Part shown: piece by piece, positions 1-64,000 of the stretch
Position numbering within the stretch: the first letter of the stretch is position 1
Layout of the letters: every line of letters starts with the position of its first letter
Source of the DNA: an uncultured bacterium
GTDB taxonomy: Bacteria; DAOPZR01
Length of the DNA: 64,000 bases
NCBI GenBank assembly: GCA_964517215.1
Contig: CAZFBR010000001.1
Span: 24,907-88,906 of the forward strand
Reading direction: 5' to 3'
Made by a program: the position numbers and the translations under genes
Notes under the pieces: model-generated
Told to the model about the DNA's origin: nothing
The model's input: the letters and a program-made list of their open reading frames with translations, nothing else
The model's database searches: none

Positions 1-14
1 GGGCGGAGGCGGAA

Positions 15-356
15 GTGAAATTGTCCGCAGGATACCTGATTTCCGGGCTGGCGCTGGCGGCGTCGCTGCTGCCGGGATGCGTGATTGGCGATCTGTATAT
101 TGACGATCATGTGGCGGAGGGGATGACGTACGGCGCCATCGGCGGCGCGGCAGTCGGTGCCGCCGTGGCGGATGCCAACGGCACCAGCCGCTGGCAGGGG
201 GCAGCATACGGCGCCGGGGCCGGCGCGGTTGCCGGCGGTGTCGTTGGCAGTCAGGTGCCGGCCGACCAGCCGCCGCACACCGGTGCGGCCCGGTCGGTGG
301 TGCCGATCGAGCGCAGCGGCGGATCTGTGTCGCAGGTGCAGCCGACTATTCGCTGA
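15..356 (+). CDS. Gly/Ala-rich lipoprotein (glycine-zipper-like), signal peptide with lipobox LLPGC
   Basis: N-terminal hydrophobic signal ending in L-L-P-G-C; GxxxG/AxxxG-rich core (AIGGAAVGAAVA, GAGAGAVAGGVVG) typical of glycine-zipper outer-membrane lipoproteins. Confidence 0.45.
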   Translation: MKLSAGYLISGLALAASLLPGCVIGDLYIDDHVAEGMTYGAIGGAAVGAAVADANGTSRWQGAAYGAGAGAVAGGVVGSQVPADQPPHTGAARSVVPIERSGGSVSQVQPTIR

Positions 357-387
357 CTGTTGTTCTGACGGGCGCGCAAGCCGGCGC

Positions 388-1108
388 ACGATGCCGGAGC
401 GCGGGTCCGCAGTCAGGTTCATCCCGGAGAATGCCCAGAAGCGCGGCCATTCCCTGCCGGCGCTGGGATATTTGCGCTCCAGCGCGTTCGGCAATTCCAT
501 GCCGGGCAAGTTGCGCAGCCGGTCGCGTTCAAACCGGCGCCGCACGTTCTGCAGATGGCGCTCCCAGTCGGGCCGCAGCGATTCCGGCAGTACGGTCTGC
601 CGGTCCTTGTTCCCCTTGCCGGCGCGCATTGTGAGCACGCCGCGGTCGAAATCAACATCCGTGATGCGCAGCAACAGGCACTCCCGCAGTTGCAGTCCGC
701 ACCCGTAAATCATCCGTGCCATCAGCGCGGACATGCGGGGCATGCGCGTGGTTATCCTGCCGATTTCCGCATGCGTCAGCACCACCGGCAGTCGCCGCCG
801 CTCCGGTGCGCGCACTGGAACCGTTTAGGTCGGTTGGATTGCGGCCGAGGCAGTGGCACAGGAAGAACAGCAGGGCATTGAAGGCCTGGTTCTGGGTTTT
901 CGCAGACACCTGGCGTTCTCCTGCGATAAAAGACAGGTAATTGCGCACATCGGCGGAAGTCACTCCCTGCGGCGGCCGCTCATTGTGCCAGTGCCGGAAC
1001 TGCCGCAGGTAGGCGAGGCAGGTTCTCCGTCTGCGGCGACAACTGCCTGATGCGGATGATACGCCGCATTTCCGCGACGACGGCATCCCAGCGCAGCACA
1101 TCCGCCAT
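388..1108 (-). pseudogene. intI: Integron integrase (IntI-type tyrosine recombinase) remnant: at least two frameshifts, C-terminally truncated (ends after ...DPRSGIVRR; no HxxR/Tyr catalytic box)
   Basis: Reverse-strand translation in three frames gives an N-terminal segment (RRIIRIRQLSPQTE), a SAM-like core-binding segment (AYLRQFRHWHNERPPQGVTSADVRNYLSFIAGERQVSAKTQNQAFNALLFF), then a catalytic-domain segment (RLPVVLTHAEIGRI...LQLRECLLLRITDVDFDRGVLTMRAGKGNKDRQTVLPESLRPDWERHLQNV...LPNALERKYPSAGREWPRFWAFSGMNLTADPRSGIVRR). The ALERKYP...WPxFW block is the insertion specific to integron integrases. Confidence 0.7.
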
Positions 1109-1572
1109 CGACGGTACGGGGACCGATTCGGCGGCAGTGCGGTCTGCTGCCGGCGCGGAGGGCTGGCTGGCACGGTAATAGAGAAACAGGCGCACGGTTT
1201 CCCCCTGCCTGTTTTACCTGCCATGGTGCCTTGATGCGTCCAAGTTCATCAAGGAATTGCTGCAGTTCCTGCGGGGCGTTGCCGCTGGCGGCAGGGACGT
1301 GGCGATACCGCAGGAACAAGTCGATCCAGTATTGATAGAATCTCAACTTCTTGTCAGGAACATGGTGGACTGTGAGGTAATTACCTACTGCGGCTTGTTC
1401 ATCTGGTATCAGTGCTTGTCCCATAGTTATTCCCCTTTTTTGTGGATCAACCCTATACGGGTCTAATATACGGGCGCTGCATGATTTTCACCTCCGTTCA
1501 ATATTATCCTCCCACTGCCATAACATCCTTTCCAGCAAATAATAACAGTATCTATAACATTTCATTAACCTA

Positions 1573-1601
1573 TTGACATTCAACCCACCCAGTGGTACAA
1601 T
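1573..1601 (+). promoter_or_regulatory. Consensus sigma70-type promoter TTGACA-17bp-TACAAT (Pc-like cassette promoter candidate)
   Basis: TTGACA at 1573-1578, 17-nt spacer, TACAAT at 1596-1601; about 40-70 bp upstream of the first cassette ORF and divergent from the intI remnant. Confidence 0.5.
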
Positions 1602-1637
1602 CTAAAAATACGCTGTTATTCTACGGTTCTGTACAAT

Positions 1638-1964
1638 ATGAATGTTAGGCAGTGGATAGAGATAGTGATGACTGCGGATGAAAAGATGGAATGGCCAATT
1701 TGGAAATGCACAGCATTGACCGTCATGTTGTGTGGTGCTCCGGTCTTTGCGTCACCTTTGGGGTTCTCAATAATATCGGTTTTGATTTGGATGCTGCTGA
1801 TTATTATCTATGCCGGAATATTAAAAGTATTTGGTTCTAGTTTTGTGATAGAAGGCGCGATCATCGTACTTGTTATAGCGACTCTTGTTTTTGCGGGCGC
1901 GAAATATTTTACAAATAACCTTCAAGAACAACCCGCGCAACAAGAGATGACAAGCAATGCCTAA
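1638..1964 (+). CDS. Small integral membrane protein (3 predicted TM helices), integron-cassette-like; alternative start at 1668
   Basis: ORF in an AT-rich region; hydrophobic segments (LTVMLCGAPVFASPLGF, ISVLIWMLLIIIYAGIL, AIIVLVIATLVFAGA); its stop codon TAA lies inside the RYYYAAC box of the following attC-like repeat. Confidence 0.5.
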   Translation: MNVRQWIEIVMTADEKMEWPIWKCTALTVMLCGAPVFASPLGFSIISVLIWMLLIIIYAGILKVFGSSFVIEGAIIVLVIATLVFAGAKYFTNNLQEQPAQQEMTSNA

Positions 1965-2024
1965 CTTCGCGCCGCACCACGTTGGCGAAAGACGCGCCGA
2001 CGCGGTGAGCGCTATTCGTTGGCA
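1959..2024 (+). repeat. attC-like recombination site 1 (imperfect palindrome GCCTAAC...GTTGGCA)
   Basis: Begins GCCTAAC (RYYYAAC inverse core), ends GTTGGCA (core-like), internal imperfect dyad; about 80% identical in its ends to the second site at 2673-2736 (shared AACTTCGCG...GAGCGCT-N-TCGTTGGC). Confidence 0.5.
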
Positions 2025-2037
2025 TCCAAGAAATCAC

Positions 2038-2066
2038 TTGACATATAACGTTATACGGTATATAAT
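2038..2066 (+). promoter_or_regulatory. Consensus sigma70-type promoter TTGACA-17bp-TATAAT upstream of higB
   Basis: TTGACA 2038-2043, 17-nt spacer, TATAAT 2061-2066; ATG of higB at 2073. Confidence 0.55.
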
Positions 2067-2072
2067 GGAATT

Positions 2073-2360
2073 ATGATAGAGGATTTCCGGTGCAAAGAAA
2101 CCGAAAGGATCTTTCGGCGCGAGTATTCGCGGAAGTTGCCTGCTGGTATTCAGCGGGTTGCTTTGCGAAAATTACGAATGCTGAATCGGAGTTCGACCAT
2201 CGAAGACCTCCGCGTTCCTCCGGGGAACCGGTTAGAAGCCCTTTCCGGCAATCGGAAAGGCGAACACAGCATTCGAATAAATGATCAATGGCGTATTTGC
2301 TTTGTTTGGCGGAATGGTGACGCCCACGCCGTAGAGATCGTGGATTATCACAGGGGGTGA
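2073..2360 (+). CDS. higB: HigB-family toxin (RelE/ParE superfamily, plasmid maintenance system killer protein)
   Basis: 95 aa; LRVPPGNRLEALSGNRKGEHSIRINDQWRICFVWRNGDAHAVEIVDYH matches the HigB_toxin family signature; precedes the antitoxin with a 3-nt gap. Confidence 0.85.
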   Translation: MIEDFRCKETERIFRREYSRKLPAGIQRVALRKLRMLNRSSTIEDLRVPPGNRLEALSGNRKGEHSIRINDQWRICFVWRNGDAHAVEIVDYHRG

Positions 2361-2363
2361 ACT

Positions 2364-2660
2364 ATGAAAAAGATTCCGGTTGTACATCCAGGCGAGATAC
2401 TAAACGAGGAGTTTCTCAAGCCTCTGAACATCAGCCAAAACCAACTCGGCAAAGGACTCGGTGTATCCGCCCGAAGAATCAATGAAATCATCCACGGCAA
2501 ACGCGCCATCACAGCGGATACCGCACTAAGGCTATCTAGGTATTTTGGCAATTCCGCTAGTTTTTGGCTGGGTCTGCAAATGGACTACGAGCTCGATATG
2601 GCCGATGATGCCCTCGCCTCACGTATCAACAGGGAAGTCCAGCGCCTGAAGGTCGCATGA
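2364..2660 (+). CDS. higA: HigA-family antitoxin (XRE-type HTH)
   Basis: 98 aa; PGEILNEEFLKPLNISQNQLGKGLGVSARRINEIIHGKRAITADTALRLSRYFGNSASFWLGLQMDYEL is the canonical HigA HTH. Confidence 0.85.
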   Translation: MKKIPVVHPGEILNEEFLKPLNISQNQLGKGLGVSARRINEIIHGKRAITADTALRLSRYFGNSASFWLGLQMDYELDMADDALASRINREVQRLKVA

Positions 2661-2672
2661 CGACACAGCGGT

Positions 2673-2736
2673 GCCAACTTCGCGTTGCGGCGCTTCGCCG
2701 CTGGCGCGGATCAACGCAGAGCGCTCATCGTTGGCC
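2673..2736 (+). repeat. attC-like recombination site 2 (GCCAAC...GTTGGCC), paralog of site 1
   Basis: Starts 13 bp after the higA stop; GCCAACTTCGCG...GAGCGCTCATCGTTGGCC; dyad ends GCCAAC/GTTGGC. Confidence 0.5.
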
Positions 2737-2957
2737 GTATGAAGACGACAATTAGATTATGAGATAAAATGAAGAATTGATGAATTCGGAAATACGGGCA
2801 TTCTTACATCGTACGCGCGAGGCAAGTGGCTTCCGGACAAAAACGGAAAGGCGGAAATCGCCAGGTTGCGGCAGCATGCTCACTCGACCCTGCAAAAGAG
2901 TAAAAGGATAAACACAGTACCGCATCCCTTACGCACGGATCACAGAAAGCTCATCTG

Positions 2958-2986
2958 TTGACGCAATGTAAAAACTGTGATAAAAT
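2958..2986 (+). promoter_or_regulatory. Strong sigma70-type promoter TTGACG-17bp-TAAAAT upstream of tRNA-Cys
   Basis: TTGACG 2958-2963, 17-nt spacer, TAAAAT 2981-2986; tRNA starts at 3073. Confidence 0.45.
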
Positions 2987-3072
2987 CAATGATTGTACGG
3001 GTCGTGGTGTCGCTGCCCGGGCCGCTGGTCGGCCGGCGGGCGGCGGCGGTTTATCCCGCGACAGCGTAACGA

Positions 3073-3148
3073 GGCGGCGTAGCCAAGTGGCTAAGGCGAC
3101 GGTTTGCAAAACCGTTATTCACCGGTTCAACTCCGGTCGCCGCCTCCA
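3073..3148 (+). tRNA. tRNA-Cys (GCA), CCA encoded
   Basis: 76 nt; 7-bp acceptor stem GGCGGCG/CGCCGCC, anticodon stem ACGGT/ACCGT with loop TTGCAAA (anticodon GCA), T-arm ACCGG-TTCAACT-CCGGT. Confidence 0.85.
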
Positions 3149-3173
3149 TTTTTTGCAAGGAGTTTCCCAACTC

Positions 3174-3761
3174 ATGACTGACGAAGGCCGTCGCGTCTAT
3201 TCCAATAGCGAACGCGAAAAGATGGACCGCGGACAGAGTTTGATCCCGGATCTGGTGGAAAGCTTGTGGGTGGAGAAGCGCCGCCTGTATGCCCTGCGCG
3301 AGCTGCTGGTCAAGAACAACGTTGCCACCGCGCTGGAGCTGATCAATGACCTGCTGAAAATCAAGCAGGCGCGCGCGGACCGCAAACGGCCGCCGTTGTG
3401 GATGCAGTTTACCACCAGCGACGGCGTGCTGGTGGCGCGCGGCCAGACCACCGGCTACAATGAAAACGGGCTGGGGGCGCGAGTCGACTTTTTCTGGCAG
3501 GACAAGACCGCCTCCACCAAGGCCTCGGACCTGGCGGAACGGCCGGGCACGGTGGTGCTGTACTGCCCGCCCGGCGAATACTATCCGTACCCGCTGCCGG
3601 CAAAGCTGCTGCGGGTCGAGGCCTGCAATTCGCTGGAGCGCAAACAGGCGTTCGTTGCCATCGAGTTCACCCCGCCCATCATGAGCGACCTGCTTGAGGC
3701 GCTCACCGATTGGGCGGAGCAATGCGAGCGCTATCAGGCGCAGCAGCACGAAGGCAAGTAA
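3174..3761 (+). CDS. Hypothetical protein (196 aa) between two tRNA genes
   Basis: ATG at 3174 preceded by AAGGAG; the longer six-frame ORF from 2958 would overlap tRNA-Cys, so the internal start is used; no recognisable domain. Confidence 0.4.
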   Translation: MTDEGRRVYSNSEREKMDRGQSLIPDLVESLWVEKRRLYALRELLVKNNVATALELINDLLKIKQARADRKRPPLWMQFTTSDGVLVARGQTTGYNENGLGARVDFFWQDKTASTKASDLAERPGTVVLYCPPGEYYPYPLPAKLLRVEACNSLERKQAFVAIEFTPPIMSDLLEALTDWAEQCERYQAQQHEGK

Positions 3762-3775
3762 CCATGTCCACCCGC

Positions 3776-3851
3776 GGGCTCTTAGCTCAATGGTTAGAGC
3801 ATCGGACTCATAATCCGGCGGTTCTGGGTTCAAGTCCCGGAGGGCCCACCA
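3776..3851 (+). tRNA. tRNA with CAU anticodon (elongator Met or lysidine-type Ile2; not initiator), CCA encoded
   Basis: 76 nt; acceptor GGGCTCT/AGGGCCC, D-arm GCTC-AATGGTTA-GAGC, anticodon loop CTCATAA, T-loop TTCAAGT; the G1-C72 pair excludes initiator; resembles E. coli ileX-type more than metT. Confidence 0.8.
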
Positions 3852-4070
3852 CTTTCGCCAGTGCCGTCCGCCTGCTGTCGTTCGCCCTGGTGGCGGTGCT
3901 GCTCGCTGCCGTCGCCGTCGCGGTCAGCACCATGGTGCCGGAGAACGGCGTCCGCACCACCGCCTCGAAGTACGCTGTTTCCAAAGACGATACCCCCTAC
4001 GCCTGATCCCCCGCCGGGTTTGCGCTCCCTGCCGGCATAATGGTATTATCCCCACCGGAGGGCGTGTATT

Positions 4071-4832
4071 GTGGCGATGCTCGAAATGGCCGGGGTGTAT
4101 ACCACGCTGGAGCACAAGGAAGTGCTGCGCGGTGTCAGCTTTTCCGTCGCTGACGGCGAAACCCTGGTCATCATCGGCCGGAGCGGCACCGGCAAGAGCG
4201 TCATCCTCAAGCATCTCATCGGCCTGATGCATCCGGACCGCGGCGCCATTTTTGTCGGCGGGACCGATATTGCCGCCTTGCGCGGCCCGGCGCTGCGCAC
4301 CGCCTGCCGCCCGGTGGCGATGCTGTTCCAGAACGGCGCGCTGTTCGATTCGCTGCGGGTGTGGGAAAACGTCGGCTTTCACCTGCTCGAGAATCTTGAC
4401 CGCCCGGTGGCGGAGGTGCAGCGGGTGGTGCGCGAAAAGCTGGCGCTGGTCGACCTGCACGGCGTCGAGCAGCTCATGCCGGCGGAACTGTCGGGCGGCA
4501 TGCGCAAGCGGGTGGCGCTGGCGCGGACGCTGGCACTGGAACCGCGGGTGCTGCTGTGGGATGAACCGACGTCGGGGCTTGATCCGGTGACGTCGGACAT
4601 CATCAACCGGCTGATCGTGCGCACGCGCGAGCAGCTCGGCCTGACGTCGGTGGTCGTCACCCACGACATGACCAGCGCCTACCAGGTCGGGCAGCGGATC
4701 GCCATGCTGCATGCAGGACGCATTCACACCATCGGCACCCCGGACCGCATCCGCGCCACCACGGATCCGGTGGTGCGGCGGTTTATCACCGGCGATGCCA
4801 GCGATCTGGTCGCCGCCGGGAACGGGGAATAG
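4071..4832 (+). CDS. mlaF: ABC transporter ATP-binding protein, MlaF/Mce-type
   Basis: Walker A GRSGTGKS, signature LSGGMRKRVALARTL, Walker B LLWDEPTSGLD; directly followed by an MCE-domain protein. Confidence 0.8.
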   Translation: MAMLEMAGVYTTLEHKEVLRGVSFSVADGETLVIIGRSGTGKSVILKHLIGLMHPDRGAIFVGGTDIAALRGPALRTACRPVAMLFQNGALFDSLRVWENVGFHLLENLDRPVAEVQRVVREKLALVDLHGVEQLMPAELSGGMRKRVALARTLALEPRVLLWDEPTSGLDPVTSDIINRLIVRTREQLGLTSVVVTHDMTSAYQVGQRIAMLHAGRIHTIGTPDRIRATTDPVVRRFITGDASDLVAAGNGE

Positions 4833-4835
4833 GTC

Positions 4836-5924
4836 ATGGACGAACAGCACCAGTTGAAAGTCGGCATCACGGTGATCGTCGGGTTCATCCTGCTGGCCGC
4901 GATCATCTTCATGGTCAGTGATTTCCACCTGCTGACGCCGGGCTCGACCTTTTTCGTCACCTTCAACTTCGCCAACGGCCTCGCCGAGGGCGCCCCGGTC
5001 ATGGTCGCCGGCGTCGAGGTGGGAACGGTCGAGGCGATTGATTTTGTCACCGACAACCAGGGCAACACCCGGGTGCAGCTGACGGTGTGGGTCAACCGCC
5101 GCGCGCGGGTGTTCCGCAACTCCAAGGCCTTCATCAACACCCTCGGCCTGATGGGGGAGAAATACCTCGAAATCACCACCGGCGAAGGCGGGGAGCAGCC
5201 CATCCGCGAAGGGGATGTGCTGGCCGGCACGGACCCGATCCGCCAGGACGAGATCCTGTCGCGCGGGGCGGAACTGGTGCGCGAATTCCAGTCGTCGGTG
5301 GCGGCGGTGAACTCCATTCTCGGCGAGGCGGGCACCCGCGACGACATCCGCAACACCCTGCACAACATGAACAACATCTCGCGGCGGATCGACAGCATCA
5401 TCGAGAAGAACGAGGGGAGCATCAACACCTCGCTGGCCAACTTCGGCCAGGCGTCGACGCGCCTCAACAGCACGGTGCAGACCTTCGACCGCATGATCAC
5501 CGGCAACGAAAAGGGGCTGACCGAGTCGATCCAGAATTTTTCCACCGGGATCGGCGAACTGCGCCTGATGGTCAGCGAAAACCGCCCCGGCCTGACCCGC
5601 GCGGTGCAGGACTTCCAGACCTTCTCGGGCGACCTGGCGGCCCTCACCCACGGCAACCGCGCCACCCTCGGCACAACCATCACCAACGTCGGCGAGGCGA
5701 GCGGCAACCTCAAGGGGGTGCTGGAGAAGATGGATGCGGTGCTGACCCGGATCAACAGCACCCAGGGCACGCTGGGCATGCTGCTCAACGATGCGACGGT
5801 GGGGAACAACCTGCGCAAGTCGTCGCAGGACCTGCGCGAGATGATCGCCTACGTCAAGTACCGGCCCTGGCTGCTCTACCGCAGCAGCGACGAGCCGCTC
5901 CGATACGGCACGGAAGAGCCATGA
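4836..5924 (+). CDS. mlaD: MCE-domain protein (MlaD-like) with long C-terminal helical extension
   Basis: N-terminal TM helix plus MCE fold (FFVTFNFANGLAEGAPVMVAGVEVGTVEAIDF); 362 aa. Confidence 0.75.
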   Translation: MDEQHQLKVGITVIVGFILLAAIIFMVSDFHLLTPGSTFFVTFNFANGLAEGAPVMVAGVEVGTVEAIDFVTDNQGNTRVQLTVWVNRRARVFRNSKAFINTLGLMGEKYLEITTGEGGEQPIREGDVLAGTDPIRQDEILSRGAELVREFQSSVAAVNSILGEAGTRDDIRNTLHNMNNISRRIDSIIEKNEGSINTSLANFGQASTRLNSTVQTFDRMITGNEKGLTESIQNFSTGIGELRLMVSENRPGLTRAVQDFQTFSGDLAALTHGNRATLGTTITNVGEASGNLKGVLEKMDAVLTRINSTQGTLGMLLNDATVGNNLRKSSQDLREMIAYVKYRPWLLYRSSDEPLRYGTEEP

Positions 5925-7300
5925 CCGCCAAAAAGGCGCGGGTTGCATTCTTCTGCAGCGACTGCGGCGCCACGGCGCCCGGCTGGCTGGGCCGCTGTCC
6001 CGGCTGCGGCAAGTTCAACACCATGGTCGAGGCGCCGGCCGCGGCCGCGCCGCATCGCGCCCGCGCCGCGGAACGGCCGGCCGCGCGGGCGCTGACCCTC
6101 AGCCAGATCCCCGCCGACCAGCTGGACCGCTGGGACACCGGCTTCGGCGAGCTCAATCGCGTGCTGGGCGGCGGGCTGGTCCCCGGCTCGCTGGTGCTCA
6201 TCGGCGGCAGTCCGGGGATCGGCAAGAGCACGCTGCTGCTGCAGGCGGCGGCGGCGCTGGCCGGGCGCGGCAAACAGGTCCTCTACGCCACCGGCGAGGA
6301 ATCGGCCGGCCAGCTGGCGCTGCGCGCGCGGCGGCTCGGCATTGCGGATCCGCGCCTGCGCGTCATCGCCGAAAGCGACCTGGCGCAGATTTTTTCCGCC
6401 GCGGACGGCTGCGAGCTGCTGGTGCTCGATTCCATCCAGGCGGTGTTCCATCCCGACGTGCCCGCGCTGCCCGGCACGGTCAGCCAGATCCGCGAATGCA
6501 CCGCGCAGCTGGTGGACTGGGCCAAGCCGCGCAACACGGCGGTGTTCATCGTCGGACACGTCACCAAGGAGGGCGCGCTGGCGGGCCCGCGGCTGCTCGA
6601 GCACATGGTGGACACGGTGCTCTATTTCGACAGCGACCAGCAGCTGTTCCACCGCATCATCCGCGCGGTCAAGAACCGCTTCGGCGCCACCAATGAACTC
6701 GGCATCTTCCGCATGGTCGAGGGCGGGCTGGAGGAGGTCAGCAACCCGTCCGACCTGTTCATCAACCAGCGCCCGGAACCGATTGCCGGGACCGCGGTGG
6801 CGGCGGTGATGTCCGGTTCCCGCCCGCTGCTGTGTGAAGTGCAGGCCCTGGGCGTGCCCACGGTCTTCGGCAATCCGCGGCGGGTGGCGTCGGGCATCGA
6901 CTACAACCGCCTGCTGATGATCCTTGCCGTGCTCGAACGCCGGGCCGGCATCCCCGTCAGCACCCGTGATATCTACGTGTCAGTCACCGGCGGGCTGCGG
7001 GTCAGCGACGATCCGGGCGCGGACCTGGCGGTGGCGCTGGCCGTGGTTTCGCACCTGCGCGACCGGCCGCTGCCGGTCGGGCTGGCCGCCATCGGTGAAC
7101 TGGCGCTGTCGGGCGAGATCCTGCCCGTGCTCGGCGGCGAGACCCGGCTGCGGGAAAGCGCCAAACTCGGGTATACCCGCGCGGTCGGACCCGCGCGGCA
7201 CATGGGCGACAAGCATCCGCTCCCGTATGCAGGAGCGTATAATCTGCACGCGGCCCTGGCGGCCGCGGAACTGTTGACGAAAGGAGGTACCGACGCATGA
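5921..7300 (+). CDS. radA: DNA repair protein RadA/Sms
   Basis: N-terminal Zn ribbon CSDCGA...CPGCGKFNT, RecA-like Walker A GGSPGIGKST, KNRFG motif, Lon-like C-terminal domain; start ATGA-overlaps the mlaD stop. Confidence 0.9.
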   Translation: MTAKKARVAFFCSDCGATAPGWLGRCPGCGKFNTMVEAPAAAAPHRARAAERPAARALTLSQIPADQLDRWDTGFGELNRVLGGGLVPGSLVLIGGSPGIGKSTLLLQAAAALAGRGKQVLYATGEESAGQLALRARRLGIADPRLRVIAESDLAQIFSAADGCELLVLDSIQAVFHPDVPALPGTVSQIRECTAQLVDWAKPRNTAVFIVGHVTKEGALAGPRLLEHMVDTVLYFDSDQQLFHRIIRAVKNRFGATNELGIFRMVEGGLEEVSNPSDLFINQRPEPIAGTAVAAVMSGSRPLLCEVQALGVPTVFGNPRRVASGIDYNRLLMILAVLERRAGIPVSTRDIYVSVTGGLRVSDDPGADLAVALAVVSHLRDRPLPVGLAAIGELALSGEILPVLGGETRLRESAKLGYTRAVGPARHMGDKHPLPYAGAYNLHAALAAAELLTKGGTDA

Positions 7301-8220
7301 GTACCATGAACACCGCCCTGGTCGGCTATCTGGTAGCGGCAGCGACGCTGCTGCTGGCCATCGGCGGCATGCTCTGCTGGCGGCGCCTGCCGGTGCGCGA
7401 TATAATCATCCGCTGCACCGGCGGCGTCATCGGGCTTATCATCAGCAATCTTCTGCTGTTTTCCGTTATCCGCTTTCTGCCCGTCCCGGCTGCGGTCTGG
7501 TTTCTGCTGCATCTGCTGTTCCTCACGTGCGGGGCCATGGTGGCGGCGGCCAAGCGGGAGGAGATCTGCCATCTGCTGCCCGTCCTCTCCGAGCACCCGG
7601 ACAGCGATCACATCGCCCCCAAGGTGCTCGACACCAGCGTGATCATCGACGGGCGCATCATCGACGTCTGCAAGAGCCGGTTTATCGAGGGCGATTTGCT
7701 GGTGCCGCGCTTCATCCTGCGCGAACTGCAGAACATTGCCGATTCCGCCGACAATCTGCGCCGCGCGCGCGGCCGGCGCGGTCTCGACATCCTCAAACAG
7801 CTGCAGCAGCATCCCGACCTGACGGTGCGGGTGACGGAGCAGGATTATCCCGAGGTGCACGAGGTGGACGGCAAGCTCATCCGGCTCGCGCAGCAGCTGT
7901 CGGCCTGCATCCTCACCAACGACTACAATCTCAACAAGGTCGCCGGCCTGCAGCAGGTCACCGTGCTCAACCTCAATGACCTGGCCAATGCGCTCAAGCC
8001 GGTGGTGCTGCCCGGCGAGGAAATGCGCATCCAGGTCATCAAGGACGGCAAGGAGGCAGGCCAGGGGGTGGGGTATCTCGACGACGGCACGATGGTGGTC
8101 GTGGACAACGGCAAGCCGCAGATCGGCCGCACCGTCAAGGTTACCGTCACCAGCATCATCCAGACCTCGGCCGGCCGGATGATTTTCACCCGCTTCGGCG
8201 ACGCCCCGGGTGAACGATGA
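7297..8220 (+). CDS. yacL: PIN/TRAM-domain membrane protein YacL-like
   Basis: N-terminal TM helices, PIN domain (VLDTSVIIDGRI), C-terminal TRAM (GRTVKVTVTSIIQTSAGRMIFTRF); conserved radA-yacL-ispD-ispF order. Confidence 0.75.
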   Translation: MSTMNTALVGYLVAAATLLLAIGGMLCWRRLPVRDIIIRCTGGVIGLIISNLLLFSVIRFLPVPAAVWFLLHLLFLTCGAMVAAAKREEICHLLPVLSEHPDSDHIAPKVLDTSVIIDGRIIDVCKSRFIEGDLLVPRFILRELQNIADSADNLRRARGRRGLDILKQLQQHPDLTVRVTEQDYPEVHEVDGKLIRLAQQLSACILTNDYNLNKVAGLQQVTVLNLNDLANALKPVVLPGEEMRIQVIKDGKEAGQGVGYLDDGTMVVVDNGKPQIGRTVKVTVTSIIQTSAGRMIFTRFGDAPGER

Positions 8221-8894
8221 CCCTGGCGGCGATCCTCGTTGCCGCCGGGCAGAGTTCCCGGTTCGGCGGCGGCGTCAGCAAGGTGCTGCGCCGCTGCGGT
8301 GACCTGCCCCTGATCGCCCATGCGGCGCAGGCCCTGCTGGCGGCCGACGGCCTGACGGAAGTGGCGGTGGCCGCGCGGCCGGAGGACTGCGCCGCGATCG
8401 AAACCGCACTGGCGTTCCTGCGCGACCGCGGCCTGCGGCTGGCCGTGGTGGCGGGCGGCGCCGAACGCCAGGACAGCGTGGCAAACGCGCTGGCGGTCCT
8501 GACCCCGGCGGTGACCCACGTCATCGAGCATGACGCCGCCCGGCCGTTCCCGCCCGCCGCCCTGGTGGCGCGCGTGGTCGCCGCCCTTGCGGCGCACGAT
8601 GCCGTCATCCCGGTCATTCCCGTGGTGGACACCATCAAGGAGGTGGCCGGCGACACCGTGGTCCGCACTCCGGTGCGCAGCGCGCTGCGCGCGGTGCAGA
8701 CCCCGCAGGGTTTTCGCCGGACGCTGCTGGCGGCGGCGCTGGCGGCGGCGCAGCGCGACCGCGTCACCGGCACCGACGATGCCATGCTGGTTGAACGCCT
8801 GCAGCTGCCGGTATACTGTGTGGCCGGTGATCCGGCCAATCGCAAAGTCACCACCCAGGAGGACAGCCAATGGCTTCCGCATCCGCTCACGTAG
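8217..8894 (+). CDS. ispD: 2-C-methyl-D-erythritol 4-phosphate cytidylyltransferase
   Basis: AAGQSSRFGG, VIEHDAARPF, VQTPQGFRR motifs. Confidence 0.9.
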   Translation: MTLAAILVAAGQSSRFGGGVSKVLRRCGDLPLIAHAAQALLAADGLTEVAVAARPEDCAAIETALAFLRDRGLRLAVVAGGAERQDSVANALAVLTPAVTHVIEHDAARPFPPAALVARVVAALAAHDAVIPVIPVVDTIKEVAGDTVVRTPVRSALRAVQTPQGFRRTLLAAALAAAQRDRVTGTDDAMLVERLQLPVYCVAGDPANRKVTTQEDSQWLPHPLT

Positions 8895-9361
8895 GCATCG
8901 GTTTCGATGTTCATCGCTTCTGCACCGGCCGCCCGCTGCTGCTGGGCGGGGTCAAGGTCAACTACCCGCAGGGCCTCGCCGGCCACTCCGACGCTGATGT
9001 GCTGCTGCATGCGATCAGCGACGCCATTCTCGGCGCGGCCGGCCTCGGCGACATCGGCCAGCATTTTCCCGATACGGACCAGAAATGGAAGGACGCCGAT
9101 TCCGGCCTGCTGCTCAAGGTCGTGGTGGCCAAGGCGCATGCCGCCGGCTGGCAGGTGGGCAATATCGACGCCACCGTCATCTGCGAGGAGCCGAAAATCG
9201 CCCCGCTGCGCGAGGCCGTGTGCGCCCGGGTGGCGGAACTGGCCGGCATTGTTCCCGCCGCGGTCAATATCAAGGGCAAAACCACCGAGCACCTCGGGTT
9301 TCTCGGACGCTGCGAGGGCATCGCTGCGCAGGCTGTGGTGCTGCTCGAACGGCTGCCGTGA
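8870..9361 (+). CDS. ispF: 2-C-methyl-D-erythritol 2,4-cyclodiphosphate synthase
   Basis: GIGFDVHRF, GHSDADVLLHAISDAILGA, DIGQHFPDTDQKWKDADS motifs. Confidence 0.9.
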   Translation: MASASAHVGIGFDVHRFCTGRPLLLGGVKVNYPQGLAGHSDADVLLHAISDAILGAAGLGDIGQHFPDTDQKWKDADSGLLLKVVVAKAHAAGWQVGNIDATVICEEPKIAPLREAVCARVAELAGIVPAAVNIKGKTTEHLGFLGRCEGIAAQAVVLLERLP

Positions 9362-9912
9362 GCGCACGCACCGCCCCGGTGGTCCTGTTCGGGTTCATGG
9401 GCACCGGCAAAAGCGCGGTCGGCGAGATTCTCGCCCGCCGGCTGCAGCGGACGTATCTCGACAGTGATGCGGAGATCGAACGCGAAGCCGGCGCCGGCAT
9501 TCCCGTCATTTTCGCCCGTCAGGGCGAGGCGGGGTTTCGCCGGCTGGAAACGCAGGTCATCACCCGCCTGGCGGAAACCGAGAATGCCGTTATTGCCTGC
9601 GGCGGCGGTGCGGTGCTGCGCCCGGAAAACCTGGCGGCGCTGCGGCGGCACGGCAGCATTCATTTTGTGCTGACCGCGCAGGTCGACACCATCCTGGCGC
9701 GCACGGCCGGCAGCGACCGGCCGCTGCTGCAATGCCCGCCGGCGGAGCGGCGGCAGCGCGTCGAGGAACTGCTGGCCCGGCGCGCGGCGGCCTATGACGC
9801 GGCCGGACTCGCGGTACCCACTGACGGCATGACCGCGGATGAAGTGGCTGACGCCATTGTCCGTCTGCTCAATGGCGGCATGAGCGCCCAGGCGCTGCAT
9901 GCCACATCGTAG
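9358..9912 (+). CDS. aroK: Shikimate kinase
   Basis: GTG start overlapping the ispF stop; Walker [12 protein letters not shown], shikimate-kinase fold. Confidence 0.8.
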
Positions 9913-9922
9913 GAGGAATTCC

Positions 9923-10363
9923 ATGCAACCGGCCATCCTAATCATCAACGGACCGAACCTGAACCTGCTGGGCACCCGCGAACCGGGCATCTATGGCACG
10001 CTGACCCTTGCGGCGATCGAGGAAACCCTGCGCACCCGCGCGACTGAGCTCGGGGTGGCGCTCGACTTTTTCCAGTCGAACCACGAAGGGGATCTGGTGG
10101 ATCGCATCGGCCAGGCGCCCGGAAAGTATGCCGTGATCATCATCAACCCCGGCGCCTACACCCACACCTCGATCGCCATTCAGGACGCCATTCGCGCGGC
10201 CGGGGTGCCCGCCATCGAAGTGCATCTGTCAAATATCGCCGCCCGCGAGGAATACCGGCATACCTCGCTGGTTGCGCCCGCCTGCCTCGGGCAGATCGCC
10301 GGCTTCGGTGCGGACAGCTACCTGCTCGCACTGGATCAGGCTGCGCGCCGGCTGCGCGCGTGA
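9923..10363 (+). CDS. aroQ: 3-dehydroquinate dehydratase type II
   Basis: RBS AGGAGG; [38 protein letters not shown] motifs. Confidence 0.9.
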
Positions 10364-11427
10364 CCACCGCCGCCCGCCGGCGCCGCCTGCGCACCCGGCT
10401 GCGCGGCGAGCGGATCGACGTCTGCCTGATCACCGCGCCCGTCTCCCTGCGCTATTTTTCCGGCTTCATCGGCAGCACCGGCCTCCTGCTCGTCACGGCC
10501 CGCCAGGCCACGCTGTTCCTCGACGACCGCTATCTGGAAAAGGGCCGGGCCGAGGCGCGCGGCCTGACCGTGCTGCCGCTGGCGGGCTGGCAGGACGCGC
10601 TGCACCAGCTCGCGGCAAATGCCGGCCGGATGCTCACGGTGGCCTTCGATGAAGCCGACACCACGGTGCTGCAGGCGCGGCGCTGGCAGGAATTGTTTCC
10701 CGAACTGCTGTGGCGGTCGCGCGGCTTCGCCCTCGCCCCGCTGCGCGCGGTGAAGGAGCGCGATGAACTGGCGGCGCAGCGCGAAGCGGGCCGGCGCCTC
10801 GCCCGCGCCTGGTCGGCGGTGCGCCCGCAGCTGGCGGTCGGCATGAGTGAACGGCAGATCGCCGGCCTGCTCGATGCGGCGGTGCTGCAGCATACCGGCG
10901 CGCCGGTGCCGTTTGAAACCATCGTCGGCAGCGGCCCGCATGCCGCGCGCCCGCACCATTCGCCGTCCGACCGGGTGCTGCAGCGGGGCGAGGCGCTGCT
11001 GATCGATATGGGCGCCGCCTGGCACGGCTACAGCGTTGATATGACCCGCATGCTGGCGCTGTCCCCGCTCCCGGCGACGGTGCGCCGGGCATGGCGGGTT
11101 GTGGCCGCCGCGCAACGCGCCGCCCTGCGCGCCTGCCGGGCCGGGGTGCCGCCCCGTGCGCTCGACCTGGCGGCGCGGCGGGTGCTGCGCCGGGCCGGGA
11201 TGGAAGCGCAATTCACCCACAACCTCGGCCACGGCGTCGGCCTCAAGGTGCATGAAGAACCGACCGTCGGCGCCAGAAATCATGCGCCGCTGCAGGCGGG
11301 CATGGTGATTACCGTCGAACCCGGGGTCTATTTTCCCGGCGAGTTCGGCATCCGCATAGAAGATACGGTTGTGGTCACTGCGCACGGCGCGGAAATCATC
11401 ACGCCGGTGCCCCGGGAGCAGCCATGA
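10360..11427 (+). CDS. Xaa-Pro aminopeptidase / M24 family peptidase
   Basis: Creatinase-like N-domain plus pita-bread fold; [37 protein letters not shown]. Confidence 0.8.
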
Positions 11428-12191
11428 GCAATGATCCGGTGGTGGTGTGCGGCCGGCAGCCGGTGCGTGAATTGCTGCGCGCCGCCCGGCGTCCGGTCAA
11501 ACGCCTGCTGTGCAGCGCCCGCGAGGGCAAAACCCTGGCCGACATAGTCGCGCTGGCCGGCGAGCGGGGCGTCCGCGTGGAGCAGGCGGACGACGCCGCA
11601 GTGGCAAAACTCGCGGGCGGCGCCCACCATCAGGGGGTGGCTGCGGTTACCGTGCCGCTGCCGCTGCTGGCGCTGGATGAACTCTGGCCGCGCCTGGGGG
11701 AGCAGCAGCCCGCGCTGCTGATCGCCGACGAGGTGCAGGATCCGCAGAATGTCGGCTCGCTCATTCGCAGTGCGGAAACGCTGGGCTTTCATGCCCTGCT
11801 CATTCCCGAACGGCGCAGCGCCGGCCTGACCCCGGCGGCGGAACGCGCCGCCTCGGGCGCCGCGGAACACCTGCCGGTTGTGGCGGTGGGCAATACCGCC
11901 GCGGCGATGCTGACCCTGCGCGAGCACGGCATCTGGCTGGTCGGCACGGTGGTGGACGGCGGCCAGTCGCTGTGGCAGACCGACCTGACCGGACCGACCG
12001 CCGTTCTCGTCGGCAACGAGGCCGACGGTCTGCGCCGGCTGGTGCGCGACCGTTGCGACCTGCTGGTGACCATCCCGCGCGGCGGGCTGACCGACTCGCT
12101 CAACGTTGCCACCGCCGCCACGGCCGTCATGGCCGAAGTGATGCGCCAGCGTGCGGTCGGCCCGCCGCCGCGGCCCGGCAGGAAACCGTAA
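11424..12191 (+). CDS. rlmB: 23S rRNA (guanosine-2'-O-)-methyltransferase RlmB (SpoU/TrmH family)
   Basis: LIADEVQDPQNVGSLIRSAETLGF, LVGNEADGL, SLNVATAATAVM SPOUT motifs. Confidence 0.8.
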   Translation: MSNDPVVVCGRQPVRELLRAARRPVKRLLCSAREGKTLADIVALAGERGVRVEQADDAAVAKLAGGAHHQGVAAVTVPLPLLALDELWPRLGEQQPALLIADEVQDPQNVGSLIRSAETLGFHALLIPERRSAGLTPAAERAASGAAEHLPVVAVGNTAAAMLTLREHGIWLVGTVVDGGQSLWQTDLTGPTAVLVGNEADGLRRLVRDRCDLLVTIPRGGLTDSLNVATAATAVMAEVMRQRAVGPPPRPGRKP

Positions 12192-12352
12192 CCCCCGGTC
12201 TGCGGCGCACCGGGATGCTGCTGCTGTTGCCGGGGGCGCTGCGGCCCCGGCGTTTTCCCGGGGCGGACGCTGTGGCGGAAGCACCGGGTCTGTGGTAAGA
12301 TTGCCGGTCAGCTGCCGGTCCGGGGTTTGGCCGGCGCCGTTGAAAGGAAACA

Positions 12353-13606
12353 GTGATGAGCAAATTGGCAAGCCAGGATCCCGCGGTGGCGCAGGCCATC
12401 AGCCGGGAAAGTGAACGTCAGCACAACAAGCTGGAACTGATCGCTTCGGAGAATTTCACCAGCGAAGCGGTGCGCGAAGCGGTCGGCAGCCTGCTGACCA
12501 ACAAATATGCCGAGGGCTATCCCGGCAAACGCTATTACGGCGGTTGTGAGGTCGTGGACAGCATCGAGGACCTCGCCCGCGACCGGGCCAAACAGCTGTT
12601 CGGCGCGAAGTTCGCCAACGTCCAGCCGCATGCCGGCTCGCAGGCGAATATGGCGGTTTTCTTCGCGCTGATCAAGCCGGGTGACGCCATTCTGACCATG
12701 GACCTGTCGCATGGCGGCCATCTGACCCACGGCAGCAAGGTCAATTTCTCCGGCCAGCTCTATGCGGTGCACCATTACGGGGTCACGCGCGAGACGGAAA
12801 CCATTGATTATGCCGCGCTCGAGCGGCAGGCGCATGCCGTGCGGCCGAAACTCATCCTCGCCGGCGCGTCGGCCTATCCGCGCACGATCGATTTCGCGCG
12901 GTTCCGCGCCATCGCCGACAGTGTCGGTGCGCATTTTGTCGTCGACATGGCGCATATTGCCGGACTGGTTGCCGCGGGCGTGCATCCGTCGCCGCTGCCC
13001 CATGCCACCGCCGTCACCTCGACCACGCACAAAACCCTGCGCGGTCCGCGCTCCGGCCTGGTGCTGTGCAATGACGAGGCCGTGGCCAAAGCCGTCGACA
13101 AGGCCGTTTTCCCCGGCCTGCAGGGCGGGCCGCTCATGCATGTCATCGCCGGGAAGGCGGTCGCTTTCCAGGAAGCGCTGCAGCCGGCGTTTCACACCTA
13201 CCAGCAGCAGGTGCTGGCCAACGCCCGGGCCCTTGCGGAAACCCTGACTGCCGCGGGCCTGCGCCTGGTGTCCGGCGGCACCGACACCCACCTGCTGCTC
13301 ATCGATCTGCGGCCGCGTTCGGTCAGCGGTGCGGACATCCAGCTGGCACTCGACGAGGCCGGCATCACCTGCAACAAGAACACCATCCCGTTCGAAACCC
13401 GGCCGCCGGCCCAGGCCAGCGGCATCCGGCTCGGCACCCCGGCGCTGACCACCCGCGGCATGCAGGAGGCGGAGATGCGGCAGATCGGCGCCTGGATCGC
13501 CGCGGTCATCGAGCAGCATGACGACCACGCCCGCCTGGAAAGCATCCGCCGGTCGGTCGGAGAGCTGTGCAGCCGGTTTCCGCTGTTCGCGGAACGGTGG
13601 CAGTAG
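12353..13606 (+). CDS. glyA: Serine hydroxymethyltransferase
   Basis: [34 protein letters not shown] (PLP-lysine region). Confidence 0.95.
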
Positions 13607-13608
13607 GC

Positions 13609-14133
13609 ATGCGCATCGACAGTCCGGCGGCGGAAGAGGCGGCGCTCCTGGCCGCGGCGCAGGCCATGGCCGCGGCGGCACGCACCGCCCCCAAGGGCCG
13701 CGGCCGCGATCTGTTGCAGACCTGCATCCTTACCGGCGCGGAGAAGGACGCGCTGGCGGACGTCATGGCGGAGATCGGGGGCGCGGAGCAGACCCCGTTT
13801 GCCCGCGATGCCGCCGGGGTGCGCCGGGCGCAGGCCATCCTGCTGATCGCCACGGAACACGCGGTCATGGGACTGCGCCGCTGCGGCTTCTGCGGTTTCG
13901 GCGACTGCGCCGGCTGTGCCGCCGCCCGGGGCATGTGCGTTTTCGTCCCCGGCGACCTGGGGATCGCCATCGGCTCCGCCGTGAGTGTGGCTGCCGACCG
14001 GCGGATCGACAACCGGGTCATGTATACCGCCGGCTATGCCGCGCTCAAGATGCAACTTTTCGGCAAAAATGCTATACTGGCGTTCGGAATTCCGTTGTCG
14101 GTCAGCGGCAAGAGTCCGTTCTTTGACCGGTAA
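13609..14133 (+). CDS. Cys-cluster protein (DUF2148/ferredoxin-like family candidate)
   Basis: ATG 2 nt after the glyA stop; RCGFCGFGDCAGCAAARGMC cysteine cluster; 174 aa. Confidence 0.4.
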   Translation: MRIDSPAAEEAALLAAAQAMAAAARTAPKGRGRDLLQTCILTGAEKDALADVMAEIGGAEQTPFARDAAGVRRAQAILLIATEHAVMGLRRCGFCGFGDCAGCAAARGMCVFVPGDLGIAIGSAVSVAADRRIDNRVMYTAGYAALKMQLFGKNAILAFGIPLSVSGKSPFFDR

Positions 14134-14156
14134 CCGCACGACGAAGGAGGGCAGGC

Positions 14157-14504
14157 ATGGACATCACACGTGAGGAAAAGGACGGCGTGGTCATCCTGCG
14201 CTTGAATGAGGATGTGCTGGTCGAGAACTTTCAGGAGCTCAAGACCGTTCTGGAAGAGCTCATCACGCGGGAGAACGACCGCATCGTCATCGACATGCAT
14301 CGCATCCAGTATTTCTGCAGCCAGGGCCTGGGCACCATCACCTCGTCGCTGAAGATCATCCGCGAACGGGGCGGTGATATCAAGATCCTGAACCCGGCCG
14401 GCCGCATCCTCAAGCTGTTCGAGCTGACCCGGCTCAACAAGATCCTTGACATTCTGCAGGAAGAAAAAGACCTGAAGGAGCGCTTCCAGCTCCCCACGCC
14501 ATGA
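14157..14504 (+). CDS. STAS-domain anti-sigma-factor antagonist (SpoIIAA/RsbV-like)
   Basis: 115 aa; VVILRLNEDVLVENFQELKTVLEEL...IVIDMHRIQYFCSQGLGTITSS (conserved Ser in the DxxxxxxDSxGL context); RBS GAAGGAGGG. Confidence 0.8.
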   Translation: MDITREEKDGVVILRLNEDVLVENFQELKTVLEELITRENDRIVIDMHRIQYFCSQGLGTITSSLKIIRERGGDIKILNPAGRILKLFELTRLNKILDILQEEKDLKERFQLPTP

Positions 14505-15355
14505 CCACGACCCCCGCGGGCGACGCCCCGGGGCAGATGCCGGGCAACCTCACCACCCGCTGCCTGGTCTTTCAGCATGCCGCCCTGCCGCCCGCCCTGC
14601 TGCCGCTGTTGCGCGCCGGCGGTGTGCGGGAAATCGAAATCATCACCGCCCAGCAGATCGCCACCATCACCCAGCCGCAGATGGCCGATTTCATCGCGGT
14701 TGTCGACGAGAATGACGAGCAGCTGTCCGTGCAGGCCGAACGCCTGCGCCAGAACACGCAGTGGAAGCTGCTCCCGTGGCTGGTCTTCGGCGCGGAAACC
14801 GAGTATACCCGCCGGGTGGCGGTGCTGCGCCGCGGCTTCTGGGAATACCTGCAGTTCGACGATGAGGAGCGCACCCGCAAGAAGATCGGGCTGACCATCG
14901 ACTTCTACCGCAACTGCCGGATCAGCCGCCACATGGAGGGGTGGGTTTCCTTCCAGTTCAAGAGCGAATACAGTTTCGTGCGCGAAGTGAATTTTTTCAT
15001 TTCCCGGCTGCAGTACATGACCACGCTGACCCAGGCGGAAATCGAGGACATCCAGTACGCCTTTCTCGAAATCGGCAACAATGCCGTCGAGCACGGGAAC
15101 ACCGGCAACCCGGAAAAGCTGGTCGACATCAGCTACCTCATTTTCGAGGACAAGCTCATCATCCGGGTCGCCGACGAGGGGCAGGGCTTTGACGTCAGCA
15201 AGATCCGCAACCCGCTCGACGACGACCGCATCGAGCATGCGCGCGGGCGCGGCATATTTCTGGTCAAGCAGATGATGGACGAGGTTGACTTCAACGACAA
15301 GGGCAATGTCTGTCTCATGACCAAACGCTTCGCCCCGCTGCCCGCCACCGCCTGA
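14501..15355 (+). CDS. Anti-sigma regulatory factor-type Ser/Thr kinase (HATPase_c, RsbW/SpoIIAB-like) fused to an N-terminal degenerate receiver-like domain
   Basis: C-terminal FLEIGNNAVEHGN (N-box), IIRVADEGQGFD (G1), GRGIFLVKQMMDEVDF (G2); N-terminal ~140 aa has an alternating beta/alpha pattern (CLVFQHAA, EIEIITA, FIAVVDEN, LPWLVFGAE) but lacks the conserved acidic pocket; 4-nt overlap with the STAS gene. Confidence 0.7.
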   Translation: MTTTPAGDAPGQMPGNLTTRCLVFQHAALPPALLPLLRAGGVREIEIITAQQIATITQPQMADFIAVVDENDEQLSVQAERLRQNTQWKLLPWLVFGAETEYTRRVAVLRRGFWEYLQFDDEERTRKKIGLTIDFYRNCRISRHMEGWVSFQFKSEYSFVREVNFFISRLQYMTTLTQAEIEDIQYAFLEIGNNAVEHGNTGNPEKLVDISYLIFEDKLIIRVADEGQGFDVSKIRNPLDDDRIEHARGRGIFLVKQMMDEVDFNDKGNVCLMTKRFAPLPATA

Positions 15356-15383
15356 CTTCCGGCCTGCACAAGGAGAACACATC

Positions 15384-17150
15384 ATGACTGTTGAACTGCT
15401 ATCCGGCAACGAAGCCCTTGCCCGCGGCGCCTACGAGGCGGGCGTCACCGCGGCCTTCGGCTACCCCGGCACTCCGTCGACGGAGATCCTGGAATATGTC
15501 GCCGCGCATTTCCGCGACGCCATCTATGGCGAATGGTCGCCCAACGAGAAGGTCGCCTTCGAGGCGGCCGCGGGCGCCGCCTACACCGGCGCGCGCACCC
15601 TCTGCACCATGAAACATGTCGGGCTCAATGTCGCGGCCGATCCGCTGATGACCATGGCCTATACCGGGACGGTGGGCGGCTTCGTCGCCATCGTCGCCGA
15701 CGATCCGGGCATGCACAGCTCGCAGAACGAACAGGACACGCGCCGCTACGCGGCGTTTGCGCGCATTCCCTGCTTCGAGCCGGCCGACAGCCAGGATGCC
15801 GCCGACGTCATGCGCGCCGCCTATGCCGTCAGCGAGCAGCACCGCACTCCGGTTATCGTCCGCACCACGACGCGCGTCAGCCATTCCCGTTCGCGGGTCG
15901 TCCTGCGCGACCGCGAACCGGCGCCGCTGCCGGTCGGGTTTGTCAAGGATCCGGCGCGGTTCGTGCCCATTCCGCTGTGGGCGCGCCCGATGCGCGTGCG
16001 GGTCGAGGAGCGCTATGCCGCCCTGCGCACGGCGGCGGAACAGTCGCCGCTCAACCGCATCGAATGGCGCGACCGGAAACTGGGGATCATTGCCCCGGGC
16101 ATCGCCTACCAGTACGTGCGCGAGGTCTTTCCGGAGTATTCCACGCTCAAACTCGGCTTTACCCATCCCTATCCCGACGCGCTGCTGCGTGAGTTCGCCG
16201 CCGGCTGCGCCGAAGTGCTGGTGGTGGAGGAACTGGATCCGCTGGTCGAGGAACACTGCCGGGTGCTCGGCCTGGCGGTGCGCGGCCGCGACCTGGTGTC
16301 GGGCATCGGCGAGCTGTCGCCGCTCCGCCTGCGCGAAGTGCGCGCCCGCTGGGAAGGAGCGGCATTCGCCGCCCCGCAACCCATCGCCGCGGCGGCGGAT
16401 CTGCCGGGCCGGCCGCCGGTGCTGTGCCCCGGCTGCCCGCATCGCGGGGTGTTTGCCGCGCTGGCCCAGCATGACGTCGTGGTTACCGGCGATATCGGCT
16501 GCTATTCGCTCGGCGTGCTGCCGCCGCTGGCGCGCATGGACACCATCCTGTGCATGGGCGGCGGCGTGTCGCTGGCGCACGGCATGGACAAGGCGGGCGA
16601 ACCGAAGCCGGTGGTCGGCATTGTCGGTGACTCAACCTTCTTTCATTCCGGCATCACCGGCCTGCTGAATATCGCCTACAACCGCGGCAAGGCGACGATC
16701 ATTGTCGTCGACAACCGGACCACGGGCATGACCGGCCACCAGGATAATCCCGGCACCGGCCGGACGCTGCTGGGTGAACCGAGTCCGGCGGTGCGGATCG
16801 AGGACGTGGCCCGGGCCTGCGGCATTCGCCGGGTGGTCACCCTCAACCCGTACGACCTGACCGCCACCAGCCGCATCCTCGCGGAGGAATTGGCGGCAGA
16901 CGAGCCGTCGCTGCTGGTCTCGGTCGCCCCCTGCGTGCTCAAGGTGCGCCAGCGGGTCGGTCCCGTGCGCACCGTTGCCGCCGCTGCCTGCAAAAAGTGC
17001 CGGGCCTGCCTGAAGATCGGCTGCCCCGCCATTGAAAGCGCCGACGCCGGCCAGCCGCCGCGCATCAATCCGGAATTGTGCAACGGCTGCGGGCTCTGCG
17101 CGAAGGTCTGCAGATTTTCCGCCATCATTGAAACGGAGGTGCGCTCATGA
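15384..17150 (+). CDS. iorA: Indolepyruvate ferredoxin oxidoreductase alpha subunit
   Basis: TPP-binding and pyrimidine-binding domains (GYPGTPSTEILE, GCPHRGVF) plus C-terminal 2x[4Fe-4S] motifs CKKCRAC...CNGCGLCAKVC. Confidence 0.9.
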   Translation: MTVELLSGNEALARGAYEAGVTAAFGYPGTPSTEILEYVAAHFRDAIYGEWSPNEKVAFEAAAGAAYTGARTLCTMKHVGLNVAADPLMTMAYTGTVGGFVAIVADDPGMHSSQNEQDTRRYAAFARIPCFEPADSQDAADVMRAAYAVSEQHRTPVIVRTTTRVSHSRSRVVLRDREPAPLPVGFVKDPARFVPIPLWARPMRVRVEERYAALRTAAEQSPLNRIEWRDRKLGIIAPGIAYQYVREVFPEYSTLKLGFTHPYPDALLREFAAGCAEVLVVEELDPLVEEHCRVLGLAVRGRDLVSGIGELSPLRLREVRARWEGAAFAAPQPIAAAADLPGRPPVLCPGCPHRGVFAALAQHDVVVTGDIGCYSLGVLPPLARMDTILCMGGGVSLAHGMDKAGEPKPVVGIVGDSTFFHSGITGLLNIAYNRGKATIIVVDNRTTGMTGHQDNPGTGRTLLGEPSPAVRIEDVARACGIRRVVTLNPYDLTATSRILAEELAADEPSLLVSVAPCVLKVRQRVGPVRTVAAAACKKCRACLKIGCPAIESADAGQPPRINPELCNGCGLCAKVCRFSAIIETEVRS

Positions 17151-17728
17151 CCGCCACCACCAGTGTTGTGCTCGCCGGCGTCGGCGGGCAGGGCATCCTG
17201 CTGGCCGGCACCATCATCGCCCGGGCCGCGCTCAGCGCCGGGTTCGATGCGAAAACCAACGAAGTGCACGGCATGGCCCAGCGGGGCGGGTCGGTGATCG
17301 CCCAGGTCCGCTTCGGGCATGCCGTGAACAGTCCGCTCGTCGAGGAAGGCACCGCCAGCGTGCTGGGCTCGCTGGAGCTGATCGAGGCGCTGCGCTTTGC
17401 GCATTACCTCGCGCCGGACGGGCTGGCGGTTGTTTCCACCCAGCGCATCATTCCCGTCACGGTCTCCTCGGGCAAGGCCGCCTATCCCGCCGATGCCGAG
17501 GCGCGGGTGCGGGCCGCCTTTCCCCGGCTGGTTCTGGTGGATGCCATCGCCGAAGCGCATGCCCTGGAGGATGTGCGCACGGCCAATGTCATTCTGCTGG
17601 GCGCCATGGCCGGCGGGCTGGCGATCCCCGCCGACGCCTGGCGCGAGGCGATTACCGCCAGCGTCAAGCCGCAATTTGTCGAGCGCAATCTGCGCGCCTT
17701 CGCCCGCGGCCAGGCCCTGTGCCGGTGA
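17147..17728 (+). CDS. iorB: Indolepyruvate ferredoxin oxidoreductase beta subunit
   Basis: VLAGVGGQGILLAGTIIARA...MAQRGGSV (pyruvate-ferredoxin oxidoreductase gamma-like fold); ATGA overlap with iorA. Confidence 0.9.
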   Translation: MTATTSVVLAGVGGQGILLAGTIIARAALSAGFDAKTNEVHGMAQRGGSVIAQVRFGHAVNSPLVEEGTASVLGSLELIEALRFAHYLAPDGLAVVSTQRIIPVTVSSGKAAYPADAEARVRAAFPRLVLVDAIAEAHALEDVRTANVILLGAMAGGLAIPADAWREAITASVKPQFVERNLRAFARGQALCR

Positions 17729-17730
17729 GC

Positions 17731-19002
17731 ATGTTCAACCCCGCCGCGGAAACGCTTCCGGCGGAGGCCCTGCAGGCGCGGCAGCTGGAACTGCTGCGCG
17801 CGCTGGTGGCGCGCGCCCGGGCCGGCAATCCGCTGCACCGGGCGCGGCTGGCGGATATTGCGGTGAGCGATTTGCGCACGACCGACGATATCGTCCGGCT
17901 GCCGTTCATGGACAAGGAACTGTTCCGCACGTCCTATCCGGTGCAGCTGGCCCTGACCCCCGCCGCGTCGTTTGTCGAAATGCACATGTCCTCGGGGTCC
18001 ACCGGCACGCCGGTGGTCATGCCCTACACGCGTGCCGACCTGGCGCAGTGGGCGGAATGCATGGCGCGCTGTTTCATTATGGCCGGGGCCCGGCCGGGTG
18101 ATCCCGTGCAGATTACCCCGTCATTCGGGCTGTTCAACGGCGGGTTCGGTTTTTATCACGGCGCGCGTGCGGCCGGGCTGTTCATCATTCCCACCGGCGC
18201 GGGCAACACCCAGCGCCAGCTCCGGCTGGCCCGTGACTTCCACACCCGCGTGCTGACGGGGGTGGTCTCGTACGGCCTGCGCTGCCTCGAGGTGCTCGAA
18301 GAGACGGGCGGACGACTGCCCGACCTGCAGATCGGCATGTTTGGCGCCGAAACCTTCTCCGAGGCGCTGAAGGAAAAGTTCCGCACCGCCTTCGGCCTCG
18401 AGGTCTTTGACATCTACGGCATGACGGAAACCGGCGGCGTCGGCACCCTGGGCATGGACTGTCCCGCGCACGACGGCATCCACCTGTGGGAGGATCACTA
18501 TCTCGCGGAAATCATCGATCCGGCGACCGGCAACCGGGTTCCTGACGGCACCGCGGGCGAACTGGTGGTCACGTCGCTGACCCGTGAGGCGCTCCCGGTG
18601 ATCCGGTTCCGCACCGGCGACTGCACCCGCATCGTCAGCCGCGCGCGCTGCGCCTGCGGGCGCACCCACCTGCGCCTCGCCCCGGTCACCGGCCGGGTCG
18701 ACGACATGCTCATCATCAAGGGGGTCAATTTCTTTCCCCGCCAGGTCGAACAGGCGCTGATGGCCATTCCCGGGGTGGGGAACAACTGGCAGATCATTAT
18801 CGAGGAGAACTGCGGGGTCAGGGATGTGCGCGTCAATGTCGAAGCCGCCCCGGCAGTCACCGGCTATCTGGTGGAAAAAGCGCTGAAGGAAGCGCTCGGC
18901 TTCTCGCCCAAGGGGGATGTGTTCCCGCTGGGCGCCCTGCCCCGCCAGGAAGGCAAGGCCCAGCGCGTGTTCCACCGCCAGCCCGACGGCTCGCTGCGCT
19001 GA
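17731..19002 (+). CDS. paaK: Phenylacetate-CoA ligase family (aryl-CoA ligase, PaaK-like) paralog 1
   Basis: HMSSGSTGTPVV (P-loop), YGMTETGGVG, RFRTGD, DMLIIKGVNFFP motifs; internal ATG chosen because the upstream extension overlaps iorA. Confidence 0.85.
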   Translation: MFNPAAETLPAEALQARQLELLRALVARARAGNPLHRARLADIAVSDLRTTDDIVRLPFMDKELFRTSYPVQLALTPAASFVEMHMSSGSTGTPVVMPYTRADLAQWAECMARCFIMAGARPGDPVQITPSFGLFNGGFGFYHGARAAGLFIIPTGAGNTQRQLRLARDFHTRVLTGVVSYGLRCLEVLEETGGRLPDLQIGMFGAETFSEALKEKFRTAFGLEVFDIYGMTETGGVGTLGMDCPAHDGIHLWEDHYLAEIIDPATGNRVPDGTAGELVVTSLTREALPVIRFRTGDCTRIVSRARCACGRTHLRLAPVTGRVDDMLIIKGVNFFPRQVEQALMAIPGVGNNWQIIIEENCGVRDVRVNVEAAPAVTGYLVEKALKEALGFSPKGDVFPLGALPRQEGKAQRVFHRQPDGSLR

Positions 19003-19011
19003 CGGGTTGCC

Positions 19012-20157
19012 GTGCTCGCATATCTCGGTTTTTTCGCCATCTATGTCCTGGGGTACGGCGGCCTGCAGTATTGCTGCTGGCGCAAACTGCGGCATCTCGT
19101 CCGGGGCCGGCGGCAGCGCGTGCTGTTCATGGCGTGGTTCATCCTGCAGCTTGCCCTGCCCATCCTCACCCGTGTCGCCGAACGCAGCGACTGGCTGCTG
19201 ACCGCACGGCTGCTGGCCTGGCCCGGCTACCTGTGGATGGGATACAGCTTTCTGCTGTTGGTGTTCGCGATGCTGATCGACCTGCCGGCAGGACTGCTCG
19301 TTCTCCTGCGCCGCCGCCGCCCGGACGCGGTTCCGCCGCCGGGAACCCCGCGCATCTTCAAACTGACCGGTCCTGTCGCCGCCGTGCTGGCGCTGCTGGT
19401 CACCCTGTACGGCGCGTATGCCGCGCGCCAGATGGTGATCGAACAGCATACCCTCACCACCGGCAAACTGCCGGCCGCCCTGCCCCGCCTGCGCATCGTC
19501 CAGATCTCCGACCTGCATATCGGGATCATGACCGACCCCGCCCGGCTGACCGACATTGTCGCGCAGGTGCGCGCGCTGCAGCCGGATCTGCTCGTCGCCA
19601 CCGGCGACGTGGTCGACGGGACGATGGCGCCGCATCAGGCCGGCGCGGCCGCCTTTGCCGCACTGCAGCCGCGTTACGGGAAATTTGCCGTGACCGGCAA
19701 CCATGAGTTTTATGCCGGCCTGGCCCAGGCCCTCACCTGGCTGAACGACGCCGGGTTCCAGGTGCTGCGCGGGGAATCATCCAATTACCACCGGGTTATC
19801 AACCTTGCCGGCGTCGACGATTACGCGACGAACGGCGAATTGCCGCGCGCGGTCGATGAACGCGAACTGCTGGCCACGCTGCCGCGCGACCAGTTCACCC
19901 TGCTGCTCCGCCATCGTCCGGACGTTCCGGCCAATACCGTTGGCCTGTTTGATTTGCAGTTGTCCGGCCATACCCATCGCGGCCAGATCTTTCCCTTCAC
20001 CGGCGTGGTCTGGCTGGCAACCGGCCATACCTCCGGCTGGTATGAAGCAGGGAACAATTCGCGCTTGTATGTCAGCCGCGGCCTCGGCACCTGGGGCCCG
20101 CCGCTGCGCGTGTTCTCCCCGCCGGAGATTACGGTGTTTGATCTCGTGCGCGGATAG
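19012..20157 (+). CDS. Membrane-anchored calcineurin-like metallophosphoesterase (YkuE-like)
   Basis: N-terminal TM helices; ISDLHIG, ATGDVVDG, VTGNHEF, GHTHRGQ metallophosphatase motifs. Confidence 0.75.
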   Translation: MLAYLGFFAIYVLGYGGLQYCCWRKLRHLVRGRRQRVLFMAWFILQLALPILTRVAERSDWLLTARLLAWPGYLWMGYSFLLLVFAMLIDLPAGLLVLLRRRRPDAVPPPGTPRIFKLTGPVAAVLALLVTLYGAYAARQMVIEQHTLTTGKLPAALPRLRIVQISDLHIGIMTDPARLTDIVAQVRALQPDLLVATGDVVDGTMAPHQAGAAAFAALQPRYGKFAVTGNHEFYAGLAQALTWLNDAGFQVLRGESSNYHRVINLAGVDDYATNGELPRAVDERELLATLPRDQFTLLLRHRPDVPANTVGLFDLQLSGHTHRGQIFPFTGVVWLATGHTSGWYEAGNNSRLYVSRGLGTWGPPLRVFSPPEITVFDLVRG

Positions 20158-20162
20158 CGCGC

Positions 20163-20945
20163 TTATCCGGTCAGCATGATCACCGCGGCCTGACGGCCGG
20201 TGACCCCGTCGCGACGGTAGGAGAAATAGGCGCGGTTGCAGATGGTACAGTCCGGGGAGAGTTCAATCCGGTCTGCCGGCACGCCTGCCGCCAGCAGTTG
20301 CGCCCGGTTGATCCCGGCCAGGTCCAGCGTCGGCTGGCCGTCGGGCGCCCGCCCGATGAACTGCGCCGCGTCCGCCGGCCGGGCCGCACGCAGTTCCGCC
20401 ACCGCCGCCGCATTCACCGCATAGCAGCAGCGGCCGGCGGCCGGACCGATCGCGGCCTGCAGGGTGCGCGGCGCGCAGCCATACCGCTGCACCAGATGCC
20501 GCACCGCCGCCCCGGCGGCATCCGCCAGCGTGCCGCGCCGGCCGGCGTGCATTGCGGCAACCGCCCGCCGCTGCGGGTCGAAGAGCAGGAGCGGCAGACA
20601 GTCGGCAGTGCGCACCATCAGCGCCACCCCCGGGGTGGCCGTCGCCAGCCCGTCGCACAATCCCGCCCGCCCGCCGGGCACCGGTCCGGTCACATCGATC
20701 AGCTCGATGCCGTGCACCTGTGTGGCAAAGCAGACCTGTTCCGGCGCCACTGACAGGAATGCGGCCAGCCGGCGCAGGTTTTCCGCCGTTGCCGCGTCAG
20801 CATCACCGACATGAAATCCGAGGTTGAGCGAGGCATAGGTTGCCGCCGACACGCCGCCCGCGCGGCGCGTAAACAGCGCCCGGCATCCGTTGCCCGACCA
20901 GTCGGGTTGCAGCCCCAGTTCGGCATGGTTCATGGCCCGCACCAT
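20163..20945 (-). CDS. pgeF: Peptidoglycan editing factor PgeF (YfiH/DUF152 family, laccase-domain)
   Basis: ...LNLGFHVGD..., QVHGIEL, MVRTADCLPLLLFDP, AAMHAGRRG motifs; start placed at the MVRAMNHAE Met inside a longer frame. Confidence 0.75.
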   Translation of the reverse strand: MVRAMNHAELGLQPDWSGNGCRALFTRRAGGVSAATYASLNLGFHVGDADAATAENLRRLAAFLSVAPEQVCFATQVHGIELIDVTGPVPGGRAGLCDGLATATPGVALMVRTADCLPLLLFDPQRRAVAAMHAGRRGTLADAAGAAVRHLVQRYGCAPRTLQAAIGPAAGRCCYAVNAAAVAELRAARPADAAQFIGRAPDGQPTLDLAGINRAQLLAAGVPADRIELSPDCTICNRAYFSYRRDGVTGRQAAVIMLTG

Positions 20946-21079
20946 ACCCGTTTTTCGCCGCCCGCGCAAGATGGCGCGCGCCGGCGGCGCGGTTGACTTT
21001 TCCGGCAGGGACGCGATATACTCGGCGCATGGTTGGGTGCGCGCCCGCAGCGACGCCGCCCGCACGGAGGAATGCGGCA

Positions 21080-21553
21080 ATGATCGAGCATATCCGCAAA
21101 AAGATTATCGATGAGCTGAGTCAGCTCAAATACGAACTCGAAGTGACCCTGCCCAAGGCAATCGAAATTGCGCGCGGGCACGGCGACCTGTCGGAGAATG
21201 CCGATTACTCCGCCGCGCTCGAACGGCGTGATTTCTGCCAGGCCCGCGTGGGGCAGCTGTTGCAGCGTTCGGCGATGCTGCAGGATGTCAAGGAAGAGGA
21301 TATTCCCGTCGGCGTGGTCGGGCTCGGCTCGCTGGTCACGGTGTATGACAACGAAGACGAGGAGGAGGAGCAGATCGAGCTGGTGGTGGGCGGGAGTGAG
21401 ATCAAGCCCGGCCAGGTGACGATCAGCTCACCCTACGGCAAAGCGCTGACCGGACACAAAGTCGGGGATGAAGTCGCCATTACCCTGCCCTTCGGCACCC
21501 GCATGGTGAAGATCACCGGGCTGAAAACCATCCACGAAATCGTCAAGGGCTGA
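21080..21553 (+). CDS. greA: Transcription elongation factor GreA
   Basis: RBS GGAGGAA; 157 aa; DLSENADYSAA coiled-coil tip motif; FKBP-like C-domain (VTISSPYGKALTGHKVGDEV). Confidence 0.9.
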   Translation: MIEHIRKKIIDELSQLKYELEVTLPKAIEIARGHGDLSENADYSAALERRDFCQARVGQLLQRSAMLQDVKEEDIPVGVVGLGSLVTVYDNEDEEEEQIELVVGGSEIKPGQVTISSPYGKALTGHKVGDEVAITLPFGTRMVKITGLKTIHEIVKG

Positions 21554-21557
21554 ACGC

Positions 21558-21587
21558 GGCCGCTGGCGGCGCCGGGAGCGGCCGCGG
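21558..21587. terminator. Bidirectional stem-loop between convergent greA and the GT2 gene
   Basis: GCGGCCGCT-ggcggcgccggg-AGCGGCCGC 9-bp perfect stem immediately after the greA stop; no obvious U-tract. Confidence 0.3.
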
Positions 21588-21686
21588 TCTCCGGCAGCCG
21601 CCGTATCCCCGTGAAGGAATTCCTGCCGGCGCCCGCGGCCAACCGGCAGCTGCGTTTCCGCGGGAAGCTGATGGCAGCGGCCGGTG

Positions 21687-23096
21687 TCAGGTGCCGAACC
21701 CGCGCCGGGTCATCCGCCCCCAGCCCTTGCGGCGCAACAGCGCGGAAACAATTCCCTGCAACCGCCAGAAATTGATCAGCTGGCGATAGCCGAAATTCTC
21801 GACCAGCGCCAGCGCAAACAGCAGGACGACATCCCGCAGCCGCTGATAGCGGCGCAGGGTCAGTTCCTCGAGTCCCACCGCCGCCAGCGACAGCACCGCC
21901 CCCAGCACAAATGCGACCATGAAAAACGCCAGCGCATAGTGCGGGGTGACAATACCGCCGGCCACCGAAGCGGCAAACACCACATAGCCGAGAAACTCGA
22001 TTACCGGACCCAGCATCTCCAGAAAATAGAAATAGGGGAAGGCGATCAGGCCGATGCCGCCGTAGCGCGGATTGAACAGCATGCGCCGGTGCCGGGCCAG
22101 GGTTTCGGTCAGACCGCGCTGCCAGCGGTCGCGCTGGCGGCGCAGCACGGCAAATTTTTCCGGACATTCCGTCCACGCCACCGGATCGGGGACAAAGCCG
22201 ATGCGGTACGGCACCTGCTGTTCGCGGCAATACCGGTGCAGGCGCACCACCAGTTCGACATCCTCCCCGACCGTGTCGCGGGTATAGCCGCCGGCGCACA
22301 CCACCACATCGCGGCGGAACACGCCAAAGGCGCCGGAGATAATGAAGGTGGCGTTGACCGCATCCCAACCCATGCGCCCGGCGAGGAAGGCGCGCAGGTA
22401 TTCCATCACCTGGAAACGTGCCAGCCATGAACGCGGCAAGCCCACCTGCCGGACCAGGCCGTCGCGCACTGTGCAGCCGTTGACGATGCGGATGATTCCG
22501 CCCGTGGCGACCACCCGGGTGTCTTCGACAAAGGGCCGGACAATGCGCAGCAGGGATTCGCGTTCAAGCAGGGTGTCCGCATCCAGGGCACAGAAGAGCG
22601 GCGTCCGGCAGAAACTGACCCCGACGTTAAGCGCATCGGCCTTGCCGCCGTTCTCCTTGTCGATCACCCACAGCTGCGGATAGCGCGCGCTGCGATAAAT
22701 CCCCCGCACTGCCTGCGCCGGCAGCGCCGCCGTCGGCAGACGTGCCGCCGGCTGCAGGGCATACGCCTCCTGCAGGCGCGCCAGCGTGCCGTCCTGCGAG
22801 CCGTCATTGATGACCATGATCTCGTAGTCGGGATAGATCAGGGTCAGCAGCGCCCGCACGCTGTCCACGCAGGTTTGTTCCTCGTTATAGGCCGGGGCCA
22901 GCAGCGTCACCGGCGGGGCAATATCGCCGGTCAGCACCTGCGCCGCGTCCAGCGCCTTCAGCCGCCGGGCATACCGGGTCAGGCCGCGAAACGCGAAGAT
23001 GCTGGTCAAGAGATAGACACTGTTGACCGCGATGAAATAGGCGAGCACCAGCCAGTTGAAGGCATGCAGGATCGACCAGGCCAGGGCGCTGCTCAT
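21687..23096 (-). CDS. Membrane glycosyltransferase family 2, processive PgaC/IcaA/NodC-like (2 N-terminal plus 3 C-terminal TM helices)
   Basis: LLAPAYNEE, D-x-D (ALDADT), GG (ATGG), QRDRWQRG (Q-x-x-RW) motifs; 469 aa from the internal ATG that ATGA-overlaps the upstream gene. Confidence 0.75.
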   Translation of the reverse strand: MSSALAWSILHAFNWLVLAYFIAVNSVYLLTSIFAFRGLTRYARRLKALDAAQVLTGDIAPPVTLLAPAYNEEQTCVDSVRALLTLIYPDYEIMVINDGSQDGTLARLQEAYALQPAARLPTAALPAQAVRGIYRSARYPQLWVIDKENGGKADALNVGVSFCRTPLFCALDADTLLERESLLRIVRPFVEDTRVVATGGIIRIVNGCTVRDGLVRQVGLPRSWLARFQVMEYLRAFLAGRMGWDAVNATFIISGAFGVFRRDVVVCAGGYTRDTVGEDVELVVRLHRYCREQQVPYRIGFVPDPVAWTECPEKFAVLRRQRDRWQRGLTETLARHRRMLFNPRYGGIGLIAFPYFYFLEMLGPVIEFLGYVVFAASVAGGIVTPHYALAFFMVAFVLGAVLSLAAVGLEELTLRRYQRLRDVVLLFALALVENFGYRQLINFWRLQGIVSALLRRKGWGRMTRRGFGT

Positions 23097-24142
23097 TGCT
23101 GCTGCTCCAGTTGGCGGAACAGCGCGGCGCGCGGATGCCCGGCCGCCGCCAGCCGGGCCAGTTCGCCCGCGCCGTGCAGCCGCTGCAGCGCCCGCGCCGC
23201 CGCCATCGCCACCCATACCGAGGCATCGTCCAGCAGCGGGCGCAGGAACGGGGCATCGGCCGGCAGCCCGAACGCCGCCAGGGCGGCCGCCGCCTGACCG
23301 CGCAGAATCGCGTCAGGATCCCGCAGCAGCAAACGGACCGTCGGCAGCTGTTCCGCGGTCCCGACCGCCGCCAGCAGGCGCAGCGCGGCGGCGCGCAATT
23401 CGCGGTCGCTCGTTGTCGTCGCTGCCAGTGCGGCGGCGGGTGCGGCGGCGGCGGCATGATGCAGCTGCCGCAGCGCTTCCGCCGCCACGAGGCGCGTCTG
23501 CACCGGCGCCTGCGCGTCGGTGAAGCAGGCCAGCAGCTGGTCGCTGGCGGGCGGCCGTGCCAGGAGTGCCGCCAGATACCGCGGCTGCCACAAGGCAAAG
23601 CGCGGCATCACGGCCAGCAGTTCCGGCAGGAACCGGGTTCCGGCGGTTGTCGCCAATGCCCGCGCCGCAGTCATCGCCACCAGCGGAGAGCGATCCTGCA
23701 GTGCCGCGAGAAACAGGGTCTCATACCGGCCGGCGGCCAACTGGCCCAGGGTCTGCACGGCCCGGGCACGCTGCTCCGCATCGCCGTTAGCGGCCTGACC
23801 CTCGATATGCCGGAGATACGGCAGTGCGAGCTGGCTCAGCCGCTCGGCTTCGACGCCGCGCAGGCGCTGCCGCAGGCGCAGCAGGTAATCGAGAAAACGG
23901 GCGGCATCGGCCGGGGCAACCGCCGGCGGTGCCGCCGGCTCGCCGGCCAGCGCCGCGAATACCGGCGCCTGCCACTCCTGTTCCAGCCGAAGCCAATGCG
24001 CTGCCCGCCGCCGGTTGCGCCGTCGCAACAGGATCGCGCTGCAGGAAAACGCCAGCGCCAGCAGCAGCAGGAGCGCGATGCTGATAGCCAGGATCCGGAG
24101 CAGGTGATCCTGCGCCGTCAGGGAAAAAAAGGCGGTGAGCAT
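23093..24142 (-). CDS. Membrane-anchored HEAT/PBS-lyase-like repeat protein
   Basis: N-terminal TM helix (ILAISIALLLLLALAF), then repeated ~30-aa units of the form xxVRxxAAxALGxxG; stop overlaps the GT2 start (ATGA). Confidence 0.6.
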   Translation of the reverse strand: MLTAFFSLTAQDHLLRILAISIALLLLLALAFSCSAILLRRRNRRRAAHWLRLEQEWQAPVFAALAGEPAAPPAVAPADAARFLDYLLRLRQRLRGVEAERLSQLALPYLRHIEGQAANGDAEQRARAVQTLGQLAAGRYETLFLAALQDRSPLVAMTAARALATTAGTRFLPELLAVMPRFALWQPRYLAALLARPPASDQLLACFTDAQAPVQTRLVAAEALRQLHHAAAAAPAAALAATTTSDRELRAAALRLLAAVGTAEQLPTVRLLLRDPDAILRGQAAAALAAFGLPADAPFLRPLLDDASVWVAMAAARALQRLHGAGELARLAAAGHPRAALFRQLEQQQ

Positions 24143-24145
24143 CAG

Positions 24146-25585
24146 CTATTTCCGGCGCAACAGCCGCCGGGCGCGCGCCACGAGCTCCGTCGGGGAGAAG
24201 GGTTTGGTCAGATAGTCGTTGGCGCCCAGTTCCAGCCCGCGGCTCAGATCGTGCTCCGCACTCAGTCCGGTGAGGATGATGACCGGCACACCGGTGCAGT
24301 CCGGCCGGGCGCGCAGTTCCCGCAGCACCTGCAGACCGTCCTTGACCGGCATCTGCACGTCGAGAAGGATGAGGTCGTACCGCTCGTGCGCAACGGCCTG
24401 CAGCGCGGCCTGGCCGTCCGCAACCTGATCGACCGTCATTCCCTCGCGCTGCAGGCGATGGCTGATCAGGGCGACGAAGAGCGGATCGTCGTCGGCCAGC
24501 AGGACCCGCTGACGCTGGCCGATACTGCAGGATTCCGGGGTTACCGTGCAATTGCGTCCATGGCTTTTTGCCGCCTCAAGGCAGCGCGCGGCCGCATCTG
24601 CCGCCAGCGGCAGCTCGGCAACCGTGACCGGCACCACGCCGGCGGAAAAGGTCGGCGGCGGCGGCGGGTCTGTCGCCAGACGCTGCCGCACCCCCGCGAT
24701 TGCCGCTGCCACCGCCGCCAGCGGTCCGGCGGCATACAGCAGGAGCACGGCGCTGTCCGTCCAGCGACTGATTGCGACGGGCGCGGGGGTCGCTGCGCGC
24801 AGCAGCCCGAGCAGCCGGCGCAGCAAGGCATCGCCCGCGGCCATCCCGCGTGCGGCGTTGAGTGCGGCCAGATTATCGACGTCCAGCATCGCCAGGCATG
24901 GCGGATTATCCGCGGCGGCGGTCCGGACTGCGCCGGCAAACGCCGACACCAATGCGGCGCGATTGCCGGCTGTTGCCAGCAGGTCCGGTGGTGCGGCGGT
25001 ATGCTGATCCAGTTGCGCACTGACCGCAGCCAGGACCTGCGCCGGGGCAAAGGGTTTGGCGAGACAGGCTGCCGCCCCCAGCGCCAGGCATTCGGCCTGC
25101 ACCGCATCGCCGATCCTGCCGGAGAGCACAATCACCGGAACGGTGGCGGTTGCGGGCTGTTCCCGGAACTGCACCAGCAGATTGCGGCCGTCAATGTCAC
25201 CCAGCATCAGATCAAGCAGAATCAGGTTGGGCGGTTGCGCCGCAATCAGCTGCTCCGCCTGGACCGCAGTGGCAGCGCTGAGGACCGTCCGGCCCGGTCC
25301 GCGCAACAGGTCGCCCAGCAGCTGGCGCATGGCCTCATCATCGTCGATAATCAGTACGGTCGCGCCGGCCGCGCCGGCCATGGCATCGAGTGCCGCCAGC
25401 AGTTCGCGGGCGGCCGCCGCCATCTCCTCCGGCGGCGCGGTCCGCACCCGCTGCTGCGCTGCTGCCACGGCGTCGGAAACCGGCTCCGGGATGGTCGCTG
25501 CCAGCCGGCGGACCGTGGCGGCCAGCTCCGTCGCCGATTCCTGATGGGTCAGCGCCAGCCGCAGCGCCGCGCGCGTGGCATTCAT
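24146..25585 (-). CDS. Response regulator, REC - degenerate GGDEF - REC
   Basis: REC1 (LIIDDDEAM...LLDLMLGDIDG...AKPF), GGDEF-like core (LAMLDVDNLAALNAARGMAAGDALLRRL) with the GG[DE]EF position reading RWTDS, REC2 (LLADDDPLF...LLDVQMPVKDG...TKPFSPTEL). Confidence 0.7.
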   Translation of the reverse strand: MNATRAALRLALTHQESATELAATVRRLAATIPEPVSDAVAAAQQRVRTAPPEEMAAAARELLAALDAMAGAAGATVLIIDDDEAMRQLLGDLLRGPGRTVLSAATAVQAEQLIAAQPPNLILLDLMLGDIDGRNLLVQFREQPATATVPVIVLSGRIGDAVQAECLALGAAACLAKPFAPAQVLAAVSAQLDQHTAAPPDLLATAGNRAALVSAFAGAVRTAAADNPPCLAMLDVDNLAALNAARGMAAGDALLRRLLGLLRAATPAPVAISRWTDSAVLLLYAAGPLAAVAAAIAGVRQRLATDPPPPPTFSAGVVPVTVAELPLAADAAARCLEAAKSHGRNCTVTPESCSIGQRQRVLLADDDPLFVALISHRLQREGMTVDQVADGQAALQAVAHERYDLILLDVQMPVKDGLQVLRELRARPDCTGVPVIILTGLSAEHDLSRGLELGANDYLTKPFSPTELVARARRLLRRK

Positions 25586-25607
25586 CGGCGAATCCTGGTT
25601 GGGGCAG

Positions 25608-26756
25608 TCATTTTTTCAGTACCGCGAGCATGGCCCGGAACGGGGCGGAGAATTCCGTGCGCAAATCGGTGAAAATTGAACGATAGGTGCGGTCACCGCG
25701 CAACAGTTCTTCGAAATAGCCGACGACCTTCCGGTTCTTGACCCCCAGCTTGTAGGAAATGTACGGATGCCGGAAAAAAATGTCCGCCAGCTTGCCGGCA
25801 TAGGCAAGATCATCGCGAATCTCCGCGTCCACCTGCTCCTGGTAGCGCGCGAGCGGGGTTCCGGCAAGAATTGTCTGCGCCGCCAGCTCACCCGACCGGG
25901 CGGCAAAATAGATGCCTTCGCCGGAGAGCGGGTCGACGAGGCAGGCGGCGTCGCCGGTGAGCAGCGTGCGCCGGCCGATCAGCGGATCGCGGGCGCCGCA
26001 GTAGGGGAGCGGCCAGCCGCGCACCTCTGCTGCCAGCCGCTGCCGGGTGTTGGTCATGCCGTCGAGAAACCGCTCCAATACCGCCCGCGCGTCCGGCATT
26101 CTGCGCCGGGCCGAGCCGATGCCGCAGGAAAAATGCTCCCGTTTCGGGAAGATCCAGCCGTAGCCCTCGGGCACATCACCCACATCCATTGCCGCGACCG
26201 CACCCTGGTTCGCCCGTGCCTCAGGCGATATCCGCACTTCCGCATTGAGTGCCACCCCGAGATAGCGGTTCGGGGTCAGCTGCAGCGCGCGCGCGATCCG
26301 GCTGTGCGCACCGTCTGCCGCCACCAGCCAGTCAGCCGTATGCACCGCGCCCGCCGCGGTGGTGACGGTGACGCCGGTCGGGGTCTCCGCCACGGTGGTG
26401 ACGGTTTCCCCCTCGTGCAACTCCGCACCCGCCGCCTGTGCCTGGCGCGCCAGCCACCGGTCGAACGGGGCGCGCATGACCATCATGATCCCCGGGCCGT
26501 GCGCCTGTTCCGTTACGGCGTCGCTGAACCGGTAACTGAAGGTCGTTGCGGTTACGGTGCATTCCACCAGTTCGGGCGGCAGTGCGCCGGTCAGTCGCAC
26601 CAGATGCGGCGGGATGCCGCCGGCACAGATTTTGACGCGCGGCAGGTGCTCTTTTTCCAGCAGCAGCACACGCGCTCCGCCCCGGGCCAGGTCACGCGCG
26701 GCAATGCTTCCTGCCGGCCCGCTTCCGACAACGATGACAGTTGTTTTCACGTTCAC
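25608..26756 (-). CDS. FAD-dependent oxidoreductase, geranylgeranyl reductase family
   Basis: GXGXXG (VIVVGSGPAGSIAARDLA), ICAGGIP, geranylgeranyl-reductase-like length; start set at the GTG near the Rossmann fold, overlapping the upstream gene. Confidence 0.7.
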   Translation of the reverse strand: MNVKTTVIVVGSGPAGSIAARDLARGGARVLLLEKEHLPRVKICAGGIPPHLVRLTGALPPELVECTVTATTFSYRFSDAVTEQAHGPGIMMVMRAPFDRWLARQAQAAGAELHEGETVTTVAETPTGVTVTTAAGAVHTADWLVAADGAHSRIARALQLTPNRYLGVALNAEVRISPEARANQGAVAAMDVGDVPEGYGWIFPKREHFSCGIGSARRRMPDARAVLERFLDGMTNTRQRLAAEVRGWPLPYCGARDPLIGRRTLLTGDAACLVDPLSGEGIYFAARSGELAAQTILAGTPLARYQEQVDAEIRDDLAYAGKLADIFFRHPYISYKLGVKNRKVVGYFEELLRGDRTYRSIFTDLRTEFSAPFRAMLAVLKK

Positions 26757-27247
26757 GACCCCAGTGGTAGTGACTGCAGTACGGCCGCGGCATCCCGGGC
26801 GGCGCGGGTTTCCGGAAACTGGCGGATGCAGATCGTGAGCGCGGCATTGGCCGCCGGATAGCGGCCCAGCCGCTTGAGGCATTGGCCCTGCAGGTACCAC
26901 AGCTGCGCTTCGCTGTCACAGCCGCGATAGCGTTCGCCCAGCTGTTCCGCCGCCGCCAGCGCCGCGGTATCATCACCCTGATTCATCAGCGTTGCCACCA
27001 GCAGCGGCGCGGCCTGCATCGCCCATTGGCTCTCCGGGTGGTCCGCCAGCAGGGTGCGTGCCGCCGCCGCCGCGTGCACCCAGTCGCCGGTTTTGTCGAA
27101 GCCGACATTCGTCCAATGAAATATTACGGCGTTGTATTGCCGGTGGGCAGCGGCGTCCTGCTGTTCAAACCGATAGAGGGCATACCACAGCAGGCCGGCC
27201 AGCACTGCTGTCAGGCCCAGGATAATGGCGTAATTCCGCCGCCGCAT
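26753..27247 (-). CDS. Membrane-anchored TPR-like repeat protein
   Basis: N-terminal TM helix (YAIILGLTAVLAGLLWYALY), helical repeat region (YLQGQCLKRLGRYPAANAAL). Confidence 0.5.
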   Translation of the reverse strand: MRRRNYAIILGLTAVLAGLLWYALYRFEQQDAAAHRQYNAVIFHWTNVGFDKTGDWVHAAAAARTLLADHPESQWAMQAAPLLVATLMNQGDDTAALAAAEQLGERYRGCDSEAQLWYLQGQCLKRLGRYPAANAALTICIRQFPETRAARDAAAVLQSLPLGS

Positions 27248-27250
27248 CGG

Positions 27251-27889
27251 TTAGCTCCCGCCCTGCACGCGGGCCAGCAGCGCCGCCGCCGCCGCCTGCG
27301 GATCCGCCGCCGCCATGACTGCGGAGACCACCGCGATCCGTTGCGCACCTGCGGCGAGTACTGCGGCCAGGGTATCCGGCTGGATGCCGCCGATGACGAA
27401 CCAGGGTACGGGCAGTGCCAGCGCGGCCACCTGCCGGACCAGTGCCAACCCGCCGGGTCTGCCGGTGTCGGTTTTGGTCGGCGTGGCGAAGACCGGACCG
27501 ACCCCGAGATAATCCGCACCAGCGGCAACCGCCTGCTGCGCTTCCGTCGGGGTGGTCGCGGAACAGCCGATAATCGCCGACGGGCCAAGCAGCCGGCGCG
27601 CGTCCTGCACGGTCAGGTCATTTTGGCCCACATGCACGCCGTCCGCACCCGCTGCGAGTGCCAGGTCAACACGGTCATTCACGACCAGCGGCACCGCTGC
27701 CGCGCGGCACAGCGGCAGCAGCGCAGCCAGCATCGCCAGCTGTTCCCGGGCACTGCCGGTTTTGTCGCGATACTGGATCAGGCCGGCGCCGCCGGCCAGG
27801 GCGAGGCGCACCGTTTCCGCCAGCCCGCACCCGGCCGCCAGCTGCCGGTCGGTGATGACGTTCAGCCGCACATCACCGGTCAGCATCAT
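27251..27889 (-). CDS. thiE: Thiamine-phosphate synthase
   Basis: [47 protein letters not shown]. Confidence 0.85.
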
Positions 27890-29175
27890 ACCCGTTCAAT
27901 GCGCAGCAGCCGCGCGGGATGGCGCACCAGCTCGAGCTGGTCGATTTCCGCCAGGGCCGCGCGCACGCTCCCCTCACGCGCCGCATGGGTCATGATGACG
28001 ATATGCACGTAATCGCGGGTTTCCTGATGCTCCTTCTGCATGCATGAGAGGATGCTGATCCCGTGCCGGCTCAGCGTGGTGCAGAGGGTGCCGAGCACGC
28101 CCGGCTGGTCCACCGTCGAAAAGCGCAGATAGTACTGGCAGGTGACCTCGGGCATGGGTGTTACCGGGTACGGCCGGCTGCGGTAGAACGTGCGCGCCGG
28201 GGTCAGCTGCCGTCCGATCAGCAGAATATCCGCCATCACGGCGCTTGCCGTCGGCAGCTCGCCTGCGCCCTTGCCGTAAAACATCTGGTTGCCCACCGCG
28301 TCGCCGGTGAGGAAGATGGCGTTGTATTCGCGCCGCACGCTCGCCAGCGGCGATTCCGCCGGCACCAGCGTCGGATGCACGCGCAGTTCGAGGCGCGGCT
28401 GGTCGCCCGGCACGCATTTGGCCACCGCCAGCAGCTTCAGGGCGTACCCCAGCTCCGCCGCATGGCGGATGTCGGTCGGGCTGATTTCCTCAATCCCCTC
28501 GCAGTAGACCGCGTCGAACGCCACCTGCTGGCCGTACATCAGCATGGCCAGCACGGTCAGCTTGTGCGCCGCATCGTGGCCGTTGAGGTCGAGCGTCGGG
28601 TTCGCCTCGGCGAACCCCAGCCGCTGCGCGTCCGCCAGCGCCCGGGCGAGTGTGTCGTTGCCTTCGGTCATGCGCGTCAGGATGAAATTGGTGGTGCCGT
28701 TGATGATTCCGTACAGCGACGGGACATGGTTGGCGGTCAGGCAGCCGTCCAGCACATTGAGGATGGGGATGCCGCCGGCGACACTGGCGTCGCAGCGCAG
28801 CGAGACCCCCATCTCCTGCGCGGTGGCGAACAGTTCTGCGCCGTGCAGCGCCAGCAGGGCCTTGTTTGCCGTGACCACGTGCTTGCCGGCACGCAGGGCG
28901 GTCAGCATGATCGTGCGCGCCGGCTCGATCCCGCCGATCAGTTCCACCACCACCTCGAGTCCGGGCGTGCCCAGCAGCTCCGCCACTGACGTGGTGAACT
29001 GTTCTGCACGCAAACCGAGTTCCGCACCGCGCTGGGCCCGCACATCGCACGCGCGCACCAGTTCCGGCGTGAAGCCCAGCCGCGTGGCCAGCGGCTCACG
29101 CAGCGTGGTCAGCAGTTTGACTACCCCTGCTCCGACTGTTCCCAATCCGATAACGCCAACCCCGATACCCTTCAT
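27886..29175 (-). CDS. hom: Homoserine dehydrogenase (with C-terminal ACT domain)
   Basis: VGVIGLGTVGAGV NAD-binding, catalytic region, C-terminal ACT (GVLGTLCTTLSRHGISI). Confidence 0.9.
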   Translation of the reverse strand: MKGIGVGVIGLGTVGAGVVKLLTTLREPLATRLGFTPELVRACDVRAQRGAELGLRAEQFTTSVAELLGTPGLEVVVELIGGIEPARTIMLTALRAGKHVVTANKALLALHGAELFATAQEMGVSLRCDASVAGGIPILNVLDGCLTANHVPSLYGIINGTTNFILTRMTEGNDTLARALADAQRLGFAEANPTLDLNGHDAAHKLTVLAMLMYGQQVAFDAVYCEGIEEISPTDIRHAAELGYALKLLAVAKCVPGDQPRLELRVHPTLVPAESPLASVRREYNAIFLTGDAVGNQMFYGKGAGELPTASAVMADILLIGRQLTPARTFYRSRPYPVTPMPEVTCQYYLRFSTVDQPGVLGTLCTTLSRHGISILSCMQKEHQETRDYVHIVIMTHAAREGSVRAALAEIDQLELVRHPARLLRIERV

Positions 29176-29263
29176 GATTGTTCCGCCCCTGTCGTCCTGT
29201 ACTGCCGGTCGCTCCGGCGCCGATAGTATAGCATATTTTGTCCGCGATTCCGGATGGTTGGCA

Positions 29264-29836
29264 TTACCGTTCCATGACCAGAAAATCGCTGATCAGCCCC
29301 CGATTGGCCAGGGCGGTGGCGTATTGTTCCGCATCGCTGCGCGTGGCATAACTGCCCAGGCAGACACGGTAGCGGTCGCCGGCAGGGCCGGGTACGGTTT
29401 CCACCTGCGTCGTCAAGCCCTTGCCCTGCAGGGTGCGCGCGTCCTGCTCCGCCTGCGCCCGTTCGCTGCGGGTGGTGATCTGGATGCTCCACCGGCCGGC
29501 CGGAGGGGCGGACGCTGCCGGCGCCGCCATCCGTGCCGGGGCTGCAGTTGGTGCTGCTTCCGGAACTGTTGTCCCGGGTCCGGCAGCAGGCAGCGCTGAT
29601 GGCGTGGCGTCGCCGGTTTCGCCCGCGGGGGGCGGAATGGTCACCGTGCGCGCCGCCAGCGGCATGGCCAGCGCCGCATACGGGTCGCCGGCCGGCCGGT
29701 CCGCACCGGTTCGTGCGCCCAGCCAATACCCGCCGGCAAAGACAGCGCCGAGCACGGCCACAAGCACCGCCAGTGCCGCCAGCAGGGTCAGCCGGTTGAA
29801 TCGCACGCTGTATTCGTCAGTTCGCAGCATGGCCAT
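29264..29836 (-). CDS. SPOR-domain (septal peptidoglycan-binding) protein
   Basis: N-terminal TM helix; C-terminal SPOR (WSIQITTRSERAQAEQDARTLQGKGL...YRVCLGSYATRSDAE). Confidence 0.7.
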   Translation of the reverse strand: MAMLRTDEYSVRFNRLTLLAALAVLVAVLGAVFAGGYWLGARTGADRPAGDPYAALAMPLAARTVTIPPPAGETGDATPSALPAAGPGTTVPEAAPTAAPARMAAPAASAPPAGRWSIQITTRSERAQAEQDARTLQGKGLTTQVETVPGPAGDRYRVCLGSYATRSDAEQYATALANRGLISDFLVMER

Positions 29837-29847
29837 GGCAGTGCGCG

Positions 29848-30720
29848 TCAGGCGCGGGCGGTCTGCGTCATCACGATAAAGTCCTGCGCCGTGTGCATGT
29901 CCCGTTCGAGATCGCGCAAAATGCCCTCGAGGTCATCCTGATCGAGTTGCAGCCGTTCCCACACCGCTTCCTGCAGGTCGGGAATGACGGTATCGCCGCC
30001 GTTGCCGATGCCGCGGGTGCGGGCCAGCAGATCGGCAAGATAGATGATTGCCGGCAGCACTTCGGTGTTCTCCGCTTTCGTCGCGTCGTGATGCCAGGCG
30101 ATGGCATGCAGCAGCGCCGGCGGCAGCTTCCAGCGTTCCGCCAGCCAGCCGCCGATGGCCGCATGATCGACGCCCAGCACGGCCTTTTCCGCCGCGCGCA
30201 GCGAGCTGCCCTTGTCGTCGCGCCAGGCCAGCACCCGGGCAAAATCGTCGGGCAGAAACTGGTCCAGCACCACCTTGCCGAGATCATGCACAATCCCGGC
30301 GATGAAGGCCTCCTCGATCAGCGGGTAGCGCATTTTTTTGGCGATGATCTGCGCCGCCACCCCCGTGCCGATCGAGTGTTTCCAGAATTCCTGCCGGTCA
30401 AACCGCTGTGTGCCGCGCCCGCCAAAGATCTCAAATACCGTGGCCGACAGGGCCAGCGACTTGATCGTGCGGAAGCCGAGGATCACCACCGCCTGGGTGA
30501 CGGTCGAGATCTGCCGGGAGAATCCGTAGAACGGCGAATTGACCAGCTTGAGCACCTTGGCCGCCAGCGCCTGGTCCGTGGAAATGACGCGATTGACATC
30601 GACCGCCGAGGTCTCCGGGCTTTCCACCAGGGAGAGGATCTGCGTCACCACCACCGGCAGGGTCGGCAGCTTGTCGATGCGGTCAACCATCGCATGCAGT
30701 TTTGCGGTGTCCTGTGCCAT
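29848..30720 (-). CDS. HDOD-domain signalling protein
   Basis: LPTLPVVVTQILSLVESPETSAVDVNRVISTDQALAAKVLKLVNSPFYG...HAAIGGWLAERWKLP...HHD. Confidence 0.75.
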   Translation of the reverse strand: MAQDTAKLHAMVDRIDKLPTLPVVVTQILSLVESPETSAVDVNRVISTDQALAAKVLKLVNSPFYGFSRQISTVTQAVVILGFRTIKSLALSATVFEIFGGRGTQRFDRQEFWKHSIGTGVAAQIIAKKMRYPLIEEAFIAGIVHDLGKVVLDQFLPDDFARVLAWRDDKGSSLRAAEKAVLGVDHAAIGGWLAERWKLPPALLHAIAWHHDATKAENTEVLPAIIYLADLLARTRGIGNGGDTVIPDLQEAVWERLQLDQDDLEGILRDLERDMHTAQDFIVMTQTARA

Positions 30721-30773
30721 GGCCGCAGTATACCTTATTTGTCCGGGCGCACGAAAGTCAAACCGGGTGCGGC

Positions 30774-31832
30774 TTACAGTTCGGGCGACTGCACATACCG
30801 CCGCATTTTGCCGACATTTTCCTCGTCACCCAGGATGATCAGCGCGTCCTCGGCCTGCAGCACGGTGGGCGACAGGGGGTTGGCGATGAACTGGCCGTCC
30901 TGGCGCTTGATGGCGACCACGATGGTATGGGTATGCTGGGTGATGCGCGAATCGCGCAGGGTCTTCCCCGCCAGATGGGAATCGGCCGGGATGCGGATCT
31001 CCTCGAGACGCAACGACACATCGTCCGTGTGGGTGACCACATCGACAAACGAGCAGACTGCCGGTCGCAGGATGTAGGAGGCCAGCCGGATGCCCGCGAT
31101 GACCTTGGGCATGATCACCTTGTCCGCGCCCGATTTGTAGATCTTGGCCTCCGCCTCGGGATCGTAACAGGTGGCGACGATGTAAATGTCCGGGCGCAGG
31201 TCCTTGGCGGTGAGGATCAGGTAGACGTTGTCCGCGTCATGCGACAGGGTGCAGATCACGCCCTTGGCCCGTTCGATGCCGGCGCGGAGCAGCGACTCCT
31301 TTTTCGTTGCATCCGCCACTTCAATCAGGATCCGGTCGCCGTACTTCAGGCGGATGCGTTCCGCCGCCGCCGGACTGCGGTCGATGACCACCATCGGCAC
31401 CTTGGCCTGCCACAGCTCGTCGATGACATGCTCGCCCAGCTGTCCGCCGCCGCAGACAATGTAATGATCGTGGTATTTGCCCATTTTTTTAATCAGCCTC
31501 CGTTTGCGCACCATGGTATTGAGGTGCCCTTCCGCAATGAACGTGATGATGGTGCCGACGCAATAGGTTGCCGTGGCAATGCCGAACACCACCAGGAAGA
31601 TGGTGAAGATTTTGCCTTCATTTGTCAGCGGGTTGACTTCGCGAAAGCCGATGGTGGCGATGGTGATGACCGTCATGTACACCGCGTCGAGGAGGGTGTA
31701 GTGCTCGATGGTGACATACCCCGCCACCCCGCTCACCACCACCGCGGCAAGCAGCAGCAGTGCGATGAAAATCCGGGTCGGATTGATCGGCGGCGCCGGC
31801 AGCGCAATGCGGTCGGGACTCATTGCCGGCAA
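30774..31832 (-). CDS. Two-TM ion channel with RCK (TrkA-N plus TrkA-C) gating domains (Kch/MthK-like)
   Basis: Pore region TIATIGFREV, Rossmann HYIVCGGGQLGEHV, TrkA-C at the C-terminus. Confidence 0.7.
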   Translation of the reverse strand: MPAMSPDRIALPAPPINPTRIFIALLLLAAVVVSGVAGYVTIEHYTLLDAVYMTVITIATIGFREVNPLTNEGKIFTIFLVVFGIATATYCVGTIITFIAEGHLNTMVRKRRLIKKMGKYHDHYIVCGGGQLGEHVIDELWQAKVPMVVIDRSPAAAERIRLKYGDRILIEVADATKKESLLRAGIERAKGVICTLSHDADNVYLILTAKDLRPDIYIVATCYDPEAEAKIYKSGADKVIMPKVIAGIRLASYILRPAVCSFVDVVTHTDDVSLRLEEIRIPADSHLAGKTLRDSRITQHTHTIVVAIKRQDGQFIANPLSPTVLQAEDALIILGDEENVGKMRRYVQSPEL

Positions 31833-31856
31833 TCCGTGGGGGATCGGCGGCGCCGG

Positions 31857-33071
31857 TTAGAAGCCAAGCTTGAACCGCTTCCTGACCCGGGTGATGAATT
31901 CGGGGATCAGGGTGCGCCGCGTGTTGGAATGCATGAAGGCGCTTTTGAGGCCGTTCAGTTCCGCGGCGGCGAGGTCGGCCAGGGAGAAATCGTGGTGCTG
32001 CCAGGCCAGATAGCATTCCTTGGTCTTGGTCGTGTTGGAGATCAGCCGGTTGTCGGTGCAGAGAATGACCCGCAAATTGCGCTTGCGGAATTCGCGCACC
32101 GGGTGGTTCTTGTAGTTGGCGAATTCCGGGGTGGTCTGCGCGTTGCTCGTCAGACAGACCTCGATGGGCACCCGCCGCATCCCGGCGCAGTATTCAACCA
32201 GCATATCGCTATCGAGCAGGTGGGTGCCGTGCCCGATGCGGTCGACATGGCAGTCGACCAGCGCCTGCTTGATGCTCTCCCAGCCGAACCCCTCCCCCGC
32301 ATGGCAGGTGTTGTACAGGCCGGCCTTGGTGATCAGCTGGAACGATTCGGCGAAATTCTTCGCCGGATACCCTTTTTCCGGGCCGGCGATGTCGAACCCG
32401 ACCACGCGCGTCAGTCCGTCCACCTGCCGCGCATTGACTGCCGCCACCGCGGTGTTGCGCGCCACCTCCTGGGCCAGCTGCTTGTTGGTGAAGCAGGAGA
32501 AGAAGCGCGCGATCTTTTTGTGGTAGGGCGACATGTGCTGGTTGTAGATGCGCAGCGAGCAGAGGATCATATTGGCGACGATCCCCGTCTCCTGCTGCGC
32601 CCGTTCCAGGCCGCGCGCCACCGCGTGGATCACCTCGTGCGGGCGCAGGCCGCGATGGGTATAATTCATCGGGGAGAAGCGCAGCTCGCAATACCAGACA
32701 TTCTCCGCCGCCATGTCGCAGGCGATCTCATAGGCGCCGCGCTCCAGCGCCGGCACGGTCTGCAGCACTGATTCGGTAAGCGGAAAATACTTGAGATAGG
32801 CCTCAAGGTTGGGGTAGCGGTCGCGGCTGACCAGGGTGCGGAACCTGTCCGGGTCCGTTGTCGGCAGCGCGATCCCCTGCTCCTGCGCCAGGTCAATGAT
32901 CGTGCTGACCCGCAGCGACCCGCCGAGATGGACATGCAGATCAACCTTCGGCAATTCAAAGATGTCGGTGATGATTTTGCGATGGCGCCTGATCTGTTCC
33001 GGCTTCAGCCGGGTCACTTCCGCGATTGCCGCGATGCTCTTGTGCTGCAGGGTCGGTACCGTCGTCAGCAT
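31857..33071 (-). CDS. add: Adenosine/adenine deaminase family metallo-hydrolase
   Basis: LPKVDLHVHLGGSL, CHAGE, ILCTDN motifs. Confidence 0.75.
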   Translation of the reverse strand: MLTTVPTLQHKSIAAIAEVTRLKPEQIRRHRKIITDIFELPKVDLHVHLGGSLRVSTIIDLAQEQGIALPTTDPDRFRTLVSRDRYPNLEAYLKYFPLTESVLQTVPALERGAYEIACDMAAENVWYCELRFSPMNYTHRGLRPHEVIHAVARGLERAQQETGIVANMILCSLRIYNQHMSPYHKKIARFFSCFTNKQLAQEVARNTAVAAVNARQVDGLTRVVGFDIAGPEKGYPAKNFAESFQLITKAGLYNTCHAGEGFGWESIKQALVDCHVDRIGHGTHLLDSDMLVEYCAGMRRVPIEVCLTSNAQTTPEFANYKNHPVREFRKRNLRVILCTDNRLISNTTKTKECYLAWQHHDFSLADLAAAELNGLKSAFMHSNTRRTLIPEFITRVRKRFKLGF

Positions 33072-33251
33072 GTGATCTCATCCTCGTTTTCCGCAAGAAT
33101 ACACCGTTCGCCGCACCGACGTCAAGTAATTGCCCGCCGGCCGGTCTGTTTGCCGGCATTCGTCATGATGACAACCGCCGCGGTTATCGGTATACTGGTG
33201 TTGATACCGCAGTATCAGCTGTTGCGGCAGTGACGGTATCCGGGATGCGAC

Positions 33252-35951
33252 ATGACCGTGTTCAATCCGCCGGCCGACCTGCCGGTATCTGAATCATTGC
33301 CGGAGCTGCGCACGCGGCTTGCTGCCGCGTCGCAGGTGCTGCTGCATGCCCCGCCGGGCGCGGGCAAGACCACGGTTGTGCCGCCCGCGCTGCTGGCGGA
33401 GCCGTGGCTGCGTGGCCGGCGCATCCTGGTGCTCGAGCCGCGGCGGATCGCGGCGCGCGCTGCCGCAGCCCGGGTTGCCGAGCTGCTGGGTGATCGTGTC
33501 GGCGGGGTGGTTGGCTATCGCACCCGCCTGGAAACGCGCGTCTCCGCTGCCACCCGCATCGAGTTCCTGACTGAAGGGCTGCTCGCCCGCCGTCTGCAGC
33601 ATGACCCGACCCTCGACGGGATTGGTGCCGTTATCTTTGATGAATTTCACGAGCGCCACCTTACCGGTGACCTCGCGCTGGCACTGGCGCTTGATGCGCA
33701 GCGGCAGGTGCGGCCCGACCTGAAGCTCATCGTCATGTCCGCCACCCTCGCCGTGGCGGCGCTGCAGCGCCTGCTGCCGCAGGCCGCGACCGTCGCCTGC
33801 ACCGGGCGCATGTTCCCGGTTGCTATCCGCCACCTGCCGGAGACGCCGGACGACTATTGCGCCGCCGCTGTGGCGACGATCCGGCGTGCCCTGTCCGAAA
33901 CTGCCGGCGATATTCTGGTGTTTCTCCCCGGCATCGCCGCCATCCGCCGCGTGCAGCAGGCGCTTACTGACCTGCCGGCGCAGGTGGTGACGCTCTTTGG
34001 CGACCTTGCCGCCGACGAGCAGGATGCCGTGCTCCGGCCCGGTGCGCATGCCGCCCGGCGGGTTATTTTGGCGACACCACTGGCGGAAACCAGCGTGACG
34101 GTGCCGGGGGTCAGCGTCGTTATCGACAGCGGCTGGCAGCGCCAGCCGCGGTATGAACCTGCGCGGGAAATGACCCGGCTCGCCACCGTACGCGTGAGCA
34201 AGGCCAATGCCGAGCAGCGTGCCGGACGCGCCGGGCGGCTGGGCCCGGGCGTTTGCTATCGTCTGTGGAGCGCCGGCACCCAGCATGCCCTGCTTGAGCA
34301 TCCCGAACCAGAAATGCTGCAGGCCGACCTGGCACCGCTTGCGCTCGAGTTGGCTGCCTGGGGCGTGGCCGATCCTGCGACCTTGACCTGGCTTGACCCG
34401 CCCCCCGCCGGCGCTTTCGCCCGCGCCCGGGCCACCCTTGCAGCACTCGGCGCAGTGGAAGTGACGCATGCGCTGGAAGACGCAACGGATGCCGTCAACG
34501 TCAGTGCCGGTGCGGGTCATGACGCAGAAGAATCGCTGAATGCCGAATGTGGCACTGACAATTCACTGCACAGTAAGCAAGATTCAATCATCGTTCCCCG
34601 CGCCTGCGATGCGGGAGAGAAAGTGCGCGAGGCCGGTGAGAGTCAATATGGCCGGATCACACGGTCTGGCCGGCAGCTGGCTGCACTTCCTCTGCATCCG
34701 CGATTGGCGGCAATGCTGCTCTTTGGCGCTGCCCGCGGGCAGGGCGCGCTGGCGGCGGATATTGCCGCCCTGCTTGCGGAACGCGATATCCTTGCCCGAG
34801 CTGACAATTGCGATCTGGCGGCCCGACTGGCCGTCCTGCACGCCTGCCGGCGCGGTCGCAGGCCGCATGATTGTGACCGTAATGCTGTTGCCGCAGTGGT
34901 GCGGGTGGCGGCGCAACTGCACCTGCTGCTGCGGGACACGCCGCTGCCGAACGGGATACCGCTGGCCTCCGATGACGACACTGCCGGTATCCTGCTGGCG
35001 CACGCCTATCCCGAACGGCTGGGCAAGCGCCGCGAACCGGGGAATGATCTCTTTCTGCTCGCCGGCGGGCGCGGGGCCCGCTTGCGCGCCGGCGTTGCCC
35101 TCCGCGGCTGCGAATTCATCGTGGCCGCCGACATTGATAGCGGGCAGCGCGACAGTATCATCCATCTCGCTGCCGGTCTTTCCGCGGCGGCGGTGCGCAT
35201 CGCATTCGCTGACCGCATTTGCTGGCGGGAACGGGTTTTCTGGTCGGACCGCGACGGCGATCTCGTCGCCACCCGCGCGGAAATGCTTGATGCGCTGGTG
35301 CTGTGTGAAGGACCGTGGGAAAAGCCGGATCCTGCCGCTGCGACTGCGGCGCTGCTCACCGGCATTCGCGCGCGCGGGCTGGCAGCGTTACCCTGGCGCG
35401 AGGATGACCGGCAGTGGCAGCAGCGGGTCCTGTGTCTGCGCACCTGGCTGCCCGACGGGAACTGGCCTGACGTCAGTGATGAATGGCTGCTCGCCAATCT
35501 CGAACAGTGGCTCGCGCCGTCGCTTGCAGGTATCACCCGGTTTGCCCGGCTGGCAGCGCTTGATCTGGCGGCGGCGCTCAACCACCTGCTTGACTACCGG
35601 CAGCGTCAGCAGCTGGCGGCACTGGCGCCGACGCATATCACCGTGCCCACCGGCTCGTCCATCCGCCTGCGGTATGCACTGGGTCAGGCGCCGGTGCTGG
35701 CGGTGCGGTTGCAGGAGATGTTCGGCTGCGTCGCTACGCCGTGCGTGGCCGGTGGCAGGGTGAAGGTGCTGCTCCAGCTGCTCTCGCCCGCCCATCGCCC
35801 GGTGCAGGTTACCGACGATCTTGCCGGGTTCTGGTCCGGCTCGTATGCCGAGGTGCGCCGCGAGCTGCGCGGCCGCTACCCGAAACATGTCTGGCCCGAC
35901 GATCCGCGTCACGCTGCGCCCACCCGTCGCGCCAAGCCGCGCCCGCAATAG
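33252..35951 (+). CDS. hrpB: ATP-dependent RNA helicase HrpB (DEAH-box)
   Basis: LHAPPGAGKTT, DEFHER, SATL, HrpB C-terminal domain; about 70-aa low-complexity insertion near residue 420. Confidence 0.85.
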   Translation: MTVFNPPADLPVSESLPELRTRLAAASQVLLHAPPGAGKTTVVPPALLAEPWLRGRRILVLEPRRIAARAAAARVAELLGDRVGGVVGYRTRLETRVSAATRIEFLTEGLLARRLQHDPTLDGIGAVIFDEFHERHLTGDLALALALDAQRQVRPDLKLIVMSATLAVAALQRLLPQAATVACTGRMFPVAIRHLPETPDDYCAAAVATIRRALSETAGDILVFLPGIAAIRRVQQALTDLPAQVVTLFGDLAADEQDAVLRPGAHAARRVILATPLAETSVTVPGVSVVIDSGWQRQPRYEPAREMTRLATVRVSKANAEQRAGRAGRLGPGVCYRLWSAGTQHALLEHPEPEMLQADLAPLALELAAWGVADPATLTWLDPPPAGAFARARATLAALGAVEVTHALEDATDAVNVSAGAGHDAEESLNAECGTDNSLHSKQDSIIVPRACDAGEKVREAGESQYGRITRSGRQLAALPLHPRLAAMLLFGAARGQGALAADIAALLAERDILARADNCDLAARLAVLHACRRGRRPHDCDRNAVAAVVRVAAQLHLLLRDTPLPNGIPLASDDDTAGILLAHAYPERLGKRREPGNDLFLLAGGRGARLRAGVALRGCEFIVAADIDSGQRDSIIHLAAGLSAAAVRIAFADRICWRERVFWSDRDGDLVATRAEMLDALVLCEGPWEKPDPAAATAALLTGIRARGLAALPWREDDRQWQQRVLCLRTWLPDGNWPDVSDEWLLANLEQWLAPSLAGITRFARLAALDLAAALNHLLDYRQRQQLAALAPTHITVPTGSSIRLRYALGQAPVLAVRLQEMFGCVATPCVAGGRVKVLLQLLSPAHRPVQVTDDLAGFWSGSYAEVRRELRGRYPKHVWPDDPRHAAPTRRAKPRPQ

Positions 35952-36135
35952 TCCGCGCACCAGTGCACGGGTTCCCTGCCGAAATGCAATGTGGCAGAGA
36001 AGGGTCGGGTGCTGCGCAAATCCATAGTTGTATTACAAAATGATTAAAACCAAAAATTGATACACGCATTGACTTTAATATCGTATTAACATACAGTAAT
36101 GGTACGTGAAACTGGGAAATGACGCTGCAGGTTTG

Positions 36136-36186
36136 ATGGTGATGATAATGATGCTGATGCAATTGACACACAGCGCACGCGAATGA
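36136..36186 (+). CDS. Candidate 16-codon Met-rich leader ORF (MVMIMMLMQLTHSARE) overlapping the downstream start via ATGA
   Basis: ATG at 36136 to TGA at 36184-36186; 6 of the first 8 codons are Met/Ile/Val; sits between a consensus-like promoter (TTGACT-17-TACAGT) and the 36183 ORF. Confidence 0.25.
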   Translation: MVMIMMLMQLTHSARE

Positions 36187-36815
36187 CGCGCAGGATACAG
36201 GTGCCGGTATGGTGGGCGCTGTTCGGGTTGGTGTTGGTTGCCGCTGGTGTTTGGTGGTTCAAACAGCCCAAAGCTTTGGTTGCCGGCTATGACCCTCCGC
36301 ATAACCTGGTCGCATCGCTTTGTGGCGCTGACAGTACGACGTTGAATGCGCGAGTGCGTGCGGATTTTCTGTTGCGCGTACAAGAAAACCGTCGGGGTGA
36401 GATTCAGCGTGCATATCCGCAATTGGTTGAACATCCTGGTTTGGAGGGCTTCCTCCTGTCGCTGCCGGCATATGGCAAAAGGAATGCAGACGGATATGGT
36501 TGCCGTTTCGTCTTACCCGATGGCGGAAATGACACACTTGTCGTATTTCCCGAGTATTATCCGCCCCTTGAATTCCGCACGGCATCTGGTGAACAGGTTC
36601 CTACGCGGTTGGGGACCGATAATCAGGAATCGTTCCATGTTCTGTACCAACAAACCCGGCAGCGTTATTGGATGTTCGTGCAAATGGGGTGGGGGTACCC
36701 GGGGGTAATGTATGGCCCATTTGCTGAACCGGCAAGCTATCCGCCGGCTGTCGCAGAACAGCTGAACAAAGTGCGCCGTCAAATCATCGCCGATGCCGGA
36801 GGCATTGCCGATTAG
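36183..36815 (+). CDS. Hypothetical single-pass membrane protein (210 aa) in a low-GC islet
   Basis: N-terminal TM (VPVWWALFGLVLVAAGVWWF); no recognisable domain; G+C visibly lower than neighbours. Confidence 0.45.
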   Translation: MTRRIQVPVWWALFGLVLVAAGVWWFKQPKALVAGYDPPHNLVASLCGADSTTLNARVRADFLLRVQENRRGEIQRAYPQLVEHPGLEGFLLSLPAYGKRNADGYGCRFVLPDGGNDTLVVFPEYYPPLEFRTASGEQVPTRLGTDNQESFHVLYQQTRQRYWMFVQMGWGYPGVMYGPFAEPASYPPAVAEQLNKVRRQIIADAGGIAD

Positions 36816-37200
36816 ACAAGAACTGACCCCAGGGCGAATTGCCCTGTGCAGGGGTGGACTTCAACTGTGGTGCGCGCCGGGTGTTCGGCGGCAGCATATA
36901 TATGCAGGTGCCATTTGTTGTGCGTTGCTTGTGTGTTTCTTATGCCTTCTTGAATCATCCTGGCCGACAATATGTGCAGGTTTCAGCAAGGTGATATGCA
37001 GCATCAAACACGTCTGCACCAGGCATCGCACCGACTTGGACGCCGGCACATAAGTGCCTGACGGGTGCTCATCATTGCGGGATATCCTCATGTCGTTCAG
37101 GCACATTGCACTGCCGGGTGCCGGCAATTGACGGCCCGCGGGGAAAGGGCTATGATAACGGCATGGCATCCGCCGGAGCGGGCCGGGAGACGGGGACGCG

Positions 37201-38718
37201 ATGTTTGTCCGCCTGATCTCGGCCGCGCTGTTCGGGATTGAGGCGTACCGCCTCGAAGTCGAGGTGGACGTCGCCAACGGCATCCCCTGTTTCACCATCG
37301 TCGGCATGCCCGACACCGCCATCCGCGAAAGCCGCGAGCGGGTGCGCGCGGCGCTCAAGAACAACGGCTTCGAATTCCCCGCCAAGCGCATCACCGTCAA
37401 CCTCGCCCCTGCCGACCGGAAAAAAGAAGGCGCGGCGTTCGACCTGCCCATGGCGCTCGGCATCATCGCCGCCTCGGGCCAGCTCCGGCGCACGGCCTTC
37501 ACTGAGGTGCTCATTGTCGGCGAGCTCGCGCTCGACGGCACGCTGCGGCCGGTGCCCGGCATCTTGCCCATCGCCATGGACGCGGAACGGCATGGCGCGC
37601 AGTTCCTGCTCGTCCCTGCCGCCAATGCGGCTGAAGCGGCGGCGGTAATTCCGGCGGAACGCATCGTCCCGCTCGCCACCCTGGCGCAGGCGGTGGCGTG
37701 GCTGCAGGGCGAGCTGCCGCCCGAGGCGTTGCGGCTGCCGCCGCCGCCGGTCTGGCAGCCGCGCGACAGCGTTGACCTGCGCGAAGTGAAGGGTCAGGCG
37801 TCGGCCAAGCGCGCGCTGGAGATCGCCGCGGCGGGCGCGCATAACCTGCTCTTTATCGGTCCGCCCGGATCGGGCAAGACCATGCTGGCGCGACGGCTCC
37901 CCACCATCCTCCCTGAGCTGACCCGCGACGAGGCGGTGGCGGTGACCCGCGTCCACAGCGTTGCCGGCCTGCTGCCGGCGGGGCAGGGGCTGCTGCGCGA
38001 ACGGCCGTTCCGCGCGCCGCATCACACGGTGAGCGATGCCGGGCTGATCGGCGGCGGGCAGATCCCGCGCCCGGGCGAGGTTTCGCTCGCCCATTTCGGG
38101 GTGCTCTTTCTCGACGAACTGCCCGAATTCCAGCGCCATGTCCTCGAAGCGATGCGCCAGCCGCTCGAGGGGGGTGAGGTGACCATTGCCCGGTCGGCCA
38201 TGACGCTGCAGTTCCCCGCGCGGTTCATGCTGGTGGCGGCGATGAATCCCTGCCCCTGCGGCTTCCGCGGCGATCCGCGTCATGCCTGCACCTGCCGGCC
38301 CGACGAAATCGACCGCTACCTGGCGAAAATCTCCGGACCGCTGCTCGACCGCATCGACCTGCACCTCGAAGTGCCTGCCGTGTCGTACGATGAACTGCAG
38401 CAGCGCAGCGGCGACGGCGAGCATTCCGCTGCGGTCCGCACCCGTGTCGCCCGGGCGCGTACTATTCAGGCGCAGCGCGGTCCGCACTGGAATGCCTATC
38501 TTTCAGAAAAGGAAGTGCGGGCGGCGGTGGTGCTCGACCAGTCAGCTGAGGATTTGCTGCGCATGGCAGTTGACCGGCAGGGTTTCAGCGCCCGCGCCTA
38601 TCATCGCGTCCTGAAGGTGGCACGCACCATTGCGGATCTTGCCGGGAGTGATCGTGTCGCCACGGACCACGTCGCCGAGGCGCTGTCGTACCGCGCGCTC
38701 GAACGGATTCCCGAATGA
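37201..38718 (+). CDS. yifB: Mg-chelatase-like AAA+ ATPase YifB/ComM
   Basis: ChlI N-terminal domain (FGIEAYRLEVEVDV), Walker A FIGPPGSGKTM, sensor/arginine-finger region. Confidence 0.85.
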   Translation: MFVRLISAALFGIEAYRLEVEVDVANGIPCFTIVGMPDTAIRESRERVRAALKNNGFEFPAKRITVNLAPADRKKEGAAFDLPMALGIIAASGQLRRTAFTEVLIVGELALDGTLRPVPGILPIAMDAERHGAQFLLVPAANAAEAAAVIPAERIVPLATLAQAVAWLQGELPPEALRLPPPPVWQPRDSVDLREVKGQASAKRALEIAAAGAHNLLFIGPPGSGKTMLARRLPTILPELTRDEAVAVTRVHSVAGLLPAGQGLLRERPFRAPHHTVSDAGLIGGGQIPRPGEVSLAHFGVLFLDELPEFQRHVLEAMRQPLEGGEVTIARSAMTLQFPARFMLVAAMNPCPCGFRGDPRHACTCRPDEIDRYLAKISGPLLDRIDLHLEVPAVSYDELQQRSGDGEHSAAVRTRVARARTIQAQRGPHWNAYLSEKEVRAAVVLDQSAEDLLRMAVDRQGFSARAYHRVLKVARTIADLAGSDRVATDHVAEALSYRALERIPE

Positions 38719-38857
38719 TTCGCCCGCGTCGCCGCGATGGTCTGGTATCCGTCGGGCCGAATGCCGGCATACCGCGGGACGTGTGCAGGATGTGGGCATC
38801 CGCTGCCGGTCATGGTGTGTGGTATAATTGCGGTAGAGGCAACCAGGGAGGCGGCCA

Positions 38858-39169
38858 ATGAATGATATCCAGCGTGATGAATTTCAGCGGTTTGCGGTAC
38901 GCTTGTGCGTGGCCCGGCGATTGCTCGGCGGGTTTCTGCTGATCGGCGTGGGGTTGTACCTGTTGTCGGCCGGCGCCTTTTTCGGTCTGCACGGCTGGGT
39001 GATGCATCTTACGCATCACTGGTACGGGCTTATTCCGCCCCAGGTCGAGCTGCTGTCGCTGCTCTATTTCACCGCCCTGAAATGCCTGTTTGCCGGGGTG
39101 GTGCTGCCGCTCTGGCTGAGCGCGCTGCTGACCGGCCGCTGGGTCGACCGCCAGCTCGGCGCGGCATAA
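38858..39169 (+). CDS. Small hypothetical membrane protein
   Basis: 103 aa, 3 hydrophobic segments; weak support only. Confidence 0.3.
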   Translation: MNDIQRDEFQRFAVRLCVARRLLGGFLLIGVGLYLLSAGAFFGLHGWVMHLTHHWYGLIPPQVELLSLLYFTALKCLFAGVVLPLWLSALLTGRWVDRQLGAA

Positions 39170-39221
39170 AAAACGCCGGACCGCGTTGCGGTCCGGCGCG
39201 AATGTGCGGCGGGGTGGCGGG

Positions 39222-39659
39222 CTACAGGGCGTAGACCTGCTCAGCGGTCAGCACGGGAATGCTGGCCGCCGCCAATGCCTTGACGCCCGCGGCAATATTC
39301 TCCGTGCGCATGACCACCACCGCATGCTTGGCGGACTTTTCCACGAACGCGTAGATGTATTCGACATTGATCCCGGCAGTGCTCATCGCGCGCAGCACCG
39401 CCGCCAGCCCGCCCGGCCGGTCGCTCACCAGCACGGCGATAACCTCGGTTTCCTTGACGGTGAACCGCGCCTTTTCCAGCACCTGCTTGGCCCGGTCCGG
39501 TTCCGGCACAATCAGCCGCAGGATGCCGAAATCAGCGGTATCGGCGATTGATAACGCGCGGATATTGATCCCCGCCGCGCCCAGCGTCTCCACCGCCTCG
39601 AGCAGCCGTCCCTGCTTGTTCTCCAGAAAGATCGAGATCTGCTTGACTTTCATGATCAT
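39222..39659 (-). CDS. ACT-domain protein (tandem ACT), partner of the aryl-CoA ligase
   Basis: ISIFLENKQGRL...GINIRALSI and IAVLVSDRPGGLAAVLRAMSTAGINVEY ACT signatures. Confidence 0.7.
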   Translation of the reverse strand: MIMKVKQISIFLENKQGRLLEAVETLGAAGINIRALSIADTADFGILRLIVPEPDRAKQVLEKARFTVKETEVIAVLVSDRPGGLAAVLRAMSTAGINVEYIYAFVEKSAKHAVVVMRTENIAAGVKALAAASIPVLTAEQVYAL

Positions 39660-39668
39660 TCCTTTCCC

Positions 39669-40988
39669 CTACAGGTTCCGCTGATCGATGACGCGCACGG
39701 CCTTGCCTTCGCTGCGCGGCAGCGACTTCGGCTCGACCAGAGCCACCTTCACCCGCAGGCCGACGGCCTGCTCGATATGCCGCTCCACCTTGCGTTTGAA
39801 CTCCTCGACATGGCGGACCTCGTCGGAGAAGAAGCCCCTGCTCGCCTCGACCCGCACTTCGACCTCATCCAGCCCGCCGGCCGGGCGCGAGACGATGATC
39901 TGGTAGATCGGCTCCAGACCCTTGATCTCGAAGAGCGCGCGCTCGATCTGCGACGGGAAGAGAATGACCCCGCGGATCTTGAGCATGTCGTCCGACCGGC
40001 CGGTGATGCGGCTCATGCGCACCAGGGTGCGTCCGCAGGCGCAGGTCCCCCGCTCGAGCGAGGTCAGGTCGCGCGTGCGGAAACGCAGCATGGGCATCCC
40101 CTCGCGGGTGAGTGTGGTCAGCACCAGCTCGCCCACGGCGCCGTCGGGAAGCGGCTCGAGGGTTTCGGGCGACACCACCTCGGGAAAGAACAGGTCCTCG
40201 GCAATGTGCAGCCCGCACTTGGCGGGGCATTCCTGCGCCACGCCCGGTCCGATGACCTCGGTCAACCCGTAGATGTTGAGCGCCTGCAGCGGATAGCGCT
40301 TCTCGATCTCCGCACGCATGTGCTCCGTCCACATTTCCGCGCCGAACAGCCCGGCCTTGAGTTTCGTTTTGTGCAGGTCGATTCCCGCCTCGGCGGCGAG
40401 CTCGGCCAGGTGCAGCATGTAGGAGGGCGTGCCGGTGATGATTGTGCTGCCGAAATCCTGCAGGATGGTGAGCTGGCGCTTGCTGTTCCCTGCGGAGATC
40501 GGCACCAGCATGGCGCCGATGCGGTGTGCCCCGTAATGCACGCCCAGTCCGCCGGTGAACAGCCCGTAGCCGTAGCAGTTCTGCACGATATCCTCGGGCG
40601 TGGCCCCGGCCATGGTCATGGCGCGGGCCATCGCCTCGCCCCACAGCCTGATGTCACCGGCGGTATACCCGCTCACCACCGGCTTGCCGGTCGTGCCCGA
40701 CGAGGTGTGGATCTCGACAATCTCGCGGCGCGGGACAGCGAACATGCCGAAGGGATAGCCCGCGCGCAGTTCCGGCTTGCCGATGCACGGCAGCCGGCGG
40801 ATGTCGTCGAGCGTGCGGATATCCTCCGGCCTGACCTTCGCCGCCTTGAACGCCTGGCGGTAATACGGCACGCGCGCATAGGCGTGCGCGACCGTCGCCT
40901 TCAGCCGGCGCAACTGCAGCGCGCGGCGCTTCGCCGCCGGCATGCACTCCGCCGCGCGGTCCCAGATGAGGTATTTTTTCCGTGCCAT
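39669..40988 (-). CDS. paaK: Phenylacetate-CoA ligase family paralog 2
   Basis: RBS AAGGAG; [40 protein letters not shown]. Confidence 0.85.
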
Positions 40989-40998
40989 GATCGGCTCC

Positions 40999-41418
40999 TT
41001 AGTTCCCGTCGTACATGGTGAGGCCGGCCCCGGCCAGCTTGCGGCGCGCCGCCGCGATATCATCGGTCTCGACGACAAAATAGGCGATGGCCCGCTCCTG
41101 CGGAATCAGCACGTAGGCATTGTCGATATTGACCGCCTGCTGCTGCAGCGCGTCGGCCACGGCATGCAGTCCGCCCGGCCGGTCGCTGATGGCGATCGCC
41201 AGCACCTCGGTCACCGCCACGGTGAACCCCGCCTGCTCGAATGCGGTGGTGGCGCGGTCGGTATCGTCGACGATGAACTTGATCACCCCGAACTTGCCGC
41301 TGCTGGCGATGTTCAGCGCGAGGATGTTGACCTTTTCCTGCGCCAGCACCCGGCAGATATTCTCCAGCTTGCCCGGCTGGTTCTTGGCGAACACCGAAAT
41401 CTGGCGTAATGCGCCCAT
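40999..41418 (-). CDS. ACT-domain protein (tandem ACT)
   Basis: [31 protein letters not shown] and [24 protein letters not shown]. Confidence 0.7.
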
Positions 41419-41427
41419 GGCTTCCTC

Positions 41428-42708
41428 CTACAGCGTGCGGTTGTCGAACACGCGCTTGGTTTTGCCCTCGCTTACCGGCAGGGTGCCCGGTTCCAGCAGT
41501 TCCACTTTCGGTTTGACGATGATCTCCGCCCGCACCCGGTCGATGATCTGCTTCTCCAGCGCCACCAGGTGCTCGACATTGCCGTCGAAAAACCGCGCTC
41601 CGATCTCCACCCTGATGGTGAGCTGATCGAGCGCGTCGAGATGAATCTGGTAGTTCTGTCCGACCCCCGGCGTTTCCATCAGCACCCGCTCGATCTGCTG
41701 CGGATAGAAATTGACCCCGCGCAGGATGAGCATGTCGTCGGCGCGCCCGTGGATGCGCGCGATGCGGCGGTGGGTCCGTCCGCAGCGGCATTTGCCGCGG
41801 TAGATATAGGTGATGTCGCGCGTGCGATAGCGGATGACGGGCATGGCCGTGCGCCGCAGCGTGGTCAGCACCATCTCCCCCTTTTCCCCGTCGGGCAGGA
41901 CCGTTCCGGTTGCCGGATCGATTATCTCGACGAGGAAACTGTCCTCCCACACATGCATCCCCTCGCGCGCCGGGCATTCGCCCGCCACGCCCGGCCCGTT
42001 CATCTCGGTCATGCCGTAGCAGTTGTAGACCTGAACCCCGAGCAGTTCCTCAATCTTCCGCCGGGTCTCCTCCGTGTACGGTTCCGCGCCGACGAAGACC
42101 CGCCGGAGCTTGAGCGAGGTGCGATCAATCCCCTTGCGTCTGAGCGCGTCGGCGAGATAGAGCGCGTAGCTCGGGGTCAGGTGCAGGGTGGTTGTCCCGA
42201 AATCCTGCATGAGCATGAGCTGCCGGTCGGTGTTGCCCGGCCCGGCGGGGATGACCATAGCCCCGATCTTTTCCGCGCCGTAATGCAGCATGATCGCCCC
42301 GGTGAACAGCCCGTAGGTCATCATGTTCTGGATCACATCGGCGGCGGTGACCCCGCCCATGGTGAGCGACCGGGCCATGTTCTCGGACGCGGCGGCGAGA
42401 TCGCCCTTGGTGAAAAAGATCGCCTTCGGCTTGCCGGTCGTGCCCGACGAGGTGTGCAGCCGCAGCACCTTGTCGTACGGCACGGCGAGCAGCCCGAAGG
42501 GATACCGGGTCTGCAGGTCCTCGCGGGTGGTGAAGGGGAGCTGCTGCACGTCGCTGATCTTGCGCAGCGGCGCGCAGCCGCGCAGCCGTTCGCGATAGAG
42601 CGGGCTTTTCTTCGCGCGCTGCACGCTGCGCCGCAGCAGCGCCAGCTGCAGGGCCTGAAGTTTCGTCCGACCCATTGTTTCCACCGCTTTGTTCCAAAAC
42701 AGTGCCAT
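41428..42708 (-). CDS. paaK: Phenylacetate-CoA ligase family paralog 3
   Basis: [40 protein letters not shown]; internal ATG chosen. Confidence 0.85.
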   Translation of the reverse strand: MALFWNKAVETMGRTKLQALQLALLRRSVQRAKKSPLYRERLRGCAPLRKISDVQQLPFTTREDLQTRYPFGLLAVPYDKVLRLHTSSGTTGKPKAIFFTKGDLAAASENMARSLTMGGVTAADVIQNMMTYGLFTGAIMLHYGAEKIGAMVIPAGPGNTDRQLMLMQDFGTTTLHLTPSYALYLADALRRKGIDRTSLKLRRVFVGAEPYTEETRRKIEELLGVQVYNCYGMTEMNGPGVAGECPAREGMHVWEDSFLVEIIDPATGTVLPDGEKGEMVLTTLRRTAMPVIRYRTRDITYIYRGKCRCGRTHRRIARIHGRADDMLILRGVNFYPQQIERVLMETPGVGQNYQIHLDALDQLTIRVEIGARFFDGNVEHLVALEKQIIDRVRAEIIVKPKVELLEPGTLPVSEGKTKRVFDNRTL

Positions 42709-42814
42709 GATCCGCCTCGGTACAATTATGATGGCCGTATTGTAGCCCTTTTTGTCCGCACTGGCAACTTTTGCCGTCTTGCCCAACAGCAGCGACTGAG
42801 CTACAATAAACCGC

Positions 42815-43741
42815 ATGGCATACTGTTACCTGTTCGGACCGGTCAATTCGCGGCGGCTTGGCCGCTCGCTTGGCGTCGATCTTGTGCCGCCCAAGGTCTG
42901 CACGCTCGACTGCGTCTATTGTGAAAGCGGGCGCACCACCCGCCACACCGGCGCGCGGGACGAATACGTCCCGACTGCGGCGGTGCTGGCGGAACTGGAT
43001 GCTTTTCTGGGAACCCGTCCGGAGCTCGACTACGTGACCTTTTCCGGCGCCGGCGAGCCGACGCTGCATCGCGGCCTCGGCACGGTCATTGCCCACCTCA
43101 AGGCGCGTCATCCGCAGTACCGCGTGGCGCTGATCACCAACGGCACGCTGCTGGGTGATCCCGCCGTGCGTCGCGAGGTGTGTCCGTGCGACCTGATTGT
43201 CCCGTCGCTCGATGCCGCGACCGACGCGGTCATGGCGACGGTCAACCGGCCCGTTCCCGGCTGCACCGCGGCGGGCCTTATCGATGCGCTCGTGGCCCTG
43301 CGCGGCGAATACCGCGGGCAGTTGTGGCTGGAGATTTTCATTGTGCCGGGCGTCAACGACACTGATGCGGAGCTGGCCGCGCTGGCGGCGGCGGCGGCCC
43401 GTATCCGCCCCGACCGCATCCAGCTCAATGCGCTCGACCGGCCGGCCCCCGACGCCTGGGTCCGCGCGGCGGACCGCGACCGGCTGGCGGTTATTGCGCG
43501 CCATTTCACCGGCCCGGTCGACGTTATCGCCCGCCACCACGCCACCGCCAGCGGCAGCGGCACCGTTACCGCCGCCGCAGTGTTGGAGATACTGCGCCGC
43601 CGGCCGAGCACCGCCGCTGATCTGGCGCACGGCCTGCAGGGCAGCGCCGCCGATCTTGACCGCCTGCTGGTTGAACTGGAGCGCCGGGGGCTCATCCGCC
43701 CGGAAACGCGCGATGGCCTGACGTTCTTTCACTGCCGATGA
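42815..43741 (+). CDS. Radical SAM protein (COG0731-like Fe-S oxidoreductase)
   Basis: FGPVNSRRLGRSLGVDLVPPKVCTLDCVYCESG (CxxxCxxC); divergent from the paaK-ACT operon. Confidence 0.65.
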   Translation: MAYCYLFGPVNSRRLGRSLGVDLVPPKVCTLDCVYCESGRTTRHTGARDEYVPTAAVLAELDAFLGTRPELDYVTFSGAGEPTLHRGLGTVIAHLKARHPQYRVALITNGTLLGDPAVRREVCPCDLIVPSLDAATDAVMATVNRPVPGCTAAGLIDALVALRGEYRGQLWLEIFIVPGVNDTDAELAALAAAAARIRPDRIQLNALDRPAPDAWVRAADRDRLAVIARHFTGPVDVIARHHATASGSGTVTAAAVLEILRRRPSTAADLAHGLQGSAADLDRLLVELERRGLIRPETRDGLTFFHCR

Positions 43742-43889
43742 CCTTCAGATTACGCATTTGGATTTGGGTTTGATATATCATTACGAATTGACAATGGTGG
43801 TGATTGGTTTGGCACGCATCTTCATGTTGCACTGGTTGGGCAGGAATAACCAGGAAATTGGCTGCTATCACCAGTGGCGATAACGGTTT

Positions 43890-44237
43890 TTGATCAGCAC
43901 GATCGTGTTTGCGACACCGTATTGGGGATTATGCTGGCTTGATTCACAGATGGAACATATGGAAGGGAGTCCGACGGGAGCTGCTTCCGGTGATATTGGC
44001 GCATACAATTCAGCATTGGCACTCTCTCAGGTTGACGTGGCAGGCCAGACATTTCCGGTCACAACGCTCATGCAACTGTACAGTGACCATGCTCCGGGGT
44101 GGGCTGGCCCGTATATGGTAACCAATCGCGATGATGTCCGGGGCAATGAATATTCATATACCAGCAACGGCGTTTCGTATCACTGTCAATCCATGACTCC
44201 ATTTCCAACAGACACGAAACAATTCCGGGGTAATTGA
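43890..44237 (+). CDS. Orphan hypothetical protein in a low-GC islet
   Basis: 115-aa ORF (or ~96 aa from MEHMEG); no similarity recognised; compositionally atypical. Confidence 0.25.
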   Translation: MISTIVFATPYWGLCWLDSQMEHMEGSPTGAASGDIGAYNSALALSQVDVAGQTFPVTTLMQLYSDHAPGWAGPYMVTNRDDVRGNEYSYTSNGVSYHCQSMTPFPTDTKQFRGN

Positions 44238-44423
44238 ACTGCTACCCAGTGAAGCGCCCATTGCGAACCAAGCGGTGACAGGGCGTTGCGAATGGAATTC
44301 CTCGTCGGGGAAATGTGCACGTCACCACCCGGAAACAGGGCGGCTTGACGCGCCGGTACCGGCAAGCTATCGTGCGCGCATCACACCGCCAAGGTCTGAC
44401 CTGCTCCGGGGAGGGGAGGCAGC

Positions 44424-46232
44424 ATGGTATTCATTGCCGAACGCGCATACTATCGCGCGGCGTCGGGCCGCCGCCGTCTGGCAGTCCTGGCCGCGCTCAA
44501 CCGCATCAACGCGCTGGCCTGCATCAAGAGCGCGGAACACGGCTGGCTGGGCGCCAGCTTCTCCGTCGCGGAACTGCTGACCGTCCTCACCTTCGACCGG
44601 CGGGCGCGCAATGTCATCCTCTCCAAAGGGCATGCCGCCCCGATGCAGTACGCCTGCCTGTTCGGTACCGGCCGCATCGGCGCGGCACAGCTGCGCTCGT
44701 ACAAGAACGGCGCCGGCGCGCTGCAGGCCCATACCGACACCTGCACGCCGGGCATCCTCGTCAACAGCGGGTCGCTCGGCCAGGCGCTGTCCAAGGCGGC
44801 GGGCATGGCGCGGGTGGCGCCGCGCGAGGAATTCTTCGTCATTATCGGCGACGGTGAACTGCAGGAAGGGCAGAACTTCGAGGCGCTGCAGAGCATCGTG
44901 CAGCTCGGGTTGCGCAACCTGACCGTGATCCTCGACCGCAACGTGTTCCAGACCGAGTATCCGGTCGATGCCATCAAGGGGATCCGCGATTACCGGCAGG
45001 TCTTTGCCGGGTTCGGCTATACCGTGCTGGCGATCGACGGCCACGATCCGGCGGCGATCAGCGCGGCGCTGCGCCGGAAGGTGCGCGGCCAGAAACTGAT
45101 CATCGCGCAGACGCGGAAAGCGGGCGGATCGGCACTGCTGGCACCGGTGCGCGGCAAACAGCCCTGGCATGCGCAGGTCCCGGGGCGGGACCTGTACGCG
45201 GCGCTGCTGCACGAGCAGGCGGCGCTGACCGGGAATGCGCGGCTGCAAACAGCCGTCGCGGCTTTCACCGCGCGCCTGGTGCGGCAGCCGCAACCGGTCC
45301 CGCCCGCCCCGCGGTCGGGTTCCACCCGCGACCTGTTCTGGGACGCTGTGCTGCCGCATTACCGGCGCAACCGGAAGATCATGGTGCTGGACGCTGATTT
45401 GGCCAAATCCTGCGGCCTCGACCGGCTGCCGTCGCGTCCGCGCCAGTTCGTCGAGCTGGGCATCAGCGAGCAGGACATGGTCAGCTTCGCCGGCGGCTTG
45501 GCCTTGCGCGGGTACCGGCCCATCGTTAACACCTACGCGTCATTCTTCAAGCGCGCGTACGAGCAGCTTTGCGTCAACCAGTCGGAACAGGTCCCGGTGA
45601 TCTATGCGGGTCATTATGCCGGCTTCGATTATCATACCGACGGCAAGACGCATCAGTCGATCAACGATCTGTCGCTGATGCGCAGCGTCCCCGGCCTGGC
45701 GGTGTTCGAGCCGGTGACGGCGCGCCAGACCCGTCTCTATGTCGACTGGGCGCTGCGCCAGCGGACGCGCAGCAGCTATTTCCGGCTGCGGCGCACGCCG
45801 CTGCCGCTGGCGCTTGACGACCGCGCGGTGCGGCTCGATTGCCCGCTGACCGCGGGCCGCGAATTCGCCCGCTGCTTCGTCACCGGCGGCATCGTGGCCA
45901 CTGCGCTGGCGCTGCGCTGCCGGGAGGAACAGGACTTCGCGCGCTGGGGCGTGCTGGTCCAGGGCGCCTACGGCCTGCCGCTCGACCGGCCGTGGTATGC
46001 ACGGCGGCTGGCGCGCACGCGGGAGATCGTGGTCCTCGAGGACAATTTCCGGCAGGGGGGGCTATACGAGTTCACCTGCGCGCTGGTGAATGAGCTCGGC
46101 CTGCGGGTGCGGGTGCGCGCGCTGGCGCCGGACTTTTTCGGCTGGTCGTTCCGCACGTTCGACGACTGTCTGCGTCATTTCGGATTCACGCCCGACGGGG
46201 TGCGTGCTGTGCGGCGGGATGGCCGCGCATGA
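44424..46232 (+). CDS. Transketolase-family protein with fused TPP-binding (N) and pyrimidine-binding/C-terminal sections
   Basis: SKGHAAP, NSGSLGQALSKAAG, IIGDGELQEGQNFEALQ, LTVILDRN (N-part); FVELGISEQDMVSFAGGLALRGYRPIVNTYASFF...AYEQL (pyr domain). Confidence 0.7.
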   Translation: MVFIAERAYYRAASGRRRLAVLAALNRINALACIKSAEHGWLGASFSVAELLTVLTFDRRARNVILSKGHAAPMQYACLFGTGRIGAAQLRSYKNGAGALQAHTDTCTPGILVNSGSLGQALSKAAGMARVAPREEFFVIIGDGELQEGQNFEALQSIVQLGLRNLTVILDRNVFQTEYPVDAIKGIRDYRQVFAGFGYTVLAIDGHDPAAISAALRRKVRGQKLIIAQTRKAGGSALLAPVRGKQPWHAQVPGRDLYAALLHEQAALTGNARLQTAVAAFTARLVRQPQPVPPAPRSGSTRDLFWDAVLPHYRRNRKIMVLDADLAKSCGLDRLPSRPRQFVELGISEQDMVSFAGGLALRGYRPIVNTYASFFKRAYEQLCVNQSEQVPVIYAGHYAGFDYHTDGKTHQSINDLSLMRSVPGLAVFEPVTARQTRLYVDWALRQRTRSSYFRLRRTPLPLALDDRAVRLDCPLTAGREFARCFVTGGIVATALALRCREEQDFARWGVLVQGAYGLPLDRPWYARRLARTREIVVLEDNFRQGGLYEFTCALVNELGLRVRVRALAPDFFGWSFRTFDDCLRHFGFTPDGVRAVRRDGRA

Positions 46233-46249
46233 CCGTTGCTACCATGGTG

Positions 46250-46430
46250 TCTCTCACCGGTGCTGCAGTCACCGGCGCCGGGAGTCGCCGGTGACCGCCG
46301 CGACAGTGTCGCGCCTCGCCCGGGCTGCAGTCACCGGCGCCAGGAGCGGCCGGTGACCGCCGCGACGGTGTCGCGCCTCGCCTGGGCTGCAGTCACCGGC
46401 GCCAGGAGCCGCCGGTGACCGCCGCCGAAC
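46250..46430. repeat. Tandem direct repeat, ~61-63 bp x ~2.7, each unit containing a 9-bp-stem hairpin GTCACCGGC...GCCGGTGAC
   Basis: Units start at ~46263, ~46326, ~46387 (GCTGCAGTCACCGGCGCC[A/G]GGAG..GCCGGTGACCGCCGCGAC[A/G]GTGTCGCGCCTCGCC[C/T]GG); lies between the transketolase-like stop and the exonuclease start. Confidence 0.8.
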
Positions 46431-47245
46431 TCTGCCGCACGGAACCGTCGCTGCTGGGTGAGCGGCTGCAGCTGGGATCGAAGAAACAATGCGCGATCTG
46501 CGGCGGGCGGCTGATCTGCAAGCAGGTCATCGCCGCCCGGCATCGCGGCCACCGGGACCAGCAGCCGTTCTACGCCTGCGCCGGCTGCCAGCGGTCGCTG
46601 GCCCGGTCGCACGGCAACCTGGTCAATGAAGACCATTTCATTGACACCCTGAAGAAGCTGAAGCAATTCAAGAGCGTGACGATCATCGACCTGGAAACCT
46701 CGGGACTGCTCAACCTCGGCGGCGAGATTATCGAGATCGGCGCGGTGAAGTACCGCTTGTCGCCGAAACTGGCGCTGGACGGCCTGTTCTTCCAGCGGAT
46801 CAATCCGCCGACGCGCGAATTCGATCCGATCGCCATGCGGGTTAACGGTATCGATCCCGCATCGCTCGCGGCGGCGCCGCCGCCCGAAGAAGTGCTGCCG
46901 AAGTTCCTCGCGTTCATCAACCATTCGCTGATTGTCGCGCATCGCGCGCTGTTCGACGCCGGCTTCCTCAATTGGTACTGCGACCGCTATGGCTACCCGC
47001 GGCCGCAGAATCCCGTGCTTGACACCTTCAGGATCGGTCAGCAGCTTTACGGCGAAGACGTGCGGCTCGACGGACTGCTCAAGCGCAACCATATCCGCGT
47101 CCCGGTTTCGCGCCACAAGTCGTGGGTTGACTGCCTGACCACCAGCGAGGTATTTTTCAAAATGGCGCGTTGGTATACGCTGGCCGAGCTGAACCCGCGC
47201 CCCTTCGCCGAATTCGACCCGTCGCTCTACAAGCCCGTCCGCTGA
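46415..47245 (+). CDS. DEDDh 3'-5' exonuclease (DnaQ-like) with N-terminal Cys4 Zn-ribbon
   Basis: CAICGGRL...CAGCQRS zinc ribbon; Exo I TIIDLETSGL, Exo II region FLAFINHSLIVAHRALFDAGFL, Exo III H-x4-D (SRHKSWVD). Confidence 0.65.
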   Translation: MTAAELCRTEPSLLGERLQLGSKKQCAICGGRLICKQVIAARHRGHRDQQPFYACAGCQRSLARSHGNLVNEDHFIDTLKKLKQFKSVTIIDLETSGLLNLGGEIIEIGAVKYRLSPKLALDGLFFQRINPPTREFDPIAMRVNGIDPASLAAAPPPEEVLPKFLAFINHSLIVAHRALFDAGFLNWYCDRYGYPRPQNPVLDTFRIGQQLYGEDVRLDGLLKRNHIRVPVSRHKSWVDCLTTSEVFFKMARWYTLAELNPRPFAEFDPSLYKPVR

Positions 47246-47396
47246 TCCGGCAACAGGCGGTCTGCCGCCGCTAACCCGCCGGCGCATTAACCGTGGTTGC
47301 TGCGGTGTTCCGCCGCATGGTGCGCTGCCGTCGGGTTGACGAAACTTTCCCGACGGTGTACAATTATCCATTCTGTGCTGCAGAAGGAGCAGGTGA

Positions 47397-48899
47397 ATGA
47401 CGGAACCGACCCAAGCCGCACCCGACCTCACGGCGGTGCGCCAGGCCAAACTCGATGCGCTGCGGGCGCAGGGCATCAATCCCTATCCCAACCGTTTTGT
47501 GACCGACACGACGGCGGCGGCGGCGCGCGCGGCGATTGCCGTGCTGCCGGAAGGCGGCACCGACCCGACGGTGCGGACGCTGGCCGGCCGGCTGATGTCC
47601 GTCCGCCGCATGGGCAAGGCGCTCTTCGCGCATCTGCGCGACCGCAGCGGCAACCTCCAGCTTTACGTGAAGAAGGGGACGCTCCCGGACGCGGATTTTG
47701 CGCTGATGGCGGAAACCCTCGATATTGGCGACCTGGTCGGCGTGCAGGGGACGGGGTTCGTAACCCGGACCGGCGAGCCAACGGTCCAGGTGCAGCATAT
47801 CGCGCTGCTGGCCAAGGGGCTGCGTCCGCTGCCGGAAAAGTGGCACGGACTGACTGACGTCGAGACGCGATTCCGCCAGCGGTACGTCGATTTCATCGTG
47901 AATGATGACGCGCGCGCGGCGCTGCGCGCCCGGGCACAGGCGATCGCCGTCCTGCGCAGCGAATTGGCGCAGCGCGAATTCCTTGAAGTCGAGACCCCGA
48001 TGATGCAGGCAATCGTCGGCGGGGCGACGGCGCGCCCGTTCATCACCCACCACAACACGCTGGGAATCGACCTTTACCTGCGGATCGCGCCGGAACTGTA
48101 CCTCAAGCGGCTCATTGTCGGCGGATTCGAGCGGGTGTTCGAGCTGGGCCGCAATTTCCGCAACGAAGGCATCTCGCTGATGCACAATCCCGAATTCACC
48201 ATGCTCGAGTTGTATCAGGCGGGCGCGGATTACCGGGACATGATGGACCTGACCGAGGCGCTGCTTACGGCGGTGTTCACCGCGGTGGCCGGCGGCACGA
48301 CGCTGCGCTGGCATGATCGCGAGTTGAATGCAACGGCGCCGTGGCGGCGGGTGACCATGCTCGACGCCATTGCCGAACTGACCGGCTGGCGGGCGGAGCA
48401 GAAAAGCCCGGCCGAGCTGCAGGCGTTCCTTGCGGGCAAGGGGCTGCCGGCGGAAAAACTGGCCGACCTGTCCCGGGAGAAGCTGATCGCCGAGGTGTTC
48501 GACAATGTGGTCCAGCCGACGCTGCAGGATCCGACCTTCGTGCATGATTATCCGCGCGCGCTGTCGCCCCTGGCCAAGTCGCGGCCGGACGATCCCGATA
48601 CGGTCGAACGGTTCGAGCTGTTTATCGGCGGCATGGAAATCGCCAACGCCTATTCGGAACTGAACGACCCCGCGGAACAGCGGCGGCGGTTTGAAGCGCA
48701 GCAGGCGCAGCGGGCGGCGGGCGATGTTGAGGCGCAGATGCTTGATGATGACTATATCCGCGCGCTGGAATACGGGCTGCCGCCGACCGGCGGGCTGGGC
48801 ATCGGCATCGACCGGGTGGTCATGCTGGCGACGGGCCATGTTTCGCTGCGCGAGGTGGTGGCCTTCCCGCAGCTGCGCCCGGAGGGTGCAGGTCAGTAG
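47397..48899 (+). CDS. lysS: Lysine--tRNA ligase (class II)
   Basis: OB anticodon-binding N-domain; class II motifs ([31 protein letters not shown]). Confidence 0.9.
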
Positions 48900-48902
48900 C
48901 CC

Positions 48903-50114
48903 GTGTATTTCGCCTGGCTGGTCGGTTCCCGGCACCTGCGCACGCGGCGCGAGGGTTCGCTGGCGTCGCTGATCGCGCTGATTGCCATGCTGGGGGTGTG
49001 TGTCGGGGTGGCGGCGCTGATCATCGTCATTTCGGTGATGAACGGGTTCGAGCGCGATCTGGCGCAGAAAATCCTCGGCACCAATGCGCACATCCGCATT
49101 GTCAGCGCCGGCGGCAGCGGCATTACCGACACCATGGCGGTCTGTGCGGCGGTGGAACGGGTGCCCGGCGTGCTGGCCGCCGCCCCGGTCGCAGACGGCG
49201 AAGTGCTGCTGCGCGCCAACGGGCGGGTGCAGGGCGCCAAGCTGCGCGGCATCGCGCCGGCGCAGGAAACGCGGGTGACGGATATCGGGCGGTATCTCAC
49301 CCGCGGCACGCTTGAGTTTCCGCGCGAGAACGGCATCATCCTCGGCGAGGAACTGGCCCAGTTCCTCGGGGTCACGCTGGGCGACCGGATCTCGGTGGTC
49401 TCGCCGGAAATGATGCTGACCCCGGTCGGCATGGCCCCGCGCATGGCGGGCGTCGAGGTGACCGGCCTGTTCCGTTCGGGGATGTACGAATACGACTGCG
49501 TCATGGCCTATGCCCCGCTGCCGCTGGCGGCGCGGCTGCTCACGCCCGACGGGCGGGCCACTGCCATTGAGGTCAAGACGGTGGATCCGATGCTGGCCCA
49601 GCAGATTGCGCGGGCGGTGGGCGCCGCGCTCAATCACCGGCTGCTGGCCAAAAGCTGGCAGCAGATCAATCATTCGCTGTTTGCCGCCATCCGCCTGGAA
49701 AAGGTGACGATGTTCGTCATTCTTACGCTGATTGTCTTTGTGGCGGCGTTCAACGTCGCGGGCTCGCTGATCATGATGGTCATCGAGAAGACCGCGGACG
49801 TCGGGGTGATGCGCGCGTTCGGGGTTTCCCGCCGCACCGTGCTGCTGATCTTCCTCGGCGAGGGGATGATGATCGGGGCGGGCGGCACGCTGCTGGGCGG
49901 ACTGATCGGCGCGGGGGTCTGCTGGTTCCTGGTGCAGTTCGGTTTGCCCCTGCCCAGCGACGTCTATTACATCGACCAGCTGCCGGTGGATATGCAGCTG
50001 CTTGACGTGAGCATTGTCGTTGCCGGGACGCTGCTGCTGACCCTGCTGGCGGCGATCTATCCCGCGTGGCGCGCGGCCCGGCTCGATCCGGTCGCGGCCA
50101 TCCGGCTGGACTGA
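48903..50114 (+). CDS. lolE: Lipoprotein-releasing system permease LolC/LolE (FtsX-like)
   Basis: GTG start; 4 TM with large periplasmic loop; FtsX C-terminal domain. Confidence 0.8.
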   Translation: MYFAWLVGSRHLRTRREGSLASLIALIAMLGVCVGVAALIIVISVMNGFERDLAQKILGTNAHIRIVSAGGSGITDTMAVCAAVERVPGVLAAAPVADGEVLLRANGRVQGAKLRGIAPAQETRVTDIGRYLTRGTLEFPRENGIILGEELAQFLGVTLGDRISVVSPEMMLTPVGMAPRMAGVEVTGLFRSGMYEYDCVMAYAPLPLAARLLTPDGRATAIEVKTVDPMLAQQIARAVGAALNHRLLAKSWQQINHSLFAAIRLEKVTMFVILTLIVFVAAFNVAGSLIMMVIEKTADVGVMRAFGVSRRTVLLIFLGEGMMIGAGGTLLGGLIGAGVCWFLVQFGLPLPSDVYYIDQLPVDMQLLDVSIVVAGTLLLTLLAAIYPAWRAARLDPVAAIRLD

Positions 50115-50115
50115 C

Positions 50116-50928
50116 ATGAGCGCCGCCGGCTCCGCGCCGCTGCTGACTGCCGTCGGCCTGGCCATGACCTACCGGCGCAAGCATACGGATATTCCCGTGC
50201 TGCACGGTGTCAATCTGGCGCTGCATGCCGGCGAGGAACTGCTTATCGTCGGGGCGAGCGGCACCGGCAAAACGACGCTGCTCAACCTGCTGTCGGGTCT
50301 GGAGCGCCCGACGGCCGGTACGGTCAGCTATCGCGGTCAGGTGCTGGCGACGCTGAGCGACCGGGAACGGTCGCGGCTGCGGGCGGAGCAACTGGGGTTT
50401 GTTTTCCAGCTGCATCACTTGCTGGGTGAATTCAGCGCCCTGGAGAATGTCATGCTCCCCGCGCTGGCGGCGGGGATGACCCGCGCCGCGGCGCGGGCAC
50501 GCGCGGCTGAACTGCTGGACCGGGTCGGGCTGAGCCGGCGCGGCGAGCATTTTCCCGCACAGCTGTCGGGCGGCGAATCGCAGCGGGTGGCGGTGGCGCG
50601 GGCGCTGGTGAACCGCCCGGCGCTGGTCATGGCCGACGAACCGACCGGCAACCTGGACTGGGCGAGCGGCCATCAGGTTATCGACCTGCTGCGCGAGCTG
50701 GTGCGGGAGCGGCAGGGCGCCTTCCTGCTGGTTTCGCATGATGACCGGTTGTGCCGCGAGCTGCCGGTGCGCCGGCTGGCGGCAGGGATTCTGCAGCCGC
50801 CGGCGGAATCGCCGGCGGGAACAGGCGCGGGGCCGGTTGCGGGGTGCGGCGGCGGCCCTGACGTGCAGGCGGCCGCGGGGTCAGCGTGCGGCGGCGGGGC
50901 GACTGACGGGGGAAAGGGAACGGCATGA
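50116..50928 (+). CDS. lolD: Lipoprotein-releasing system ATP-binding protein LolD (with ~50-aa C-terminal extension)
   Basis: GASGTGKTTLLN, LSGGESQRVAVARAL, MADEPTGNLD; LolD-type D-loop. Confidence 0.8.
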   Translation: MSAAGSAPLLTAVGLAMTYRRKHTDIPVLHGVNLALHAGEELLIVGASGTGKTTLLNLLSGLERPTAGTVSYRGQVLATLSDRERSRLRAEQLGFVFQLHHLLGEFSALENVMLPALAAGMTRAAARARAAELLDRVGLSRRGEHFPAQLSGGESQRVAVARALVNRPALVMADEPTGNLDWASGHQVIDLLRELVRERQGAFLLVSHDDRLCRELPVRRLAAGILQPPAESPAGTGAGPVAGCGGGPDVQAAAGSACGGGATDGGKGTA

Positions 50929-51443
50929 GCGAAAAAAACTGCGAACACTGCCACGAGCGGCCGGCCACGATCCGCATCGTCCAGCAGCTCGGCGACAAGG
51001 TGACCAAGCACAGCTTTTGCGAGACCTGTGCCGAAAAGCTGGGGATCACCGGTGACGGCATGAATTTTTCCCTCGCCAACCTGCTGACGGCGTTTGCCAA
51101 TCTCGACAGCGTGACCGAGGCGGCGGCGGAACCGGAAACGGCATGCGCCTGCGGCCTGACCTTTCCCGAATTCCGCGAGAGCGGCCGGCTCGGTTGCGCG
51201 CAGTGCTACACCACCTTCGCGCCGCGGCTGGCCCAGCTGCTGCGCACCATCCACGGCAGCACCGAGCATCGCGGCAAGTGTCCGCGGCGGCGGGCGGCGG
51301 CGGTCTCGCGCAATCGCGAGCGGCTGCGCCTGCAGGCGGATCTGCGCGACGCGGTGCGGCGCGAGGATTACGAAACCGCGGCGCGGCTGCGCGACACCAT
51401 CCGCGGACTGGCGCCGGATGAAGCCCCGGAGGAACGCGCATGA
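50925..51443 (+). CDS. mcsA: McsA-like protein-arginine kinase activator (Zn fingers plus UVR domain)
   Basis: CEHCHERPA...FCETCA and CACG...CAQCY cysteine pairs; UVR motif LRLQADLRDAVRREDYETAARLRDTIRGL. Confidence 0.75.
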   Translation: MSEKNCEHCHERPATIRIVQQLGDKVTKHSFCETCAEKLGITGDGMNFSLANLLTAFANLDSVTEAAAEPETACACGLTFPEFRESGRLGCAQCYTTFAPRLAQLLRTIHGSTEHRGKCPRRRAAAVSRNRERLRLQADLRDAVRREDYETAARLRDTIRGLAPDEAPEERA

Positions 51444-52483
51444 TCGAGCAACTGATGCGCGGCAGCGGGGAGTGGCTGGCCGCGCAGGGTCCGGAATCGG
51501 ACATTGTGCTCACCAGCCGGGTGCGGCTGGCGCGCAACCTGGCGGACCAGCCGTTTGCCAGCCGGGCCGACGAGGCCACCGCGCAAGCCACCCGCGAGCA
51601 CATCCTCGCGGCGGCGCGCGACACCACCCAGCTGGCGGGCGCCCTGTATTTCGATCTGCCGCACACCCCGGAGAGCGAACAGCAGCTGCTGGTCGAGCGC
51701 CACCTGATCAGTCACAACCTGCTGACCGCGACCGCGGGCGGCGCGCTGGTCAAGCCGGGCGAAGCGGCGTCGGTGATGATCAACGAGGAGGACCACCTGC
51801 GGATCACCGCGTTTGCCTCGGGCCTGCAGCTGGCGCGCACCCTTGAGGCGGTCAATGAGATCGATGATGCGCTCGACCAGCGGCTCACCTTTGCCTTCCG
51901 CGACGACTGGGGCTACCTGACCGCCTGCCCGACCAATGTCGGGACGGGCCTGCGTGCGTCGGTGCTGGTGCATCTGCCCGGGCTGATCCTCTCCAAGCGG
52001 ATCAACACGGCGATCAAGGGGATTTCGCATCTCGGCCTGACCGTGCGCGGCTACTATGGCGAGGGGACGGACAGCATCGGCGACTTCTTCCAGATTTCCA
52101 ACCAGGTGACGATGGGCAACAGCGAAAGCGACCTCATTGCCACCATCACCGAAGTCACCCAGCGCATCATCAAGAACGAGCTGACGGCGCGCCGGCAGCT
52201 GTATGTGCGCCAGCGGCTGAAATTGGAAAACCGCGTCTGGCGCGCGCTCGGGCAGCTGCGCAGCGCGCGGCTGCTTCCCGCGGAGGAGGCGATGGAGCTG
52301 CTGTCGGCGCTGCGGCTGGGGATCAGCATGGGGATTATTCCGGACATCGACGTGCACCTGCTGAATGAGGTGTTCCTGCTCATTCAGCCGGCGCATGTGC
52401 AGTATTACGGCGGCAGCGAGGCCAGCGGCGAGCAGCAGGCCTGGCTGCGGGCCAGGCTGGTGCGCGAGAAACTGGCCGGCTGA
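51440..52483 (+). CDS. mcsB: Protein arginine kinase McsB (ATP:guanido phosphotransferase)
   Basis: SRVRLARNL, EEDHLRI, CPTNVGTGLRASV phosphagen-kinase motifs. Confidence 0.85.
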   Translation: MIEQLMRGSGEWLAAQGPESDIVLTSRVRLARNLADQPFASRADEATAQATREHILAAARDTTQLAGALYFDLPHTPESEQQLLVERHLISHNLLTATAGGALVKPGEAASVMINEEDHLRITAFASGLQLARTLEAVNEIDDALDQRLTFAFRDDWGYLTACPTNVGTGLRASVLVHLPGLILSKRINTAIKGISHLGLTVRGYYGEGTDSIGDFFQISNQVTMGNSESDLIATITEVTQRIIKNELTARRQLYVRQRLKLENRVWRALGQLRSARLLPAEEAMELLSALRLGISMGIIPDIDVHLLNEVFLLIQPAHVQYYGGSEASGEQQAWLRARLVREKLAG

Positions 52484-52504
52484 CGCCGGCCTGCGGAGAG
52501 GATT

Positions 52505-55012
52505 ATGGCGGATTTTCACTATCAGGGGTTTACCCCGCGGGCGAAAAAGCTGGTGCATATCGCCCAGAACCTCGGCATCACGCTGGGGGTGCGGCGGATG
52601 GGCGACGAGTTTCTGCTCTTTGCCATCCTGAAGATGGGCGAGGGCCTGGCGTTTGATGCGCTGCGCCAGCTGGAGGTCGAGCCCGGGCAGCTGACCCGCG
52701 AACTGGAGCAGTTCATCCGCGAGAAATACCAGACCGAGGCGAACCTGCTGGAAACGCCCGATTTCGGGCCGACCGCGGCGCGGCGGCTGCAGTCCTGCGC
52801 GCAACTGGCGGTCGGACTCGGCCAGGATTATGTCGGGACCGAGCATATTCTGCTGGTGCTGCTCAAGGGCGGGGGGACGCATACCGCGCAGCTGCTGGCC
52901 AAATACGGCATTGACTTCGAGAAGGCGCGGGCGGTGATTTTCCGTTTTCTGGGCGCGGCGGGCAAGTCCGCGCCGGACGAGCGGGCGGAAGCGGAGGCGG
53001 AGGACGAGGAGGAGGAGGACAAGCCGCGGGCCCACGGCCCGGCGGGGCTGCCCCCCGGCGCGCGCAAATCGCTGGTGGCGCAGTTTTCACGCGACCTGAC
53101 CAAGCTGGCGGAGGACGGCAAGCTCGACCCGGTGATCGGGCGCGAGAAGGAAATTGCGCGGCTGGAGCAGATTCTGTCGCGGCGGACCAAGAACAACCCG
53201 GTGCTGATCGGTGATCCGGGGGTGGGCAAGACGGCGATTGTCGAGGGGCTGGCGCAGCGCATTGTGGCGGAACAGGTGCCGCAGGGCCTGCGCGGCAAGC
53301 GGCTGCTGACGCTCGACCTGGCGGGGATCGTGGCGGGGACCAAGTACCGCGGGCAGTTCGAGCAGCGGCTGAAGTCCATTCTCGCCGAGCTGATTGCCAA
53401 GCGTGACGCGATCGTTTTCCTCGACGAACTGCACACCATCATCGGCGCCGGTTCGGCTGAAGGCTCGATGGATGCGGCCAACCTGCTCAAGCCCGCGCTG
53501 GCGCGCGGCGAACTGCAGTGCATCGGCGCCACCACCCTGGATGAATACAAGAAGTACATCGAGAAGGATGCCGCGCTTGAGCGCCGGTTTCAGCCGGTGA
53601 ATGTGCCGGAACCGACGGTTGAGGAGACGGTCGCCATCCTGCGCGGGCTGCGCCCGCGCTACGAGGAGCATCATCGCGTGGCGGTGGCTGACGACGCGCT
53701 GGTGGCGGCGGCGCGCCTGTCGAAGCGCTACCTCAGCGACCGTTTTCTGCCCGACAAGGCGGTGGACCTGATGGATGAGTCCTGCGCGCGGCTGCAGCTG
53801 GCGACGCGCACCGGGCCGGACGAGCGGGAGCAGCTGGCTGCGCGACTTACGGAGATCGAAGGCGAAAAGCGGAAGGCCATCAACGAGCAGGATTACGAGC
53901 GGGCGGCGGAGCTGCGGGACGAAGAAAAGGTCGTGCAGCAGCGGCTGGTTGAGCTGGGCGACACTCCGCCGGCTGGCGACCGGCCGACGGTAACGGCCAC
54001 CGATATTGCCCGGCTGATCGCGCAGTGGACGGGCATCCCGGTGGACAGCATCACCGAGGCGGAGGGTTCGAAGCTGCTGCGCATCGAGGACGAATTGCGC
54101 AAGCGCGTGATCGGCCAGGAGGAGGCGATCAGCGCGGTGGCCAAAGCCATCCGCCGGGCGCGGACCGGGCTCAAGGACCCCGCCAAGCCCGCGGGGACGT
54201 TCCTGTTCCTCGGCCCGACGGGCGTGGGCAAGACCGAGCTGGCGCGCGCCCTGGCGCTGTTCCTCTTCGGCGAGGAAGAGGCGCTGATCCGCATCGACAT
54301 GAGCGAGTTTGTGGAGAAATTCGCCGTCTCGCGGCTGACCGGGGCGCCCCCGGGCTATGTCGGTTACGAGGAGGGGGGGCAGCTCACCGAGGCGGTGCGC
54401 CGCCGGCCGTTCGCGGTGGTGCTGCTGGATGAGATCGAAAAGGCGCATCCCGATGTGTTCAACATCCTGCTGCAGGTGCTTGACGACGGCCAGCTGTCGG
54501 ACAATCTCGGCCACACGGTTGATTTCAAGAACGCCGTGGTCATCATGACCTCAAACGTGGGCGGGCGGGACATCGCCAAGGGCGGGGGCGGGGTCGGGTT
54601 TATCGGCGACAGCGACGCCGCGTCGTTCGCCCGCCTGAAGGAGAGCGCCCTGTCGGAACTGAAGAAGACCTTCAACCCGGAGTTTCTCAACCGGCTTGAC
54701 GAGATCATTGTCTTCCATCCGCTTGACCACCGGCATCTGCGCGCCATCCTCGACATCATGCTGCATGACCTTGAGGAGCGGCTGACTGCGCAGGAGCTGC
54801 GGCTGGAACTGACTGACGCGGCCAAGGAACTGCTGGTTACCAAGGGTGACGACCGCAAGTACGGGGCGCGGCCGCTGCTGCGCGTGCTGCGCCGCGAGAT
54901 CGAGGAACCGCTGTCGCTCAAGCTGCTGGAGGGGAGCTTTGTAGCCGGTGATGTTATCATCGGCGATGCCGGCGACAATGCCCTGATCTTCAGCACGAAG
55001 CCCTCCGCCTGA
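52505..55012 (+). CDS. clpC: ATP-dependent Clp protease ATP-binding subunit ClpC
   Basis: Clp-N repeats, AAA1 [11 protein letters not shown] linker, AAA2 GPTGVGKT, ClpB_D2-small. Confidence 0.9.
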
Positions 55013-55026
55013 CCGGGCCCAACGGC

Positions 55027-56418
55027 ATGCTGGCGCGCGCCCGACGGATGCTGGCCATTGCGGCGGCCAAACTGGCTTATCATGCCGCCCGGGCCACCGG
55101 TCGCGGCGGCGGGACGGCCTTTCCCGGCCTGGTGGCGCAGGCCCTGTGTCCCGGCCTGCTGGCCGCGCTGACCGGCGGACTGCCGCGCGGCTCGCTGGTG
55201 GTCACCGGCACCAACGGCAAGACGACCACCACGCGCATGCTGTCGGATTCCCTGACGCTGGCGGGTTGGTCGGTGGCGCACAACCGGCACGGCTCGAACC
55301 TGCTGCGCGGGGTCACCGCGGCGGCGGCGCTGCAGAGCACCGCCGCCGGGGTGCTGCCCGCCACCGTCGGGTTGTGGGAAACCGACGAGGCGGCCTTTCC
55401 CGCCATCGTCGCCGCGGTGCAGCCGCGGGTGATTGTCATCACCAACCTGTTTCGCGACCAGCTCGACCGCTACGGCGAGACGGAACAGATCCGCAGCCGC
55501 TGGGTCAGCGTGCTGCCGGCGCTGCCGCGCGCAACCCTGGTGCTCAATGCCGACGACCCGTCGGTGGCCACGCTGGGGGCGGCGCATCCGGGGCCGGTGG
55601 TCTATTTCGGGATCAGCGACGACAGCTGCCGCCAGGCGGGCGACGCCCATGCCAGCGACGTGCGCACCTGCCGGCGCTGCAACGGGACGCTGACCTACCG
55701 CCAGCATTTTCTCAGCCATCTGGGCGATTGGTCCTGTCCCGCCTGCGGCGATCGCCGTCCGGCGCTGACGTTCAGCGCCAGCGCCATCGCCCCGACGCTG
55801 CGCGACTGCTCGTTTCGCCTGACCACGCCGGCGGGAACGCAGCAGATCCGGCTGCCGCTGGCCGGCACGTACAATGTCTACAACGCGCTGGCGGCAATTG
55901 CCGCCGCGAGCGCCCTGGCGCTGGACGCTGCCGGGGCCGTGGCGGCGCTGGCGAAATTCCAGCCCGCCTTCGGCCGCTTTGAACGGCTCGCGGTGGCCGG
56001 TCGCGAACTGTGCCTGTTTCTGGTGAAAAATCCGACCGGCGCCAATGCCGTCCTGCAGACGCTGGCTGCGGCGAACGAGCGGCAGCTCCCGGTGCTGGTC
56101 GCCATTAACGACCTGACTGCCGACGGGCATGATGTTTCCTGGCTGTGGGATGCCGATTTCGAGCTGCTGGCCGGTTGCGCGTCACCGGTGGCGACGGCGG
56201 GCATTCGCGGCGCGGATATGGCGGTGCGGCTGAAATACGCGGGCCTGCCGGCGCCGGCGGTGATGCCGGGCGATGACAGCGGCGAAGCGCTGTATGCCTG
56301 GCTGCAGACCATTCCCGCGGGCGCGACGGCGTACTGCCTTGCCACCTACACCGCCATGCTGGCCATCCAGAAGATGCTCGCCGCGCGCGGCTGCAAGGCG
56401 CCGTACTGGAAGGAATGA
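55027..56418 (+). CDS. murT: Lipid II isoglutaminyl synthase MurT (Mur-ligase family with Zn ribbon plus DUF1727)
   Basis: VTGTNGKTTTTRM, Cys4 ribbon CRRCNG...CPACG, DUF1727-like C-terminus. Confidence 0.8.
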   Translation: MLARARRMLAIAAAKLAYHAARATGRGGGTAFPGLVAQALCPGLLAALTGGLPRGSLVVTGTNGKTTTTRMLSDSLTLAGWSVAHNRHGSNLLRGVTAAAALQSTAAGVLPATVGLWETDEAAFPAIVAAVQPRVIVITNLFRDQLDRYGETEQIRSRWVSVLPALPRATLVLNADDPSVATLGAAHPGPVVYFGISDDSCRQAGDAHASDVRTCRRCNGTLTYRQHFLSHLGDWSCPACGDRRPALTFSASAIAPTLRDCSFRLTTPAGTQQIRLPLAGTYNVYNALAAIAAASALALDAAGAVAALAKFQPAFGRFERLAVAGRELCLFLVKNPTGANAVLQTLAAANERQLPVLVAINDLTADGHDVSWLWDADFELLAGCASPVATAGIRGADMAVRLKYAGLPAPAVMPGDDSGEALYAWLQTIPAGATAYCLATYTAMLAIQKMLAARGCKAPYWKE

Positions 56419-57203
56419 CCATGCCCGGCATCCGTCTCGCTTTTCTCTACCCGGATCTGATGAACATTTACGGTGACCGGGGCAATGTCATTGCGCTGAC
56501 GCAGCGCTGCCGCTGGCGCGGGCTGGAAATCGCGGTCAGCGAGCTCGGGCTGGCATGCGCGCCGGATCCGGATGATTTCGACCTGTATTTTTTCGGCGGC
56601 GGACAGGACCGGGAGCAGCTGACGGTGGCGGAAGACCTGTTGCGGTACAAGGCGGCGGCACTGCGCGCGGCGGCGGCCAGCGGCGCCGCCGTGCTGGCGA
56701 TCTGCGGCGGCTATCAGCTGCTGGCGAACTACTACCAGCCGTTCAATGCCCGGCGGCTCGACGGGGTCGGCCTGTTCGACGCCTGGACTGAGGCCTCGGC
56801 CACCCGGATGATCGGCAATGTCGCCATTGAGCTTGATGCCGCGCTGGCGGCGGAAGCGGGGCAGGTGCGCTCCACGGTGGTGGGGTTCGAAAACCACAGC
56901 GGAAAAACCCGTCTGGGACCCGGCTGCCGGCCGCTCGGCAGGGTGATGCGCGGGTTCGGCAACAATGGCGAAGACGGGTGCGAAGGGGCGATCCAGGGGC
57001 ATGCCATCGGCTGCTATCTGCATGGCTCCCTGCTGCCCAAAAACCCGCATCTCGCCGACCTGCTCATCCGCTGGGCGCTGGAACACCGCTATGGCGCGTC
57101 CGCGCCGGCACTGGCGCCGCTTGCTGACGCGCTGGAATGGCAGGCGCATGCGGCTGCGTTGTGCCGGAAGAAAAGTGCGTTTTCCCGCCGGGAAGGTGCA
57201 TAA
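56415..57203 (+). CDS. gatD: Lipid II isoglutaminyl synthase glutaminase subunit GatD (CobB/CobQ-like GATase)
   Basis: YPDLMNIYGDRGN, ICGGYQLL (catalytic Cys), H-containing C-terminus; ATGA overlap with murT. Confidence 0.8.
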   Translation: MTMPGIRLAFLYPDLMNIYGDRGNVIALTQRCRWRGLEIAVSELGLACAPDPDDFDLYFFGGGQDREQLTVAEDLLRYKAAALRAAAASGAAVLAICGGYQLLANYYQPFNARRLDGVGLFDAWTEASATRMIGNVAIELDAALAAEAGQVRSTVVGFENHSGKTRLGPGCRPLGRVMRGFGNNGEDGCEGAIQGHAIGCYLHGSLLPKNPHLADLLIRWALEHRYGASAPALAPLADALEWQAHAAALCRKKSAFSRREGA

Positions 57204-57334
57204 TCGCGGGGTAACGGGTGGTGCGTTACTGCGTGCGAACAGCACCCGCATGATCGGCAGCAATCTGTTCCCGCCGCAGTGTGCATGAAAAAATGCGGGC
57301 GTCGCCGTGATGGCGACACCCGCACGGGGCTGCG

Positions 57335-57775
57335 TCAGCTGATCTTGATCTGCCGCGGTTTGGTTTCCTCGCGTTTGGCCATGGTCAGGGTCAGGACCCC
57401 GTCTTTGTGTGACGCCTTGATGGACTCGTGATTGATGGTGTTGGGCAGCGTCAAAGAACGGGTGAAACTGCCATAGTCGCGCTCGACGCGATGCCACTGC
57501 AGATTTTTGTCCTCCTTGCTGATCTTCTTTTCGCCCTTGACCGTCAGGACTCCGTCATGCACCGTGACGTCAATGTCGCTTTGCTGCACCCCCGGAAGTT
57601 CAATCCGAACCAGAATCTCATTTTCCGTCTCCGCGATATCAAGCGGAGGGGAAAACAAGGCATTACCCTGCTGGGTTGGACGATTAAAAAAATCGTCAAA
57701 AATCTTGTTCACCTCATCCTGAACCCCCGATACTTCCGACCACGGCCGCCAACGCATGATAGCCATAACCACCAC
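57335..57775 (-). CDS. Small heat-shock protein Hsp20 (alpha-crystallin domain)
   Basis: PPLDIAETENEILVRIELPGV...GVLTV...G.F.R.L.LP; start could be an internal Met. Confidence 0.85.
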   Translation of the reverse strand: MVVMAIMRWRPWSEVSGVQDEVNKIFDDFFNRPTQQGNALFSPPLDIAETENEILVRIELPGVQQSDIDVTVHDGVLTVKGEKKISKEDKNLQWHRVERDYGSFTRSLTLPNTINHESIKASHKDGVLTLTMAKREETKPRQIKIS

Positions 57776-57792
57776 CTCCTGAAATTGATTTA

Positions 57793-57815
57793 GCGGTCAT
57801 TATGACATGCCGCTG
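57793..57815. promoter_or_regulatory. Nested palindrome AGCGGTCATTATGACATGCCGCT in the hsp20 promoter region (candidate heat-shock operator)
   Basis: Lies 18-40 bp upstream of the hsp20 start, downstream of a TTGGCA-17-TATGGC promoter-like element on the gene strand; only partial resemblance to CIRCE. Confidence 0.3.
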
Positions 57816-57973
57816 TTGTATGCCATAAAGCAAAGCGACAATCATGCCAATTGACAGTGAAGTTATATCAAATTAAAAATAAGATAGTTGTGGATTATTG
57901 AAAAATGTTAATCGATTTGCCAATATGGCACACATATGTTGCAATAGGTTTGGTCTGCCGTTATTGCAGATAA

Positions 57974-58924
57974 CTACGCGTGGTTGATGATGACTTTTAC
58001 GGTATCGCTTTTTTGAGCGGCGGTAAACGCTGCGACAATATTAGTAAAGGTGAATTCAGCTGATACCAATGGCTCGGGATTGATCCGATCCGCAGCCAGC
58101 ATAGCCAGTGCCGGGGCAAACGGGCCGCAGCGAGAGCCGATGAGAGTGAGTTCATTGATTACGATTTGATTGATATCAAAGGCGGCCGGATCGGCAACCG
58201 TTGTTTTAAGCACAATCGTGCCGCGCGGGCGCACATGCTGCAGTGCCAGCGCCATGCCCTGCGGGTTGCCGGTGCAGTCGATGCAGACATCGACCCGTTC
58301 ATCCGGAGGAAGCTCGGCCAGCGGCCGGCAATTAATGCCCAGTGTTTGCGCCAGTTTGATTTTGCGGGGATTGCGGTTGTAGGCGGTGTAGTGGTAGCCG
58401 CCCTGCTGCAGCACCAGGGCGGTCAGCAGGCCGAGCTTGCCGGTGCCGAGGAGGATGATGCGGTCGGTCGGCCGGATATGGAACTGCTCGAAAATCTGCA
58501 GTGCCGCCGCCAGCGGCTCAGTGAACAGGGCGCGCACCGACGCCAGATAATCCGGCACGCAATGCAGATTGGCTTCCGGCAGCGCCACATATTCGGCGAA
58601 GACCCCGGGCCGCCCGGCAATCCCCAGCACCGTGCGCTGGCTGCAATGCGTCGGCAGGGCGCGCCGGCACAGCGCGCAGTTGCCGCACGGGCAGTTGATT
58701 TCGCCGACCACCCGCTTGCCGCGCAGCGCCGCTGAACCCTGTTCGACCACGCCGACGAACTCATGGCCGGGCACGCCGCGAAAGCCCAGATAGCCGCGCG
58801 TCAGCTCGATATCGGTATTGCAGATTGCGGAATACTCGACGCGGATCAGCGCCTCACCCGCCGCCGGGACCGGTGCGGGAATTTCGCTGAGCGATAGGGT
58901 GCCGTCGAAGACCAGTGCGCGCAT
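57974..58924 (-). CDS. Zn-dependent alcohol/polyol dehydrogenase (MDR superfamily)
   Basis: C..H catalytic Zn (CNTDIE...GHEFVG), structural Zn cysteines (CPCGNCALC), Rossmann GTGKLG. Confidence 0.8.
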   Translation of the reverse strand: MRALVFDGTLSLSEIPAPVPAAGEALIRVEYSAICNTDIELTRGYLGFRGVPGHEFVGVVEQGSAALRGKRVVGEINCPCGNCALCRRALPTHCSQRTVLGIAGRPGVFAEYVALPEANLHCVPDYLASVRALFTEPLAAALQIFEQFHIRPTDRIILLGTGKLGLLTALVLQQGGYHYTAYNRNPRKIKLAQTLGINCRPLAELPPDERVDVCIDCTGNPQGMALALQHVRPRGTIVLKTTVADPAAFDINQIVINELTLIGSRCGPFAPALAMLAADRINPEPLVSAEFTFTNIVAAFTAAQKSDTVKVIINHA

Positions 58925-59224
58925 TGCATTCTCCGCGCCGCAGCATACTGCGTGCCGATTGCCCTGTCAACTGCCGCGGACGGTTGCGCAAGGTGGTGGG
59001 ATTGGTCCGCGAACACTGCGCGCACGGTTGCGTACCCGCGCCGGTTATCGGCATCTTTCGGCGGTGTTCTCCGGGGCTGTGCGCGATGAGTGGCGGGGAC
59101 GGCATCGTTGACAGGCAACTGCTGCCGCAGTAAAATGTTTCCGGATGCATCAGAAACGGCTAAAGCAAGGCGCTCGTCGTTTAGCAGCAACTGCAGACAT
59201 CCGCACTAAAACTGATGCAAGATC

Positions 59225-60118
59225 ATGAGAGTGTTCAATATCGGGTCCGTCAATATCGATCATGTCTATTCCGTCGGGCATTTGGTGCGGCCGGGTGAAA
59301 GCCTGATCAGCAGTCGTTATGCGGTATTCGCCGGCGGCAAGGGCTTCAATCAGTCAATCGCCCTGGCCCGGGCCGGGGCGGCGGTCAGCCATGTCGGGCT
59401 GGTCGGGCGGGACGGCGCCTGGCTGCGCGAACGGCTGCAGGGCGAAGGCGTTGACTGCAGTGCCCTGGGCGGCAGTGAACTGCCGACAGGCCACGCCATC
59501 ATCCAGGTGATCCCCTCGGGGGAAAATGCGATTATCGTGCATGCCGGGGCCAACGCGGCGGTGACGGAAGCCAGCGTGCAGCGGGTGCTGGCAACCGCCG
59601 TGCCTGGTGATTGGCTGCTGGTGCAAAATGAAACCGGCGCCACGGCAGCGGCCATTCAGGCGGGAAAGCGGGCGGGCCTGACGGTGGTGTTCAATCCGGC
59701 GCCCATGACCCCGGCGGTGCGTGAGTATCCCCTGCAGGAGGTCGACTGCTTCATCCTGAACGAAACGGAAGCGGAATGCCTGACGGGTGAGTGCGCTCCG
59801 GACGCAGTACAGCTGGCGATGCGCGCAACGTATCCGCAGGCCGCAACGGTATTGACCATGGGCCGGGCGGGAGCGGTATATTTCGACCGCGAACGGACCG
59901 TGCGGCACCCGGGCGTACCGGTGCGGGCAATCGATACCACCGCGGCCGGCGACACCTTCATCGGCTTCTATCTTGCAGAACGCATGCGCGGCGGCGATCC
60001 GGTCCGGGCCCTGACGCGTGCGTGCTGTGCCGCCGCGATCAGTGTGACGCGGCCCGGTGCGGCGGAATCGATCCCCACCCTGCAGGAAGTTCGCGCCGAC
60101 GAGGAAGGTTGCGACTAA
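59225..60118 (+). CDS. rbsK: Ribokinase / PfkB-family carbohydrate kinase
   Basis: GSVNIDH, GGKGFNQ, DTTAAGDTFIG anion-hole motif. Confidence 0.75.
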   Translation: MRVFNIGSVNIDHVYSVGHLVRPGESLISSRYAVFAGGKGFNQSIALARAGAAVSHVGLVGRDGAWLRERLQGEGVDCSALGGSELPTGHAIIQVIPSGENAIIVHAGANAAVTEASVQRVLATAVPGDWLLVQNETGATAAAIQAGKRAGLTVVFNPAPMTPAVREYPLQEVDCFILNETEAECLTGECAPDAVQLAMRATYPQAATVLTMGRAGAVYFDRERTVRHPGVPVRAIDTTAAGDTFIGFYLAERMRGGDPVRALTRACCAAAISVTRPGAAESIPTLQEVRADEEGCD

Positions 60119-60220
60119 CCCGGCGGGGCAAATGGCCGGCAGATATTGCCGGTGCCGGCAGTATCGGTGCGCCTGCCGGTTGACGGCCTGAGTCCGGGCT
60201 GTTAGCATCTCTGCGGAGGG

Positions 60221-60910
60221 ATGACGATGCGGATAATTGCCCGGATAATGCTGCTGCTTGCTGCGCTCGTGCTGCTCACCGGCTGTGCCAACCGCAAGTA
60301 CGCGGTCGGGTACGACGTCGCGCCGGCCAACGATATCAGCGGACCGGCGGTGGCGGTGCGGGGGTTCAGTGACGCGCGACCGGCGGCGGAACGCACCGGC
60401 GAAGGGGTGGGCATCCTCAACAGCAGCACCTACGACACCATGTATACCGAAGAGGTTGCCGCGGGAATTACCCGCACGCTGGCGGCGGAACTGCGCGGCG
60501 CCGGCGTGGCCGCGTCGGACGATCCTGCCAGCAATGCGCAATTTATTATCGACGGTACGGTCCTCAATTTCCATGCGGTGCAGGTCCCGCCGATCGAGTC
60601 GTATATCCCGTACCTGAACAATGTGAGCTGGCTGTGGACGGATGATTCGGTGGCGGTGTCGCTGCGCTTGCAGATGACGGTTACTGACCGGGCGCGTGAC
60701 GAGGTGCTGCTTGACCGCACCTACGATGTGTCGCAGGACACGGCGGTCTGGGTCGGGTTCCTCAATCTCGATTCGCGGGTGAACAATTTCACGCGCAAGC
60801 AGCTCGCGGAACTGCTGCAGGCCGGCCTGCATGAGCTTATGGCGCGGATGGTCGCCGATATCCGCCAGGCGGCAGGACGCTGGCTGCCGCCGCCGGGCAG
60901 CGGGCAATAA
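60221..60910 (+). CDS. Lipoprotein (lipobox LLTGC), function unknown
   Basis: Signal peptide MRIIARIMLLLAALVLLTGC; no recognised domain. Confidence 0.5.
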   Translation: MTMRIIARIMLLLAALVLLTGCANRKYAVGYDVAPANDISGPAVAVRGFSDARPAAERTGEGVGILNSSTYDTMYTEEVAAGITRTLAAELRGAGVAASDDPASNAQFIIDGTVLNFHAVQVPPIESYIPYLNNVSWLWTDDSVAVSLRLQMTVTDRARDEVLLDRTYDVSQDTAVWVGFLNLDSRVNNFTRKQLAELLQAGLHELMARMVADIRQAAGRWLPPPGSGQ

Positions 60911-60950
60911 GCCGGTGGCTGCAGGGAATACGGGATCGGGGAGCGGAACC

Positions 60951-61607
60951 ATGCTGACCATTGCAGAAGAAGTATACCTGCTGTTTCTCGATGATCAGCA
61001 CGGCGCGATCATCGACACGCCGGTGCCGGTAATCGCACAGGTGCTGGCGGGGGCGCTGCTGATGGAACTGACGCTGGGCGATTATGTCGAGGCCGAGATT
61101 GATACGCTGCGGCTGGCCGGCGGGCAGGATGCCGGTGAACCGCTGCTGGACGAGGCCCTGCGGGAATTGCGCCGCACGCCGGACCCGCAGCCGATTGCCG
61201 CCTGCCTGCAGGAGCTGGCCCGACCGCAGCGCGCATTGCCGGAGCGGGTGCTGGCCCGGCTGCTGGAGCGGGGCATTCTCCGGCGCGAGGAGCGCCGCCT
61301 GTTCTGGGTGCTGGCGGTCCGGCAGTATCCGCTGGTCGATGACCGCGAGGTGCGGGAAGTTAAGACCCGGCTGCGCGCGCTGATTATGAGTGATGACTTG
61401 CCGGATCCCCGCGATGTCGTGCTCATCAGTCTGGCGTCGTCGGCGCGGCTGTTCGACACCATGTTCACGCCTGCGGAGCGCATCCGTCTGCAGTCGCGGA
61501 TCGACCTGCTCGCCCGGTTTGATCTCGTTGGCCAGGTGGTGGCGCGGTCGGTGCGGAGCATCGAACAGACGATGACGCAGCTGCTGGCGCTGGCCGCGGC
61601 GATGTAG
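60951..61607 (+). CDS. GPP34 (GOLPH3-like) family protein
   Basis: LTIAEEVYLLFLDD...GAIID...AGALLMEL pattern typical of the bacterial GPP34/DUF family. Confidence 0.5.
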   Translation: MLTIAEEVYLLFLDDQHGAIIDTPVPVIAQVLAGALLMELTLGDYVEAEIDTLRLAGGQDAGEPLLDEALRELRRTPDPQPIAACLQELARPQRALPERVLARLLERGILRREERRLFWVLAVRQYPLVDDREVREVKTRLRALIMSDDLPDPRDVVLISLASSARLFDTMFTPAERIRLQSRIDLLARFDLVGQVVARSVRSIEQTMTQLLALAAAM

Positions 61608-61705
61608 CCGCGCGGACGGCGGTGCGCCGGCCGGCGCGATACGTGCCGCGGCGACGGGGTATGACCTCGGCAGCAGTGACAGTTATAATCGGGTAATGCT
61701 ATTGA

Positions 61706-62497
61706 TCAGCCGCACTGGAGCATTCCGCGCACCGTTGTGTGGATTGCCCCGTTGCTGGCGAGGAGCGTGTCGGCATGCAGCCAGTCGCTCCCGCCGGCAA
61801 AATCAGTAACCATCCCGCCCGCCTCTTCGACCACCAGTCCGCCGGCGGCCACATCCCACGGTTTGAGGTACAGTTCCCAAAACGCCTCCGCCCGGCCTGA
61901 CGCCACGGCGCACAGGTCGAGAGACGCGGCGCCCAAGCGGCGAATCCCGAGGGTCTGCGGGGCGATCGTCATGAAATTCGCCAGATTGTTCGGCTGCCGG
62001 TTGGCGCGCAGGCAGGCGAAGCCGGTGATCACCAGCGCCTGCGCCAGGTCGGCGATGGGCGTGACATGCAGTTTCTTGCCGTTGAGAAAGGCGCCCTCGC
62101 CGCGCACCGCGCAGTACAACTCGTCGAGGATCGGGTTGTATACCACCCCCGCCGCCGGCTGTCCGCTGATGACCAGCCCGATGGAGACGGCGAAGAAGGG
62201 GATGCGGCGGATGAAATTGGTGGTGCCGTCGATGGGATCGATGATCCATTGCCGCGCGCCGGTGGTGGCCACGCCGCCGGTTTCTTCGCCGGTAATGCCG
62301 TCGTCGGGAAAAACGCGGGTGATGGCATCCGTGACCAGCTGTTCCACCAGGATATCCGTCGCGGTGACGAGGTCCTTTTCGCTCTTGTGGGTGATCTGCA
62401 GCGGCTCGTGCGCCTGATAATGCTCGCGCAGCACCGCCCCGGCCTGGCGGGCGATATTGGTCGCGACCGTAATCTCCTGACTGAGGGCCGGCATCAT
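61706..62497 (-). CDS. suhB: Inositol monophosphatase family (SuhB-like)
   Basis: ATDILVE, WIIDPIDGTTNF, WDVAAG motifs. Confidence 0.85.
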   Translation of the reverse strand: MMPALSQEITVATNIARQAGAVLREHYQAHEPLQITHKSEKDLVTATDILVEQLVTDAITRVFPDDGITGEETGGVATTGARQWIIDPIDGTTNFIRRIPFFAVSIGLVISGQPAAGVVYNPILDELYCAVRGEGAFLNGKKLHVTPIADLAQALVITGFACLRANRQPNNLANFMTIAPQTLGIRRLGAASLDLCAVASGRAEAFWELYLKPWDVAAGGLVVEEAGGMVTDFAGGSDWLHADTLLASNGAIHTTVRGMLQCG

Positions 62498-63060
62498 GGC
62501 AGCCGCAGCGAGTCAAACACCTGCCGGGTGCGTTCCTCGCGATCGTCGCTGGTGCTGATGACCATGGCATAATAGCCGGTGCCGTTCCTGACGAATCCGG
62601 CCGCGCGGTTCACCGCCGGCACACTGTCGTTTCCGCGCTGCAGCGTGCCGCTGCTGACCGTGACGGTCACCTGCTCACCGCACAGGGTTCCCGCTTCAGT
62701 ATGTATTTCTTCCGCCACAAAATCGCCGCCGCCGCCTGGCGCCTGGCGCAGCTGTTGCTGCAGCTGTGCCGCCGGGTCCACCTGGGCTTGTGCCGGGATG
62801 GAGAAGAGCACCAGCAGCAGCGACCCGTCCTCTTTCCGGTCGCTGATGATCGCCATGCGCATCATCATGTCCAGTGCAAAAATGCCGACGCCGTCGCCCG
62901 GCAGGTCGTAGCGCATAATGGTGCCGGCGATTGCCTGCACCCGGGCAGGATCGGTGGCGACGGAATCCTTCAGCTTGCTATAGCCCCAGAGGGCAACGCC
63001 GCTGGCCACCAGCCCGGTGAGAACCGCGAGCACGGCGCAGCCGATGAGGACCTTTTTCAT
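62494..63060 (-). CDS. Lipoprotein (lipobox LIGC), function unknown
   Basis: MKKVLIGCAVLAVLTGLVAS signal; the longer six-frame ORF (to 63786) is antisense to the aconitase-family gene and rejected; ATGA overlap with the suhB start. Confidence 0.5.
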   Translation of the reverse strand: MKKVLIGCAVLAVLTGLVASGVALWGYSKLKDSVATDPARVQAIAGTIMRYDLPGDGVGIFALDMMMRMAIISDRKEDGSLLLVLFSIPAQAQVDPAAQLQQQLRQAPGGGGDFVAEEIHTEAGTLCGEQVTVTVSSGTLQRGNDSVPAVNRAAGFVRNGTGYYAMVISTSDDREERTRQVFDSLRLP

Positions 63061-63189
63061 GCCTGCCTCCGGACGCGTTCTGCCGCGCCTGCCGCCACCA
63101 TAGCATACCGCCGGCGCAGCGACAATGGCGGCATTGACAGTGCCGCGCCGGCACAGTAGAATGCGCCGACGAACCCAAAGGAGCGAACC

Positions 63190-64000
63190 ATGAATGTCGT
63201 GGAAAAGATTCTGCAGGCGCATCTCGTAACCGGCACGCCGCAGGCGGGGGCGGAGGTCGGCATCCGTATTGACCAGACCCTGACCCAGGATGCGACGGGG
63301 ACGATGACCTACCTGCAGTTCGAGGCGTTGGGCCTGCCGCGGGTGAAAACGGAACTGTCGGTCAGCTACGTCGACCACAACACCCTGCAGCAGGGATTCG
63401 AGAACGCCGACGACCATCTCTACCTGCAGAGCGTGGCGGCGAAGCACGGCGTGCTCTTTTCCCGCCCGGGCAATGGCATCTGCCATCAGGTGCACCTCGA
63501 GCGGTTCGGCGTGCCGGGCAAGACGCTGCTCGGGTCCGATAGCCATACCCCGACGGGGGGCGGGATCGGCATGCTTGCCATTGGCGCCGGCGGGCTGGAG
63601 GTGGCGCTGGCGATGGCCGGCGTTCCCTTCCCCATGGCGTGGCCGAAAGTGGTGCGGATCAATCTCAACGGCAAGCTGCCGGCGTGGGTGACGGCCAAGG
63701 ATATCATCCTGCAGGTGCTTTCCCTCCTGACGAGCAAGGGGAATGTCGGCTGGGTGGTGGAATACGGCGGGAGCGGCCTGAAACACCTGTCGGTCCCCGA
63801 ACGGGCGACGATCACCAACATGGGGGCGGAACTCGGTGTCACCACCTCGGTCTTCCCGAGCGACGCGGTGACGCGCGCCTTTCTCGCGGCGCAGGGGCGC
63901 GCCAAGCAGTGGCGCGAACTGCTGCCGGACAAAGATGCGAAGTATGACCGCACTATCAACATCGATTTGGCGAAGCTCGTGCCGCTGGCGGCGGCGCCGC
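63190..64000 (+). CDS. Aconitase/3-isopropylmalate dehydratase large-subunit family protein (partial, continues beyond window)
   Basis: RBS AAAGGAG; DQTLTQDATG, GSDSHTPTGGG, aconitase swivel-less catalytic motifs. Confidence 0.75.
   Translation, partial: MNVVEKILQAHLVTGTPQAGAEVGIRIDQTLTQDATGTMTYLQFEALGLPRVKTELSVSYVDHNTLQQGFENADDHLYLQSVAAKHGVLFSRPGNGICHQVHLERFGVPGKTLLGSDSHTPTGGGIGMLAIGAGGLEVALAMAGVPFPMAWPKVVRINLNGKLPAWVTAKDIILQVLSLLTSKGNVGWVVEYGGSGLKHLSVPERATITNMGAELGVTTSVFPSDAVTRAFLAAQGRAKQWRELLPDKDAKYDRTINIDLAKLVPLAAAP

Follow-up and report, generated by a model that had tools for sequence, protein, structure and literature searches.

Closest described systems

ORFan genes that are specific to a lineage and sit in A+T-rich islets of horizontal origin have been catalogued for E. 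coli (PMC2275313). The locus described here, a low-GC islet between hrpB and comM (yifB) that carries a gene we call orf210, resembles these islets in several respects. It has no database homologue, its G+C content lies below that of the host, and it forms a short unit, one gene with a promoter of its own, that the closest relatives lack at the syntenic position. It is unlike the E. coli islets in that the host is an uncultured, deep-branching bacterium for which no donor or phage context can be named.

A further likeness is to mobile insertion cassettes, which include MIC231 of Bacillus cereus and the qnrD and qnrS2 mic elements (PMC3913671). Like these cassettes, the islet is in the size range of ~1.1–1.5 kb and has short imperfect inverted repeats, a short direct duplication, a passenger gene and no transposase. 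By contrast, its inverted repeats are 14 nt long (12 of 14 positions complementary), whereas those of the published mic elements are ~24 bp (PMC3913671), no cognate insertion sequence (IS), second copy or empty site has been seen, and mobility is putative in the present case.

The 5′ end of orf210 also invites comparison with known arrangements. As in the termination–reinitiation coupling of ATGA or TGATG operon junctions, a stop codon overlaps a downstream ATG that lacks a Shine–Dalgarno sequence. In contrast to operon coupling, the upstream partner here is a 16-codon simple-sequence ORF and not a gene, and 18 nt further on there is an alternative GTG start preceded by an AGGA. Leader-peptide attenuators of the trpL, hisL, pheL and thrL type likewise have a short upstream ORF rich in one codon. 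Unlike them, the locus has no terminator and antiterminator hairpins, the gene that follows has no connection with methionine supply, and there is no Rfam match.

A low-GC islet between hrpB and comM

The setting of the islet in the window, by which we mean the whole 64-kb stretch of DNA analysed, is as follows.

33252–35951, + strand: hrpB, ATP-dependent helicase, left flank (Pfam HrpB_C, 5.8e-53; Helicase_C; DEAD)
35982–37110, + strand: lineage-specific low-GC insert, candidate transposase-less cassette (1129 bp, GC 0.52; from the GC profile)
37201–38718, + strand: comM/yifB, Mg-chelatase-like AAA ATPase, right flank (Pfam Mg_chelatase, 1.7e-96; ChlI; Mg_chelatase_C)

A sharp drop in G+C between the two flanking genes had been reported in the original prediction and was borne out. 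From ~35985 to ~37100 the GC content is 0.23–0.58 compared with ~0.68–0.70 around it, and positions 36020–36100 form a tract of 23–28% GC in 40-nt windows. Low GC by itself is no proof of transfer, as elsewhere in the window a patch of 0.53 GC contains an hsp20 gene of the core type. The window contains a second low-GC islet, a HigB/HigA pair beside tRNA genes.

The identical islet with the same flanks recurs in several independent assemblies from at least three samples, and it is therefore not a chimera. Searches of the rest of the 64-kb window for paralogues of the islet with blastn-short and tblastx gave nothing above noise. Neither orf210 nor any other ORF of 50 aa or more within the segment, including minus-strand and spacer ORFs (36075–36434, 36259–36585, 36513–36782, 36812–36970 and 36793–37053), had a Pfam match, and the segment contains no transposase.

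The hrpB–comM gap in relatives

Relatives were reached by protein searches followed by contig look-ups and were ranked by the identity of ComM or HrpB. All four of the closest relatives found lack orf210, and their hrpB–comM gaps hold the following.

L090 and L091 (ComM 88% identical): a 96-aa membrane ORF
L092 (ComM 73% identical): thiM
L085 (HrpB 55% identical): thiM and an HD-like gene

With four fillings in five related contigs, the content of the spacer between hrpB and comM varies within this lineage. The phyletic pattern rests on four related contigs only, because the host belongs to an uncultured, deep-branching lineage; among the matches listed from GTDB species representatives the best HrpB proteins are 47–48% identical, and one listed locus has comM nearby. 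An exact 26-mer from the 3′ end of hrpB had no match in metagenome contigs. The proposed empty site, with hrpB directly adjoining yifB, was not found in any of these relatives, the gaps of which are occupied by other genes.

Alignments with blastn and tblastx showed that homology on the hrpB side to L090, L092 and L085 stops at ~35941–35951, at the hrpB stop codon. Homology resumes at the conserved comM promoter, from 37114/37115 in L090 and from 37118 in L085. Between 35952 and 37114 there was no similarity to the gaps of the relatives, and searches that included tblastn detected no residue of thiM, the HD-like gene or the 96-aa ORF in the insert at either the protein or the DNA level. The foreign composition, the lack of the segment from the syntenic gap of every relative found and its definable ends uphold the idea of a small, horizontally acquired module.

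orf210 is a coding gene

The gene in the islet was recognized from its translation and coding periodicity.

36183–36815, + strand: orf210, orphan 210-aa protein (a GTG start at 36201 would give 204 aa)

An ORF of 210 codons or more turned up in 2.9% of composition-matched random sequences (p = 0.029). The nucleotide-by-codon-position chi-square of orf210 is 21.6, a value reached by 1% of chance ORFs, and its GC1–GC2 difference of 0.196 was matched by none of 300 chance ORFs. The sole population SNP in the gene (36689 G>A) is synonymous. Together, these data indicate that orf210 is a genuine coding gene with a codon periodicity that surpasses that of chance ORFs. Its GC3 is 0.56 compared with 0.75–0.90 in 17 neighbouring genes, and would be typical of a genome of ~55% GC.

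The protein had been described as a single-pass membrane protein with no recognizable domain, and both parts of this description agree with our results. No homologue of the orf210 product was found among ~15 billion proteins. Self-matches were all that was returned by k-mer and HMMER searches of 5.8e9 clusters and by an exhaustive phmmer search of 1.84e9 representatives, and also by tblastn against plasmids and phages and by searches of viral and metagenome contigs. There were no matches in Pfam, NCBIfam, PHROGs or PADLOC even at E-values up to 1–10, and comparison with PDB sequences gave noise only (E ~1).

One hydrophobic helix is predicted at the N-terminus, at residues 9–27 (nucleotides 36207–36263), and the Kyte–Doolittle maximum of 1.82 falls at residues 7–25. 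This N-terminus, in which RR is followed by 19 hydrophobic residues, resembles a signal anchor. The rest of the protein is a domain of ~180 residues with two cysteines and a pI of ~5.9. Structure prediction with AF2 gave a confident helix at residues 9–27 (pLDDT 72–83) and no fold for the remainder, with a pLDDT below 40 (39.8 for the full-length protein and 34.8 for the soluble part). By this predicted topology the helix would anchor the protein in the cytoplasmic membrane and the ~180-residue domain probably lies outside the cytoplasm, so orf210 may encode an accessory envelope protein.

Borders of the probable insert

Repeats are present close to both positions where homology to the relatives is lost.

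35976–35981, no strand: CTGCCG, left-hand copy in a candidate target-site duplication of 6 bp (offset 3 nt from the left inverted-repeat arm)
35985–35998, + strand: left arm of a terminal inverted repeat, TGCAATGTGGCAGA (12/14 complementary)
37097–37110, − strand: terminal inverted repeat, right arm, which reads TCAGGCACATTGCA on the + strand (pairs with 35985–35998, 12/14)
37111–37116, no strand: CTGCCG, right-hand copy in the same candidate duplication (offset 0 from the right arm; homology resumes here)

An inverted repeat as good as this one near both borders occurred in 94 of 3000 random placements (3.1%) in a test designed post hoc. The inverted repeat and the 6-bp direct repeat occurred jointly in 4 of 3000 placements (~0.1%), again in a test devised after the repeats were seen. 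Contigs L004 and L087, which come from a strain variant, start at 35982/35983. With the insert removed, the reconstructed empty site reads ...GGGTTCCCTGCCGGGTGCCGGCAATTGAC...

No further copy of TGCAATGTGSCWGA was found in the 64-kb window. These 64 kb of the genome likewise yielded neither a cognate IS nor another copy of the inverted repeat, and the relatives offered no true empty site. The gap of L090, the closest relative, has no border repeats. The repeats at the borders and the lack of a transposase suggest a cassette-like insertion.

Promoter, upstream ORF and translation start of orf210

Two features precede orf210.

36069–36097, + strand: sigma-70-like promoter TTGACT-17-TACAGT (promoter scan 9/12; −35 at 36069–36074, −10 at 36092–36097; in the 23–28% GC tract)
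36136–36186, + strand: Met-rich 16-codon upstream ORF MVMIMMLMQLTHSARE (period-3 ATG/GAT/TGA tract; stop overlaps the orf210 ATG)

The promoter, which had been called strong, is present, but its match to 9 of 12 consensus positions makes it plausible rather than strong. Promoter-like sites number 4 in the region compared with 0.9 ± 0.9 in shuffles. Judged by spacing, transcription of orf210 would start at ~36104.

The Met-rich ORF is present as originally described. It has 5 ATG codons among 8, and 4 of 5000 simulations were as rich. TRF reported no tandem repeat in the Met tract. The period-3 ATG tract is of a simple-sequence kind and could be a slippage product without function. Within the tract, GATAATGAT resembles a Fur box at only 12 of 19 positions of the E. 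coli consensus, and it lies downstream of the promoter. The ATGA overlap is also real, with the TGA at 36184–36186 and the ATG at 36183–36185, but what the codons have in common is T and G rather than the A that had been proposed.

No GGAG or AGGA was found upstream of the ATG at 36183; AGG and GGTGAT occur upstream of, or inside, the upstream ORF. A clear Shine–Dalgarno sequence is also missing from about half of the host genes. The rival start, the GTG at 36201, has an AGGA Shine–Dalgarno sequence at −10 and is the start used in the NCBI annotation. From the geometry of the overlap, translational coupling of the upstream ORF to orf210 is plausible. Ribosomes would then translate the Met-rich ORF and reinitiate at ATG 36183, which has no Shine–Dalgarno sequence of its own. 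Alternatively, initiation may occur at GTG 36201 behind its AGGA.

The same geometry had been likened to leader-peptide attenuators. Attenuation of this type is impossible because the overlap of the leader stop with the gene start allows no room for hairpins and there is no terminator; the downstream gene is also outside the methionine pathway. A terminator scan found no terminator-like sites in 36100–36260 or in the spacer downstream of orf210, and the 5′ region (36104–36260) folds no more stably than shuffles (z +1.0).

The stretch between orf210 and comM

The non-coding stretch of 385 nt (36816–37200) exists as described, with a flat codon-position GC, but its last ~90 nt belong to comM.

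36826–36855, + strand: GC-rich hairpin, with the core CAGGGC-GAATT-GCCCTG at 36830–36846 (dG −16.7, z −1.76; 11–15 nt past the orf210 stop)
37128–37156, + strand: native comM promoter TTGACG-17-TATGAT, outside the insert (promoter scan 10/12; conserved in relatives)

The predicted stem-loop is present but, with a z-score of −1.76, only mildly unusual. It is not followed by a U tract, the adjacent sequence being GUGGACUUCAAC, and the terminator scan reported no intrinsic terminator after orf210. Because of this, some transcription of orf210 may read through into comM. The comM promoter block is conserved as GCCGGCAATTGAC...GGCTATGAT in L090 and as TGCCGGTTTGAC...GGCTATCAT in L085, so comM would have retained its own promoter.

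A triplet of ATATGCAGG-like repeats had also been pointed out. The words are found at 36900, 36972 and 36994, but their frequency is at chance level. The window contains 12 ATATGCAGG words where 9.75 are expected, and a 9-mer family with three copies arose in 129 of 200 simulated sequences of 385 nt. With these chance-level counts, the ATATGCAGG and TGCAGGT motifs were rejected as binding sites. A direct repeat (D3) and an inverted repeat (I1) shared between the leader tract and 36975–37009 were also set aside, being 9-mer seeds of the kind expected by chance in 1.7 kb.

The spacer showed no structure beyond that of shuffles (fold z-scores +0.19 and −1.12), and Rfam had no family for it at E ≤ 10 or at gathering thresholds. 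These results, together with the chance-level triplet and the assignment of the last ~90 nt to the native comM promoter and 5′ region, speak against the regulatory RNA of its own that had been ascribed to the module. The 385 nt would instead combine the 3′ tail of the cassette with the native promoter of comM.

Discussion

All of the features named in the original prediction are present where it placed them, and only some of them exceed chance. Of its interpretation, the acquired module is supported and the regulatory RNA and the leader-peptide attenuator are not. The hrpB–comM islet is an ordinary acquired orphan-gene islet and not a regulatory RNA module.

We consider it probable that a lineage-specific insertion of ~1.13 kb (35982–37110) brought in a real gene, orf210, by a cassette-like arrival and with no regulatory RNA. 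The target would have been the short spacer from the hrpB stop codon to the comM promoter in an uncultured, deep-branching, high-GC bacterium. The cargo would consist of a single real gene with foreign codon usage and its own AT-rich promoter of the sigma-70 type, and the ends would be the 12/14 inverted repeat (TGCAATGTGSCWGA) and the flanking CTGCCG duplication, transposase being absent. As read from these ends, arrival was most likely by a transposition-type event in which a non-autonomous element resembling a mobile insertion cassette was mobilized in trans.

It is unlikely that the sequence is instead native to the site, either as a decayed remnant of an hrpB–thiM–comM arrangement or as an old intergenic region that gave rise to a de novo or fast-evolving orphan gene. 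In the more distant relatives thiM occupies the gap, and therefore the ancestor probably had a gene there; the small orphan membrane ORF in the gap of the closest relative suggests fast local turnover, and no donor can be named for orf210. Against this, no similarity to thiM, the HD-like gene or the 96-aa ORF is left over in protein or DNA, and a GC content 15 points under that of the host with sharp borders is unlike gradual decay. The clear coding periodicity, the GC3 as in a genome of ~55% GC, and the inverted and direct repeats at the borders also favour insertion. We regard it as highly improbable that orf210 is non-functional and that the patch arose as an artefact of assembly or consists of inert junk. 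The lack of homologues and of a confident structure would fit such a reading, as would the 2.9% of same-composition random sequences with an equally long ORF. Yet the periodicity statistics exceed those of chance ORFs, the N-terminus resembles a signal anchor, the single SNP is synonymous, and independent assemblies share both the sequence and its flanks.

Other alternatives concern what an inserted segment would do. A Met-rich leader that senses Met-tRNA or ribosome stalling and so controls orf210, combined with a spacer from which a small regulatory RNA bearing repeated ATATGCAGG sites is made, would account for the rare run of Met codons (4 of 5000 simulations), the real ATGA overlap, the hairpin after orf210 and the enrichment of promoter-like sites. 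We judge it very unlikely, given that the leader stop and the gene start overlap by 2 nt and leave no space for terminator and antiterminator hairpins, that neither 36100–36260 nor the spacer has a terminator-like site, and that both the 5′ region and the spacer fold like shuffles. Rfam had no family to offer even with E set to 10, the three repeats are no commoner than chance predicts, the 90 nt on the right belong to the conserved promoter of comM, and nothing connects orf210 with methionine metabolism. That orf210 encodes a membrane-anchored immunity, exclusion or defence protein, directed for example against an envelope-targeting toxin or phage and kept for protection, is unlikely, and such a role is compatible with insertion. 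An islet that is small, AT-rich and lineage-specific, and that has a promoter of its own and a product predicted to be anchored in the membrane, is in keeping with it, as is the low-GC HigB/HigA islet beside tRNA genes in the same window. By contrast, neither PADLOC nor PHROG gave a match at an E-value as high as 10, the adjacent genes have housekeeping roles and include no toxin partner and no secretion-system, phage or defence genes, and the proposal is drawn purely from the type of context.

The insertion that we prefer can be extended to a joint reading, which we think quite unlikely to hold in full. It would make the islet an active transposase-less cassette, with TGCAATGTG...CACATTGCA at its termini and a duplication of 6 bp, from an IS lineage not yet described, and the hrpB–comM spacer a recurrent landing site in this uncultured lineage. 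The cargo would be an envelope protein of novel fold, gated by reinitiation from the Met-rich micro-ORF.

The wider significance of the locus is small, in that it adds one more strict orphan gene in an islet of foreign composition from a poorly sampled bacterial lineage. orf210 merits annotation as a real gene, with the ATG/GTG ambiguity of its start noted, and what was described as one non-coding stretch is better split into the tail of the insert and the conserved comM promoter. If the borders defined by the repeats and the duplication are confirmed, the islet would be a clean, small example of the delivery of an orphan gene by a transposase-less cassette, and its termini (TGCAATGTG) would offer a way to track down sister cassettes as well as the cognate IS.

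A low-GC islet between hrpB and comM

When positions 35700–37500 were read, all of the elements listed in the original prediction were found. Between hrpB and comM (yifB), GC is 0.41–0.58 in 200-nt windows compared with approximately 0.68–0.70 in the surrounding sequence, and reaches a minimum of 0.23–0.28 at 36020–36100 in 40-nt windows. Four promoter-like sites occur in the 1.6-kb region versus 0.9 ± 0.9 in shuffled sequences.

Features of the hrpB–comM gap (window positions)
ends 35951: hrpB (Pfam HrpB_C, 5.8e-53)
35976–35981 and 37111–37116: CTGCCG direct repeat, flanking the inverted repeat
35985–35998: inverted repeat, left arm TGCAATGTGGCAGA (12/14 match), at the alignment border
36069–36097: promoter-like TTGACT-17-TACAGT (9/12 consensus positions)
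36136–36186: 16-codon ORF MVMIMMLMQLTHSARE, its TGA overlapping the ATG at 36183 as ATGA
36183–36815 (+): orf210, from translation
36816–37200: spacer, with three ATATGCAGG-like words
36830–36846: hairpin CAGGGC-GAATT-GCCCTG, inside the spacer
37097–37110: inverted repeat, right arm TCAGGCACATTGCA (12/14 match), at the alignment border
starts 37201: comM (Pfam Mg_chelatase, 1.7e-96)

The islet is a 1.13-kb lineage-specific segment of foreign composition with its own promoter-like site and no terminator.

Low GC in the window is not confined to orphan genes because an Hsp20 small heat-shock gene (57335–57775, minus strand; PF00011, 9e-26) lies in a 0.53-GC patch of this approximately 0.67-GC genome. 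A second low-GC islet (1300–3100, GC 0.37–0.56) adjoins tRNA-Cys (3073–3148) and tRNA-Met (3776–3851) and contains a HigB-like toxin (2073–2360; PF05015, 1.4e-20), an HTH_3 antitoxin (2364–2660), and an orphan ORF of 108 aa that includes hydrophobic stretches and has no Pfam match (1638–1964).

The gap in relatives

In GTDB species representatives, the best HrpB match among those listed is 47–48% identical, and the organism is poorly sampled. Closer relatives are a handful of contigs obtained from HrpB and ComM protein searches.

Gap contents in closer relatives
L090/L091 (groundwater metagenome; ComM 88%): 511-bp gap with an unrelated 96-aa multi-helix membrane ORF
L092 (Logan; ComM 73%): thiM-like kinase
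L085 (Logan; HrpB 55%): thiM-like kinase and a 155-aa HD-like gene
L093 (JGI; ComM 68%): no hrpB; STAS-domain genes upstream of comM

The original prediction had asked whether relatives carry the two genes side by side. None of these contigs does; L090/L091, L092, and L085 hold other fillings instead. The hrpB...comM neighborhood is accordingly old, but what lies within it turns over. Alignments of the window with relatives, at both DNA and protein level, end at the hrpB stop codon and resume at 37114–37118. The small orphan in the groundwater contigs, which represent the closest relative (L090:476–766, and L091), has several hydrophobic helices and a sub-threshold MgtE-like Pfam match (E 0.003). 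Small membrane ORFs thus appear to occupy this spacer recurrently. The thiM-like hydroxyethylthiazole kinase gene (L085:10199–11011, L092:221–1033) begins 4 nt upstream of the hrpB stop, and its presence in the more distant relatives points to an ancestral order hrpB-thiM-comM, with thiM lost in the window lineage. Directly after comM is a 103-aa ORF (38858–39169, plus strand) with no Pfam match; L092 has a 104-aa ORF at the matching position (2755–3069). Four C>T differences within 7 nt of hrpB (35099, 35100, 35103, 35105) in JGI contig L086 form a cluster that is odd given 18 differences over 22.7 kb.

Borders and arrival

Equally spaced border windows were placed at random 3000 times within the window. 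An equally good inverted repeat was found in 94 placements, and one accompanied, no more than 3 nt away, by a direct repeat of 6 bp in four. Because this test was designed post hoc, its result is only suggestive. In two assemblies of a strain variant (36689 G>A), contigs L004 and L087/L089 start at 35982/35983, precisely where the left end of the insert is proposed and immediately beyond the left CTGCCG; this may reflect a graph branch or coverage gap. L004 and L087, which may derive from the same reads, pass through the right junction. The inverted-repeat termini occur only once in the 64 kb, the window has no paralogue of the islet, and Pfam identifies no transposase-like ORF in it. The islet may have arrived by a transposition-type insertion event. 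Its foreign composition, absence from relatives' gaps, and definable borders support the predicted small horizontally acquired module.

orf210 is an orphan gene

GC at the three codon positions of orf210 is 0.645/0.45/0.559, compared with a flat 0.57–0.60 in the spacer. An ORF of 210 codons or longer is present in 2.9% of composition-matched random sequences. Of such chance ORFs, only 1% match the nucleotide-by-position chi-square of orf210, and 0 of 300 reach its GC1–GC2 difference. GC3 (0.56) is far outside the 0.75–0.90 of 17 neighboring genes. The sole islet polymorphism across six other same-organism contigs, 36689 G>A, is synonymous. The product begins MTRRIQ followed by 19 hydrophobic residues; single-sequence AF2 failed (pLDDT 39.8 and 34.8), with helix 9–27 the only part modeled with confidence. 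These data show that orf210 is a bona fide gene encoding an N-terminal hydrophobic helix. The protein would be membrane-anchored with a domain outside the cytoplasm; the N-in bias of the flanking charges (RR versus KQPK) is only weak, and its two cysteines would agree with this location.

A word-indexed search of 5.8e9 clusters and an exhaustive phmmer search of 1.84e9 representatives returned only orf210 itself (HNW93921.1, "MAG TPA: hypothetical protein PKM88_13515 [bacterium]", an entry that takes GTG 36201 as the start; JGI annotates the 210-aa form). Pfam, NCBIfam, PHROGs, PADLOC, PDB sequences, plasmid and phage tblastn and blastn, and viral and metagenome scans were empty.

Start codon and upstream ORF

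Transcription of orf210 would begin at approximately 36104. ATG 36183 has no Shine-Dalgarno sequence, AGG and GGTGAT lie upstream of or inside the upstream ORF, and coupled translation of the two ORFs is possible, with orf210 starting by reinitiation. The alternative start, GTG 36201, sits behind AGGA and may be used instead. The run of Met codons is rare (4 of 5000 simulations) and is a period-3 simple tract whose other frames read TGA and GAT five times each. Within it, GATAATGAT (36143–36151) is identical to the opening half of the consensus Fur box of E. coli; across the whole consensus only 12/19 positions match, and the site lies downstream of the promoter. Folding of the 5' region is not above chance (z +1.0) and a terminator is absent, which argues against the proposed attenuator analogy. 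Read-through from the islet into comM is possible.

The spacer

A regulatory RNA of the islet's own had also been predicted. The data lend this no support: the frequency of the ATATGCAGG triplet is not above chance, nor is folding of either spacer strand (z +0.19 and –1.12), and Rfam gave no match in the region up to E = 10 and only two tRNAs over the whole window. At z –1.76 the hairpin is modest, and it lacks a U tract. A conserved block, GCCGGCAATTGAC-N17-(G)GCTATGAT, lies where relatives' alignments resume and, among the promoter-like sites in this region, matches the consensus best (TTGACG-17-TATGAT, 10/12). It is comM's native promoter, just beyond the islet's right end. The predicted non-coding stretch is present at 36816–37200, but its last approximately 90 nt therefore belong to comM rather than to the islet.

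Relation to known elements

Mobile insertion cassettes are defined by inverted repeats, usually a target duplication, and a passenger gene without a transposase (PMC3913671). The islet's anatomy fits; such cassettes are further defined by a cognate IS, additional copies, an empty site, and mobility. It is well documented that ORFans are A+T-rich relative to their host (PMC2275313). The islet is an ORFan islet, possibly similar to a mobile insertion cassette, and of a kind already known. Mildly unusual are the strictness of its orphan status across approximately 15 billion proteins, borders at the nucleotide level, and the Met-codon micro-ORF. From context, our guess is that orf210 may act as an accessory envelope protein of an immunity or exclusion type.

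Follow-up and report, generated by a model that had tools for sequence, protein, structure and literature searches.

A lineage-specific, MIRU-like minisatellite between a transketolase-like gene and an exonuclease gene of an uncultured bacterium, and its possible translational relay

In an uncultured bacterium, a transketolase-like gene and an exonuclease gene are separated by a short tandem repeat whose last, partial copy runs into the exonuclease start, and this arrangement raises two questions: where such a repeat came from, and what it means for translation of the gene behind it. The locus lies in a 64-kb stretch (64,000 nt, here called the window) of contig CAZFBR010000001.1. An earlier, sequence-only reading had described units of 61 to 63 bp in about 2.7 copies, each with a strong internal hairpin, and had offered a stacked terminator or attenuator, a REP-like element, or a recently expanded minisatellite as possible explanations.

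Tandem Repeats Finder places the array at positions 46251 to 46425 (period 62, 2.8 copies, 92% matches, score 247); the next-best array in the window scores only 62, and the array is the sole substantial repeat of the 64 kb. A gap-free repeat search recovers copies at 46230, 46292, and 46354, the second and third each lying exactly 62 nt beyond the one before, and in this register the array consists of three full 62-bp units on the plus strand (46229 to 46414, 186 bp) followed by an 11-bp partial copy. Unit 0 (46229 to 46290) is a diverged copy that opens with an ATGA junction; unit 1 (46291 to 46352) is recovered by nhmmer at an E value of 5e-17; and unit 2 (46353 to 46414) is found by Tandem Repeats Finder, the gap-free search, blastn-short, and nhmmer alike. 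The partial fourth copy, GTGACCGCCGC (46415 to 46425, plus strand), is the same in all units and coincides with the first 11 nt of the exonuclease gene. The tandem repeat reported at the exonuclease start is therefore real, as the program call and the identical assemblies described below both attest; its period is fixed at 62 rather than 61 to 63, its copies are three full units plus 11 nt, and its supposed beginning 20 bp past the transketolase-like stop gives way to a start at 46229, in an ATG that overlaps that stop.

Units 1 and 2 are 95% identical. Unit 0 shares 78% identity overall with the other two, and its divergence is unevenly distributed along the unit: the hairpin lead and 5' arm are identical to those of units 1 and 2 at 15 of 15 positions, compared with 12 of 23 in the variable 5' part (the 23 nt that precede the hairpin lead). 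Despite this 22% divergence, unit 0 keeps the exact length of 62 nt. The array is base-for-base identical in the window, in JGI 3300010352 (L003/L016), and in ENA ERZ795026 (L017), and a Logan contig (L015, from ERR7570000) begins within unit 1. Such agreement between three independent assemblies excludes an assembly artefact. All three carry three units, so that the comparison of copy number across strains proposed in the sequence-only reading returns no variation among the available assemblies, which are at least 99.9% identical overall and sample little divergence. A further contig, L008 (Ga0116171_10194246, positions 1 to 320), was considered as a copy-number variant and dropped: it is 99.6% identical to the window from position 46573 onward and unrelated upstream of that point. 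The break falls inside the Zn-ribbon coding region of the exonuclease gene; either the contig was assembled as a chimera, or the DNA of another sample is genuinely rearranged at this point.

The upstream gene (44424 to 46232, plus strand) encodes a 602-aa transketolase/DXS-like TPP enzyme (TK; Pfam Transketolase_N and Transket_pyr), whose stop codon, TGA at 46230 to 46232, overlaps the ATG at 46229 and sits at the homologous position in its orthologs. The downstream gene (46415 to 47245, plus strand) encodes a 276-aa protein with an N-terminal CxxC...CxxC Zn-ribbon followed by a DEDDh 3'-5' exonuclease domain (Pfam PF00929, RNase_T). Its N terminus, (M/V)TAAELCR, is collinear from residue 1 with six full-length orthologs, no in-frame start exists upstream of the GTG at 46415, and the partial repeat copy GTGACCGCCGC matches the ortholog exonuclease starts GTGACGGCCGC and ATGACCGCCGC; by this comparison, GTG 46415 is the true exonuclease start. 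The exonuclease family is very small, with about six full-length relatives in a search of a 5.8-billion-protein database, and the association of a TK-like gene with a Zn-ribbon/DEDDh exonuclease, although odd as a pairing, is a conserved 4-nt-overlap pair within a very small clade.

Relatives' loci were defined as the DNA around relatives of both the exonuclease and the upstream gene, and five of them keep the pair (L001, L002, L018, L019, and L020). In all five the genes overlap by 4 nt and the spacer is absent: the junction reads ATGA in L001 and L002 and GTGA in the closer L018, L019, and L020, whose TK proteins show 82 to 83% (L018 and L019) and 76% (L020) identity to that of the window. 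Aligned with the orthologs, the window differs at the junction by an insertion of exactly 186 nt, which follows ATGACCG and has a TGACCG direct repeat on either side; 186 bp between the two genes occur only in the window's lineage. Judged from these alignments, the array is a lineage-specific insertion, and the direct NTGA overlap kept in all sampled relatives is the ancestral state. NTGA overlaps are also frequent among the gene calls of the array-bearing lineage. Of the explanations first proposed, the recently expanded minisatellite is borne out, both by the absence of the array in relatives and by the near-identity of units 1 and 2. The lineage itself is an isolated one: the host's LysS is identical to that of a TPA MAG labelled "bacterium", 72% identical to that of one other MAG, and at most 56% identical to everything else, with matches in many non-actinobacterial phyla. 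On this protein, the host is a deep, poorly sampled, non-actinobacterial lineage.

The composition of the unit bears on how the insertion arose. A manual count finds 15 of 17 positions shared between the 3' end of a unit together with the next start (CGCCG-GTGACCGCCGC) and the native junction of the closest relatives (CGCCC-GTGACGGCCGC), and the units therefore contain a copy of that junction. The remainder, about 45 nt bearing the 5' arm of the hairpin and an (A/G)GGAG Shine-Dalgarno (SD) motif, has no detectable source locally. At 15 of 17 positions, the 5' arm, GGCTGCAGTCACCGGCG, is the reverse complement of the region around the native start, and a fold-back or template-switch origin would fit this arm. 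Derivation of the unit from the 3' end of the upstream gene (GACGGGGTGCGCGCC...GGAGG), a look-alike by eye, was rejected after Smith-Waterman comparison with shuffled sequences (p = 0.05 to 0.9 over nine comparisons).

The period of 62 is equal to 3 x 21 - 1, and each unit forms a 21-codon mini-ORF. Because the period is of the form 3n-1, the TGA closing each mini-ORF overlaps the GTG that follows, and the two genes are linked by an unbroken NTGA chain of four successive junctions (TK to uORF0, uORF0 to uORF1, uORF1 to uORF2, and uORF2 to the exonuclease), which read in translation as ATGA at 46229 and GTGA at 46291, 46353, and 46415. Mini-ORF 0 (46229 to 46294, plus strand, encoding MTVATMVSLTGAAVTGAGSRR and a stop) begins with the ATG that overlaps the TK stop and ends in TGA 46292 to 46294, overlapping GTG 46291; mini-ORF 1 (46291 to 46356, plus strand, encoding VTAATVSRLARAAVTGARSGR and a stop) has a GTGA overlap at both ends, its TGA 46354 to 46356 lying on GTG 46353; and mini-ORF 2 (46353 to 46418, plus strand, encoding VTAATVSRLAWAAVTGARSRR and a stop) ends in TGA 46416 to 46418, which overlaps the exonuclease GTG at 46415. 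The peptide VTAATVSRLA[R/W]AAVTGARS[G/R]R given in the sequence-only reading is correct by translation, and its frame is indeed discontinuous with that of the exonuclease; what had been overlooked is the chain of overlapping TGA and GTG codons.

Taken by themselves, the open frames carry little information. At 66% GC, 72% of all 20-codon windows in this sequence are free of stops, and between 71 and 86% of units are still open after shuffling; the prior for a period of the form 3n-1 is 1/3. Together, open frames and a 3n-1 period are expected by chance roughly 0.2 of the time, or in one case in five. Since a sequence this rich in GC is expected to have open frames anyway, these were not counted as statistical evidence for a relay. 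The GC3 of the mini-ORF frames lacks a coding-type signature, the mini-peptides have no Pfam match, and one synonymous and two nonsynonymous changes separate units 1 and 2, so that these sequences give no sign of peptide selection. The mini-peptides themselves are probably irrelevant. The ATG at 46229 and the exonuclease GTG also share a frame (186 nt, or 62 codons) with one in-frame stop, TGA 46292 to 46294; reading through it would lengthen the exonuclease by 62 residues at its N terminus. The shared frame is probably a mere consequence of three -1 shifts.

Every unit contains a hairpin of the form GTCACCGGCG-N8-CGCCGGTGAC (in unit 1, a 9-bp stem with a G.G at its top), in agreement with the strong internal hairpins first reported. 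Hairpin 0 (46268 to 46295, plus strand) has a 10-bp stem and the loop CCGGGAGT (-23.6 kcal/mol, z -2.84), with an SD-like GGGAG at 46280 to 46284 in the loop and GTG 46291 in the 3' arm. Hairpin 1 (46330 to 46357, plus strand; 9-bp stem, -22.3 kcal/mol, z -2.44) holds AGGAG at 46342 to 46346 in its loop and GTG 46353 in its 3' arm, and hairpin 2 (46392 to 46419, plus strand; 10-bp stem, -22.8 kcal/mol, z -2.84) holds AGGAG at 46404 to 46408 in its loop and the exonuclease start, GTG 46415, in its 3' arm. An (A/G)GGAG motif thus lies 6 nt upstream of every GTG, inside an 8-nt loop; an SD-like motif at this distance before the start arises in 6 to 8% of composition-matched shuffles, and it is retained in the diverged unit 0. 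Single hairpins range from -22.3 to -23.6 kcal/mol (z -2.4 to -2.8) and are equaled by 2 to 4 of 200 shuffles, whereas the 236-nt region folded whole is not unusually stable (z -1.2) and a second small hairpin, GCGAC-NGT-GTCGC, is not significant: individual hairpins stand out, and the region as a whole does not. The stems are 100% conserved across the three copies, with every hairpin difference falling in the loop or the top pair, and being invariant they offer no covariation to see.

From these features we consider it reasonably probable that the array is a lineage-specific, intercistronic minisatellite that duplicates a gene junction, is MIRU-like in its working, and has been tolerated because translation is relayed across it. 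In the proposed sequence of events, the ancestral TK stop codon overlapped the exonuclease start, and three 62-bp units were inserted right after ATGACCG. A ribosome ending at each TGA would already have melted the hairpin that holds the overlapping GTG; the terminating ribosome could then reinitiate, or a fresh 30S subunit could bind the SD motif in the loop, and the next mini-ORF would be translated. Translation would in this way be passed from junction to junction across 186 nt to the exonuclease start, which a hairpin of about -23 kcal/mol would otherwise keep inaccessible, and continuous translation would keep the 186 nt from being naked RNA. Each added link would probably cost some efficiency, so that exonuclease output could be adjusted through copy number without being shut off altogether. 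Since any copy number would preserve the relay, such arrays could expand. A functional relay is plausible, and our confidence in it is only moderate: the SD motif in every unit, the length of unit 0, the invariant stems, and the ancestral overlap coupling lend it more weight, and against it, the last unit supplies a good SD motif of the exonuclease's own, from which relay-independent translation could proceed. Most likely, the array is a tolerated, possibly expression-damping product of duplication and not a dedicated regulator. That hairpin-gated mini-ORFs form a working relay here, and that a MIRU-type element was born by NTGA duplication outside the mycobacteria, is a conjunction we advance only tentatively.

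The main rival to a relay is a neutral, recent slippage duplication, in which the exonuclease is translated alone from AGGAG-N6-GTG, the NTGA phasing is a by-product, and the repeat plays no part in coupling. The chance level of the open frames and period given above, together with the absence of both a coding signature and peptide conservation, is in keeping with such a duplication, as is the 95% identity of units 1 and 2, by which they are young. However, independent initiation should be difficult at a start codon that lies within the 3' arm of a hairpin of some -23 kcal/mol, unit 0 has kept its exact length, SD motif, stem, and open frame in spite of its divergence, and five relatives conserve coupling by overlap; we regard neutrality as rather unlikely. 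A different kind of origin, from a REP, MITE, or MIRU-type mobile family with sites across this genome, one member of which inserted with a TGACCG target duplication and was then amplified locally, is suggested by the direct repeats flanking the insertion, by the GC-rich palindromic core of the unit, by the approximately 45 nt without a local source, and by the like pattern of empty and filled sites with short direct repeats in MIRUs (PMC3184786). Yet no other copy of the unit, even a diverged one, was found in the 64-kb window by blastn-short, gap-free repeats, or nhmmer with --max, nor in 97 kb of related loci (20 loci). The exact hairpin core has no match in JGI metagenome contigs or viral contigs and one among 185,579 species genomes (in Ornithinimicrobium sediminis), in collections that exclude the source genome and a metagenome set from which the array-bearing JGI contig is also absent. 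A REP-like density predicts several copies per 64 kb, and here both the search for the unit elsewhere in the genome that the sequence-only reading had called for, which found none within the window, and the public collections, with their one chance match, tell against the REP-like element it had suggested. At the density of MIRUs (about one locus per 100 kb), however, 64 kb has no power to show dispersal. A mobile family strikes us as improbable.

The O. sediminis match (L007, NZ_JAJSDQ010000010.1, 6127 to 6166) comprises the 28-nt core with AGGAG in the loop, set within a longer palindrome with a 16-bp stem, and falls inside a minus-strand ORF, in the signal-peptide region of a secreted protein; we judge it a chance palindrome.

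The remaining readings assign the hairpins a role in RNA or see in the array another class of element. Acting on the mRNA, as barriers to 3'-5' exonucleases or as RNase III/E sites, three strong hairpins between two cistrons could set the stabilities of those cistrons in the manner of REP/BIME elements, and REPs play such a role in some operons (PMC3184786); but translation of the mini-ORFs, if there is any, would melt the hairpins with every ribosome, and relatives manage without the spacer, which leaves this role very improbable. Stacked intrinsic terminators, or an attenuator, halting transcription before the exonuclease gene were proposed from the GC-rich stems right after the stop codon. 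No stem is followed by a U-tract (the next bases are CCGCCGC), and a consensus scan found no terminator-like or promoter-like site in 46229 to 46425. The nearest promoter-like sites lie upstream of the TK gene (44345) and of lysS (47336), leaving the exonuclease gene without one of its own in the array, and in relatives the pair is overlap-coupled; the terminator proposal fails on these grounds and is scarcely credible. Finally, the period resembles that of a CRISPR repeat plus spacer, the array draws weak matches to Rfam CRISPR-DR20 (18.8 bits, E 0.69), and a radical-SAM gene 2.5 kb upstream could bring to mind tandem small-peptide genes such as RiPP precursors. Rfam returns nothing on the array at E <= 10 beyond subthreshold CRISPR-DR and microRNA noise, the CRISPR-DR20 score is far under its gathering score of 42, and the inter-hairpin segments that would be spacers are identical at 21 of 23 positions between units 1 and 2, which together rule out a CRISPR array. 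The peptides, for their part, match no Pfam family, show no conservation from unit to unit, where they differ nonsynonymously, and do not occur in any relative, so that a mini CRISPR-like array or a RiPP locus is effectively refuted already.

Among known systems, the closest in architecture are the mycobacterial interspersed repetitive units (MIRUs) of Supply et al. (1997), which are summarized as tandem units of 40 to 100 bp lying mostly between the genes of operons (PMC3184786, PMC2734929, PMC4213456). MIRU units contain small ORFs whose ends overlap the adjacent genes, and their internal inverted repeats are GC-rich; short direct repeats flank the insertions, a site that is filled in one species can be empty in a related one, and about 41 loci are known in Mycobacterium tuberculosis H37Rv (PMC3184786, PMC2734929). 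The rnc-fpg gap, for instance, is 1 to 6 bp in several nontuberculous species (M. smegmatis and M. marinum) and 279 to 358 bp in the M. tuberculosis complex (PMC2734929), and the senX3-regX3 array has three units, either all of 77 bp or one of 53 bp beside two of 77 bp (PMC4213456). The array described here likewise places three 62-bp units between co-oriented genes that overlap in relatives, with small ORFs in the same orientation that overlap the neighboring stop and start, an NTGA junction that is empty in five relatives and filled here, GC-rich inverted repeats, and short direct repeats at the insertion; and unit lengths are of the form 3n-1 in both (77 and 53 bp in senX3-regX3, 62 bp here). 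The array is, by analogy, MIRU-like in every architectural respect tested. It differs in that its host is unrelated and non-actinobacterial rather than mycobacterial, in that one locus is known (neither the 64-kb window nor public collections hold a second copy), in that no variation in copy number, such as MIRUs show between strains, was seen among the available, nearly identical assemblies, and in that its unit carries a copy of the local gene junction. With the junction copy in its unit, the array may have arisen in place rather than by transposition. Because the host is unrelated, neither dispersal nor copy-number variation was seen in the sequences available, the comparison is one of architecture, and the unit includes a junction copy, we do not file the array as a MIRU. 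No paper on MIRU-like relay repeats outside the mycobacteria was found in the literature searched, which is not proof of their absence.

Comparison with simpler coupling devices gives a similar picture. The NTGA overlap is the commonest translational coupling motif, and of its two modes, in which the ribosome unfolds structure at the downstream ribosome-binding site (RBS) or the terminating ribosome reinitiates, both are supported (PMC12548453). The locus resembles such pairs in its four consecutive NTGA junctions, each with an SD motif upstream and a start codon in inhibitory structure, and in the direct overlap that five relatives retain as the ancestral form; it differs in that coupling here would be relayed via three 21-codon mini-ORFs instead of passing directly from gene to gene. 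Leader peptides and uORFs, such as the mgtA intergenic uORF (PMC8092293), also consist of a short ORF directly before a gene whose RBS is sequestered, and the array's mini-ORFs stand directly upstream of a gene with a structured RBS. Leaders, however, are conserved single ORFs with a sensing function, whereas the mini-ORFs are young duplicates, unconserved in relatives, with no stalling or sensing motif. REP and BIME elements share with the array short GC-rich palindromes in intercistronic positions that can be tandemly clustered. REPs, whose host genomes carry an associated RAYT (Y1) transposase, occur in hundreds of dispersed copies, are not ORF-phased, and lack SD-plus-start modules; the array, by contrast, is ORF-phased with an SD motif and start, and has no extra copy in 64 kb.

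To specialists, the array should come as no surprise: it is a tidy, fairly ordinary MIRU-like minisatellite in an uncultured lineage, and, as what appears to be a single lineage-specific event, it opens no new field. If the relay is real, the MIRU architecture would not be a mycobacterial oddity but would arise wherever a repeat lands in an overlap-coupled junction, and only 3n-1 units with an SD motif, a start, and an overlapping stop would keep the downstream gene expressed. "Relay minisatellites" would then be a general way for operon junctions to tolerate repeat expansion and perhaps to be tuned by it. Such a locus would also offer a small natural system in which the reinitiation and RNA-unfolding models of coupling could be put to the test (with 0, 1, 2, or 3 units), and it would remind annotators that a repeat labelled "intergenic" may consist of mini-ORFs translated one after another.

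Several observations concern the surroundings of the locus and its counterparts in relatives. In L020, the public exonuclease call starts at a downstream ATG, and the GTGA overlap start (VTAAELCRVEPS...) lies 45 nt upstream (4219 to 4267); this ortholog is likely misannotated at its 5' end. In L018, the 83% relative, a ParE/RelB toxin-antitoxin pair (4020 to 4483) occurs right after the exonuclease gene, where the window has lysS. Upstream of the TK-like gene, between it and a radical-SAM/wHTH gene, is a 680-nt gene-free gap (43742 to 44423) with a GC content of 0.47 to 0.53, versus 0.66 for the window; it has no Rfam match (E <= 1), contains a 115-aa ORF (43890 to 44237) without a Pfam match, and holds a promoter-like site at 44345 to 44373. 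L018, L019, and L020 have a divergent TPR gene in its place, by which the segment is lineage-specific, and it is possibly foreign DNA. The only matches in the window at the Rfam gathering level are two plus-strand tRNA genes, at 3073 to 3145 and 3776 to 3848.
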